From Octopus bimaculoides (Eukaryota): a DNA stretch of 64,000 nt. Shown in pieces: positions 1 to 64,000 of this stretch. The position numbers and the translations under genes were made by a program. Position 1 is the stretch's first letter; every line of letters starts with the position of its first letter. The stretch is taken from NCBI RefSeq assembly GCF_001194135.2, contig NC_068988.1:2881288-2945287 (forward strand). The letters are read 5' to 3'. The notes below the pieces were generated by a model. That model was not told the origin of the DNA and did no database searches. It saw nothing but the letters and a program-made list of their open reading frames with translations.

Positions 1-266
1 GCCCCTGGACTGGCTTGTGCGGGTGGCACATAAAAGACACCATTTCGAGCGTGGCCGTTTTCGTGCGGGTGACACGTAAAAGCACCCACTACACTCTCTG
101 AGTGGTTGGCATTAGGAAGGGCATCCAGCTGTAGAAACTCTGCCAAATTAGACTGGAGCCTGGTGTTGCCATCCGGTTTCACCAGTCCTCAGTCAAATCG
201 TCCAACTCATGCTAGCATGGAAAGCAGACGTTAAACGATGATGATGATGATGATGATGATGATGAT
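1..266 (+). mobile_element. Family A retroposon (probable RTE-LINE 3' end or derivative), (ATG)n tail
   Basis: Body GTGGTTGGCATTAGGAAGGGCATCCAGCTGTAGAAAC...CATGCTAGCATGGAAAGCAGACGTTAAAC plus (GAT)n tail; more than 12 related copies in the window. Confidence 0.8.
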
Positions 267-307
267 ATATATGTATGTATACACATGCACACACACACAT
301 ATTTTCT

Positions 308-492
308 GTGCCATGGTGGCACGTAAAAGCACCCATTACACTCTCAGAGTGGTTGGCATTAGGAAGGGCATCCAGCTGTAGAAAACCATGCCAAATCAGA
401 CTGGATCCTCTTGCAGCTTTCCAGCTTACCAGCCTTGGTCAAACCCATGCCAACATGGACAATAGACATTAAATGATGATGATGATGATGAT
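308..492 (+). mobile_element. Family A retroposon copy
   Basis: Same body and GAT tail, directly after the first copy. Confidence 0.8.
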
Positions 493-1129
493 ATGTATCC
501 ACTCTCTGTAAGTAAATCTATTTGACTGAAAGTTGTTTTAGGACGAATCCAAAGCAATAGTAAACCCATGTGATCAGCAACTGGACTCTTATAATTTGAT
601 GTCACCTTATACTTTTCTCATGCGTCGTATAACTAAAGCACAAGCCATCATCAGGTGTAGAAATCTTATTAACATTCAATTTCCTACTGAATGTGGTGCT
701 GCATTGACAAAAATTGACTGCAGTAAACTACGATGCATTTCACTGCATGTGGTATTTTGTGTGTGTAAATATGCATATTTACACACGCTTACACACTGTT
801 GAATTTGCCACATACATACAATAACAGAAATGTGAACTTTGCAGCAGTTAATTTGCAGTGAAGACGACCTAATAAATGAAATAAATGAACAATATTATAG
901 AGCTGATTCAATCTACTATAGCACATCACATTACAGAAAAAGGAGCTTTTTCATAGCTTAGCTATCATATCCACTTATATATTTGTCTAAATATTTTATT
1001 CATAGAAAGTTCAATATATAACTATCAACATACATATCTATATCTGCTTGCTTGCTCCATTTGTAGTTAATGCACTTGAGAAAAGCATGAAATACTTTCA
1101 GTGTCTGTAATAAATCAATATTTATGTAT

Positions 1130-1165
1130 ACTAGCAGATAACCCATCTTCGAGACTGGTTATGGT
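1130..1165 (-). mobile_element. Helitron-like 3' terminus
   Basis: Minus strand ends in CTAG|T preceded by a degenerate hairpin; ATACTAGCAG start is shared with 50081. Confidence 0.4.
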
Positions 1166-1269
1166 AGCTTAAAACCATAAATGGACAGATTTGCAGTAAT
1201 AGCAATGAAATAATCTAAGCATTACTCTGTGGTTAAGAAGTCCAGCTTCACAATTTCACCGTTCTGAGT

Positions 1270-2495
1270 TCGGTTCCACTCACTGGAATCTTGGGACAGT
1301 CATTACTACCATAGAGCACAAATTAAAGAATGACTTGTGCATGGAATTTGTGTGTTTGTATCTTAGTTTTACTTCTACTGTTGAATTGGCCAACCCATGA
1401 CTGCAGGGTGAGACACTTAGTATAGACACAAGCAGCATAAAAGAAGGCTTGTCTTTGAGTCGGTTGGCATTCAGTCTGGAACAGGCTGCCTTCATGCCTC
1501 TTATACTTCAGTCATAATTGCAACTCATCCACAACAAACTTATGGTCAGTGCCCATGAAGCTAGCACCCTATAAAACTCTGCAGTTCTGTTGGACTTTTC
1601 GGCAGACACAAACCCACAATCTACAAACGTCTACAAACACATGGTCGATCTTCTTTGCCACACCAGCAGTACTGGAATAACAAATCCAGCAATGCAGCTC
1701 AGAACACTGGTGCCAAGGGCCAGCAATGTGAAATTCATGGCTTTTGGCAAAGTCCAGGTGTAACACATCACTTCTGTAGCTAGTACTGAACCTAAAAGGA
1801 GTGACAATGCAACAATATCCCATCCTCTCAGTCCCTGTAGATATGTTAAAATCTCTCATAACCAAGGACATATCTCTGTTGGGGATGCTCCTCCTGGCAG
1901 AACACAGGTGGGCATACAATGTCTTCCTCACTGACCTGTCACTCCTAACAGTCAGAGCAGACACTGCAACCAAAGAAATGACACCCAGAGAATATCAAAT
2001 TCTCAGCCACGAATACTCATTGACAGGTGTTACATCTGATACTCTTTTAACCAACCAGTTGGCCACAGCAACTGCTATCCTACTTCACCCAGCATGTCAG
2101 CTGTCAGAGTACTCAGACCAGAGGTAGATGTAACCACTGATTTTGGCCTGGCTGGTGCATCTCTGATAGAGCCAGCACAGTGACCTGCAAACAGACGAGT
2201 TCCAAAGACATCAAGGGGCAGAATGGAGTCATTCTTCAAAGAGAGAACATTCCATGCCCTCACCTAAATAGGCTTCCTCAGGTTGAACTGAAATTCCCTG
2301 TTTCTAGTGAATGACCACTCAAGCAACAACAACCTTCAAACCAACCTGTCCCCCGGATAAGAATGGTGGTGTGGAGTGGGGAGGCTGGTATGCATGGGTG
2401 ATAGCTGGTCTTCCACAAAACAACCTTGCCTGGCCTTGTGCCTTGATGGGTAACCTTCTAGGTGCAATCCCATGGCCTTCCATCACCGCAGGGGG
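1270..2495 (-). mobile_element. Decayed RTE-clade LINE, AP-endonuclease region
   Basis: Minus-strand translation shows APE motifs: RAWNVLSL, VAVSALT, LVMRDFN (GDFN-like), LDFAKS, AKKIDHVFVD, GTDHKFVV; several frameshifts. Confidence 0.8.
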
Positions 2496-2739
2496 TCTTT
2501 TTACTACATACATACATTTATATATATGTAAATATATACATATATATGTCTGTTTGTGTCTATATATATGCACACACACAAACACACACACAAACACACA
2601 CACAAACACACACACAAACACACACACAAATGTGTACCTTTACAAAGTATTGTAATTATTTGATTAATTAATGCATCATAACACTTTAATTAAAGTTGCT
2701 TTGCATAATTCCATGCATATATGAATTTATAAGGTGAAA

Positions 2740-3001
2740 GATGCCTACTACTTCTCACTCCAGATGTGGCCCTCACCTTAGGTCCCTCTGTACATGCTAA
2801 ATGTTAAATACCTTGCCTCACCATTTCTATATAATCACTCAACCTAATAGAAATAGCTGCCAGATCTCCCTCGTAAACCACATCCTACCACCAAAAATAA
2901 AAAGATATGTTGGATATTGGGAAATGAAAGTTGAAACGTTTCAAAGGTCAAAGGTCTTCTCCTCAATCAGGATTGACCTGAGGTTAAACAACAACAGCAA
3001 C
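2740..3001 (+). mobile_element. Family D retroposon, (AAC)n tail
   Basis: ...TAGAAATAGCTGCCAGATCTCCCTC...CAATCAGGATTGACCTGAGGTTAAACAACAACAGCAAC; related to 20120, 26900, 34480 and 35640. Confidence 0.6.
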
Positions 3002-3045
3002 ACTTGTAGAATAACAGCAGAAGAAATATTATTATTAAGATGGTG

Positions 3046-3275
3046 AGGGTGGTGAGGGTGGTGAGCTGGCAGAATCGTTAGTATCTCAGGTAAAATGCTT
3101 AGTGGTATTGCATCTCTCTTTACATTCTGTGTTCAAATTCTGCTCAGGTCGACTTTGCGTTTCATTCATCTGGGATCAATGAAAAAAGTACCAATTGAGT
3201 GCTGGGGTCAATGTAATTGACTAGCCCCCTCCCCTAAAAAGTTACAGGCCCTGATTCTATAGTAGAAAGGGTTAC
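3046..3275 (+). mobile_element. Family C tRNA-derived SINE (stack copy 1)
   Basis: A-box TGGCAGAATCG, B-box GTTCAAATT, central AGGTCGACTTTGC..TTTCAT domain. Confidence 0.8.
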
Positions 3276-3553
3276 TAAGATGGTGGGTTGGCAGGATTGG
3301 GAGCATGGCAGAAAAAAAAAGAAAAATCTCTAATTGTTTGTTCTGAGTCATTATGTTCTGAGTTCAAATCATGTCCACGTTAACTTTACCTTTTATCCTT
3401 CTGAGGTCAATGAAATAAGATACTGGTCAAGTACTACGCTTAATGGTATCAACTTAACTTCCCTGAAAACTGCTAGTCGTGTGTCAAAATTTGAAAGATT
3501 TATCATCATCATCATCACCATCATTAACATCATCATTATCATTATTATTATTA
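3276..3553 (+). mobile_element. Family C SINE (stack copy 2, more decayed)
   Basis: GAGTTCAAAT B-box, central domain, ATC/ATT tail. Confidence 0.7.
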
Positions 3554-3760
3554 TTAAAGGTGGCAGAATTGTTAGCATGCCAGGTGAAATGCTTCGTGGT
3601 ATTTCATCTGCTGCTATGTTCTGAGTTCAAATTCCACTGAGGTTGATTTTGCCTTTCATTCTTTTGGGGTTAATAAATTAAGTACCAGTTGCAAACTGGA
3701 GTCGATCTAATGGAGTGGCTCCCCTCCCCAAAAATATCAGGCCTCGTGCCTAGAGTAGAG

Positions 3761-3804
<44 letters not shown>

Positions 3805-3821
3805 CATCATCATCATCATCA

Positions 3822-3879
<58 letters not shown>
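3554..3879 (+). mobile_element. Family C SINE (stack copy 3) with long (ATT/ATC)n tail
   Basis: Full head-body-tail; tail about 3764-3879. Confidence 0.85.
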
Positions 3880-3880
<1 letters not shown>

Positions 3881-4111
3881 AGGTGGTGGGCTGGTAGAAT
3901 TGTTAGCATGCTGGATGAAATACTTAGCGTTATTTCGCCTGTTGCTTTGTTCTGAGTTCAAATTCCGCCAAGGTCGACTTTATCTTTCATTCTTTTGGGG
4001 TTGATAAACAAGTGAAATTCTGAGGTAGACATGATTGACTTACCCCCTCCCCACAAATTTCAGAACTTGTGCCTATAGTAGAAAGGATTATTATTATTAT
4101 TATTATTATTA
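3880..4111 (+). mobile_element. Family C SINE (stack copy 4)
   Basis: Full head, body and ATT tail. Confidence 0.85.
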
Positions 4112-4159
4112 TTTTGTAATTCCCTAACATTATAATATATTTATATATATATATATATG

Positions 4160-4209
<50 letters not shown>

Positions 4210-4211
<2 letters not shown>

Positions 4212-4620
4212 AGCTGCATCCTCGTAACTTGAGAAAAGCCATTGCCAAGAATTCTTATTGAAATGATTCATGAGCGTTGACATGTGATGCCCTTATATGA
4301 CTTTTGAATGCGGCCAAGCTTTTACACATTTTATTACATACTAGACAACTGTGCTGGCTGTCAAGAGAAACACGTGCCACCATATGCACTCTCTTAACAT
4401 GTCCTTTTAGGCCTCCAACTCAGAGGCACACCCTTCCACATTTTACACATGTTCTGTTGTGAATTTTAATAGCCACATCATTGTTTATCATGGGTCGACT
4501 TCTATGAGAATTTTGATGGCTCACCAGGACTGCACGACTCAGACCACACACATAAAAAGCAATACTCTCTCACTTTTCACAGGTTCCTCCCTTCTAAGCT
4601 CCCTCCCAATTCTCTCATAC
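4210..4620 (-). mobile_element. RTE-type LINE 3' end remnant(s) with C2H2 finger
   Basis: Minus-strand translation CLVCNKMCKSLAAFKSHIRASH; a second finger-like end upstream (CGLSRAVLVSHQNSHR); followed by an (AT)n tract. Confidence 0.55.
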
Positions 4621-4708
4621 TTCACTCTCACCCTCTCAAACCTTGAGCAACCATCATACACTATCTTCCTCCATCTAGGAAGATATATATATATACACAC
4701 ACACAGAC

Positions 4709-4745
<37 letters not shown>

Positions 4746-5387
4746 TACACACATATATACGCATACATTAATATCCTAGTGGTTATTGTCTAACCACCCA
4801 TTGTAAAATTTCAGTAGGAGGAAATAAACAATATAGCAACTTCCCATCTGGCTGTCCTGACTTTGTAGTGAAGCTGCTTCAACAAGACTTTAGTTACCTT
4901 TCACCTGGATGACATAGTGCTGACATGCAGAGACACAAAACTTACACTTTGACATCTTATCTCTCATGACTTGTCAGAATGGTTAATTTGATTTTGTATC
5001 ATGATCAAAATGGTATCAGACATTACATAAAACATTTGATTTTCTTTCAATCTGGCTTGTAGCTGTCTTGAGAGAGTATAATGAATTCTGTAATTAAATT
5101 TACTCGTCTTCATCTATATAGGATTTACTGAGAAGATGTCGACTCATTGAATTTGACATACTATATAAGTTAGATAATAAATTCCTTTAAAATGCTTCAA
5201 ACTGTCTTGATTGGAGATTATTATATCTCCACCACAACACAGCTATATAAACACTTCACGAGTAGATTATTAAACACATCATACACACCCACACACAGAT
5301 TTACAAATAAATTCAGTCACAGCTGTGTTGTTAAGCAATTCACATTGAAACTATGTTGCATCAAGTTCAATCTTATGGGTGAGTTTA

Positions 5388-5618
5388 TTAACAGTTCAGC
5401 ATATAAATAGGCCACATTTGGCCCAAATATTCTCCCTGTTTTATGTTCAAACTAGCCAGATCTGGCTTCTCACACCTACCCTACAACATCATTCTAATAA
5501 TATACAGTCACATCTTCAAAATCTCAAAGCTATGAGATAATGCACGATTAATTAAAAACAAGGTGATTCTTAATTAAACATTACTTTTGACAGAGTAATC
5601 TGAATGCTGAAGGATTAA
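5388..5618 (+). mobile_element. TTAA-flanked MITE, piggyBac-like non-autonomous element
   Basis: TTAA at 5388-5391 and 5615-5618; degenerate terminal inverted motif TTCAGCAT / ATGCTGAA. Confidence 0.55.
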
Positions 5619-5909
5619 AAGTCTTGAGCTGAGTTCAAGAAAGACTTTCAGGAAAAATTTGGTAAATGACATCTGTATGGAAGACCAGCCTAGGGACAAT
5701 CCCATGATCCTTGGTGGTTGACTTTGTCTGTCCTAAGTGGTCATCTGACCACTGGGCACTGTTAGCAGAAACCACATTGTAGCAAACATTTAACTCAGGT
5801 GCCTTGTCAGGGATTAACTTTCATTCTCTCATCAAACTCATTGACCCTGCAAACAGTCATGGAATGTAGTTTCTCTTTTTATGAAACCATTAATAAAATA
5901 TTCAATATG

Positions 5910-6400
5910 TCATCATCATCATTTAACGTCCACTTTCCATGCTGGCATGGGTTGGATGGTTTGGCTGAGGACTAGCGAACCAGATAGCTGCACCAGGCTC
6001 CAATCTGATCTGGCAAGGTTTCTACAGCTGGATGTCCTTCCTAATGCCAACCACTCCGAGAGTGTAATGGGTGCTTTTTTATGTGCCACTGACACAGGAG
6101 CCAGTCAGGCAGCACTGGCATTAACCATACTCAAATGGTGCTTTTTGCATACCACGGGCACAGGTATCAGTCAGGTGGCAATGACATGGGTCATGCTGGA
6201 ATGGTGCCTTTTACGTGCCACAAGCATGACTGCCAGTCCGGTGGCACTGGCACTGGCCATGCTCGAATGGTGCTTTTTATATGGCACAAGCATGACTGCC
6301 AGTCAGACAGCAATGGCATCAGCCACGCTTGAATGGTAGTTTTTATGTGCCATGGCATGGCTGCCAGTTAAGCAGCACTGGCATCGGCCACGATTACGAT
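5910..6400 (-). mobile_element. Family A retroposon with several internal tandem subunits
   Basis: (CAT)n at left, antisense body, about 5 repeats of a TGGTGC(C/T)TTTT..GTGCCA subunit. Confidence 0.85.
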
Positions 6401-6839
6401 TTCATATATATATGTATTCGTATATATTTCTATGTCCACGTGAAACTGTATAAACATAACAGACGTTTATGTCTATGTTGTGTTCCAAGCAAATTTTATT
6501 CACTTTACTAATAGAAAGACTGCTAAAACCTTTAGGTATACCTTGGAGTAGACTTTTAATATGAAAATATACCCTGCCAATACAACATTAATTAATGTAG
6601 AAGAACAACCCAAAATGTGTCAAATATTTAAGTGAAGCATAACAACATCGGTTTAAATACGATTTCTCTGGAGCAATAAAATTTAGGATTACTGATTGTA
6701 AAGGTAAGTTTGATAATACTTGAAATGGCTTTGTCCACTCACTCCTCCATTTGCAAATGAAATGACACCTAAAATCCTTGAGATTACCCAATGGTAAACT
6801 TCAATCTATCTATGTTTGTCTGTCAGAGCAATGAGAACC

Positions 6840-7250
6840 ATTTGGTGATCATTTGGGGAGACTGATGACCTGCACAATGACTTTGCTTGAAGTGGACGAG
6901 TGTTGTGCACTGTGATCCTCACTCAGTCGTCCCTGGCCATCTTCAATCCAGCTGCAAAACCAAGTCAAGACGAATAGGGATGGAGATGGGAGCAGAGGTT
7001 GGCCAAGATGTCTCACTTGCCTCATCTCACTCTCTGCTCTCCACGACCCCGTGACTGGATGGAGCTTAAAGTCATACGCTGGACACAAAGTTTTGTAAAC
7101 ACACACACACACACACACACACACATTTTTTTCTATGGCCAGGTTCCAGCTTAGGCCACAGGAACAAAGTTCATCCACAACACTTCTTAGTTCATCATTC
7201 TTACCTCAAGGTCCTGGATACATTCCAGGGTGGTGTCAGTGATCAAGTTG
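6840..7250 (-). mobile_element. Decayed RTE-like LINE 3' fragments split by (CA)n
   Basis: Minus-strand translation LRSVVDELCSCGLSWNLA resembles the RTE C-terminal W..TV..EL..GL.W motif. Confidence 0.4.
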
Positions 7251-7733
7251 TTAATGTAAGCTTGACCCCATTCCATTTAACCCCCCAGGTGACATAGATA
7301 ATGAAGTGCAGTGACATTTTCTTTGGAACGTCACTTTGTTTTCTTTGGAAAATGACATAAGAGGATTTCATAGACGACTTTTAATGGTGTCTCTGGTTGC
7401 ACCAGTGGTCACAAAAAACATGTGAAAACATGCGTAACGATACATTAACTTATTTGTAAATTCCATCTATGGATTATTATTATTATCATTATTACTATGT
7501 TTATCCTACATTATGTTGGCACAACTCAGTGTGATCACAGAAAACTGCTGTTGCAAGCTGGAATTATTAGGTCTCATAGCTGACATCATAAAATAGGAAC
7601 TTTTATATGTGTACTCAAAATCGTTTCCCATAAACGAACTTAAAGGGTATATACATACATACATATATATATATAAATATATATATATGCATGTATATAT
7701 ATCAAGAAAGCGAGAAAGAGAGAGAAAGGTAGA

Positions 7734-7872
<139 letters not shown>

Positions 7873-8820
7873 AACACAGTAAAAGAACATCAGTTTAGAG
7901 AAAGGAAATCAAGCAACAGGTGACTAATTCAATTTGCTGCTTCCCTTCCGACACATGCTGAAACTCATATATAATTTGTGGAAAACAGCTACTGATTTGG
8001 AATCAAAAGAGTTGTTTATAGACATATATGGTGTTATACCAAACAGGGCTTTATAATGTAAATTACACTGTACACATTAATATTTACTGTGTCCAAGTAA
8101 ATTCAAGATGGTGCTAGCCATATTTTTCGGAATGAAACAGTGATGGTAGAAATCAGAAGTTGGAGGTTCTTTTAGAAGATTTGTGTTATGATGAAATAAT
8201 TATAGATAAGGTATAAATATCATAGCAACATTAGCTATTCAGGGTGAATCAGCTCTAAGTCAAAGCTAGTAGCCAATGTGTATACACACACAGACACACA
8301 AACACACACACACATGTGTGTGTATATGTGGGTGTATACATATATATCTATATATGTGTATATGTAGGTGTATACATATATATCTATATATGTGTATACA
8401 TACATATGTATAGTCTTGTGTTGATATATATACATATATATATGTATATATCTATGTGTGCATATATATATATTCATACATGTATATAATATAAACATAT
8501 ATATGCTCATGTATATGAATAAATACACACATACACACACACTCACAAACACACACACATATATGTGCATGTGTGTATGTACATATATATGCATATATGT
8601 GTACATATATATATATGTCGATACAGAACATTGAACATTGTTGTAGCATTTGTGCTTCAGATATTCATAAATTCATAAATTCATACATTATTAATGGATA
8701 AAGGATAGCATTAATTAATGTCAATTAATCATTGAGTTGCCTGAATTCTTTAACATTTCCAATGATTGGTGCAGAACATGAATTCATTATTGTTGCCACA
8801 TTAACAAGAGAGGACATTAA

Positions 8821-8860
8821 CGTAAGCTTTCGACCACACCTCTGACCATCTTCAGAAGTG
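8821..8860 (-). ncRNA. Degenerate hammerhead-like motif (Penelope-type terminus)
   Basis: Minus strand: CTGAAGA-T-GGTC-AGAGGTGT-GGTC-GAAA-GCTT; stem II only with G:U pairs; no convincing stem I. Confidence 0.3.
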
Positions 8861-9779
8861 TGAAGTCTGGTGAGAGACACAAGTAATAACATGTCACGTA
8901 TCGAGGGAAATAGTAGATCTCAGTGGTCTTAGGTATGTAGATGACAGGGAATTCTTACATACTGCCCCTAAACAAAAAATTGGAGACATAAAGAAAGAAA
9001 GAGAAAAGCGGGGGGGGGGTGGAAAAGGAAAAGCAAAGTGTGATAAATATAGAGGAGGGAATAAATATGGAGAAAGAGTTTGGAATGATGGCATAGAACA
9101 TGCATTTTATAGTCAAAAGAGATAATTTGTCTCAATATGAGCTAAGAATGTTTGACATTCTAATGACTGTTGTCAAATATCTGAAATTATTAAACTTCAT
9201 TAATAATAGAAAAAATGGCATTAAAAAATTTCTTTCATATTTATAGGAATTCAACATTCCTAGATTGTACTTTCGCAACCATTTTGAAGAAGGATTATCA
9301 TTATTTATTATTCCATGTGATTGAGAAGATTATGGCATCTGTTTTGCATTTATCTGTGTATGTATGTTTGTATGTATGTATGTATGTATGTTTGTATGTA
9401 TTTTTACATGTATGTATGTACGTATATATGTATATAAGTCTGTACGTACGCACATATGTATGTCATTATTCAGTATATTTCAAGATTTCTTGCCAATAGA
9501 GAAAGAAGCGGTTTCTAACCTAGATCCAAGGTCCCTTCATTGGAATTTCAACATCAACAATAAGGTATTTTTGTTTGCATGTATGTATGTGTGTGTAGAT
9601 TTGTGTGTTTTATGTATGTATTCTCATGCATATAGTTACATATCCAGAGAACGGTGAAAGAGACATGGTGGGACAGTTACTCTAACTAACAGAGTTTGCA
9701 CCTTGCAGATAGCCATTGCTGCCCTGATAATAATAAGCAGGGATGTAGTCCAGTGGTCAAGAACACAGGGGTCAAGATC

Positions 9780-10700
9780 TTCACTGCCATGGGCTTGACC
9801 ACAAATCTGTCATAGTAGGGCCCATACATTGAGATTTTGCCCTTCTCAACTTGACAAACTGTGAAGCCTGAGTTGGCAGCCAAACGCATCGGGTTGCCAC
9901 TGGAGAAGATTCTATTATATATTAGAGCTGAAACATGGCTGACCAAATCACTAGAGTAGGGAAAAATTAGCTAAGTATTTGGCATAATGTACCTTGGCAC
10001 TATTTCAGAGTTGTATCTGAGATAATAATACTTAGCTGACCTTTGCTAAATTCACCAAACTACCTGTAATTCTTCCTTCTGGTTGTCATATAAGCTAAAA
10101 GACCGAAATGGAGAAATCACACCATTGTATTCTTTCATTGAAATGGTATTTGAAGACTGGACTCTCAGAGTTATGCCAACAATGTAGCATAATTACAGTC
10201 GCAAGAAACTGCTAATAACACTGGAGCCCAGATTTATAAACTGGAATATCATAATATTTAGGTTATTTCCAGGGAGACCATTGAACTAGGATCCAAAAGT
10301 AAACAATGAAACCATTGGTAGCCAATATCCCCTCACCTTACTCTTTGAGAATCATTGACCTTGAGAAATTCCTAACCATCAGGCAATGACAATTCTCTAT
10401 CTTTACAATTCCCAGACCTTTACCAAATGAAGAAATCAATACATAATGTTGAGTGAAAGACAATTACATGATCAGGATTATTTTACTAATACACATCAGG
10501 TATTTATGCTATTTAAAGATTCCACTGTTGAAATTTTACCATTTATAGCTAAGCATTATAGATTTCCTCATTGAAGGAAAGCGTTCAGCAAAATACAGGT
10601 CAAATTATCTCATTGAAACTGCCTGTGGGATTGAAGTAATGTAAATAGCATCAATTTGAATGGGAGGCTAATATCCTGATGGATAATTATCTTTAGACAT
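9780..10700 (+). mobile_element. Highly decayed L1/Tx1-like RT region
   Basis: SPPLYSFIEM (SPLLF-like), YANNVA*L (YADD-like), TGAQIYK (SGAKIN-like), DFLIEGK in the expected order. Confidence 0.4.
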
Positions 10701-10745
10701 TCCCGCCACATGTTATATGAAACTAATTCTCAGTTCCCATTAAGT

Positions 10746-10776
<31 letters not shown>

Positions 10777-10901
10777 TCTGTAATATAAGATTGCTTTGTA
10801 TCTATGCCCTTAAGGTTTGGATACAGAACAAGATAATTTATAATAGTTTTAGTTCATACCACTTTTAACACAGCAGTAAATGTGCACCGCATGTACATAT
10901 G

Positions 10902-10939
<38 letters not shown>

Positions 10940-10974
10940 AACATCTGTGTATGTAGGTATGTGTGTGTGCAAAG

Positions 10975-11100
10975 GCATGTGGCCTAGGGGTTAGGATGCT
11001 GGACTAGTGATCACAAGATCAAAGGTTCAATTCCTGACTCAGTCTACATGTTCCATCCTTAAGCAAAGTTCTTCATTTCATGCAGCCCCAGTTTACTTTT
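10975..11100 (+). mobile_element. Family E tRNA-headed SINE with CORE-like domain
   Basis: GTGGCCTAGGGGTTAGG A-box, GGTTCAATTCC B-box, CCTTAAGCAAAG..TTTCA..CCAGTT; related to 46850 and 52430. Confidence 0.55.
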
Positions 11101-11132
11101 ACAGGTGTGTATAATGTAATGTTTATCCTTTG

Positions 11133-11310
11133 TCTTTTATTTGTTTCAGTGATTAGACTGCGGCCATGCTGGGGCACTGCCTTGAAGAAATTTTAGTTGA
11201 ATGAATCGACCCCAGGACTTTTTTTACTAAACCTGGTACTTATTCTATTGGTTTCTTTTGCTGAACCACTAAGTTACAGGGACATAAAACACACCAACAC
11301 CACTTGTCAA
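11133..11310 (-). mobile_element. Family B SINE, 3' half
   Basis: TTTCAGT..GACTGCGGCCATGCTGGGGCAC..TCGACCCCAGGACTT. Confidence 0.75.
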
Positions 11311-11954
11311 ACACACACATGTAGACACACACACACACACACACAAACTAATAAAGTATTCCATCTGGTGAGAGATAGGTATTATTATTTAAAGGACACA
11401 ATACATGTATTAAAGTGCTACTAATAGTTCCATATGTTGAGAAATATCTCAGACATATTCATCAGGCACAAAGCACGTATCATAAAGAACTAAAAAAATT
11501 GAATGAGAGAAGAAACACGAAAAGTTGAGAAGGAAGCATATGGAAAATGTGGAAGATTTATGTGTGTGTGTGTGTGTGTGCGTGTGTGTGCGTGTGTGTA
11601 AATCCATTTGATTCAGTAGATTTCTAAAAGATGGTAATATTTCTAATGATTTAGTCCAGTGAAGAAGTTGGAAAATTCACCACGATGTACTTGTTACTCT
11701 CACTTTCATGTTAGAAGTTTTCTTCAAAGAATGTCATCTTGAAATGACTGTGTATGTATGTGTATGTATAATGTGTACATATGTGTGTGCTTGAATATGT
11801 GTGTGCATGCATGTGTATGTGTTTGTGAGTGTGCATATATATGTACATGTGTGTGTTTATCAACAATGGGAGCATGATCAATTTTAATGTCATAGCTTTA
11901 CCCATACGTACACATCAATATCATTATACACATGCATTTAACTATTTGTGCATA

Positions 11955-12005
<51 letters not shown>

Positions 12006-12359
12006 GCACATACATATGTATATCTTATATACATATATGTGTGTGTGTCTGTATACAGCCACTCTAATGGGAGCACTTAGTTTCTAAATTGCTCTCTTCA
12101 TAAACGGGATTGTCAAATATGTATAAATCAGAGCTTATGGAGGGAATCATTAAAATCCAAAGTGGAGACCGTTTTTGAGTGCATTATAGTCCTTCATTAT
12201 GGTTGCCAGTAGTAAAGTTCTGCAGCCCTATTTTATTTGAATTCAGCCTGATTAACTGATAAGATTTAGGTCAAATCAAACTGATCTCAGATTGATAATT
12301 GCTTCTTTAGAGGAGGCCTTTGATAAATGTTGTAATAAGTAACATGAAGAGGTCGTTAT

Positions 12360-12600
12360 TATCATCATCATCATCATCATCATTTAACACCTATCATTTT
12401 GAATGCTTGGGTTGGATAAGTTCAACAAGATCCAATACATCAGAGCACTGTATTGGATTCCAGTGTCTGCTTGGGCATGGTTTCTGTGGCTGGATGACTT
12501 TTTTAATGCCAACCACTTTACAGAGTGGATTGAACACCTTTCTTTTTAATGGCACCTGTTCTAACGAGAATTGCTTCATAACTTGCCAGGCTATGAGCCC
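12360..12600 (-). mobile_element. Decayed family A retroposon
   Basis: (ATC)n-TTTAAC start; TGGATGAC..AATGCCAACCACTTTACAGAGTG. Confidence 0.6.
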
Positions 12601-13791
12601 AAAGAAGCCCCTGTAACTGAAGGAGAAGTGAATGTGTGTGATGAATGTAGGTGGAAGAATGAAGTTGGTAAGAGGAGAGGGTGGTGGAGAATTCTCTGAT
12701 ATTCTTTACCAATATTGAAATTAAAAGCAAGGGATAAATATCCAGAATGAGCAGTTGGTTAAGAGTTATCAATAAACTTACACCATTCTTAGTTTATTAG
12801 GATTTTTCACAACTAAAACTTAAGAACATCAACCACAGTTTCAATAAAATGATTAGTTTCCAAAAACCAAATTATCTTTTTTAGAATAAGATTGATTAAA
12901 AGCAGGACAGCTTTACAACTTTTACTGAAAACCTTAAAAAAATTTTTAATTGTACTAAAAAGACATTTAATAAATGTTAAATGTAAGAGTATGAAGATCT
13001 TTTACTCTTCTGAAGTGGCATAACATCTCTCTAGAACTAATAATATAATAAAATGTATCTGATGCATTCTGTAAAGAGGTTGTTGTTGTTAAGAAGGGCA
13101 TTCAGCCGTAGAAGCAAAGCCACAAATAAAAAATGAAACTCAAGCAAGATGTGGTGCTTCTGACTTTTCCGGATGAACTCTGCTCCCAAATATATGCTGA
13201 TTCAAATCGTATGAGCAAACATAAAACATGGCGTTAATTATGACAATTAGAGAAGTACACACTTTTATGAAGAGACATAAAATAACAAAAGAACACAAAA
13301 ATATTCCATTGTTGCAAATTTGATCTTTTTGCAGACCTTATGGAAACATTATGATTTTGAAAATCTCACTGTAACATGGAATTCTATAATGCAAAATTTA
13401 TTTTGCCAATAAATTCTACATTACATGGAAGTCAGAAAAAGAAGTTTCATGTTAGACTTCCCGGTTATGACAAGATATTCAGGAAGGAAACACTTCTGTA
13501 ATCACAGAAAATTCTTGTATAAATATTGTCATTAAGAACAACATCTAATTGCTTTCAAACCTCTAATTACTTTGTTGTGTGTTAAAGAAACCATAATAAT
13601 TAGAGAAGTAGACTTAATAGGCAAATTCACATTGATGACAAGAGAGGTGCAAATAAATCTTCTCTACTTCCTGAACCAATTAAAGCTTCAACATTTTTAT
13701 TATTCATTGTAAATGTAAACAATTGACTGTAAAGTAAAATTTGAACAATAGCTACCAATGCAGCAAAAATGGCACTTAATGACTTATTATT

Positions 13792-13827
<36 letters not shown>

Positions 13828-14039
13828 AGTTTGCTATGATTTTGAGTTGTCATTCTATGTTTTCACATGAATGACAAACAGCTTCCTTGACTGGACAATC
13901 CTGTTGTTTATAAATCTTAACAGCATGAAAATACTTGAATAATTCATTCTAATAGCAGATAGATGAAGCGAATAATTTCAATTAGATTGATCAACTTGAA
14001 GTGATTCTGATACCAGATTAGTAAAACTTGTTGGATGTG

Positions 14040-14119
14040 AATTCTAGTGATCAGCATTCGTCTGAACCGATTCTAATTCTAGTGATCAGCATTCGTCTGA
14101 ACCGATTCCAATTCTAGTG
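14040..14119. repeat. 35-bp tandem duplication, 2.3 copies
   Basis: AATTCTAGTGATCAGCATTCGTCTGAACCGATTC(T/C) twice plus a partial third copy. Confidence 0.95.
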
Positions 14120-14514
14120 CTTGCTGTGTAACATTATTCAATTTGGGTTAGATTCAGGAGAGATGGTCATTATGTCATTGCTATTGCTATTACGACTGAT
14201 ATTGTGACTATTACAGCTTTTACAGCAACTCAGAACAGCCTTCTGTTGTGATCTTGTTTCAAGGAAATTCTTTATAATTTCTTCACAACATTCCATGGAA
14301 GATGTTGCTTTAAGACAATAATCTTGGTTTAAATGTTAGCATGCATGAATAAAATCTGTGATTGTATTTTTATGCATTTGGCTGATGTGTTATAAATAAT
14401 TTGGGGGCAAAGCCCACACTTTTTTTTTTTGTTTTGGTTTAATGTTGACAGAGTTTATTAATGGAATTGGTAAAGGTATTACACGATCTGATATGTTTAT
14501 TAATATTCTTATTC

Positions 14515-14575
14515 TTTTATTCTTTTTCATTTGTTTCAGTCAGTTGACTGCAGCCATGCTGGGGTATTGCCTTTC

Positions 14576-14608
<33 letters not shown>

Positions 14609-14675
14609 CGATGGGCTTCTTTCAGTTTCCGTCTACCAAATCTTCTAGTCAGCCGGAGGCTATAGGAGAAGACTA
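14515..14675 (-). mobile_element. Family B SINE, internally deleted
   Basis: GACTGCAGCCATGCTGGGG...(TA)n-CGATGGGCTTCTTTCAGTTTCCGTCTACC. Confidence 0.7.
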
Positions 14676-15394
14676 TAACACTTAACAATTGCAATACTAG
14701 AATGACCACTTGACCAGAGCTTAGATAAAGTGTTTGTCAGGTTGAGTGCATTTGTATTTCCTTACACTTGTTGTGTTGGCATAGTTCTTTGAATGGGCAA
14801 CACCTGCTGTTACTGATCTCCAAGAAACACCAGATGAATTTCCTTTAAATTGAATCCTGCCATCTTATGTAAATTGAAGTCGTATCATCATCATCTTTCG
14901 TGTGATATGAATGGTGACATAAAATGTAGTCTTAGATAGACCTATTTCTAAAGAGACAGTTGTTATTGTGGTAATAACTGATCTTAGAACCATTCAATCA
15001 AAATTGATTTAAGGCTAAGCAAAAGCATAACACATTAACTATTCTCTGATTACTCACTAATTACACCATTTACAGAAGAGATCTTTATTAATTTATGACA
15101 AATGTTCTCAGTCTTAGTGATACGGAAGTGTGAACTGAGATTGTAAGAAACATTTACAATGTATTTTACATGGAAACTTAAAGATTTTTGGTGCATTTTG
15201 GACAGAAAGTTAAAAACTGCTTCAAAAATATATCTTTATACATTTGGGTTAATTTGAACCTGAATATATGATCGCTGTTTCAATTCTCACTGTCCTGTGA
15301 TGCACCCCATGAATTCAAAATTAATGATGCACTTTACATGGAAGGTTAGCAAATACAGGAGAATTGTGCATGTTTTATTTTTTATGTTTTACTT

Positions 15395-15775
15395 GTTTTA
15401 TTCAGTGAATTGTGGCCATGCTGGAGCACTATCTTGAAGGGTTTAACTGAATGAATTGACCCCAATACTTTTATTAAGCCTGGTAATTATTCTATCGGTC
15501 TTTTGTGCTGAACCATGAAGTTATGGAGATGTAATATAACAAACACCATTTGTCAAGTGGTGGTGGTGGTGAGGGCAAGCACACAAACACACACACACAC
15601 ACATGCATATATATGATAGACTTCTTTACCATTTCCAGCTCCCAAATCCACTCATAAAGGCTTTTGGTCAGCTTGAAACTATGGTGGAATACTCTTGCCC
15701 AAAGTGCCACACAATGGGATTGAACTCAAAGTCACATGGATGGAAAGCAAACTTCTTACCATAAAACAACCAAAA
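15395..15775 (-). mobile_element. Family B tRNA-derived SINE, near full length
   Basis: Antisense head (A/B boxes), CCTTGGGCAAG-like core, internal microsatellite, 3' body. Confidence 0.8.
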
Positions 15776-16257
15776 ACTATGTTTCAAAGTTTAAAACATA
15801 GAAAACAAAGAAATCTATTGTTTCGTTTGGTCTATTAATAACACCTGTTTATTGTTACACCTGTGTATAGTAAAATTATAAATAATACATTGTTTGAGAT
15901 ATTTAAACAATCATTAAACATTTTCTTTTCTGAAATCTTAAATAACATTTTTTTGATATTTCTGTGACACTCTGAGGTGCCCAATGTGTTGCACTATTAT
16001 GCTGAGGCACCCCAAGGTGTCCTTTGTCTTGCACCATTGTGCCATAGCATTACATTTAATTATCAAAACCTTATGATATCAATTTGTTTTTATTTCTTCT
16101 ATCAGTGACCAAGTTATTGATTATAGAAACAACAGATTGTTGAAGAATAAATATAATAAACTTTAGATCTTTGGAAAAAATCCTGTTTCTTTGGATCAAA
16201 TAGGGGTTCACTTTGAATCAAAATTGAAAAGATTTTATTTCAAGGAGTTAAGGCATC

Positions 16258-16292
<35 letters not shown>

Positions 16293-16320
16293 TTTGTATA
16301 CACAAATGATTATACTATGA

Positions 16321-16725
16321 TAGGTGCATGCGTGATTGTTTGATAAGAAGCTTGCTTCCCAACCACATGGTTCTGGGTTCAGTGCCACTGTGTGGCATTT
16401 TAGGCAAGTGTCTTCTGCCATAGCCTCGAGCCGACCAAAGCCTTGTGAATGGATTTGGTAAATTGAAAGAAGCCTGTTGCGTATATAAGTGCGTGTGCAT
16501 GTGTTTGTGTCTGTGTTTGTCCCCCACCACTGCTTGACAACCGATGCTGGTGTGTTTACATCCCTGTAACATACCAGCTTGGCTAAAGAGACTGATAGAA
16601 TAAGCACCACACTTTAAAAAGAATAAATACTGGGATTGAACCATTCGACTAAAATTTATCCAGGGTGGTGCCCCAGCATGGCCACATTCTAATGAGTCAA
16701 ACAAATAAATGTAAAAAGAATATTT
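16321..16725 (+). mobile_element. Family B tRNA-derived SINE, full length
   Basis: AGAAGCTTGCTTCCCAACCACATGGTTCTGGGTTCAGTGCC head through CCAGCATGGCCACA..AAACAAATAAA tail. Confidence 0.85.
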
Positions 16726-16809
16726 TGCCCTTTTTGACCAAAGATAATGCTAAGTGAGTATTACATCTAACTTGACCTTCAGTGAAAAGAGCTGCAGTAT
16801 GATTCTTTA

Positions 16810-16854
<45 letters not shown>

Positions 16855-16880
16855 ATCAATCTATTCATCTATGTATATAG

Positions 16881-16929
<49 letters not shown>

Positions 16930-17760
16930 CTTCTACTGGTCACTACTTCTATCGCTTGGTTTATTCTGTTGAAAGTGAATGAGAGTCAATAATACAAAAA
17001 TATCACATGTAATTTCCTGCAGGAAGTCTTGAACACAGTGCTGCAACTAAAAGTTGGTAAATTACTGTTTATAGCAGTGAATCACATCATCCTGTGGTAC
17101 TTTTTTACTGGCAGGTGGGCAATTCCAATGTAAGTTAAGTATCTAAGTAAGCTACAAATGTTATGCAGTGCCAAAGATAACATACAACGTGCCAACAATT
17201 CTACCGGTTGTCAAATATGCTACTAAACTACAATCCAGTTTCTATCTGTGAACCATAAGAAATACAGTCGCCACTATACTGGAAAATATTTTGTGAAGAA
17301 TTACAATCTCAGAAACCATCGTAAAGCAAAGGAGCGAGAATGCAAAGTTAAGCTGTAACTACTGTTACAAGAGAAGTGTCTGCAGTTGACATGAGAAATT
17401 ATACAAGTTAAAGGAGAATGAACGCACGGTATTGATGGGTGACTCAGTCAGTGAACCTATTCACAGCAGAAGACCAATAGGGCAGTCCGTAATTAAATTT
17501 ACTACAATCACTCCAGTGTTCTTGCTTTTGGGACATTGATATACTGATTAAAATAACTTTCAGCACTGCGGAAATCAATAAGTTTAGTGAAGTCCAACTA
17601 CAGCAAAGGTTAAAATGCTGATGGCATGCATATGTAAGCTCAAGATGGCTCGATACTTAACTCCAAAGAAATATATTTTAATAAGAAGTAATGACATGTG
17701 AACATTCTGAAGATTCTAATAACAGATAAAATTAAACTAAAAATTAATGGTTGGTGTGTT

Positions 17761-17935
17761 GCAGGCATGGCTGAGTGGTTAAAAAGCTTGACTTGCAACC
17801 ATGTGGTTTCAGGTTCAGTCCCACAGTGTGACATCAGGGGCAAGTGTCATCTATGACAGCCCTCAGTTAATCAATGTCTTGTGAATAAATTTGGTAGAGG
17901 GAAACTCTGCAGAAGCCTGTATGTATGTGTGTATC
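17761..17935 (+). mobile_element. Family B SINE, 5' half
   Basis: A-box TGGCTGAGTGG, B-box GGTTCAGTCC. Confidence 0.75.
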
Positions 17936-17969
<34 letters not shown>

Positions 17970-18027
17970 TGTGTGTGTGTGTGTATGTGTGTGTGTGTAT
18001 AATATCATCATCATCATCTCATGATAA

Positions 18028-18061
<34 letters not shown>

Positions 18062-18065
18062 TATA

Positions 18066-18441
18066 TAGGTGCAGGGGTGGGTGTGTGGTAAGTAGCTTGC
18101 TTCCCAACCACATAGTTCTGGGTTCAGTCCCACTGCATGACACCTTGGGCAAGTGTCTTTGGGTTGACAAAAGCCTTGTGAGTGGATTTGATGGATGGAA
18201 ACTGAAAGAAGCCCATTGTATATAATATATCCTCATCATCATCATCATCATGGGTTGGACGATTTTACTGAGGACTGGTGAACCAGATGGCGACACCAGG
18301 CTCCAATCTGATTTGGAAGAGTTTCTACAGCTGGATGCCCTTCCTAATGCCAACCACTCAGAGAGTGTAGTGGGTGCATTTACGTGCCACCAGCACGAAG
18401 GCCAGTCAGGAGGTACTGGCAACGGCCACGTGTGTGTATGT

Positions 18442-18473
<32 letters not shown>

Positions 18474-18668
18474 ATTTGTTGCCCCATCATCGCTTGACAA
18501 CTGATGTTGTTGTGTTTACGTCCCGTAACTTAGCAGTTCAGCAAAAGAGAGCGATAGAATAAGTACTAGGCTTACAAAGAATAAGTCCTGGGGTCGATTT
18601 CTTTGACTAAAGGTAGTGCTCCAGCATGGCCGCAGTCAAATGACTGAAACAAATAAAAGAATAAAAGA
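18066..18668 (+). mobile_element. Family B SINE interrupted by an antisense family A insertion
   Basis: 5' half 18066-18225 and 3' half 18430-18668 are collinear with the intact copy at 16321. Confidence 0.85.
18232..18430 (-). mobile_element. Family A retroposon nested in a family B SINE
   Basis: (ATC)n then antisense A body. Confidence 0.85.
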
Positions 18669-20005
18669 ATATCATATAAGTATGTATATATGTATGTATG
18701 CATGCATGTATGTATATATGTATGTATGCATGCATGTATGTATGTATGTATGTATGTGTGTGTGTGTGTATGTATGTATCTATGTGTGCATGTATTTATG
18801 TATGTAGGCATGTATAAGTGTGTATATGTGTATATTGTGTTTGTCCTCAAGTGATTGATAACCAATATCGGTCAGTTTATATCGCTATAACTGAATGGTT
18901 TTCCAAAAGAGACTGATAGAACAGTCACTAGACTTCAATATACTTACAGCTGTTACTTTCTTCAACTAAATTCTTCAAAGTGGTGCCCCAGCAGGGTTGC
19001 ACTCCAATGAGTGAACCAAGTGAAAGAATTCCAGAAAATTCTCTCAGTTTATATTGAATGCAATTTGAAACAGCTGGATACAAATCAACATCGCTCATGG
19101 CAATTCTTTGAGAGACTTTGGTGTCTGGAAATTGTATGACACTCAAATATACTTTGCATATTTTTTGAAATAAAGAAGAAATCTTCCAAGAAAAGTTTTG
19201 CAATATATTCCAGTAGATCCACATTGTAGAATGTAGGCGAGTAGTGAAGATACCTTTGGAACCCAGGGCTGGATATGGTTACCAGATTAAAGATTGGATC
19301 AAAGACTTTACAGTATTTAAATTTAGTTCTTTGCTCCAAGTTGAAATCCTACATTGATTGGTTTTGACTTTCATCCTTTTGGAATCAATAAAATGGTAAA
19401 AAGAAAAATCAATTTACACCAATGTGATTCTTCATTCAAAAAACTGACCTTGATCTCATTAAAAATCATCATTCCATTATTAAACAAAGTTTTGCTGAAA
19501 TGGTAAGACAGAAGAACATTTAGTTTTCTACCACATAGAGTCCTGAGTTCAAATCCTCCTAGGGTTGATATTCATCTCAACTGAGATGAATAAATGCATA
19601 TCAGAAACTGAAATCAGATTCCAAAAACCAAGCATTTTTACCATTTCAACAGCTGGCCTTGTACCAAACCAAAAACAACCAATGCTACAAAAATTATCAA
19701 ATTTTCCAGAGTTTCAATGAATTCTTATTTAACCTTATTGGGAATTCTTGCCTTTGGTAAAGATTAGTATTCTAACTATGAAATGGTACAGACATAGTTG
19801 TCTGATTAAAAAGATTGTCTCAAACAGAACTGACCTGGGTTGTATAACAACTCAAAGTAGAAGCAAGAACCCAGCAAACCCAACTTGTGACTCAGTTACA
19901 ATATCTTGGTCTTGTAATTTTGCTTGAGGAATTCCCAAACATCACAAAGACCCATTTCTATCCTGTAAATTAGCATCCTTTAAGTAAGAAATCAATGATA
20001 CAACT

Positions 20006-20036
<31 letters not shown>

Positions 20037-20119
20037 TAAAGAAAAGTTGGCTGAATTGCTGAAGGAATGGAACATCAAAGAAGTAAACCGAATGCTAAGT
20101 AGTTGATGTCCTGGTTGTC

Positions 20120-20400
20120 TTTGTTGTTGCAGTTATTGTTGTTGTTTTTGTTGTTGTTGATCAAGCCAACTTACAATAAGAAAAAATTCCAACTGTGCAC
20201 ATTTCATTTCTTTTCTGGACACAGTGTAGAGATCACGTAGAATGATGTGTCTTCATTGACTTCTTATTTTTGTAAGAAAGTAGGTTGTGAATCGAGAAAA
20301 AAATCTGACTGCTATTCCTAGCAAATCCAGTGATCATGTAGAAGCTCTATCGTCAACTTGACATGTTAAAAGAAATGCTGTAGCATGGTCTAAATAAGTT
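20120..20400 (-). mobile_element. Family D retroposon
   Basis: (GTT)n at left; CTGCTATTCCTAGC..TGATCATGTAGAAGCT. Confidence 0.55.
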
Positions 20401-20512
20401 GCAACTTTTTCTAAAACCTGGTGATGGCTGCAGCGAATGCAAGGAGAATGAATCCAGTCAAAGAACAACAATTCTTATTTATTTATGAATTGCAAACTGG
20501 GACAAACGACTG

Positions 20513-20559
20513 CCAGTACTGAGAAAGGGTGAGACCCTGAAACCAGCAGGTCTACCGGT
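20513..20559 (+). ncRNA. Type I hammerhead-ribozyme-like motif with a G8A core substitution
   Basis: Stem I CCAGTA/TACCGG; core CTGAGAA; stem II AGGGT-GAG-ACCCT; GAAA; stem III ACC-AGCA-GGT; GTC triplet at 20550-20552. Confidence 0.7.
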
Positions 20560-21059
20560 CTTGCCGCTGCTAGATGGGAGTCGCTAACTCCCTTGTTTGC
20601 AATTTATCGGACATAGATATTGTGTCACTAACCATTAGTTACTGTTGCAATTGCAACCCTACTATAAAGTGGTGCAATCTCTTAAAGATCTTGACTTGGT
20701 ACCCCTCTGCATTGTATAATATGGAGTTGTCAATTGAGTCAGACACAAACAATTTCTATTTTAAGTTCTTACTGGATAATCATTTTCAGTCCATCATTTT
20801 AAAACTTTGTATAGTTTAAATGATGATTACTCATTTATATTTGGCAAATGTAATTTTATTCATGTGCAAGCATCTCAATGTTTGCTCCTGTCTAGAATTT
20901 ATTATATTACCATTTTAACAGATATATATATATATATATGTAGTCAACACGTGAGTTCTGAGCATTCTCATTATAGAAAACATGTATCCATGCTCTAATA
21001 ATTTGAACTTAAACTTCAAAGTCTTTATGGAGGACTAAGTGTGCAGGGTAAAGAATTGC

Positions 21060-21430
21060 TGTAAGAGCAATCCAGATGAACTGGTTGTGAGGCAAATAAA
21101 CAGATAAACATGCTTAGGATTGTTATATAAAATAGACATACATATATACACATAAATATATTAAAGGACATATACAGAGGGAAGCAAAATTGAAAATAGT
21201 CAGATGAACATTTCATGTATCAGCATAGAAATATTTATATATTTATTGAACAAATTTACATGGAGTACAAAAAGTACAGAAAACTAAATGGAGAGGATAA
21301 AAAGTTAAAGAGATGCAACCAGTTGTGGATGCATACAAGCATTACTGTAAACCAGCCCCCTGTGTTCATGGTTGAAAGACTAACAACCTCCAAAACATCT
21401 AATATATTAAAAAATTGCATCACCTCCAGT
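21060..21430. repeat. Unclassified interspersed repeat (copy 1)
   Basis: Shares ATTTACATGGA.TACAAAAA and a 39-nt block (36/39 identical) with 27900-28310. Confidence 0.7.
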
Positions 21431-22274
21431 GTTTGGTAATAATGAACAAACTACTTTGCTAGGCCCATCAGAACATTATATATTTCATCTTTCATTCGCT
21501 CAAACAAAGACAACACATTGCCATTTTAAGTTGGATCACAAAAATATTATGCTGACCTGGTATTCATGCTATTTGGTTTAATATTATTATCATCATTATT
21601 TTGCGCATGTACGTGTGTGTGTCTGGTGTGTTTTTGTGTTTACCCTTGTAACCATGCCCCAATAGCGATGCTTCAAAGAAAAAGTAAATGGCCACAATTG
21701 AAATTGAAATGAAAATAATAAAGATAATTCAGCAAACATTGGAAAAGCATTAAGCGTTAATCAGTCAACAATCAGGACAATCTAAGAGAACAAATAAGAT
21801 TAATGGACATGATTTGTAGCTTGGATGAGAAGAGTCTCCATTCCAATGAAAGTGACAATTGTCACTAAGCAACACAGTGGTTTAATTATTGTCACAGAAC
21901 GACTATTATCAATTTGATTAGCGGATCAAAACCAGTGTAATACACCTATTAACCTTGGTTTAGTGCAAGAAACAGCTTAAAGCATGAACTGCAAGTGAAT
22001 GTTTTTGTGAGAAAGAATTTATTGTGAGTTGGGCAGTTCAATAGTTTCAAAAAGAGAGGAACTTCCTCAGAATTAGAGTGCAAGGCAAGGCTTTGGTGCT
22101 GATGCGCAGAGAGATTATGAAAACGGTGAAAAAAGAAATTACTTGAGAAGGTTACATTGCAGGGTGAATGTTTAATGGATTTTCCAAACTATATCACTCT
22201 CATCTGGTATATTTTGGAAATGAAGTGGATTTTAGGAAGAACACGAAACACACACAAACATGCCTACATATACT

Positions 22275-22382
<108 letters not shown>

Positions 22383-22399
22383 TAATAATAATAATACAC

Positions 22400-22445
<46 letters not shown>

Positions 22446-22464
22446 ATATATGGTGTGTGTGTGT

Positions 22465-22498
<34 letters not shown>

Positions 22499-23699
22499 GT
22501 GAGTGGGGTAGATAGATAGATAGTTATACAGCTATGCATATATACATGTGTGTATATATGCATGTATGTTTGTATATGTGTATATGACTCAAACTTTACT
22601 CCTATAACAACTCTTTAATTGCAACCATGTTCAAGATAGTATTCTTGACTAACAGAACAGGTTTTACCCTAACTTCTTATTAAAGTGGTCAGTGGTTGTA
22701 GGAAGGGCATTCAGTTGAAAAATTAAACAGGTTCCACCCTTCCTTCACGGTTGAGTAATTAGGCTGTAAAAAGTGCTTTCTGATATAAAAACAATTGCAC
22801 TAACAAAAAAGAAAAAAAGAAAAATATCCCATAGGAGAAAGTAGGAAAAAAAATGATATTTAAACAGCAAGCAAGCAAAAAATATGTGTTTATGGTTTAA
22901 TGGTTAAAATATGTTCTACCTTTATATTCTTTTACGCCTATTTTATAGTCTAATTCACTTCCTCTCTATTTACAGCCCTAACAAAAGTAGTTGAGCGTGC
23001 ATGTATGAATCTATGTGCAAACACTGTGTGTATACCTGTGTATATGCTATTGTTTTATACAGCATCTAAACAGCCTGTAGGGGTGTGTGTCAGAAGAGAT
23101 GTTTATGTATGGGAGCAATTGCATTTTACTGCTTTTCATTTTGTCTCAACTTCCTGATAAAATGGTAATTTTACAGTACAATATTTTAATGCTCATATAC
23201 ATTATTATATAATGTCAATGCTTTCATGAATCAAAAAGTTGATGATAAACTCTGGTTTGTGTAGAGTTAAGTAGAGGACAGAGAACTATAGACAGCCAAG
23301 TTAGTTATTGGATAACTAAGTGTGAGAGTTAGGTTTCATCGATATTGACCACGCTCGGCATCGGAAGCCAAGACACAAAACTTCTGATGCAGTAAACAGT
23401 GGTATTTTAAATCAATAAGCATTTTGTTAGCTCACTGAGCTGAGTTTGATTTATTCTGTTGATTTGAATCAAAATAAAACACTAAAACCAATAAATAACA
23501 AAACCTAGGAGATTCTCAGTAGTCTTATGTTTTGGTATGTATTGGTTAAGTTATATATTGTTGAGGAGGTCTAATAAGGCTGAAGCCTGTTTGGAATTGT
23601 TTCCCACTGTATTCACCCAAAACCTTTCAGTATTTAGTTATTTGGGTTTTAGAGTTATCTGCATTGTTCTTCTTGACAAGAATTAATATTTTGTAAAAT

Positions 23700-24135
23700 A
23701 AATGTAACACAGGGCCAGAAATTCGAGGAAGAGGATTATTTGATAGCCTCAAACCCAATGCTTGATTGTTACTTTATTTAATCAACCTGGGAAGGTAGAA
23801 AGCTAAAGTTGAGACTTCAGTGGGATTTAATCTCAAAACATAAAGTTGCAGATCAAATATTGCAAAGCATTTTGTGTATCTCTAATAACTGTGCTTATAA
23901 TAATGCTCTCTAATAATGATTATTTCAAACATTGGCACATACCTTAAAATTCGAGGTTACGATTAGACGATAGCATCAAACCTGATATTTTACTGGTTAT
24001 TTTGTTTTATCTACCCTGGAGTGATGAAATCCAAAGTAAACCTTAATGAATTTGAACTCAAAAGACAAAGAACCAGAACAACATACTGCAAGGCATTTTG
24101 TCTGATGCTTCTATCCAATTCCCTAATCTGCCACC
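23700..24135 (-). mobile_element. Two adjacent decayed family C SINEs
   Basis: Antisense GTCGAC/GTAAACCT..GAATTTGAACTCA motifs occur twice. Confidence 0.65.
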
Positions 24136-24269
24136 CTAACAAGAATTGTTAATTTAGCATTCTTTTGGCTCCTGAAATTCTTTGCACTTAACTAAAGGCA
24201 TCTCTGAAAATTTATTTATCCAATTTTTATTTTAAGTTACTGTATTGGTGAATGTTTTGTGTGGCCAAC

Positions 24270-24540
24270 ATGTTGTGGGATTCCACAGTGAAGGAAGACC
24301 CTTGCTAGGTTGAAACAATCACTAAAATCCATACAGCTTAATGTAACATCTCAGGAAAGTTATTGCCTAGATCAATCTGGGAGCCATAAAATGTATCATG
24401 ATGCATCTCAACAATTTGAGTTGAAGAAAGAGAACAATAAAAGAACTATCCTGTAATCAACAGATACATTTGACCAATCCCAGGCAAAAATCAGAATCAT
24501 CAATGTCCCCAAAGTAACTTCATAGCAAAATCCATTCCAC
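24270..24540 (+). mobile_element. Decayed RTE/BovB-like 3' coding end
   Basis: HSEGRP.. then LKQSLKSIQLNVTSQESYCLDQSGSHKMYHDASQQFE resembles GRP..RFKD.LK..LK...I..WE..A.DRS.WR....G...FE. Confidence 0.45.
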
Positions 24541-25720
24541 AACTCAAATTATATTTATGCATCCATTACAAATAAATGCAGCTTCCCTTTTTTATATTTT
24601 TATTCTTTCCTTCAAACTTTTTTCATTGAAATTGATGGGAATGACCATCATTTCAAGTTATAATATCAGTGAATGTTTTTACTCAAAAATTTTTATTCAC
24701 TCAGGCATCTTTGGTCTTGGCAAATGCTGGTTCAACTGTGTTTATCTGATGAGGTCAAATAATCTTTATGTATAAAATTTAACATAATTTGTATTATTTA
24801 TGAAACACCATACTGTTCTATCAAAGCACATACTACAACAACCTAGAGACTGGTAGCCAAACACCTTATCCAGAATGTTTGACATCTAATTAACAAATAA
24901 GATTGTTAATTAACAGAGTCTTTATAGCATAAGACAAAATTGCAGAATTTGATTTGGTTCACTACATTATCAGTTGGAATCCTACTGAGGTCAGTTTTGC
25001 TTTCCACTCTTCTTCATTTGTTCATTCATTTTTACATCTGTTTTTCCATGCTAGCATGGGTTAGATGAATATATTTTTGAGACATCGTTTTACAGCTAGA
25101 TGTTCTTTTCCGTAACCCTTGCCAGTTTTTCAAGGAGCTGATAAAATAAAGTACCATTCCAGTGCAAGGGATTGATAGAATTGCTGGAACATTGGTTGAA
25201 ATGTTCTGTAGTATTTGTTATGGTTCTGTAGTTGGATTTCTTATGGGTTAAACTTAATTCTTCGTCCATTTTAACACCACAAATACCTAAATGCTGGGTA
25301 CCTTTACTAGAGTTCCCTTTATTCAAAGTATTTGGGCAGGTCTTGAATTTAAAGATAACTTCCTTTATCGCATCAGTTTCTGAGGCTCTGAAAAAATAAA
25401 TACATGTTTAAAAGTTCGTGGGCACTGCCCCTCCATCCCTGACTAAAGAGTGAAATTAAAAATACATTACTAAATGGAAAGAAATTTAAAAAATAATAAA
25501 CAAAAAAACACAAAAAATGTTGAAAATAAACAAAGATAATAATAATAAATGAATATTGATTTGCAAAAATTGTAAATAAAAGAGAATAAGGGAGGTTTTA
25601 GTTTTGTTTGGGACAACCACTTTAGTAACAGCAGTATAATAAAATGTATCTAGTTCACAAAGTAGACTAGTGACAGGAAAAACATCCAGTCATGAAGGTC
25701 AGATCATAAGAAACAACATA

Positions 25721-25949
25721 TACAGGGTGGCCCCAAAATAGGTTTACAGTTATTCAAATATTTCTTTCACATTCATATATTAACAGTTAAGATCTTAATT
25801 ATAAAAGAAATATGAAACCATTATTCTATGCTAATTTAGTTAATTTTGTCAAACTCCCTTTGCAGTTAGTAAGATAGAAATTTAAACGTAATAAAATAAA
25901 TTTAAGTGCCTACGTGATAACTGTAAACCTACTTTTAGGTCACCCTATA
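25721..25949. mobile_element. Tc1/mariner-type MITE, 225 bp, TA target-site duplication
   Basis: 31-bp TIRs at 25723-25753 and 25917-25947 (26/31 matching), CAGGGTG start, flanked by TA. Confidence 0.85.
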
Positions 25950-26899
25950 CAATAAAAGAATCAGTTTTTTTTTTTGTTATTTAGTATGTCAGATGATGAA
26001 GATGCACATTGGATGGCAAGATGCTGAGACACCACTCAACCCATGCTGGCAAGGACTAAATGATGACGATGATGATGATCATAAATTAGATGCTGTAGGA
26101 GATTCAATTGGTTGACTAAAATTATTTTTATATATTTATTTCTATTGTGGAATTATAATTCTGTCAGTTTGGTTTTTGTTTTTCTTCATTCTCAATTTAA
26201 TAAAATAAATACCAGTTATATACACTGGTCAATGTGACTTGACTATACTCTTAAACCTTATTGTATTCCTAGCATTGCAATTAATTAAATGTTAATGGAA
26301 CACCAGAAGTGCAAGCATGCCAAACTAGAACTTTTCAGTATTTAGTTGCCATTCCTCTACCTTCTGAGATTAGATCCTTGCAGAAGATCAACTTTGGTTT
26401 TCATTACTCTGGGGTGAATAAGATATCTGTGGTCAATAAAATAAGCACCAAACATGTTATGGCGTTAATTCAATTGATTATACAAATTCTTCATATTTGC
26501 ATTAGTCGAAGAAATCTTTATTAATTGCATAATATAAAGTTTGTATTTATATTATAACCCCTCCCCCCACTTTAACTAATCTTCTGTAATTAATGGCCAT
26601 ATGGTGCAAGATAATACAACCTGCTGCCACTTATTCTGCAGGGATTAGTGTCAACATAAATGAAACGTGAATTACCAAAGAAAGGGAATTTTTCTCTAAC
26701 TGTGAAAACGAAAAACTCATGGAAATATTTGCTTTGCATTGAGTGCAGGGGCACAAGTTTGAATCAAGTTGGTCAGAGAAAACATTGGCAAAAACAAAAG
26801 CAGGTGAGAAGCAAATTAAATGAAACAAGGAATGACAAATGTTTACATTAAAATGTCATTAATTGTAAACAGTGTCAGTAGATACTGTCATAAGATCAC

Positions 26900-27125
26900 C
26901 AAGGGAAGTAACTGAGACACGGGGCAAGCAGGAGAGACTGGCATATAGTCGTTGGCTGTGCTAGAAATAGCAGCCAAATCCAATTTAATATCATACCTTT
27001 CCATCATAGAAAAAGTGAGGACAACACGTTGAATATGATAGTCCTACATACGCGATGTCTTTACAAAAGGACAGGATGGTCACAACTTGAATGCCTTTGA
27101 TCATTAGGTCTACACACTCTACCAT
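26900..27125 (+). mobile_element. Family D retroposon
   Basis: GCTAGAAATAGCAGCCAAATC...GGATGGTCACAACTTGAATGCCTTTGATCAT. Confidence 0.6.
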
Positions 27126-27663
27126 TGCAGACATGGGAATAAAGCAACTGAGAAGCAAAGAAATGGTAGATTAAGGAAATGGTGGAAATTCCATAGAAGT
27201 TTTAGCTTCTCTAGATTCTCAAATTTCACCTATTGTAAGCAAACATAACAATGCAGGAACTACTACATGGTTCTTTGGTATGCTAGAAATAGGAAGTAAA
27301 TTGGCTTCAGATGACAACCAGCATGCTAAATCTTAGAGAATACAGTAGACAATGTCCTTCCTGATATATACAATAGTGTTGACCAAAATGTGCTAGATTA
27401 TAGAAACGGTTTATCAAGAGTGACCTGTGCCACACAACAACAATAACTATAGTTAAACGAGACACCATCAGCCAGAATAATGGACATAATTTGTGACACA
27501 GCTCCATATTCTATGAAGTATTGCAAATTTAATGTGAAACCAAGCAAGTGTATTCTTATAATTTAAATATAATTAACTTCTAATTAATTCTAATATATTC
27601 TCTGTGCAATTTCAACTTCATTTCTCCTATTCCTCCACTTGTTTGGATTAATAAGAATTTTTC

Positions 27664-27697
<34 letters not shown>

Positions 27698-27730
27698 NNN
27701 NNNNNNNNNNNNNNNNNNNNNNNNNNNNNN
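27698..27730. other. Assembly gap inside an (AT)n tract
   Basis: 33 N. Confidence 0.99.
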
Positions 27731-27762
<32 letters not shown>

Positions 27763-27838
27763 GAGAGAGAAAGAGAGTTAGATAGAGAGGGGAGAGAGAG
27801 AGAAAGAGTGACAAAAAAGGGAGAGAGAGAGAGAGAGA

Positions 27839-27880
<42 letters not shown>

Positions 27881-27899
27881 TAGAGAGAGAAAGAACAGA

Positions 27900-28310
27900 G
27901 ATAATGTGAAAGTAAACAAATAAATATGCTTGGACTTGATATATAAAGTATCCATACATATATGCATGTAAATATATATTGGGGTATATATAGAGAGAGA
28001 AAGAAACACCAAAAATATTCGGAAAATGAATATTCATGTATAAGCAAATAAATATTTACAGAACAGATTTACATGGAATACAAAAATGCAGAAAACTAGG
28101 GGAAGAGGGCATGGTATTTCAGGTTCAACAGCTGTTTCTGGAGGGCTGGAAATACATAATAGTTGTAATGTTGACAGATGGAGCGTGCAAAAAGTCAAGA
28201 ATATGCAACCAGTGGTGGATGCATACAAACATTACCGTAAATCTGGCCCTTGCCTTCAGTGTGGAGAGATTGTCACCTAACATTTTAGATAATAATGCAG
28301 GGGATTTAAT
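27900..28310. repeat. Unclassified interspersed repeat (copy 2)
   Basis: Homologous to 21060-21430, with about 77 bp of extra internal sequence. Confidence 0.7.
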
Positions 28311-28486
28311 GGTAGAAAAAGGCAAATTGAAGTAGGTAGAAAGAGGAAGTAAGCAGTTTACCTAGCGAACTTAGTCCTCAATAAATATTTTAGAGAGTAA
28401 GTTCAAACCATTTGAGCACTACTAAGTGTTTTTTACATTGAGCATCTTTAGATCCCACCTGTTGAATCTCTCTCTCTCTCTCTCTG

Positions 28487-28522
<36 letters not shown>

Positions 28523-28854
28523 ACAATAGGATTGAAAGAATCAAATAGAAGTCACAGTTAACTCTCCACCTGGTGTCTGGCTATCAAGAAACAGTGTGGT
28601 TAAGGATAGGATGTAAACTCATTGTTGTCCTGAAAAAATCCAGAAATGGCTCTGCTGGAGTCTATATATAAAAATGGTCTAAATAAGAAAATGCAATGTC
28701 AAAATTCTTTCAATCTTCATTCTTTTACCTTTTTTATGAATTTTCTGTGTGAAGAGACTACCTTGCAGCTGGCATCTTTGAAGAATTTCATTTCCAGATC
28801 ATTCTTTTTCCATTGGTGAGGAATATAAAATACTTTTTACTTTTTATGTTTTAT

Positions 28855-29000
28855 TTGTTTTAATCATTCTGCTTTACCTTTATCCTTTCAGGGTTAATAA
28901 AATAAGTAATAGTTGAGTATTGGAGTAAATAAAACCAACTAACACACCACCAAAATCGCTGGCTTTGTGCCAAAATGTGAAACCAATATTTCTCAACAAC
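28855..29000 (-). mobile_element. Family C SINE fragment
   Basis: CTTTACCTTTATCCTTTCAGGGTTAATAAAATAAGTA core next to an antisense GGCTTTGTGCCAAAAT tail; the arrangement is mixed. Confidence 0.45.
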
Positions 29001-29794
29001 TATTATTGTTTTTGTCCTCATTTCATATCTATCGTAACATGCCATGGACTAAATTTTTCAACTATAACTTATTAATTACCAACACTAATTTTAATAATAC
29101 AAGAGCCTAAACGAAGTGTTTTGTAGTTCTTGGATCAAATACTATCAAGGTGACCCCACTTTTATGTATAGCCCTTTTAGTTTATGCCACATAAACATTG
29201 ATGAAAGACTTTCTTTAAGATTGCTTACATTCTTCATTGAAATGATAAATATGGTAAGAAGGGTAAGGAAACTCCAAGAAGGTAATTAATTTAGATTAAA
29301 ATCATTGTGTTGAAATTGATGATATTTGGAAATCTTTGAAACATTAATAGAATTCTTCAGCATAATGTTCTGGTTAGTTTAGACACTACCAAATTTCAAG
29401 AAGCCTTAAAATGTATTGAATATTGAACCTATTACAACCAATATATTTGTGACACAAGTTTGAATGCATTTATCAGAACACAACAAAGTTAACACGGAAA
29501 TGGTCTGTTGTGCATTTTCACCTGCTCTAAAAGCACATAAAAGTCAGAGCAATAGTTTTCAAATATTAATTACTGCTTAACGAGACTTTATTAGTCTACT
29601 TAGATAAGAAAAATATGAGCTGCAAATGCCAACTTAAAAATTTGAATTCAAAATATATCTTAATAACGTACAAAAATATTTAAGCTTAGACACACAATAC
29701 AGAACAATTTATGGATATACATGTACGATGTATATCTGTTATAAATTCATCAATTTGTCTACATACGTACGCACACACACACACACACACATGC

Positions 29795-29848
<54 letters not shown>

Positions 29849-30079
29849 TGAGACTGAGAGACAGAGAGTGAGAGAGATGAGCTTTTTTAAAATAATACGC
29901 TCTAGTACCAGGAGTTGTACATTCACACAAAGCATTCCTAAACACCTTGTTTATTAAATACCGACCCATACAAAAGTGAAATACTTTGTTGCTGATCCCC
30001 TACAAATACAGATTTACATGGTTTATTCTTAACGAGGTACTTTATTTCTAAATATCGCACTAAAAGTTTGGCATCCAGG

Positions 30080-30175
30080 CATTTTATCCAAGCAAACCCT
30101 ATTCTGAAGCAAACTGCACTTTATCCAGGTGAACCCTATTCTAAAGCAAGCCACACTTTATACATGTGGCCCCGA
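30080..30175. repeat. Degenerate 37-bp minisatellite, about 2.5 units
   Basis: CA(T/C)TTTATCCA.G..AACCCTATTCT.AAGCAA at 37-bp spacing. Confidence 0.7.
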
Positions 30176-30304
30176 TTTTCTGAACAAATTTTAATAAAAT
30201 TCTCTTTGCTACTTTCAAGAACTGACCTATTGATTTAAAATGTTTGTAACTGTTATTGTTCACTGTACTTACTCTGCCTATGTAGCAACTTCTGACAATC
30301 ATAT

Positions 30305-30313
30305 TGTTCTGGT

Positions 30314-30367
<54 letters not shown>

Positions 30368-30715
30368 GTCATCGTCATCGTCGTCATCATTATCATCATC
30401 ATCATCGTCGTCGTCGTCGTCGTCATCATTGTCATAATCATCCTTTAACGTCCATTTTTCATGCTGGCATAAGTTGTCTGGTACAACAGGCAAGCCAGAG
30501 AGCTGCATCAGGCTCCGGTTGTCAGTTTGGGCATGGATTCTGTGAGTGGATACCTTTCCTAAAGCCAACCACTTTCCTGAGTGTGCTGGGTGCCTTTTAC
30601 ACGGTACCAGCACCAGTGCATTTCATGTGGAACCAGGATGGGTGTTCTTTTGTGTGGCTCCAGCATCAGTGCTTTTCATGTGGCACCAGCACCAGTGCTT
30701 CATATGTGACACCAT
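30305..30715 (-). mobile_element. Family A retroposon with long (ATC/GTC)n tail
   Basis: Tail 30305-30440 then antisense body and subunits. Confidence 0.8.
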
Positions 30716-30849
30716 TAGAAATACAAACTATTTAACGAACCAAGAGACTAACAAGTGACTGAAGTTTTTTGAGTATACTTAGGTTGATGGAAACTGTATG
30801 GAAGCCTACAAGGGAATTATTCTTAGTCTTGAATGGTTTACTTAATTAA

Positions 30850-31130
30850 TTACCTGAATCAGTTCCACAAACTGGCCCTTGTGTGACTTTAGCAGAGTCT
30901 ACTCTGTTGTAAATATATGGATTCTTCCATCCATTCTGGATTTGTACCTAATCCTTTGTGGCCCTGTCTACTGTTGCTCCAGTCTGGCAACATAGTTCCA
31001 TCCTTGTTTCATATATATGAACGCACTCAACCTCCACATATCCCATTCATCACTCTTATAATTATTTCTGTTTGCTCTCGTTTCTCTACTGGAATTCATA
31101 AGTTACCAATATTCTTTGTAAAACCCTAAG
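30850..31130 (-). mobile_element. Decayed RTE-like LINE 3' coding fragment
   Basis: Minus-strand translation GWNYVARL resembles the W.(Y/W)AGHVAR motif. Confidence 0.35.
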
Positions 31131-31338
31131 TCATTAACGAATTAATTCGTTTATATGTTTTAAATTCACACACACACACACATGCACGAATACACACACA
31201 CTCACACACATACAGGTACACTCAGTCTCTCTCTCACACACACACATACACACACACACACACACACACGCTCCTTCATAAAAACACACAGACAGACACA
31301 CATATATATACATTCATAGAAACACGCACATTCACAAA

Positions 31339-31396
<58 letters not shown>

Positions 31397-31529
31397 NNNN
31401 NNNNNNNNNNNNNNNNNNNNNNNNNNNNNNNNNNNNNNNNNNNNNNNNNNNNNNNNNNNNNNNNNNNNNNNNNNNNNNNNNNNNNNNNNNNNNNNNNNNN
31501 NNNNNNNNNNNNNNNNNNNNNNNNNNNNN
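31397..31529. other. Assembly gap inside a (CA)n tract
   Basis: 133 N. Confidence 0.99.
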
Positions 31530-31592
<63 letters not shown>

Positions 31593-32177
31593 TCTATATT
31601 TTTATTTTATGTTGAAGTTTCACAAACTGCAACACTGAGTTCCATCTTTTGCCAATTCTCAAGCAATGAAAGAAAGGAATCATTCAAGCTTATATTTATA
31701 TGTGAAATAATAATAAAAATAAAGATTGTTAAACAATAAGATATGAACAATAGAAAGTTTTTTGGTCTATTTGGAGAAGGTAACAACTGTATGATACAAG
31801 TCTGTCTAATGTTCACCTGCTAATTATTTTGAAATATTTCAACAGAAATTTCACTTTTTGATGACAAACATTGTATATGAAGTACACATTAACAAAAGAA
31901 AACGTTTTTGAATTGCTTGGAACGTGTGACAAGCTCCAAACAATTCAAGAATGTCCGACAGCTGAAACAATATTTATGTTCATCAACTTAGAATTTGCCG
32001 TCGTAAATGGCTAATTATTTATTGCTTTCTAAATTTAAGGTGATATCTAAGAAATTAACTGTTGTATATTGTTATACTCTACAAACAAATCAAAAAGTTT
32101 TCTCTTATTAGCATGCATCTTATAGTCAACAATTTTTATTTCACACACACACACACACACACACACATGTATGTGTG

Positions 32178-32257
<80 letters not shown>

Positions 32258-32284
32258 CACACACATATATATATGTATATCTAT

Positions 32285-32317
<33 letters not shown>

Positions 32318-32524
32318 CATTCATATATACATATATATATACATATATAGATATATACATTTATATATATATATGTGTGTATGTATGTATATGTAAGTAT
32401 GTATGTATGCATGAATACACACATATACATACACATGCACACATATGCAAATGCACATATAAAACATTTGTAGATTAATTTCCTTCATTGCTTGAAAATC
32501 AGTAAAAGTTGAAATTTGTGAAGT

Positions 32525-33350
32525 TAGATTTAGAGAATGCTTTTGACAAGGTTTCTATGTTATCTACTGGTCACTAAGAAAGCTAGGGTTAGATGAATAG
32601 CATGTGATGGCTGGCTGTACAAACTATGTATAGAGTTGCAGTCAGCAAGATGAGAGTTAACAGTAAGTTTAGCGATGGTTTGGTGTATATGTAGAGGTCC
32701 AACAGGGCTCAGTCCTCAGTCCTTTCTTGTTTAAAATAGTCTTCCAAGTCATAACAGAGGAGTTTAAGGTTAGCTGTCGATGAGAACTCTTGGATGCTGA
32801 TGACCTAGTTCTTATAGCAGAATTGATGAAATATTTGAAGAAGAAATTCCAGACATTGAAGCAAAGCCTGAGATTGAAACATCTTATAGTAAACTTAGTA
32901 AATAGGAAAGAATTCAGGACTCAGCTACCATGAAAGGAAATGGCTGTAATTGATATGCTAAAGAAGAAAGCAGTATAGGTAGAAACTGCATATAAGGTAT
33001 CCAATGTAAAAACAGAATATACAAAAAGTGTAGCAGAATCAGAACCCAAGTTATAGATTCTTCCACTTGCTCTGAAGACATCCTAGAAGTAGTTGATATT
33101 TTTGTTTATATAGGTGGAATAATTAGTTGTTCATGTGGATGCTTTAAAAGCAAAGTAACAAGAGCAGGAATGGATGGGAAACATTGAAGAAGTTATTACT
33201 TCTGTCAGTGACTAGGTACTTTCTCTCTGAGTGAAGGGCAGATTATATGATGCTTGCATGTATGCGCTATGGGCCTTCATTTGTGAAGACTACACTGAAA
33301 TGAAACAAGTATGATTTTCTGGATGTATAATGTTAGTATTCATGAATGAT
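32525..33350 (+). mobile_element. RTE-clade LINE reverse-transcriptase fragment (pseudogenised)
   Basis: DLENAFDKV, LRKLGLDE, QQGSVLSPFLF, LLDADDLVLIAE (YADD-like) motifs with stops and frameshifts. Confidence 0.9.
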
Positions 33351-33354
33351 GGCA

Positions 33355-33386
33355 CCAGTCCTGATACATTTTGAACAGACCTTGTA
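33355..33386 (-). mobile_element. Isolated mariner TIR
   Basis: Reverse complement matches the TIR at 61053-61081 at 24/29 positions; followed by TA. Confidence 0.7.
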
Positions 33387-33439
33387 TAGACCCAACCTGC
33401 ATAAGTATATATAAACACATATCTTATGTCTATATATGG

Positions 33440-33635
33440 GTTTCAAATTTTAGCACCAGGCCAGCAATTCCAGGTGAGAGAGGAGTTATTTACATTGACC
33501 TCAATGCACAATTATTTTATCGGCCCTGAATGAGGAAAAGCATAGTTGACCCCCTGGTGGCATTTAGACACAAAGGGTAAAGATGGATGAAATGCTGCTA
33601 AGCATTTTCTCTGGCATCATAATGATTCTGCCAGC
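33440..33635 (-). mobile_element. Decayed family C SINE
   Basis: TTTTAGCACCAGGCCAGCAATT...GGATGAAATGCTGCTAAGCATTTT. Confidence 0.65.
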
Positions 33636-33864
33636 TTGTTACCATTCTTACCATTCTATATATTTTTATACAAACATTTTTTTATCTGCAAACATCCTTA
33701 TTCTCATCATCATCATCAACCAAACAACTCCTTTCCAGGCTTGCATATGAATATATATATATGTGTGTGTGTGTGCGCATATGCATGTGTGCGCATGTGT
33801 GTGTGCATGTATGTGTGTGTGTATGTGTGTGTGTGTATGTGTGCATACACATATGCACACTGAG

Positions 33865-33901
<37 letters not shown>

Positions 33902-34403
33902 TTTAGGCATAAATGTTTATTTCTATAATCAGTATCTCTCACCTGTTGATCTCTCTCCCTCTCAATTCTCTCTCTTGCTCTCTATTTTTCTCTCTCTCTC
34001 TCCCTCTCTCCCTCACCCTCTCTCTATGTTTACATTTATTATGCAAATTCTTTTCCTTCCAAAATGTGTTTCCTTTCCAGAAATTTTCTTACCATCATAC
34101 AAAAAAAGAAAAGAAAAAGGAACAAAATATAAATAAAAACAAAAATGTGCTACCATTTATTTTCTCGAAGATATTCAAACTATCTCTCCCCAGGAAAAGA
34201 ATCCATCATCTTCAAAATGCACCACTCAAAGCCATTTTCTCTTGGCTACGGCAAAGAAACTCTCACCTTTTCTTTATTCTCTAACAAGTTTGGTTCCACC
34301 TTTTCTTCTCTGTATTTTCCTAATGATTATTTGCAAAAAATTTTCCTTCTTGTACTTTTATTTACAACCGTTTTAAAATTTGCATTATTTTGTTGTGTGA
34401 GCA

Positions 34404-34452
<49 letters not shown>

Positions 34453-34479
34453 AAAATCTTGGTTCAGATTTATGATAAC

Positions 34480-34660
34480 AACAATTGATCTCGTTTTATT
34501 CCAACCTGTGTGTTGGTCATTCCACTTGCTAAAAGTAGTAACCAGATCTTCCTCTCATTGCACCCTACTGTCTTGAAAAGAAATAAAGGGACACTTTGGA
34601 TGCTGTGGACTTGGGTACACAATGCCTGAGGAAATAAAGCTAGATGGTCATGACTGGAAA
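34480..34660 (+). mobile_element. Family D retroposon fragment
   Basis: CACCCTACTGTCTTGAAAAG..GGACACTTTGGAT..GATGGTCATGACTGGAA. Confidence 0.55.
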
Positions 34661-34759
34661 GCCTGTGGTGAATTAGTGCAGTTGTTAGAGTGTTGGGTTA
34701 AATACTTTGTCTAGAATCGAAGGGCCTTAGAGTCAACCTACCAAAAATCAATGTCTTTA

Positions 34760-34913
34760 TAAGCACCCACTACAGCTGGCTGCTGTAGAAACTTTGCCAG
34801 ATCAGATTGGAGCCTGGTGCAGCCTTCTGTCTCACCAGCCCTCACTCAAACTGTCCAACTCATGCCAGCATGGAAAGCAGATGTTAAACGACGACGATGA
34901 TGATGATGATGAT
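34760..34913 (+). mobile_element. Family A retroposon
   Basis: AAGCACCCACTACA..CTGTAGAAACTTTGCCAGATCAGATTGGAGCC..GTTAAACGACGACGATGAT. Confidence 0.85.
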
Positions 34914-35039
34914 CACCTAGGAAAGAAGAAAGCTCTGAAAGTGATGCTGTGAGTGTAGTCTTTGCAAAATATGGAAACCATAAGAATATCTATGAAGACG
35001 AATCAAAGCCCTCCCCAGAAAGCTAATGACTAAATTTCT

Positions 35040-35285
35040 TATTTTATTGAACAATGGTAATATATTGCTCTGTATAACTTTGGTACAAGGCCAGCAATTT
35101 CAGAAAGGGGCAAAAGTTGATTAAATCAACCCCTATGTTCAATTGGCACTTATTTTCTTGGCCCCAAAATGATGAAAAGCAAAGTCGACCTCGGTGGAAT
35201 TTGAACTCAGATTGTAAAGAGAGATGAAATGCCACTAAGCATTTTGCCTGGTGTGGTAGTGGTTTTGCCAGCTGACCGCCTTAAG
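35040..35285 (-). mobile_element. Family C SINE
   Basis: AAAGTCGACCTCGGTGGAATTTGAACTCAG antisense core and B-box. Confidence 0.8.
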
Positions 35286-35639
35286 CAAGGGTCATATATT
35301 GCCGTGTATAACTGGTTGAGTATTTAAAACTGAGCAGCACGTACACACCAAGTAAATAGATCAGTAGCTACGTTCTGTCTATGTTTTATGACCACAACAA
35401 AGAAATAAGTCTTTACATCATCATTAAAGATGTTATGATGAGAGAAGCCCTTATATGGTCAATAAAACAAATGAAAGAAACGTTGATGAGGTCACTAAAA
35501 GCAGCAAAGGAAACCTTTTAATCAGTCACCGAACCTGCTAAAGATATCAGACAAATCTTCCTGAAATTACATTCTACAACCAGAAAAAGGACACATTCCT
35601 GTGTTTGTAAAGATCGGATGGTTAAGCTTTAATAACTTG

Positions 35640-35885
35640 TCTGCTTGGAATGGTTGACCCGAAGCTAAGAAACAACAAGAGAGTGTCTATGTGATCGTTT
35701 AACCTGCTGGCAGTAGCAGACAAATTTCCCTTCAACTGTACTTGTCTTAATAAAGATCTAAGACTACAATGGATAATATAGAACTTTAAATAGTCAGAAC
35801 GGTGAGGATTGGAATGTTTTTGATCATAGAGATGTTCAATCAGGACTGACCTGGGGCTAAATAACAGCAACAACAACAAACAAAT
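35640..35885 (+). mobile_element. Family D retroposon, AAC tail
   Basis: GATCATAGAGATGTTCAATCAGGACTGACCTGGGGCTAAATAACAGCAACAACAAC. Confidence 0.65.
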
Positions 35886-38346
35886 CACCAACATTACCAC
35901 CTCCATAATTGTTCCTGTTGTCATTGTCGTCATCATCATCATCATCATTACGATCATCATGTGAAAAGCATAGCAAGGTTTGGTAAAATCTATAGAAGAT
36001 TATTTATTTCAAATTTCTTTGAAGGTTCCAGACAACTATATCTCTCATGCAGCAAGCATATCACTAGATGTTCGTTAATTATGTGCCATTTTTCTTTGAA
36101 TGTTGGTTCCAAAAGGAAATGCTTTGCCCATAGACAGTGAAATCTATTAAAACATTGTTATTTACAAGGATTAAGAACTCATAAACTGTAAGATTACACA
36201 CTTTAGATTGTAACGTCTAGAATGTAATAGAAAATCTAGAAGCTGGCTAGTAAAAGTTGATGGATTTTGATCACTTTATTAATATTAACTTCATAATTTG
36301 ACAAACCTAGAACTTTATATTACAAACATCAAGAAAATGAATACTTGCCTGAAGGGTTTAATTTGAATTTCAAAAACTGGTCTATTCTGGAATGCTCAGA
36401 GATCCTATTGATAGCTTAATATTAACCAGATTAGATTTGAGATTCTATAGCCTTGGGTAATTAGAACTAATTGTCATAACACTGCATAGAACAATCTCAT
36501 TAGTTAATACTTGTTTTTACAGTTACTCCATGAGTTAGACAGGTGTTGCAGAGTGTAATATTGCTATTTCTCTCTCAATGTTTTTTTTTTTTTCATGTGT
36601 GATGTACACCTCTTGTAAGCTTAAAACCTCACAAGTCAATAACTAGGTTTAAGCTTTATGCTTCGAAATGTCAATACATCTGCTGACAATATAGTTTAAC
36701 TAACAGAAATACATTGTTGAATATGAAATGCCAGTTAATGCAAAAGATCAATGTGGTAGAAGCAAACATACTGAATATGCAGAGCACTTTTTTTTTAAAT
36801 CCTGTTTTGTGTTTGTTTGTGTTATACATGCCATGCTTAGAAAATTCTTCCTTTGCGTGTTAAAATTATGATTTGTTTTTTTTTTTTGGGGGGGGGGGTT
36901 GCTTAAGCTGAACTGTCACAATTATGGAAAGAAAATAGGTCTTCTTTTGCATTCCTACAACAGACTATGGTGAAGATAGAAGAAAAGAATAGAATGTGGA
37001 GGAAGAGAGAAATGGGTGGGGGAGAGAAAGAAAGAAAGAAAGAAAGGGAGAAGTGAAAAGAAAAAGGTGTGGGTCAAAACTTTGGGGATAAAAACCAAAG
37101 AATATGATTAACAATTTCAAAAGAAAAATGTAAAAAAAAAAAAGCAACAGTATACAGCCATAAGAGCAAATGAGTAAAGTGATCAACAATAGAGAATCTT
37201 TGTGTTTCTGATTGTTTTGAGGGAGAGAAAGGTGTGTGAGGGGTGCAAAGAAATAACTTTCTTATGTTGTGAGGAATGTTGTTGTTTTACTGATAGAACA
37301 AAATTTAACAGAGAAAAAAACAAACAGAAATGAAAGAGTTAAAAGATAAAAAAAATAAACCAAAATACAGAAGAAATTAACATCATAATGTTTTTATTCT
37401 GGTGTTTGAGATTTTAGCTGGTTTTGTTTGTCTTTTGTTTGTTTTTTCTTGCCTTTCTTATCTAACAAATCTTCCTTGGAGCTACTGACCTAAAACACCT
37501 GATGCAATGAAAAACACAGCTGTTTTGACATGAAGAATTATCAGAGAAAAGTGACAGAATGGCAGAGAGAGAGGGAAAGACAGAGAGACTGAGAGAGAGA
37601 TGAAAAGAAAGTGAGACAGAAGGGCGAGTACCTGTCTTGCAGTGTTCAGAGTAAATTTACTGTCTTAACTGATAAATAAGCAAATAAAACAATGAAACTA
37701 ATCACATTATAGTTAAGTTTTGGAAGAGTTTCTTTTCCCTTTCTCTCTTTTCTCATTTCCTCTCACAGAACAAATTTTTATTTCGTTTTTTATATAACTA
37801 TATAACAACATTTTATTACAAAGTAGTTATGATTTTCACCACTCAAGGTGTTTAGGTCACTTACTATGCAGAAGATTTATCACATAAAACAGCTATTTAA
37901 AACCTGACATTTCTAATGCGTGTGCAGCGATGGGAACTGTTAAATTTCAGAAGCAATTCTTTATTAATGTATTTTGAAGATTGCACTTAATAAACAATTA
38001 TCTGGTTAAAAACAATATCTTATATGAATATAAGTTAATATTTGGAGCTGGGGAAAAAATGTCAAATTGAAAACCATGAAACATTCACTAGAAAATGATA
38101 CATGGGTTTTGCAATTCTCATCGTCATAACACACACACACATGTACATAGACACACATGCACATGCACACTCTCCAGCCATGTATATATATATATGGATA
38201 TGTTACATGACAAAATTGCTTTTTAATCACTTTTTCTATTATCTCACCTGTACATTTCTAAAGACTATGATAGACTAATGGCAAGAAGAAGAGATTTACA
38301 GATTTACAAAATTTTGTACACTAAGTATTATGGACTCATAGTCTGT

Positions 38347-38389
<43 letters not shown>

Positions 38390-39023
38390 ATGTATGTATA
38401 TATGTGCATGTGTAAATACAACCCATGCCAGCATGAACAATGGATGTTAAATGATCATTATAAAGATGATGATAGACATACATACACACGTGCAAATATA
38501 TATATAGACATATATGCATGTATGTATGTATGTATGTATGTATGTATGATTATCATAGTTGTTTTTGACATCTGATTCTCCCATGCTGCCATATTTCAAA
38601 CAAAACTTATTGGAGTAGTTTTCTACAACCAGAGCCATTTCAAATAGTTTTCATTCTTCCTCTTCATAAGCATCTTTCTCAGTCAATGATGAGACATTCC
38701 TTAAATCTACCCCACCAATTGCACAGGGTTTGGATCAATAAATTCATTATTTATAACATAGTCTTTCCAATGTGTACGGCAGATGGTTTGCCATTTTCCT
38801 TGATGGAAGTGTTCCGACCACTCTATGTTTGTTTGTTTTCTCACCAAAGATGCTGGAAGACGAAAATGGTGAGGCTCTGATCTCTGCAATCGATCACCAC
38901 CGAAAAACAATTCACAAAATGTCTTTTAATTTAGTTTGTTGTTTATGGTTCTTTGGTTCTTTATATTTTAAGACAGAACAGTAGATAATTACGGATAGGT
39001 AGACAGAGCAGACAGCAACGTCT

Positions 39024-39066
39024 GTCATGTGACCAAATGTGGAGAACAGATGACATGTCACATGAC
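39024..39066. promoter_or_regulatory. Inverted pair of M-box/CLEAR-like E-boxes
   Basis: GTCATGTGAC at 39024-39033 and GTCACATGAC at 39057-39066. Confidence 0.35.
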
Positions 39067-40384
39067 CACCAGACAAGAGATAAAAGCCCAATGTTATTTT
39101 GTTTGTCTATTAATTATCGTTTTATGGTTTTTTCATAATTATAATTTCATTTTGATGTTTGTTTTACATTAAAGAAATTGAAGGGAAATAATGAGAAAAA
39201 AACAAACAAAACAGTTTATTGTTGTTTGGTATAACACAATGAGTTTATAAATTTAATGTGTGTATGTATGTGTGTGTGTGTGTATTTGTGTGCAGTACGT
39301 ATAACACACAGATGCATGCACTCAGACACACACACACACAAGCACATAAATAGAGGATATAATACTGGAATACCAAAGTTAGAATGAAATATGGTGTTTT
39401 ATTGAAGCTTAAAAACTTCACAATTTGTTGCTCAAAGTTTGATGTAAGTAATCATCAGGGAGTAGTCTTCTGTCTGATGATAGGTTGTGTGAAAGTCTGA
39501 ATTACAGTTTCTGAAGTTCTTTAGCTTTAATATGACACTAGTAAGATAGATAGAGAGAAAAGACAGGCAGAAATAAAGAAAGACAGACAGATAGACAAAC
39601 AGACAAATAAAAAAAATTGATAGATAGAGAGTTAAATAAATAGACAGACAAATATCAGAGATGTATTGTCTGTGTTAGCAAGGTAGGCAGTGCCTGCCCA
39701 CATTAAACTCTAGATATTATTTGATACAAGAACCATATTAATTCCCATTCATTACAAACATATATAGGTTAATGCATGGAATAGAGGGTGTGATTCAGTC
39801 CATGGCCTGTATTTTGACATAAGATAGACATAATTTCTTCCTTGCACCTTTTAACTTCAATGTTTATAAAAGATGTAACACTTCTGAAACCAACTGACGT
39901 GTGTTCAGTTCCATTAGGCATTATATATGAGAAAAAAAAGGGCAGATTTCTTGGTGACAATTTCACTCAGTTCTATTAAAGAGTGTTGAAGACTGGATAT
40001 GTATTACACAGTATATCATTGGTGGTGGCAGCTTTATCTGTTGGCCTTAAATTTAAAAATGTCAACCATATCAGTCACAGAAATGATTGAATACAAAATT
40101 TAGACTCATATAATACTAAAGCAACATAGATTTAAATTTTTACCTGCAGCAGTAAATGAATATTAATTAGCACGCCCAAATTAACCTGGATGTGTTGTTT
40201 ATCAAATCATAAACTGCAGTAAATGTCTTGAGAAGTCTTCATGTACGTCAGAGGTTCTTGCTATTTTTTGTTTATGGACACCTCTTTGATTCCTATTCTG
40301 TTGGGGTGGACCCTCATAAAAATCCCATTATATTTTAATAATTAAATATTACAAGAAATTGTATTCTTTTTCTTTTACTGCTAC

Positions 40385-40581
40385 TTTACTCTTTTACTTG
40401 TTTCAGTCATTTGACTGCGGCCATGCTGGAGCACCGCCTTTAGTCGAGTAAATCGATCCCAGGACTTATTCGATGTAAGCCTAGTATTTATGCTATCAGT
40501 CTCTTTTGCCAAATCTCTAGGTTACGGGGATGTAAACACACCAGCATCGGTCGTCAAGCCATGTTGGGGGGACAAATACAG

Positions 40582-40626
<45 letters not shown>

Positions 40627-40790
40627 TACGACGGGCTTCTTTCAGTTTCTGTCTACCAAATCTACTCACAAGGCTTTGGTTGGCCCAAGGCTATAGTAGA
40701 AGACACTTGCCCAAGGTGCCACACAGTGTGACTGAACCCTGAACCATGTGGTTGGTAAGCAAGTTACTTACCACACAGCTACTCCTACAC
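40385..40790 (-). mobile_element. Family B SINE, full length, relatively young
   Basis: Retains CpGs (GACTGCGGCCATGCTGGAGCACCGCC); complete head to tail. Confidence 0.9.
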
Positions 40791-42397
40791 ACAAAATTGT
40801 TAAAACATTTTGTGTGTTTTAGATGTATAAGTGATTTATTGCCCATATATTCATCAACAAAATCATATATTAACCCAAAGGTGACAAATGGGCCCCAGTT
40901 GAAAACCTTTAGTGTTGATAAGTGATTCAAAATAGCCGAATAGTTAATTTAGTCACATAATGATGGATAGCAACTAGAGCTAGTGAAATTCACAAGCCCA
41001 GAGAATTGAGACACCCTTATATGGGATTGAACTTAGCTCTGCATGCTAACGTATCAGTTGTTAATATTGTGATTGTATCCTCTTCCATAAAAAGTGATCA
41101 TGTGCAAAAGTTAGAAATCAATATTCTTATAATGCAGCTATTCACAATAACAGAATCATTTTGTTTCTATCACGCTGTTGATATTTACAGCAAGGTAGAT
41201 GGGACCATTTGAGAATTCAGTGTTTTTACAGCTGCATACAATACAGAAACTAGCCAAATATCACAAGCATTTGCTCTGTAAGCTGGTTGTCTGATGCTCA
41301 GTGAATATGAGTGTATATATTCAAATGTTTACGTTTGTGTATGTGCCTTTGGCTTCATTGTCCCCATTCAAAAGTGGGAGCTGCTTTACCAGCTTATCCA
41401 TCACTGCTGTTTATTAACGGCCATTCAGCTAATGAAGAACAAACTCTCCTACATCTGACATACATCAGTCATAAACAACATTGGGAAATTTGCCAGCAAG
41501 CTTTCGCCATGCATATCTGTAGCCAGTTTAGTTTTAAACAGGTTAGTATTAACATATCTAATGCAGGGAGAATGGAATAGATCACATGAAACACCATTAC
41601 GCGATAAGGAAAATGTAAAATGACAAGTCAATGCTAAAAATTATTTTCATCGAATGCTGTGAGTGAGCCATAACCTGATACTGTGGTCTTTCACTTCGTT
41701 GCTGTATAAGAAAAACACAGGACGTTTGCTCAATGTGAAGAGAGTTTGATCAAAAGCCTCCATGATCAAAGTAAGTTTCAGTTTAAACAACAAAGGTAAG
41801 TTTATGTGGTCACTTATCATTCTAGAAATAGCAACCAAATATCTTTCGAATAATGCTGTCTAACAAAACAGAAGCTCACAATGGATAATGTAATCCTTGG
41901 TATATTATTCCCAGAAAACAAAAAAGTGGGTAGTTAATGGCTTAAAAGTATTTGTGCAAAGGTCTGCTGGGTCAGCATTTATTTGTGGTCTAAACAACAA
42001 CAAAAGCAATAACAACAACAACAATCTCGATGATCAAATATGCAGGCAATATGAAAGAGCTGCAAATGTTGCTAGGATATCTTTTATGAGTATAATGTCC
42101 CATACATAGTGGAGAGGCTCTTGCACTGCATTAAAAATAATCTCTTGAAGATTGTAAATCATATACAAATTAATTCAAAGATTTACCACTAATAAACCAA
42201 ATCAGAAGATATTTATGATTTCTTAAATTAACCATTTATGAAGGTACAGAATTCAATACATGAAGAATGTCTCAACATTTGGTCCAGTGATAGCGCAGCT
42301 AAGTACTTCATAAAGTTTCCTTACAAGAAGAATTACTGGACTCTGCAGATATAATATATACAATGCATATATGTTGTTATTGCCATTCCACATGTTA

Positions 42398-43495
42398 TCT
42401 CTCTATATATAGAATTCTTTGTCTTTCTGTCTGTTCCCCATGCATTCTCAAATGGCTCAACCAAATCAAATCAAATTTTGCAAGGTAAGAGTATCACATC
42501 CTGCGAGTGTCAACATGAAATTCTTTTTTCATTTGGATTAGAACAATATAACATTGGCACTGGTTCGATATTAGGTGTCAAAAGTCAAAGAATAAAAGTG
42601 AATGAATAAGATCTAAATTGTAATGTGATACATTATTTCACTTTTATACTTTCACTTTTAATTCTAAAGCCGACGACGATGTCACATTTTGTATATGACT
42701 GTGTAGTTGTCTGTGAGTGTATCAGTGTGAATACGTCTGTCAGTGTGTGTGTCTTTCCATGTTAGATATATTATTAAATACACAAACACATCTACACATA
42801 TATATATACATATGTGACGACTGACATGTGTAAATGCATGCTTGTATGTGTCTATCTTACTATATGCATATGAGGCCTGGCCAGTGTCAATATAAAATTT
42901 TATTTTCATTTCGAGTAAAACAATATAACATATCATAGATATGATCTTTCTATAGTCAACAGGACATTTTATACCACGATGACGATGACAGCATCACATT
43001 TTGCATATGACTATGTATCTGTCTGTGAGTGTATGTGTGTGAATGTATGAGTGTGTATATCCATCCCGTTCTTATAAAATTCATAATTCTGTCCAAATTG
43101 GTGTCTACACTCAAACTGTTGTTTCTGTAAAGCTTTAAAATTTTCAAATGAAACGAATGGCATGTGCTGCTCAGGTGGTAAGGTAAGATTGCCAACACTA
43201 GATGTGGCATCTCAAATTGTAGGTGCCCTAAGTATGATAAATAAAGGATGTCAGAAATATCTAGATAAAATCCCAGGAGAACCATGTCTCAGAAAAATCC
43301 CTAAGGTTGTGCTGACAAGTACTACCCACATCCTAAGGAAACTCCTATCAATTCAAATGTCTGTGTTGTATTACATGAAGATATTTCGCCACTGCCCATG
43401 CAACTTCCCCCCACCTCAAGCTTTCAGTCATACTGTAACATCTCTTATCTTTCACTCACCTCAGGACACTGGGTGTGTTTTGGCAAATGATTGTA
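42398..43495 (+). mobile_element. Helitron 5' part with RepHel N-terminal remnant
   Basis: A|TC start then TCTCTATATATA and GTCT repeats; CCFCKALKFSNETNGMCCSGGKVRLP at 43117-43194 matches the Helitron C..C.ALKF..E..GMCC..GKV.LP motif. Confidence 0.8.
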
Positions 43496-43496
43496 A

Positions 43497-43765
43497 CAAA
43501 CATGCAGAACCGCTAAGTTACGGGGACATCAACACACCAACATTGGTTGTCAAGCGATGGTGTAGTGACAAACACAGACACACACACACATATATGTACG
43601 ACGGGCTTCTTTCAGTTTCCATCTACCAAATCCACCGCCAAGGCTTTGGTGGGCCCAAGGCTATAGTAGAAGACACTTACTTGCCCAAGGTGCCAAGCAG
43701 TGGGACTGAACCCAGAACCATGTGGATGGGAAGCAAGCTTCTTACCACACAGCCACTCCTGCACA
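43497..43765 (-). mobile_element. Family B SINE
   Basis: Antisense head and body. Confidence 0.85.
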
Positions 43766-43778
43766 TATATATGTTGTG

Positions 43779-43821
<43 letters not shown>

Positions 43822-43961
43822 ATGACCTTGAACCCACAAGAGTAAACAAGAGAGACAGAGACAGGCAGAAACAAGGAAAATGCCCCTTATATTTGAATAC
43901 TATGCAAATATTCTTTTATAAAACTTTTCATTTAATTTTCCCAAAATTTAATTGTTTACCA

Positions 43962-44007
43962 TATTTAGAGTTGAAAAAGTCTCAATGACCGAAATCGGTA
44001 CTAAAAT
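43962..44007 (+). ncRNA. Degenerate hammerhead-like motif
   Basis: TTGAAAA-AGTC-TCAAT-GACC-GAAA-TCGGT-A-CTAAAAT; core is off-consensus at C3 and G8. Confidence 0.3.
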
Positions 44008-44055
44008 GTTTTTTATAAAATTATCTTAGCATTTCTTACCTTCACCTTTTTTTCC

Positions 44056-44056
<1 letters not shown>

Positions 44057-44148
<92 letters not shown>
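44057..44148. repeat. (TA)n microsatellite, about 92 bp
   Basis: Direct reading. Confidence 0.97.
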
Positions 44149-44149
<1 letters not shown>

Positions 44150-45119
44150 CACAACATCTAAGTCAGCTTGGAAATAAAGACTGCCATTTTGTATTAATAC
44201 TGCATCTGTCACTATTAATTATATATGTATGTATATGTGTATCTCTCTATACATATGCTTCAAAGAAGATCAATGTATCAAAGAATACTGAATACATTAG
44301 AGACGTTTTGCTTTGTTAGGCCAACAGTTCAAGTCCTTAAGGAGTTATTTGGCTAGCTTTTCCTTTATCCCTGAGGCTTGTGAAATAATTAAAAATTAAA
44401 TACTGATATAAGTACAATTATCTAAACACATCTCCAACCAGAAATATATTTTAGTGAGGAATGGTAGTTTCTGAAAATTAATTTTTGTTTTTGCCATCCG
44501 TCCAATATATTAGGAAAAGCCATCATTAAGCATATTAAATGCCATTTAGACAGCAATGCTTGTCTTCAATGTTGAAATGACTGTGAAGAATTTTTTTAAA
44601 AAATCACTTTGATTCTCTGTGTAATACATAATAGATTCCTAACCTGTTAACCTTTTACTCTCTCTCCTGCAGCATTCCAACAGAGTAAAAGTATTTAACT
44701 CAGCTGTGCCACCTTGAAGCCAAACATAATTTTCTCTTCATTGGAAACCAGGTTATTTTTTCCTAATCAATCAATTTTTCCTTTAAATTCAGCCCCTTCA
44801 GTAATATTGGCTGGTGTTATTGGAAATTGTTCAGCAACAATTCTATCATAATTTTCTGATTCTTTCCTTTCATTTACATCATTAAGTTTTGGCCCATGAT
44901 TGGAAATTTCAAAATTAATCATTGCTCACCACAAATGGCAAAGATATCTATATCCATTCCATGAGTTCTTCTTTTGTTTTTTTTTTAGTCAGAAAATAGA
45001 AGTGAAATGATCTCATTGATTAAGTATTGAACTATTGGCTCATGCATTTGAAGTTCATATCCTTGGAACACATTTCGGTGTATTTCTGAACAACATTCTT
45101 TATTCTATTTTGCCTGGAC

Positions 45120-45264
45120 ACAGGTGTGGCTGTTGTGCTTAGGAATTTCATTATCAAACGTAAGGTCTCAGGTTCAATACCAATACAAGTGTCTTCTTCT
45201 GTAGTTTCAGGCCAACCAAAGCCATATGAGTAGATTTGGTTGGAAGAAACTGAAAAAAGTGTGC

Positions 45265-45275
<11 letters not shown>
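45120..45275 (+). mobile_element. Decayed family B SINE 5' part
   Basis: GGTGTGGCTGTTG..GGTTCAATACC..CAAGTGTCTTC..GGAAGAAACTGAAAAAAG. Confidence 0.6.
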
Positions 45276-45300
<25 letters not shown>

Positions 45301-45329
45301 ACATGGTTTGCTCTCGGGTCATGTGTGAA

Positions 45330-45990
45330 ACTGAATTGCTACCATCTTATTGTGTTTCTGGACAAAAGCAACACTGTGCTGTATGGAGGTGGTTGACTTT
45401 GTTATCAGCAATAAGTGTTAGATATTCTAGGAATATTCAACCTCAAACCAAAGCCAACACCATACTGAGACTCTGGGACAATAATGGAACTGGAACATGT
45501 GTCTGTGAGTGATTGAGAAAAAGTTTGGGGAATAACGTTTGTTAAAAATTGAGCAGATGATTAACTAAATTCCATTTGTTACTGTCTTGTGGACATCATG
45601 TGCCTTCTTTCACTATTAATGCCCCAACTCTTCATTTAATCGAAGAATTTTTATCTCTTTCCTATGAGAATCTCAGAAACACCATTCTTTCTACTTTTAC
45701 TGGTTACCAATTCTTTCTGTTTGGTAATTTTAATGCCAGGGTAGGTTGTGATTGTAGAACAACCTCATTGTGTTTCTGCCAGGTTGAAAATCCATTTTGA
45801 ATACGAGAGTCACTGTTGATGAAGTCTTTGAGGAAATTCCATGCTACATTTGTCACAAAATATTCAAAACAAAGTTAGGGATACGTAGTCATGTGAAAGC
45901 CCATTGCAGAAAAGTTAACAAATCTGTAATAGGCATATGTCTGCAAGGATAAAATGGTTATGCTAATAATTGAATTGACAGCCACCATAA
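45330..45990 (+). mobile_element. Internally deleted RTE/BovB-like LINE (endonuclease fused to terminal zinc finger)
   Basis: INAPTL and LFGNFNARVG (APE) followed within about 100 bp by CYICHKIFKTKLGIRSHVKAH (45842-45904). Confidence 0.65.
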
Positions 45991-46185
45991 ATAGTTGCAC
46001 AGATATATCTAAAAGAGAAAAGGTGTTTTACTGTCTAAGCAAAAAGAACTTGGACATTCCCTAATGGCATCAGTGCTATCTGGCATCTCTGGAGAGAGAG
46101 AGTGAAACTAACAGAAGTTACCAAAATCAATGTAAATACTAAATAACAACTGATGAAAGCATTGTCACACAATGGAAGCAATATC

Positions 46186-46420
46186 ATTATCATCGTTTAA
46201 CGTCCATTTTCCATGCTGGCATGGGTTGGGCGGTTTGACTGAGGACTGGCAGGCTTGGGAGTTGCACCAGGCTCAAATCTGATCAGACAAGGTTCCTACA
46301 GCTGGATGTTCTTCCTAAAGCCAACCACTCCGAGAGTGTAGTGGGTGTTTTTTACGTGCCACTGGTAAGGGTACCAGTCAGGCGGCACTAGCATCAACCA
46401 TGTTCAGATGGTCCTCTTTA
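46186..46420 (-). mobile_element. Family A retroposon
   Basis: ATCATCGTTTAACGTCCATTTTCCATGCTGGCATGGGTTGG... Confidence 0.85.
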
Positions 46421-46849
46421 TGTGCTGTGGACAAATACTAAAAATATATATGCATACAGGTATATGTATTTGTACATGCCAAAATGTGTGTGGGCACACA
46501 GACATAGAAGAGTAGTGTTCATTAGTAAAAGAGAACAGAAACTATGATACTCGTTGGTAAAAAAGCAGTGGCAACTCTCTCAGTTTTATTCTCAGGAGAA
46601 ACATCGGTCACAGAAAAGATGCTGTCAGATCTTTGGCAGATTAACATAAAATCTGAATATTAGATGTGTTTGATATGCAGAAACAATGAAAATCATGAAC
46701 ATCCATGAAATAAAGTTTGTTGAACTTTCCAGATGGTCTATCTGACGTCATTGATGATTTATATTAACTTGGTCAGTGATTCTCTGATCGACAAATATCA
46801 GGTCTCCAATAATATTAGTAAAATATTTTGACTTCTTTATTAATAGACA

Positions 46850-46990
46850 AGGCATGACCTCGTGGCTAAGTAAATGAGGTGCCGATCATAAGGACATAGA
46901 TTCTGTCCCTTGCTTTATAGTCGCAATGTGTCCCTAGGCAAGAAACTTTACTTCATGTTGCTACAGTTCATTCAGTGAGAAAACATGAGT
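46850..46990 (+). mobile_element. Family E SINE (decayed)
   Basis: GTGTCCCTAGGCAAGAAACTTTACTTCATGTTGCTACAGTTCATTCAG CORE-like domain. Confidence 0.55.
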
Positions 46991-47825
46991 GTTAAGATTA
47001 AGAGAGGGCCTGGTCAGCACCTGGTCAGTATGACAGCATTTATATTCCAGTGGCCTGACCCAAATACATTCAGGCATGAAACAGGACACATCTAGCAGTA
47101 GACTGTTGTATTCTGCCTTTAACTTTCACCTTTTATTAATGAGAAGACAAAATAGAGTTTATATCTATCTCATAATTCTTCTTTCTTCAACCCTGGTTGT
47201 AGACAAGTTTAACAAGTTTAAATCCACCTGAAATCACAGTTGCATTAAATATAGCAATGTGTTTTCCCCATTATCACTCTTTCTCCTCTCACCAAGAGAA
47301 ACATTGTTGACTTATGTGGCATGCACCCTGACCAGAACAGAGCTGTGACGAAATGTTATGAAATAAAGTAAGAAAAGAGTGAAAAGAATTCATGGAGTCA
47401 ATTCCTTTTCTGTCTTTATCACTTTTTAACCACCAGGCCTAAGACCATGCTGTAGCACTGCCTTTACCCCTGTTCATAACAGCTTCTATTTTTGTTCAAA
47501 AAAAGTAGAATGATAGCAACATGAGTAAGAAGTAATGAGACATGGATATTAAATGTAGAAGAGCTACAATGAGTGAAGGGAAAGGCGCTTGGTATGATTG
47601 GTGATGGGGGATGGATAATGAGGGCTGGGTATTAAAAAAAATAGGTGTGAAGTGTCTGTGACAGAGAATGCATATGGAAGATGTGAGAAGAAATGGTGAG
47701 ATGGAATCTCAGGAGATGAAATAATGCAGTCTCTCAATGAATGGCAATTTACCATAATTGCACAACAATCAATCATATGCTAACATGCAAGAATCAATGG
47801 TTTGGCTGAAGAGTAAGATAAGAGT

Positions 47826-47966
47826 GTGTGTATGTATGTATGTATGTATGTATGTATGCATGTATGCATATATGCATGTATGTATGTGTGTGTGTATGTA
47901 TGTATGTATGTATGCATGTATGTATGCATGTATGTATGTATGTATGTATGTATGTGTGTGTGTATG

Positions 47967-47998
<32 letters not shown>

Positions 47999-48175
47999 TG
48001 CATATATGTATGTATGTGTGAATATATGCATTTATGCATGTATGTATGTAAGTATGTATGTATGTATGTATGGAGGATGGAGGTATGTATGTATGTATGT
48101 GTGTGTATATATGTATGCATGCATGTATGTATGCATTTATGTATGTATGTATGTAAGTATGTATGTATGTACTCA
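47826..48175. repeat. Compound (TATG/CATG/TG)n array, about 350 bp
   Basis: Direct reading. Confidence 0.95.
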
Positions 48176-48409
48176 CAGACACATTTATACATTACATAAA
48201 ACTCACACCTACATTTATGAATCTTCATAGAAATATACAGTTTGATAGATAGATTGATTGATGCATTTATTCAATATTCTAATTTTTCTATATTTCATTT
48301 TTGTTTCTGAAGTTATAATGATTTCTCCATTTATATAGCATATATATACTTATACATACATGTGCATGAATATATATATACATACATACATATATATATA
48401 AATAAATAA

Positions 48410-48483
<74 letters not shown>

Positions 48484-48500
48484 ATATATATATATATATA

Positions 48501-48510
48501 NNNNNNNNNN
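48501..48510. other. Assembly gap
   Basis: 10 N in an (AT)n tract. Confidence 0.99.
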
Positions 48511-48571
<61 letters not shown>

Positions 48572-49538
48572 GTACATACACACAGAGGCATATATATATT
48601 ATATATGCACACGTATTTATGTACCTAACATATGTATATGTGTATACATGAAAACTGTGTGTGTGTGTGCGTGTGTGTTATCATTTATTATACTTACTAA
48701 ATATGTCATATCTAATTGTGTGTTTTGTTTTATTCTTCTAAGGAACTCGTACCAGGCAGTTATTGAAAGAAAGAGAAATTATTAGTTTAACTCCATTAAG
48801 ATAAGAAAACTGCATCTACAGGAAATTGATGACATTACTCATTAAAATTATATGATTAGAATGTAGCAAAGTGAATTAATAACAAATTTTAGTCTCGGCC
48901 AATGACATCCTCTGCGTAATATTCAAACATAAGAGAAAGCAGATTTTATCAAGCAAACATCAAACATCAGTGGAGATGGCAGTTTTCTTTATATTTTTCA
49001 AACCCAGAATTACAGTAATAAATCAGTAAATTGGTCTTTGTAACAAGCAGTAACTCTCGGTCATTGATTGAGTCAGTTCATTTTATCTTAACTGCAGCAA
49101 AAGACAAAAGAGAAATAGCCTGCAATTTGTGAGAAAATTGAATGCACCATGTTTCTAATATATTCACCATTGATTTGACCTGGCTCTCAATTCAAAGCTT
49201 TTCAATCAACATCTTTCTTTAAAATATGTATAAACAAATTAATATCCTCACACACTAACATTCTTTTTCTCACACAAGTACTTTGTTAAAATTGATTTTT
49301 TTTTTGATACTATAAATTGAAAGTTATTTTTAAGCATGTTTGTCAAAATGTAACCACCCGAGTTGATAAGTTGGTTAGCATTTTTATTTCTTGTAAATTA
49401 GAAAGTTTATTTGTGGCATCCTTTTTTTCAAGACTGATGCCAGACAGGTAGGATACCAAAAATATTACCAACCAATATGCAAAATTTGCTTGCATATAAG
49501 AAGCAAGATATTGAGTGCCTGTAACTTTCTCAAAGCCA

Positions 49539-49598
<60 letters not shown>

Positions 49599-49608
49599 NN
49601 NNNNNNNN
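49599..49608. other. Assembly gap
   Basis: 10 N after a (CA)n tract. Confidence 0.99.
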
Positions 49609-49635
49609 AACGTATATATATATATATATATATAT

Positions 49636-49669
<34 letters not shown>

Positions 49670-50082
49670 GATACTTAAATAGATTAATTATAGGATTCAA
49701 TAGAATCTTGGCACATCAATAGGTAGGATGCCAGAAATGGCTTGGTACAATAACATAGGATTCACCGGGAAGTAAAACAACCATGAAGATATCGGGTTTT
49801 GACAGGGTGCTATAGATATGTAAGTACAAAATCCAATTTAAACCACAGATTTGATTCAGGGATGGTTCTAGTGTGACATAGGTAAAAAAAAGAACACGAA
49901 TGAGGTTTAAAATTTGTGACAGCTGTTTCAATAGTATTTTATTGATGTATTCATAGATCACATCATATATAAGATGGAGAGTTTTATGCTATGATGTAAT
50001 ATATGAATAAACTGATAAAATTGTACTGAAACAGCTATTATAAGTTTTAAATCCCTCTTGCAGTTCTTTCATAGATATATAT

Positions 50083-50150
50083 ACTAGCAGCTAAACCTGG
50101 TTTCATCAGGCCCGTTTAGATGATGTGGCTGTGATCGTTTTCGGTTAGGC
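50083..50150 (-). mobile_element. Helitron-like 3' terminus
   Basis: CTAG at 50084-50087 flanked by T on the minus strand; CCTG..CAGG hairpin at 50096-50110. Confidence 0.5.
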
Positions 50151-50502
50151 ATAATCAATAACAGTGTTTCTCAACCTTATCATTTCAGGTCCCCTGTTTC
50201 GATTGGAGCCTTTAGCTGTTTGAAGATTTCATCAACCTCCAGTCACAAAATGGCTTCAGGAGTTGTGAAGAAAGAATTTGTGCGTAATCTGTTTCTGAGG
50301 GCTATTCTATTGGATATATGTATAATCATTAAAACATTTATTTAATTATGAACAAAGAAAGAAATTATACATTAATCCCAATTTTTGTAAGCAGTTGTAT
50401 CTGTAAAAATTTTATTTGCAGAGAGCAGAAATTGAAAGATATATGAAATGGACGTGCATGTGTGTGTGTGTGTATGTGAGAGAGAAAGATGGTGAGAAAG
50501 AG

Positions 50503-51021
50503 AAAGTAGCTCATCCTCAGATGTTTCCAGGAAATCCTCAGAATTTTCCAGGAAGACCAATCCTCGGAACTTTCCAGGAATTCCGTGGAACTTTCCATGA
50601 AGTGCCATCCTCGAAACTGTCCAGGAAGTAGCTCATCCTCAAATGTTTCCGGGAAATCCTCGAAAATTTCCAGGAAGTACCACCATCGGAACTTTCCAGG
50701 AAGTAGCTTATCCTCGGATATTTCCAGGAAACAAGCGGAACTTTCCAGGAAAGACCATCTTTGGAACTTTCCAGGAAGTAGCTCACCCTCCGATATTTCA
50801 AGGAAATCCTCAGAAGTTTCCAGGAAATATCACCCTCGGAACTTTCCAGGAAGTAGCTCGTCCTTGGATCTTCCCAGGAAATCCTCGGGACTTACCAGGA
50901 AGTACCATCCTCTGGACTTTCCAGGAAATACCTCATCCTCGGATCTTTCCAGGAAGTACATCATCCTCTGATCTTTCCAGGAAGTCCTCGGAACTTTCCA
51001 GGAAGTCACCCCGGAACTTTC
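50503..51021. repeat. Minisatellite of 21-28-bp TTCCAGGAA units forming a 75-bp higher-order repeat
   Basis: GTAGCT anchors at 50628, 50703, 50778 and 50853 (exact 75-bp period); 15 TTCC(A/G)GGAA. Confidence 0.95.
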
Positions 51022-51368
51022 TTTACAGTTTCTACTCAAATTCTACTTGGAAGGTATTAACAAAACAAAACTACTAGAAGACATTTGTGCAATGTACAGC
51101 ACTATGGGATTGTTGTGTCAACGCCCCCAAGCAAAGGAGTAGGATCACCCAAGACATATAAATAGAGGTAGTCTAGCCATGGTAGAGCAGTTGAGTAGCC
51201 GTCATGTAGCGGTTGAGTAGAGATCATTCGAAGGTGCTAGATAGCAGTAGCTTGAGACATAACAGGGATAGAACCCAGAAAACCATGGTTGAACAGCAAA
51301 CTTCTGAACCACATGTCTGCATCTGGACCATGATCTGTACATATACATGACATAGGCATGTCTATATT

Positions 51369-51428
<60 letters not shown>

Positions 51429-52039
51429 GTATTATGCATGTTTGTCTATAGGTGTATGTACACTTGCCCTAATGCTTATCTTATGGACAGAGAAAATTAA
51501 TTGTGGACAGAAACTGTCATTTCATGTGTTAAATCAATATTTAGATGAACGATGGATGCATCAGCCATACATATAAACCTTACGACTAAAATAACATGAT
51601 GCAACATCGTCCATACGATCGGTATTTGTATTACATAAGAAAATGAATTTGTATAAGAAATTTTAATTATTACAGAACATCTTAATGTAATGTAGACCTC
51701 TGAAGAATCCTTGCACACAATATTCTCTGCAAAGATTTACTTTCATTCTTTGTTTTATCACATTGCTAACTTCACTTCAATTTCCTATTCTAGATGTAGC
51801 TTAAAATTAGAACTTAGTCACGGAAAAGCAAAGCAGGAAATTAATTCATTCCTGCATTTGTTAGGGATTAATTTTTAATTGAAAATGGAAAAAACAAACA
51901 AACAAACAAATTATAAAATTAACTGCTTCTTTCTCTTTATTTTCATTCCATGCAGTGTTGCACCTTAGTCCATCCTTGGAGAAGAGACAATATGTATCTC
52001 AAGGTATACAACTCACCTCAATAATTTAAAGTTAGTTTC

Positions 52040-52300
52040 TACTTTCCAATGGAATGTGCCTCAGTAATTTGAAGGTTTACCACATCTGAGTATGTCAGAT
52101 GCAGCAAACTTTCTGTTGTCTTATATTTTCTTTGTGCTGTATATTGAGGAAGACTTAACAGCAACATCAGTGAAACAAAAAGGGAAGATCAAAGAGAGGT
52201 TTAGCATGGCTTCAGCTAATCTGGGAAGTTGGGAAATTCAGTCTCACGACTAAAACTGGACTTTATAGAAACAATGTCAAATCTGTCTTAATGTGTTCTT
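52040..52300 (+). mobile_element. Decayed RTE LINE fragment (post-RT region)
   Basis: LQLIWEVGKFSLTTKTGLYRNNVKSVLM resembles L..IW.S..ISL.TK.RIY.SNVKSVLLY. Confidence 0.65.
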
Positions 52301-52429
52301 TCATGATAATTCTTTGAGAATCACATAGCAATTGTCAAAGAAAGCTTTTGATAAACTGATGATGTAATAGAAAGACCAAAACGATCAAAGATCCTTTCCA
52401 AGCCAGAAGCTCGTAAGGCACAACCCCAT

Positions 52430-52580
52430 TGCAAAAATAATCATTTTCATCAATGTATTGGACTGAAATAATGTGAAATGTTCAGCTCAAGTATATAATG
52501 CACCACTTGGTCTAGGAATTGAAACCTCAATCTCATGATCATGAGTGCAACACCCCTAACCACTAAACCACTTGTCTCCA
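52430..52580 (-). mobile_element. Family E SINE
   Basis: Antisense GTGGTTTAGTGGTTAGGGGTGTTGCACTCATGATC..GGTTTCAATTCC tRNA-like head. Confidence 0.65.
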
Positions 52581-52699
52581 TGATGATGCTTATGACCAAA
52601 TTCACACACATACACGCATGCATAAACAAACACATTCGTTCTTTCATATATTTTTGCACTGTTCCAGAATTTTGATTATTTACCATGAATTTTCACCAG

Positions 52700-52772
52700 T
52701 CCACAGTCAAATCGTCCAACCCATGCTAGCATGGAAAGCGGACGTTAAACGATGATGATGATGATGATGATG
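52700..52772 (+). mobile_element. Family A 3' end
   Basis: CAAATCGTCCAACCCATGCTAGCATGGAAAGCGGACGTTAAACGATGAT. Confidence 0.85.
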
Positions 52773-52927
52773 AATTCTTTTAATGATTCTTTTATTGATG
52801 GAATCCTGGTTGTGATGTTTCTTTAAAACACTCCCATGTTATGAGTCTTAGATGGGAAAATGTGTACTGTATAACTTCAAGCCTCATCTCGAATGAAAAC
52901 TATGTGAAGCAAATGTGTTTGAGAAGG

Positions 52928-53085
52928 TGCAGTCATGGCTGTGTGGTTAAGAAGCTTGCTTCCCAATCACGTGGTTTTAGGTTCAACCCCATGGTGTAGC
53001 ACTGAGCAAGTGTCTTCTACTATTGCACTGGGACAACCAAAGATTTGCAAGTGATTTGTTGCAATTAAAAGATGTCTATCATATG
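52928..53085 (+). mobile_element. Family B SINE 5' half
   Basis: CATGGCTGTGTGGTTAAGAAGCTTGCTTCCCAA..GGTTCAACCCC. Confidence 0.75.
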
Positions 53086-53247
53086 TATGTATGTATGTAT
53101 ACATGTATGTATGTATGTGTGTGTGTGTATGCATATATGCATGTATGTATGTATGCATTTATGTATGTATGTATGTCCAGCATTTGCCATGATCGATCAC
53201 TATCCACTAAACCTTTTCTATTTTCTCTCCCTGTTTATTTATGTGTT

Positions 53248-53285
53248 CCTTCCTGTCGAAGAGCGTAGGCTCGAAATGTAAAAGG
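53248..53285 (+). ncRNA. Minimal type I hammerhead-like motif in a probable Penelope-derived repeat (about 53195-53375)
   Basis: CCTT(C)-CTGTCGA-A-GAGC-GTAG-GCTC-GAAA-TGT-A-(A)AAGG; A6 replaced by T. Confidence 0.5.
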
Positions 53286-53859
53286 CTTTCTCACTTCCTG
53301 AGCGTTAAACTAATACATCTGTTTGTTCTTTACACACCCGTATTCATCTATTGTCTTTTTGTAAATTCTCACTATGTATGTATCTATGTTTGTATATAAA
53401 AGGTTAATAGAGTTAGAGACTGGAATAACCATCTAAGGGATAAAAGTATCTGTTCTACTACCAGTATAACTACCTATGTTAACCCTGGACATACATGTGC
53501 AAGCATAATATGCTCATAGGTTACAGGTAATGACAAAGATAAACATGAGTTTATCAGGAATCAAATTTCTGTTTACTTTAAATTAGAGTAGTATATGGGT
53601 TCATAAAATCATGTGGCTATCACAGAATGCTCCTCTGATGGATTTGGCTATCAGACCACATAGTAACCCAACACAGAGTAGCATATTGCTTCCTAAGGAT
53701 GACAACTAGCGAAATAAATATATTCACTTCTCATACCTCCTAACATTTTATGGTTTGTAAGTGTGTGTGCATGTATACGTATGTGTGTGTGTGTGTGTGT
53801 GTGTGCATGCGTGTGTGTACAAATGTGTGTCTGAGTCTTTATTTACATATTCTCCAAAG

Positions 53860-53938
53860 ATCACCAGCTACAAGTGGCGATGCCGTTGTCGCTTCATCAG
53901 CTGGTTTTATAAGTTTTGAAGAGGTGAAAAAACAACAG
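53860..53938 (+). CDS. Candidate orphan internal coding exon, SPATSGDAVVASSAGFISFEEVKKQQ (gene unidentified)
   Basis: Pyrimidine tract plus AAG acceptor (alternative CAG at 53865-53867), strong CAG|GTAAGC donor, only one open frame, CpG-rich against a depleted background. Confidence 0.45.
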
Positions 53939-54484
53939 GTAAGCATTATCAAAAAAGCAGGACTTCTGCTAGTATGAAAACCCATACATAAAGATGAACA
54001 AACTTTTCATTTCCATTCTACTGATTTCTTGTCAACTATATATTTCATAGATGTATTTACCTTAGCATTACTTATAGTGATGTCTAGCAATATTTTATTG
54101 AATCTTGTTGATTTTCTTTCTATTTTTCATGAAAATTCTTGAGTCTTTGCATGACAGAATAATGAAATCAACAAAAACGGTCAACACAATGCTTTCAAAA
54201 CCTTACATTGCTAACAGTTCTTCCTTGTTTTATTAGAATCAGCTTTTGTTTCATCTTCTATGATTTAATAAAATATCTAATACGGCTTTTCTGAAAACGT
54301 TTCTGCAGAACCCAAGAGTTCTGTGAAAAATATTCTGATGATCCATGAAATAAGGTGATTTTTAATAGAATTTAATAAAAATTTGTTTCATAAAAAACAT
54401 ATTCACCATAATGTATTATTTATTGTTGTTGTTGTTTAACATAAATAAATTCTCTCCCTAAAACAATTTCTATTTTATCTAACC

Positions 54485-54620
54485 ATCATCATCTTCATTA
54501 TCATCATCGTTTTGACATCCACTTTCTTATGCTTGCTTGGATCAGACAAAATCTACTGAGGTAGGTTTTCTATGGCCAAGTGTTTTTCTTGTCACCAGCG
54601 CTCCTCTGTTTCCAGGCACT
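54485..54620 (-). mobile_element. Family A-like 3' end (variant), antisense
   Basis: (CAT)n-CGTTTTGACATCCACTTTCTTATGCTTGCTTGG. Confidence 0.55.
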
Positions 54621-55002
54621 TGCAAAGACCTGTTGAAGACCAAGTGAAGAGATCGTTATGGGTGAGGACAGTACCACCTGGTTGGAACCCATGTAAAAAG
54701 CACCATTTGAGCGTGGTTGATGCCAGTGCTGCCTGACTGGCTCCCATGCTGGTGGCACATGAAAAGCACTATTCAAGTGTGGTTGATGCCAGTACTGCCT
54801 GACTGGCCCTCGTACTGGTGGCATGTAAAAAGCACCCACTACCCTCTCGGAGTGGTTGGCATTAGGAAGGGCATCCAGCTGTAGAAACTCTGCCAGATCA
54901 GATTGGAGCCTGGTGCAGCCTCCTGGCTTGCCATCCCTCAGTCAAACTGTCCAATCCATGCCAGGATGGAAAGCGGATGTTAAACGACGACAATGATGAT
55001 GA
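54620..55002 (+). mobile_element. Family A retroposon with 5' extension and subunits
   Basis: Two to three TGACTGGC..GGTGGCA..AAAAGCAC units then body and GAT tail. Confidence 0.85.
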
Positions 55003-55109
55003 TGGACAGCCTTGTTTTTGCAGATTATCGGCAGTGTTACTCATTTACATCTATTTGCTTGCCTGGCAGTGTTACTCATTTACATCTATCACAATGTCAA
55101 GGCAAGGAG

Positions 55110-55275
55110 ACACACACATACATTGGGCTTCTCCCAGTTTTCACCTACCGAATTCACTCATAATATTTTGATCAGTTCAAGGCTATGGAGGAAGACACTT
55201 GCCAATGGTGCTATGCAGTGGAATTGAACCTGAAACAATGTAATTGGGAATCAAATTTGTTAACCACATAGCCAA
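55110..55275 (-). mobile_element. Family B SINE 5' half
   Basis: Antisense head and GAAGACACTTGCC core. Confidence 0.7.
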
Positions 55276-56166
55276 TGTTTTGTAAAATTAGGGCAGCAAA
55301 GGTTGTCCTTAAAATACAGAAATTGGTTCTATGATTGATTGGAGAATGGCATGTAGGCTTTACAATGAAATAAGTCTGAGGACCACTGATGCCATGTGCT
55401 GTATTTTCTAAAAGATCAGTTGCCTACGTCTACCTTTACAATTTAAAAAAGGAGTGCCGGTCTAACTAAACGAAAGTATTTTATCATATTTGTTAAAAAT
55501 CAATTTCAGAGTTGAATAAATTTAGAAAATGTTTTCCTCTGGTTCCCTCTCTATGTTCTGCTAAATTAGTAAACTCAAATATTCCACAACTTAATACACA
55601 CCGAAGTGAATTTAGCAAGGCAAAAACCAAAATAAAAAAAAAAAACAAAAAAATAAATAACAAAAAAGGTAAAATAAGAAAAGAGAGAAAAGTTGTGTTG
55701 CTGCCAAGCTTCAATTAATAAACAATGTTATCCTTGCAGTAATCTGGAGAGATGGAGATAATGTTTTATAAATCTGTAAAATAAAAGAAACGAATGAAGA
55801 AAAGACAATTGATTTCAAGTAGAAATTTGAAGGAGAAGAAGAAATCAATGAATAAAAATGGTTTTTGCTTGTTTTCATTTTTCTGAATTAGATGTGTGAA
55901 CAGTTATCGCAGAATGAGGAAAATGTTTTCATATTCTTATTCATTCAATGAACGAGTAGTTAGTTTATTTCTTTGTCTGTTGATGTGTCTTTTTTTTTAA
56001 AAATCTTTATTTGATTTTTATTTGTAGAATACATGTATTCTAGAAAAAGAAAATCAATTAAATGAAGATAGCCCTCCAAAAATATCACAAAATGCAAAAC
56101 ACAAAATGTAAACTGCTGTACAAGATGTTTAAGTACTGAAATAATTGGTTAAAAAAGGATTTTATG

Positions 56167-56184
56167 AATAATGATAATAATAAC

Positions 56185-56234
<50 letters not shown>

Positions 56235-56240
56235 TAATAA
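56167..56240. repeat. (AAT)n microsatellite
   Basis: Direct reading. Confidence 0.95.
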
Positions 56241-56989
56241 GTGAATGAATTAGTTAAATAACAGACATAGAAAAGTGAAAGAATCAACAGAAGCATTCTT
56301 CAAGAGACATTTAGTGCACAGTCTGGGAAACTCTCAAATACAATTGTTTTGTTCAGAGACAGCGATGTGTTATCCTAGAAGAAGAAAATTATTCTCATTG
56401 TTATCAATTTTTGAGGAATTCTAATGACATTCCTCTTTCTAATATAATTGTCGATACTGCTTTCTTTTTTCTTTTTGCTTTTTATATAGTTTCTACCATT
56501 CTGACTTGTTAACTCAATGATCTATCATTTCATTTACGATGTTAAAAACGATTAACAAAAAGAAAAAAAAAAAGAAAAAGATATTAGTTAAAATATAACT
56601 AAACTATATCCCAATATCAACAGAACAACAACAATAATAAAAAGTGTATAACCACATGTACTTTATTGGCCACAAGGGCAACAAAAGATGCAACATTATG
56701 TAGAGGAATTACAAAAATTCTAATTGTTATAATGGTTTCAAATTTCAGGGGTAGAGCTTATTCTGGTAAATACATTGGAATCATCATCATCATCATAAAA
56801 CGTACATTAAATGATGAGGATGATTCCAATGGATTGTCAGAATCTTCAGAAGAAGTACCTCTTGGTATTTGTGCAGGTTCTTCATATCCTGAGTTCCAAC
56901 CCACCTGAGTTTAAGTTTGTTTTTATTCTTCTGGGTTCCATATTGCGATTAGAATTAAAACAGTGAGCTGGCTATGTCGTTACCCCATC

Positions 56990-57222
56990 TGACGGTTCTC
57001 ACTAATGAGAATACCAAAAATGAACCTGACCACTCTCAAAAATGAAGTAAAAAAATACGGAAAAATAATCCAGAATCCTTGTCCGGTACCGGATCGAGGC
57101 CAAACATCCCTGAAAGTTTCGTTCAAATCCATCCAGCACTTCTTGAGATATCTTATCTACGGACAAACAAACAAACACGACTGAAAACAATACCCTTGCC
57201 TTCACTAAAGCGGAGGTAATAA
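56990..57222 (-). mobile_element. Helentron-associated (HINE/DINE-1-like) non-autonomous element
   Basis: Minus strand begins TTATTACCTCCGC with a subterminal hairpin, then a GTTT/GTCC microsatellite, GGATGGATTT..GAAACTTT, GATCCGGTACCGGA; a hairpin at 56994-57015. Confidence 0.6.
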
Positions 57223-58091
57223 TAACTAGTAATACTCATGGAAATTTCACCATGATTACAAAACCTTTTAGATTGTTCTAAGTTTATATATATAGAACCA
57301 TAAAAATTAGCGCTCCTTTATAAAGTGCATATTCTGTATAATTTTCATTTACAAACACCATTCAGTTCTTCTGGATAAGATGTTAATTGAGGGAGTATGA
57401 CTTTCCCATTCTCTCAGCAGTTCAGGGGTTCTTTTTTGATGCTCTCTCTCTGATTTACCTTTTATATTCTAGCTTGACACATTCCCTTATCTGTTATAAA
57501 TACTCACTCTATACTCTTTGATTCATATTTTCCCCCCTACACGCCAATGCTCCCATGCTTGTTCTAATGACCCAACCCTCTGCTTTTCATAACGTCATTG
57601 CCTGTACTGTCTAATTCTTTCTCTTGTTAGCTTATATCGTTTGTCGTCCATAGCTTATAAATAAACATCAATTTTTGAGTGAACAGATGATCAATAACAG
57701 CAGGTATGCACATGCATTAAGTGACAGGTGATATAAAAAATTAGTTCAATTAAAATAAAACTTCATTCTTCACTATCCACTCACCACCACCACCTCCACC
57801 ACTATCATCTCCCTCTACTTCCTCTTTCTTTCTCTCTCTCTCTCTCTCTGCCTTTCTTTAACCTCACCATCAGAACGTCACCCCTCTGCTAAACATTGTA
57901 TTTCTAACTCTCTTTCTCTACATCACTACCCCCAAGCTACAACAATGCCATGGAGGAAAACAAAAACAACCACTGCTACTACTGCTGCTGCTAATGATGA
58001 TGATGATAATGATGATGAAGATGTAAATGAGGATGAGGATGAGAAGGATGAGAATGAAAAGGAAGAGGAGGTAGAGGAGGTGTTTGAGGAG

Positions 58092-58123
<32 letters not shown>

Positions 58124-58159
58124 GGAAGATAGAATTATGATTTGTAGCTATTACAATTA

Positions 58160-58745
58160 TAGCTGCTATTATCACTAAGGAAGTGAATCATTTGAGCATT
58201 TGCGCCTTGAATATCTCCATTTGAGCCTTGAATATCTCCAGAGAAGTCCTCATGATAGATAAAGGTAAAAACTATTGTCTTGACTATTGTACTTTCAAAA
58301 GTGAAGACTTGATCAAAACAGGGGCTGAAACTATCAGCCATGCTTCTGACTATTTATTTCTACCCTAGATTTCTAGAGCAAAGAAATAAACACAAAAGTA
58401 ACAATAAAAACACATCAGAAACAATGTAAATCGATGGCCTGACATCAATTGTAATATAGGAAAGTGGTTAAAGCATAGTAAACTTTGGGTGACATGTGTC
58501 AGGTGACGCCAAAAGAGATTTTCAAGGACCCTGATGGTCATTGGGCCATAACGGAATTGTGCCCAGCTGAAGGTACCAAGACGAAACGGTGTGAGATTGA
58601 TGGTACAGTTCAATGAGTCTTTTTACTGCTTTTCTTGTAGTACAAATCACTTCCGGACTGATTGCTTCAAAGAACTGGAAAAACTGAAACGGCAACAAGA
58701 ACAAGAAATCACACTTTTTAGAGCACTATCAAGCAAACTCTAGGG
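58160..58745 (+). mobile_element. Decayed L1/Tx1-like ORF1 (gag-like zinc knuckle) remnant
   Basis: GVRLMVQFNESFYCFSCSTNHFRTDC (CX2CX3HX4C); several stops upstream. Confidence 0.4.
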
Positions 58746-59289
58746 AATGGTAAATCCCTTTATACTGAGTATCTAAAAAACAGTTACAATGACACAAATA
58801 CAGGTAGGCTTCAGAATATAAACAATATGTAAAAAATAGATTATTAATAAAATTAAAAGACATTACATTGAACATACAAGCGAATACCCCAAATACATTG
58901 ATGTTTTTCAACACCAAATGACTCAAAAAGTGCTTGCTGGTGCATTTGGCTGCATTTGTACATAATTCAAAACATGGTTAAAAGTATCATGGGTTACCCT
59001 AACTCAACATAGGTAATCCTTCATATTTTATTTCCTTTCAATCACTTGTTTTAATTATTGTGTCTTTTATTGCACTTTTTTTAATTTTTGTACAAATATA
59101 TGTACTTTTAAAATTTCAATCCCGCCTTCCACATTATTATATAACATCTCTCATCTCTTCTTTCCATATTTCTAGGCTTGTCTTTCACATTCCAATTTTC
59201 TTTTTCTTCATTTGTAATCTGTGTAAAAATTTCAATTTTTTTTCATTTTTGTATTTCTTTCATCCATTGTCGCCCCTGGTAGCCAACTA

Positions 59290-59525
59290 GCAGAATCCTT
59301 ACCATACCAGGAAAAAGTGCCTAGAAGCACTTCGTCCTGCTTTACATCCTGAATTCAAATTCTGACAAGTTTGCTTTTGTCTTTCAGGGCCAATAAAATA
59401 AGTTTCAGTTGAGTTTTGGAGTTGATATATTCGACTTCCCCCTACCCCAGCCCCTGAAATTGCTGGCCTTGTGCCAAAATTTGAAATCATCATCATCATC
59501 ATCATTATTATTGTAATTATTATTA

Positions 59526-59580
<55 letters not shown>

Positions 59581-59614
59581 CATCATCATCATCATCAACG
59601 TCATCATCAACATT

Positions 59615-59673
<59 letters not shown>

Positions 59674-59712
59674 TATTATTATTATTATCATTATTATTAT
59701 TATTATTATTAT
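59290..59712 (-). mobile_element. Family C SINE with about 225-bp compound (ATC/ATT)n tail
   Basis: Antisense head and core at 59290-59485; tail 59486-59712. Confidence 0.8.
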
Positions 59713-60144
59713 TAATAGAAGTGTTTGCTGTAGAAGTGAATATAGCAAATAATCGTTTACTGAGATATTCCTTCTTATTACCAAGATGATTTCACCAGCT
59801 TTTTAAATTAGATTTAGCAGCTGCTGGTGGGAAGTGAGTGAGTGTGAAGAAGACTATTTGAACTTAACTGGTCTTGTCAGCTTTTGTCAAGTTTCATTGA
59901 TATTTGTTGATATTTGGGATTGGGAAAAAAAAAAACATACAATTTCCCACAAATTGTATTTCATGCTGTTTTGCTGTGAAAGCTGAGCTGATTGAATCCA
60001 AACTACCAAATTGTTGCTGGTTCATATCCTGCTGTAAGTGCTGTCCACTGTCCATGGACAAACAAATTGGTTTTCTTCGCTTAGCTGGAAATAAGAAAAA
60101 CAGGGAAGTATTTTAAATTTTTATTTTTAGATTCAGGCATCGGT

Positions 60145-60270
60145 TAAGACGTTTACTTTGCAATCACGTGGTTTTTCAGTCCAGTTACTCTGTGTGGTAC
60201 CTTAGGCATGTGTCTTCTATGATAGCCCTTGTTTTTTATGAATGAATTTGTTAGATAGAACATGTGTGGA
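60145..60270 (+). mobile_element. Decayed family B SINE 5' part
   Basis: TCACGTGGTTTTCAGTCCAG..GTGGTACCTTAGGCATGTGTCTTCTATGATAGCC. Confidence 0.6.
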
Positions 60271-60377
60271 TGCACATTTGTGTGTATGTGTATATATACA
60301 CACACATATATATATATATGCACATATACACACATATGTATATATACACACACACATTTATATATCTACACACACAA

Positions 60378-61010
60378 GACACAAGATGTGATCTATTTCT
60401 AGTGCATTAATTGTCCACGTTAGTGGTCGACGTTATTTTTTAAAATGTACCTTAATCCCCTGAGATTGCAGATAATATTTCTGAATCTCTTTGATTCTTT
60501 AAATGTGCTGGCCCCCTGATAATTAATCGATATTAATTAATATATTAATATATGACTAATTACCAGATCTTATAATAATATTTACCCATTACTCATGTTC
60601 TCATACTGAATATATTCGACGCAGTAAATATTTTCTGCGGATATATTCCTGGAATTAGCGCGCCAAAACGAAGACTTTTGAATTTTACCATTAAGCTGTA
60701 ATTAGCAGAACCATATGCACGCGCACCCATGGCGGTGGGCAACTATGTATACGATTCTGATAATTGCTGCTACATTACAAATCAGGCTGATGAGGAATAG
60801 ACAAATGGTAAGAATTTGTTAAATCCGAAACCTGGTTCCTGTTTAATAATGATTTTTTTAAGGTGATTTTAAATGTCTTGCCCACTCACGTATTTGGTAT
60901 GCTGCTATATTTCATGTTGAGAACTTTTTAGGTCTTAATAGACACAAGATGTGATCTATTTCTAGCGCATTAATTGTCCATGTTAGTGGTCGACGTTATT
61001 TTTTAAAATG
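60378..61010 (+). mobile_element. Retrozyme-like or Penelope-pLTR-like element: 563-bp unit plus 70-bp terminal redundancy
   Basis: Direct repeats at 60378-60447 and 60941-61010 (68/70 identical); internal hammerhead and several hairpins. Confidence 0.65.
60783..60841 (+). ncRNA. Type I hammerhead ribozyme, intact core
   Basis: Stem I CAGG/CCTG; CTGATGA 60787-60793; 13-position stem II (two A.A mismatches) with GGTAAGA loop; GAAA 60827-60830; palindromic stem III ACC-T-GGT; GUU triplet. Confidence 0.8.
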
Positions 61011-61050
61011 CACACACACAGATAGATAGATAGTAATATGTTTGTGTTTA

Positions 61051-61745
61051 TACAAGGTCTGATCAATAAGTAACTGGACTGTTGCCATAGTAACGAAGCT
61101 ATAGCATACAGAGTAAAGCTGCTTGACAAAAATTGACCTTGAACTTTGTTGTGTGTGCACAGCAAGTTTTAACATTCTAGCTCACTTCTTCTGTTTACAG
61201 CAGTGCTTAGAAGGAGTGTGATCATCACATTGACAATGACAGAGAAAAAGGATTATGCCAAGTTGCAGCAAGTGTATGCAGAAGGGTGTATGAACCATAC
61301 ACAAGTGTACAAGTGGTTCGGACGTTTCCAATATGGCAGAAAAAATGTTGATATTGGCGAACGTTCGGGGAGACCCACAGCTAGCAGAACTGAGAAAAAC
61401 ATCACAGGTGTGCTGGAAAATCATCGAAGCATGATCCATGAGTTATCAGAGGGTGTGCAGATTAGTTATGGTTCAGTTCAGTCCATTATCACTGAAGATT
61501 TGGGTATGAGATGTGTGTCTGCCAAGTTTGTGCCAAAACTGATTTCAGCTGACCAAAAAGACACTTGGGTTTCAGTTACACAAGATCTCCTTCATTGTGT
61601 TGAGAACGATGAAAACTGTTTGGAAACTTTGTGTAGGCTTCTGAGTAGGAATCGCCAAACTTTTGGCAAAATTTGAAGCTGATTCTCTGCTCAACTTCTT
61701 TCTCTGTCATGGTCAATACAACAATCACACACTACACATCTTCAG
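61051..61745 (+). mobile_element. Mariner (Tc1/mariner) deletion derivative: 5' TIR plus transposase N-terminus
   Basis: TA-CAAGGTCTGATCAATAAG TIR; ORF 61203-61676 with HTH motifs (VYKWFGRF, ERSGRP) and SAKFVPKL (WVPR-like); no DD34D domain. Confidence 0.9.
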
Positions 61746-61749
61746 AGTA

Positions 61750-61894
61750 GCTGGCATTAGGAAGGACATCCAGCTGTAGAAACTCTGCCAGATCAGATTG
61801 GAGCCTGGTGCAGCCTTCTGGCTCGCCAGTCTTCACTCAAACCATCCAATCCATGCCAGCATGGAAAGAAGATGTTAAATGATGACGATGATGA
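61750..61894 (+). mobile_element. Family A retroposon
   Basis: TGGCATTAGGAAGGACATCCAGCTGTAGAAACTCTGCC...GTTAAATGATGACGATGATG. Confidence 0.85.
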
Positions 61895-62854
61895 GGATAT
61901 ATATATATATATATATATACATGTGTATATGTAAATGCATATGTGTAATAATATATAGTATGTGAGTACATATAAATGTTATCTACACACATACACACAC
62001 TCACTTTTATGCAAATATGTGTGTGGATGAGCAATAAGATATTGAAGGATGGAAACTACTCAAACACAATCACCTAGCAAATATCCAGGTATGGTGAGGA
62101 TGTGTGCTGTTAGATGAGCTGAACAGGAAGGAGACCACAGCCCAAGTTAATGTAATCTTAATTGTAGAGAAATGTTATCTTTAAAAGGTGAAAATATCAT
62201 CTTGATGAGTTTAATATTAGATTCTTATATAAACACCATCACATGCATCTCAAATAAGAATGAAGATTTAGACTAGATGTCAAATCTGTTTAAATTAATT
62301 TGTAAAATTGATCATAAATTATTGCTTCCTGGTATGGCTTCTCATTGATTCCTGGGATAAATTAATCCTAGAGAAAATTTGCTTGAAAATTCCAATTTCA
62401 GATTTTGTCAAGAGATTTCATGATGCTAAAGGAATTTATTTCTTTGTGAAAAACACTTGATGACAAGAGACGGATTGTGTGAGTTAATGGACTGAAGGTT
62501 TCTGACGGAGTAAGCTTCAGGACTATAGGTTTGCTAACTATGAAGATTAAGACATACAAGATGATAACGATAATTGCTAATAATCATTTCCTTAGCCTGA
62601 ACCTGTCACCCTATTAATGCTTGAGTACATCTAAGATATAAAGAAGGAATCAAAGGATATGTGGGCAATAATTAGTTCTGCTGAGGCTGACTCGAAATTT
62701 ATATTCTTCTCCACACAAGGAAACAAATCCACAGCAGCATGAGATGATAAGATATATCATGTATATGCTAATTGTTTTAGGTGCTTGCATAGTCTTGAGA
62801 AGATATAAACACCTTTTCAGCTTTCTCTCTCTTACACTTGACTCAGTGAACAAA

Positions 62855-63025
62855 ATGTTTAGCAGTATTTTGTCTGCTGCTACGTTCTGAGTTCAAATTT
62901 CACTGAGGTTGACTTTGCCTTTCATTCTTTCGGGGCCAATAAATTAAGTACCAGTTGCATACTGGGATCGATCTAATCAACTGGCCCCTCCCCCAAAATT
63001 TCAGGCCTTGTGCCTAGAGTAGAAA
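62855..63025 (+). mobile_element. Family C SINE
   Basis: GTTCTGAGTTCAAATT..GAGGTTGACTTTGCCTTTCAT..AAATTAAGTACCAG. Confidence 0.85.
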
Positions 63026-63569
63026 AAAATAGTTTTGCTGAAGAGCATTTGTCAGAGAGAAGCTCTGTTGTCATATTCTATGGAAAATAGTAAATTTGTG
63101 TCCTTTAGAGTAAAGGATTAAATTGAAGAAGTCAGAGAAGTTTTGAATGGGAAGTCATGAGACTAACTGCTTAAGAACTGCTAAGAAGATCCATACAAAT
63201 GTTCTCAATGTTAGACAAGAGGTTTATTGAACAACTGATGATGAGAGATGTTTGGAGAATGGCAAATGTTTTTTTTTATGGCTGGATATCCTTGCTAAGA
63301 TTATATTTGTAATTAATAACAAATAGTTTGCTAAAACTGACTTGTGATTAAATGGCAAGAATATTAGAAATAAAATATAAACTTTTAAAAGCAGCCAACT
63401 GAAGAAAGGATTGAGGAAGATGAGGTATAATGTATAATGATTGACTAAAAAATGTTATCAGTCATTAAGATTAAATGACTATCCTTGAGATGATTATGTA
63501 GATAATTATGTAGATGATTACTGATAAGTAACGAACCTTCGGTTTGTATAAAGGCATGACATAAATACT

Positions 63570-63770
63570 GCAGCTAATATATTGGTTTCACATTTTGGAA
63601 CAAGGGCAGTAATTTTAGGGGACAGGACAAGTCGATTTCATCAACCCCAGTGCTCAACTGGTACTTTTTTTATTGGCCCCAAAACAATGAAAGGCAAAGT
63701 TGACCTTAGCAGAATTTGAACTCAGAAAGAAAAGTTGGATGAAATGCCTTGAAACATTTTTCCTGGCATG
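63570..63770 (-). mobile_element. Family C SINE
   Basis: AAGGCAAAGTTGACCTTAGCAGAATTTGAACTCAG antisense. Confidence 0.8.
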
Positions 63771-63779
63771 ATCGAAACC

Positions 63780-64000
63780 AGGGCCACCTGACTGGCTCCT
63801 GTGCTAGTGGCACATAAATAGCACCATACGAACATGGCTGATGCCAGTGCTTCTTGACTGGCTCCCATGCCAGTGGCACATAAAAAGCACTATCTGAACA
63901 TGATCGATGTCAGGTCCACCTGACTGGCTCCTGTGCCAGTGGCATGTAAATAGCACCCACTACATTCTCGGAGTGGTTGGTGTTAGGAAGAGCATCTAGC
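63780..64000 (+). mobile_element. Family A retroposon, truncated by the window end
   Basis: Three TGACTGGCTCC..GGCA..TAAA.AGCAC units then GGAGTGGTTGGTGTTAGGAAG. Confidence 0.85.

What the first reader, a model, noticed from the sequence alone, without database searches (positions are those of the whole stretch)
60378..61010. Retrozyme-like element: 563-nt structured unit with a hammerhead, integrated as a 1.12-mer
Seen: 70-bp direct repeats (68/70) bound a 563-bp period inserted in a CA/TA microsatellite. There is no long ORF, no TG..CA/PBS/PPT LTR signature and no TIR. The unit is a chain of hairpins (60521-60540, 60608-60648, 60700-60765 with a 10/11 outer stem) followed by an intact hammerhead. 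Established: non-LTR retrozymes in metazoans are ribozyme-processed repeats expressed as circular RNAs, and Penelope-like elements form partial tandems with hammerheads in their pseudo-LTRs. Inference: terminal redundancy is what reverse transcription slightly more than once round a circular RNA would give. This may be an undescribed cephalopod retrozyme or a PLE-dependent circRNA family.
Basis: partly seen in the sequence, partly recalled or inferred. Interest (0 to 1): 0.85.

Follow-up and report, generated by a model that had tools for sequence, protein, structure and literature searches.

The report
Hammerhead-bearing retroelement copy in octopus DNA
A 634-base non-coding insert in an octopus-like genome carries a hammerhead self-cleaving RNA motif and overlapping ends. 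It looks like a young, now inert copy of a small parasitic element of a known type (a "retrozyme", copied by Penelope-like retrotransposons), so it is probably real but not a new kind of thing.

Summary
The sequence features are real. A 563-bp unit plus a 71-bp repeat of its own start (60377-61010) sits between CA-repeat flanks. It has no ORF over 49 aa, no LTR or TIR signature, and folds more strongly than shuffles. It holds the only sequence in the 64-kb window that fits a strict type I hammerhead descriptor (60783-41; cut site 60837/38).

Caveats on the hammerhead:
- No Rfam hammerhead model matches it.
- Helix III is only 2 bp.
- The cleavage triplet is GUU.
- A competing fold is predicted to dominate in the monomer, as in the weak, dimer-dependent hammerheads of Penelope-like elements.

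New here: the element is the least CpG-depleted 634 bp of the window (o/e 1.05 against 0.29). The only two differences between its terminal repeats are CpG/TpG. Both point to a recent insertion.

The best reading is a dead "unit plus tail" copy of a short non-autonomous element mobilised by Penelope-like elements (a non-LTR retrozyme derivative). With one hammerhead it cannot release a unit-length RNA.

Untested: copy number, hammerhead conservation, a partner element and any circular RNA. No cephalopod genome could be searched. The overlapping ends fit a tandem linear template as well as a circle.

If confirmed, this is a new member of a known kind, of moderate interest.

The parts
60285..60376 (.). 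Left flank: (TA/CA)n microsatellite, the presumed target. Its last 9 nt, ACACACACA (60368-76), recur at 61012-20.
60377..61010 (+). The whole insert: 634 bp, equal to 1.13 units of 563 bp. Non-coding, 34% G+C, CpG o/e 1.05.
60377..60447 (+). Left copy of the 71-nt terminal redundancy. It starts with an AC-rich stem-loop (AGACACA-AGA-UGUGAUCU).
60516..60566 (+). AT-rich nested hairpin, including the 8-bp TAATTAAT/ATTAATTA stem at 60520-39.
60608..60648 (+). Hairpin GAAUAUAUUCG..CGCAG/CUGCG..CGGAUAUAUUC, with one G-U pair on the + strand.
60700..60765 (+). Long hairpin with a 10/11 outer stem (AAUUAGCAGAA/UUCUGAUAAUU) and a G+C-rich interior.
60773..60851 (+). Type I hammerhead motif.
- Helix I: 60773-86 with 60838-51 (4 bp, a U.U mismatch, 2 bp, a 2x2 loop, 5 bp).
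- Core: CUGAUGA at 60787-93.
- Helix II: 60794-60826 (3 bp, a 3x3 loop, 7 bp, a 7-nt loop).
- GAAA at 60827-30.
- Helix III: A60830-U60836 and C60831-G60835, with loop CUG.
- Position 17 is U60837.
   Evidence: Rfam negative
60837..60838 (+). Predicted self-cleavage site (GUU^C).
   Evidence: inferred from hammerhead numbering
60940..61010 (+). Right copy of the 71-nt terminal redundancy. It differs from the left copy only at two CpG/TpG sites (60966, 60981).
61011..61035 (.). Right flank: CACACACACA plus (GATA)3.

Best explanation
This is one recent, now inert retrotransposed copy of a short (563-nt), non-coding, structured element that carries a type I hammerhead. It most resembles a non-LTR retrozyme, or an internally deleted derivative of a Penelope-like element (PLE), mobilised in trans by a PLE reverse transcriptase and GIY-YIG endonuclease.

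Inferred mechanism:
1. A longer-than-unit RNA (a tandem-array transcript or a circle) was reverse-transcribed from an internal start about 173 nt 3' of the hammerhead cut site. That start corresponds to 61010.
2. Copying continued for 634 nt, 71 nt more than one unit. This gave a 'unit plus tail' partial tandem inserted in a (CA)n/(TA)n microsatellite.
3. In the source array the hammerhead would cut multimeric RNA into 563-nt monomers. Because of its minimal, near-palindromic helix III it would probably act as a dimer or with protein help.
4. This copy has a single hammerhead, so it can be cut once at most and cannot release a monomer.

Shown here: the anatomy, the above-chance hammerhead motif, the excess RNA structure, the absence of coding capacity, the microsatellite flanks, the lack of CpG depletion and the octopus-like host.

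Inferred: retrotransposition, the PLE partner, ribozyme activity, family status and the form of the template.
For: - Terminal redundancy of 71-74 nt at a 563-nt spacing.
- CA-repeat flanks with a shared 9-nt ACACACACA. PLEs are reported to show partial tandems, a 30-40-bp tail and microsatellite target bias (PMC8557442, PMC11167929).
- The only strict hammerhead hit in 64 kb lies inside the element. Shuffles give 0.04 per 64 kb, and about 1e-6 for the extended motif within 634 nt.
- Long helix II (10 bp), G10.1-C11.1 and a minimal near-palindromic helix III (ACCUGGU, self-duplex -5.5 kcal/mol) resemble the PLE-type hammerheads of PMC4209133.
- Unit fold z = -4.7 on the + strand, against +0.6 to -2.9 for 12 control segments.
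- No protein similarity in any frame. No tRNA and no other Rfam family above its gathering score.
- CpG o/e is 1.05 against 0.29 for the window. The six highest of 605 sliding tiles all overlap the element, and the next best is 0.75.
- Both repeat mismatches are CpG/TpG, as expected if identical repeats have only begun to decay.
- The window shares SINE-like and mariner-like repeats with Octopus sinensis.
- O. vulgaris is reported to hold 30 young Penelope families (PMC13282606).
Against: - Only one copy is seen. There is none elsewhere in the window or in 22 kb of O. sinensis, and no cephalopod genome could be searched. A repeat family is therefore assumed, not shown.
- No Rfam hammerhead model matches.
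- As a monomer the hammerhead fold (-10.2 kcal/mol) loses to a fold that pairs CAGG with the first CCUG (-14.9; 74% against 24% of the ensemble). Helix III has about zero predicted probability.
- GUU is an unusual cleavage triplet.
- The descriptor thresholds were set after seeing the motif. Two of 32 unrelated bacterial loci that share the core and helix II pass the strict descriptor by chance.
- No PLE ORF is present in the window.
- High CpG could also reflect a germline-unmethylated patch rather than youth.
Confidence: 

Rival explanations
1. One reading: a true retrozyme whose 563-nt circular RNA was the template, with reverse transcriptase running 1.13 times round the circle.
For: The start point is permuted relative to the hammerhead cut site: the insert begins 102 nt 3' of the cut rather than at it. 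That excludes a linear monomer as template. In the circular fold, outer helix I holds the two ends together. Copying of circles beyond unit length has been proposed for PLEs and retrozymes (PMC4209133, PMC7229834).
Against: A tandem linear multimer gives exactly the same product. For the one PLE studied in vitro, unprocessed multimeric RNA was the dominant substrate, hammerhead mutants inserted normally, and no RNA-seq reads ended at the cut site (PMC11167929). No RNA data are available here. The hammerhead is predicted to be weak as a monomer.
Confidence: 0.25
2. A chance hammerhead-like motif inside an unrelated low-copy repeat or local duplication. On this reading it is not a ribozyme-bearing mobile element at all.
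For: Only a single copy was observed. Rfam is negative. The strict descriptor is passed by chance in bacterial coding DNA. About 5 full-motif chance hits are expected per 2.8 Gb. Helix III is marginal and the triplet is GUU.
Against: The joint chance of the motif falling in this particular 634 nt is about 1e-6. The element also stands out independently in three ways: partial-tandem ends in a microsatellite, excess structure and the window's highest CpG o/e. A replication-slippage duplication would not produce a CpG-undepleted block.
Confidence: 0.18
3. The edge or remnant of a 563-bp satellite (tandem DNA) array, spread by DNA-level mechanisms rather than by reverse transcription.
For: A 1.13-mer is formally a short tandem array. 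Animal hammerhead repeats were first described as satellite DNA in newts (cited in PMC7229834).
Against: The borders are sharp, with a possible 9-bp duplication in a microsatellite. There are no further monomers nearby. The class of hammerhead-bearing 'satellites' is now itself read as retrozymes (PMC7229834).
Confidence: 0.07
4. An integrated cDNA of an exogenous viroid-like circular RNA with a single-polarity hammerhead, not a vertically inherited genomic family.
For: CpG o/e is 1.05 in a host background of 0.29. The unit is compact, structured and non-coding. The ends are longer than one unit.
Against: A young endogenous element explains the CpG content equally well. The 34% G+C matches the host. 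No related sequence was found in the viral or metagenome collections searched, although only exact patterns were used.
Confidence: 0.05
5. An assembly artefact: a false partial duplication at a join.
For: The window contains N-runs (186 N). False duplications do occur in assemblies.
Against: There are no Ns within 10 kb of the element (one search places the N-containing ORFs near 27.8, 31.3 and 48.4 kb). The two copies differ only at CpG sites, in opposite directions, which looks like decay rather than allelic stitching.
Confidence: 0.03

Closest known systems
Metazoan non-LTR retrozymes (Cervera & de la Pena 2020, PMC7229834; Li, Clavereau & Pollet 2026, bioRxiv 10.64898/2026.07.22.740005)
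   Same: Non-coding, low G+C and a type I hammerhead. No LTR, PBS or PPT. The unit length lies within the reported range of consensus lengths (51-972 bp). Any target duplication is longer than 4 bp. 'Monomer derivatives' of such families are reported to be common and dispersed.
   Different: There are only 1.13 units and one hammerhead, not a tandem with a hammerhead in every unit. At 563 nt it is longer than the 170-400-nt circles shown experimentally. Its helix III is weaker than described for invertebrate retrozyme hammerheads. Family status and RNA are unknown. No cephalopod example was found in the papers searched.
Minimal hammerheads in pseudo-LTRs of Penelope-like elements (Cervera & de la Pena 2014, PMC4209133; Frangieh et al. 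2024, PMC11167929)
   Same: Type I, long helix II, G10.1-C11.1, and a tiny near-palindromic helix III that suggests action as a dimer or with protein help. Partial-tandem insertion with a short terminal extension. Microsatellite or AT-rich target. The 3' end of the insert lies 173 nt downstream of the cut site, against about 85-92 nt in the Anolis PLE (PAc).
   Different: There is no RT/GIY-YIG ORF in or near the element. The period is 563 bp, not about 3 kb. Helix I is longer (11 bp). The bulged nucleotide after A9 is absent. The redundancy of 71 bp exceeds the usual 30-40-bp tail.
Plant LTR retrozymes (Cervera et al. 2016, PMC4918200)
   Same: Non-autonomous, hammerhead-bearing, with a proposed circular RNA intermediate of similar size (600-1000 nt).
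   Different: The plant elements have type III hammerheads inside LTRs of about 350 bp, plus PBS/PPT, 4-bp target duplications and high G+C. None of this applies here.

Membership tests
Hammerhead ribozyme, type I | Conserved core C3-U4-G5-A6-N7-G8-A9 and G12-A13-A14 | tested here: met
   CUGAUGA at 60787-93 and GAA at 60827-29
Hammerhead ribozyme, type I | A15.1-U16.1 pair and a non-G at position 17 | tested here: met
   A60830-U60836, with U60837 at position 17. The triplet GUU obeys the NUH rule but is not the usual GUC.
Hammerhead ribozyme, type I | Three helices around the core, with helix I open | tested here: inconclusive
   Helix I has 11 bp and helix II 10 bp. Helix III has only 2 bp with a 3-nt loop and about zero predicted probability as a monomer. 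A competing fold is 4.7 kcal/mol more stable.
Hammerhead ribozyme, type I | Match to a curated covariance model (the Rfam hammerhead families) | tested here: not met
   No hammerhead hit at gathering score, or at E<=10 in 801 nt or in 96 nt
Hammerhead ribozyme, type I | Conservation and covariation among homologues; self-cleavage | not testable with these tools
   No second copy was obtainable. There is no wet assay.
Non-LTR retrozyme | Tandem repeats with a type I hammerhead in every unit | tested here: not met
   1.13 units and one hammerhead. The redundancy (60940-61010) stops 365 nt short of where a second hammerhead would begin. At best it is a monomer derivative.
Non-LTR retrozyme | Non-coding, no LTR/PBS/PPT, low G+C | tested here: met
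   Longest open frame 49 aa. No protein hit. Ends AGAC..AATG. G+C 34%.
Non-LTR retrozyme | Multi-copy family in the genome | not testable with these tools
   No cephalopod genome is searchable. There is no copy in the other 63 kb of the window or in 22 kb of O. sinensis.
Non-LTR retrozyme | Expressed as linear and circular unit-length RNA | not testable with these tools
   No RNA data
Penelope-like element (autonomous) | ORF with RT and GIY-YIG endonuclease | tested here: not met
   No protein similarity for any frame of the element. No ORF of 90 aa or more other than low-complexity ones and a mariner fragment. No RT or GIY-YIG motif context anywhere in the window.
Penelope-like element (integration signature) | Partial tandem or tail, and a microsatellite or AT-rich target | tested here: met
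   71-nt redundancy and (TA/CA)n flanks, compared with PMC8557442 and PMC11167929
SINE | Head derived from tRNA, 5S or 7SL | tested here: not met
   No tRNA. No such Rfam match at E<=10.
LTR retrotransposon / TRIM / plant-type retrozyme | LTRs with TG..CA, PBS and PPT; for the plant type, the hammerhead inside the LTR | tested here: not met
   The repeats are 71 nt and run AGAC..AATG. The hammerhead lies outside them.

The most novel reading that the evidence does not exclude
The insert is a cDNA copy of an exogenous viroid-like circular RNA (about 563 nt, hammerhead on one polarity) captured in an octopus genome. That would explain why it is the only CpG-undepleted block in a strongly CpG-depleted region and why no second copy was seen.
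Probability: 0.05. Interest if true: 0.85.

Novelty: new member of a known kind. Interest (0 to 1): 0.4.

Why it matters
If a family of these units exists in octopods, it would extend hammerhead retrozymes to cephalopods. The papers searched describe none there, although Penelope elements are reported as abundant and recently active in octopus. It would also give a fairly large (563-nt) ribozyme-processed RNA to look for in a lineage known for unusual RNA biology.

The copy is young and its junctions are clean. It could therefore help map where a PLE-type reverse transcriptase starts and stops on a short template. That bears on the open question of whether circles or tandem transcripts are the template.

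If it proves to be a lone copy, it is a curiosity only.

Tried and rejected
1. Rfam at gathering score on the window, and at E<=10 on 801 nt and on 96 nt. No ribozyme family matched. The only hits were microsatellite look-alikes of mir-297, mir-466 and similar.
2. Peptides from the longest open stretches of five of the six frames, searched against 5.8 billion proteins. Nothing scored at E<=10. The database appears to hold only annotated octopus proteins, not ORFs called on raw octopus assemblies, so this says nothing about copy number. It only shows there is no PLE coding remnant.
3. A gapped hammerhead pattern scanned in the metagenome, prokaryote-genome and viral collections. It gave 16, 16 and 0 matches. 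All were unrelated bacterial coding DNA.
4. Two exact element strings in viral contigs gave 0 matches.
5. Sampling octopus DNA through protein look-ups. One 22-kb O. sinensis locus (L033) was obtained and holds no copy. A search with SINE-derived peptides gave 3 proteins, none in the position index.
6. A look-up of the mariner ORF found it not on record.
Pasting about 30,000 residues was judged not worth the cost. A motif grep replaced it and found no RT context.
8. nhmmer of the unit against the window plus L033 gave self hits only.
9. Alternative hammerhead registers were rejected. A longer helix III (60830-33 with 60861-64) puts G at position 17, and the loose-descriptor variants have a 1-bp helix III.
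10. SINE, TRIM/LTR and MITE readings were rejected.
11. The supplements of PMC7229834 do not mention cephalopods. PMC4209133 has no supplements held as text. The supplement of PMC13282606 holds no repeat library.

Full report
**What is there**

The window is AT-rich eukaryotic DNA (35% G+C, 186 N) full of microsatellites. Positions 60377-60450 and 60940-61013 form a direct repeat of 74 nt, 71/74 identical, spaced 563 nt apart. The third mismatch sits at the junction. The insert is therefore 60377-61010: one 563-bp unit plus 71 bp (69/71 identical) that repeat its start, or 1.13 units.

To the left lies a (TA/CA)n tract (60285-76). To the right lie CACACACACA and (GATA)3. The string ACACACACA occurs on both sides (60368-76 and 61012-20). 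It is either a 9-bp target duplication or just the split microsatellite.

The longest open stretch in any frame is 49 aa. The ends read AGAC...AATG, so there is no TG..CA and no terminal inverted repeat.

**Is the hammerhead more than chance?**

I wrote a type I descriptor requiring:
- helix I of at least 4 bp;
- CUGANGA;
- helix II of at least 3 bp;
- GAAA;
- helix III of at least 2 bp including A15.1-U16.1;
- a non-G at position 17.

It hits once in 64 kb on both strands, at 60783-60841. Four hundred dinucleotide-preserving shuffles give 0.04 hits per 64 kb.

The real motif goes further. Helix I extends to 11 pairs of 14 positions (60773-86 with 60838-51). Helix II has 3 bp, a 3x3 loop and 7 bp. 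Adding those features lowers the expectation to about 1e-4 per 64 kb, about 5 per 2.8-Gb genome, and about 1e-6 inside a given 634 nt.

These thresholds were chosen after seeing the motif. Two of 32 unrelated bacterial loci that happen to share the core and helix II also pass the strict descriptor. The motif alone is therefore suggestive. Its position inside an independently odd element is what makes chance unlikely.

**How good a hammerhead is it?**

- No Rfam hammerhead model matches: not at gathering score, nor at E<=10 in 801 nt or in 96 nt.
- Helix III is A-U plus C-G closed by a 3-nt loop.
- The triplet before the cut is GUU, not the usual GUC.
- The hammerhead fold scores -10.2 kcal/mol. 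An alternative in which CAGG pairs with the first of the two CCUG repeats scores -14.9. The ensemble splits 24% to 74%, and helix III has about zero probability.
- The helix III segment ACCUGGU is a near-palindrome and can pair with a second copy (-5.5 kcal/mol).

A long helix II, G10.1-C11.1 and a tiny palindromic helix III that implies dimers are the traits Cervera and de la Pena describe for hammerheads in PLE pseudo-LTRs, which cleave poorly in vitro (PMC4209133). The Anolis PLE hammerhead cleaves only with its protein present (PMC11167929). The bulged nucleotide after A9, typical of those minimal motifs, is absent here.

**Other properties of the unit**

- Folded from cut site to cut site, the 563-nt RNA has z = -4.7 on the + strand and -4.1 on the - strand. 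Twelve 563-nt control segments of the window range from +0.6 to -2.9.
- Peptides from the longest open stretches of five of the six frames find no protein at E<=10 among 5.8 billion. The unit holds no recognisable PLE coding remnant.
- There is no tRNA and no other RNA family above its gathering score.

**New observation: CpG content**

The element has 19 CpG and an o/e of 1.05. The window as a whole has 0.29, the 2 kb on either side have 0.33 and 0.26, the adjacent mariner-like fragment has 0.32, and four SINE-like copies have 0.37-0.54. In 605 sliding 634-nt tiles, the six highest values all overlap the element, and the next best is 0.75.

The only two differences between the terminal repeats are CpG/TpG, one in each copy (60403 T against 60966 C; 60418 C against 60981 T). 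None of the non-CpG positions differ.

I read this as repeats that were identical at insertion and have only begun CpG decay. The insert would then be young compared with its surroundings. That is an inference: a germline-unmethylated patch would look the same.

**Host and context**

- The ORF at 61203-61676 is a mariner-type transposase N-terminus (HTH_48, E = 7e-4, below Pfam's cut-off). Its best named relative is 'GVQW3 [Octopus sinensis]' at 59% identity.
- The O. sinensis locus around that gene (L033) shares the mariner-like segment (about 75%) and a roughly 400-bp SINE-like family (70-86%; one 117-bp piece at 93%) with the window. The window is therefore octopod or close to it.
- The element is not part of the mariner. 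L033 has the mariner segment but nothing resembling the element.
- Octopus genomes are reported to carry many Penelope elements. O. vulgaris has 30 families with young insertions (PMC13282606; also PMC8967140). A plausible autonomous partner therefore exists in the lineage.
- No RT or GIY-YIG ORF is present in this window.

**Mechanism**

PLE insertions characteristically form partial tandems, carry a 30-40-bp tail at one end and favour microsatellite or AT-rich targets (PMC8557442). For the Anolis element, reverse transcription starts inside the RNA, about 85-92 nt 3' of the hammerhead cut. Multimeric unprocessed RNA is the dominant template, and hammerhead mutants insert normally (PMC11167929).

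Here the 3' end of the insert lies 173 nt 3' of the predicted cut, and copying ran 634 nt. The 5' junction falls in an AC-rich stem-loop (AGACACAAG) next to the (CA)n target, so microhomology may have set it.

The insert does not begin at the cut site, which rules out a linear monomer as template. A tandem transcript and a circle both remain possible.

With one hammerhead, this copy can be cut once but cannot release a monomer. It is a product, not a source.

**Comparison and membership**

It works like a non-LTR retrozyme or PLE-derived non-autonomous element. These have recently been argued to be one and the same (bioRxiv 10.64898/2026.07.22.740005, which also reports consensus lengths of 51-972 bp and frequent dispersed monomers).

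It does not meet the definition of an active retrozyme, which requires a tandem with a hammerhead in every unit. Family status, hammerhead conservation and RNA could not be tested.

I found no description of a cephalopod retrozyme in the papers searched.

**Limits**

No searchable collection held cephalopod DNA apart from one 22-kb locus. All pattern scans returned unrelated bacterial matches or nothing. Attempts to sample more octopus DNA failed. The key test, copy number with permuted start points and covariation in the hammerhead, remains to be done.

**Verdict**

The most likely reading (about 0.55) is a young, inert 'unit plus tail' copy of a hammerhead-bearing element mobilised by a PLE. 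The circle-template version is a subset of that reading, at about 0.25. A chance motif in an unrelated duplication stands at about 0.18. If confirmed, this is a new member of a known kind; interest 0.4.

Noticed in passing
window 61047-61746: A mariner-like fragment lies directly 3' of the element. The ORF at 61203-61676 has a weak Mos1 HTH_48 match (E = 7e-4, below Pfam's cut-off), and its best named hit is 'GVQW3 [Octopus sinensis]' at 59%. The segment 61625-61746 matches the same O. sinensis region in reverse orientation, and 61216-47 and 61699-730 form a 32-nt inverted repeat. This suggests a rearranged or hairpin-like mariner derivative.
   Followed up: partly
window 16320-16709, 18046-18660, 40389-40790, 43503-43772, 11133-11348, 15387-15761, 52925-53126, 55108-55275: A SINE-like interspersed repeat of about 400 bp occurs at least eight times in the window. 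It matches O. sinensis L033 20803-21200 at 69-86%. It produces recurring spurious ORF peptides such as 'SGTEPRTMWLGSKLLTT' and 'APTTLSEWLALGRASSCRNS'.
   Followed up: partly
whole window: CpG depletion is strong throughout (o/e 0.29; median of 634-nt tiles 0.26), implying heavy germline methylation. Apart from the element, the next highest tiles (about 0.7-0.75) lie near 29.8-30.0 kb and 3.7 kb.
   Followed up: no
window 59486-59714: A large (ATC/ATT)n trinucleotide microsatellite (about 69 units, 91% matches) lies 660 bp upstream of the element.
   Followed up: no
window 50585-51077: Overlapping ORFs in two frames show a periodic peptide (…RNFPGSSS…SRK…), which indicates a minisatellite-type tandem repeat. 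No Pfam match.
   Followed up: no
window ~27.7-27.9 kb, ~31.3-31.5 kb, ~48.4 kb: Runs of N (186 in all) sit inside microsatellites. These are assembly gaps, and none is near the element.
   Followed up: no
window 60300-60389: The Rfam E-value hits to mir-297, mir-466, mir-1277 and similar are all on the TA/CA microsatellite and far below gathering scores. They are low-complexity artefacts.
   Followed up: yes
window 22017-22073 (-): A second hit to the loose hammerhead descriptor only (helix I 3 bp, helix II 2 bp, helix III 1 bp). About 0.6 such hits per 64 kb are expected by chance, so it was treated as noise.
   Followed up: partly
window 8874-9122 (+): An open stretch contains 'YVDD' without any other reverse-transcriptase context. 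It is probably chance and was not scanned against Pfam.
   Followed up: no
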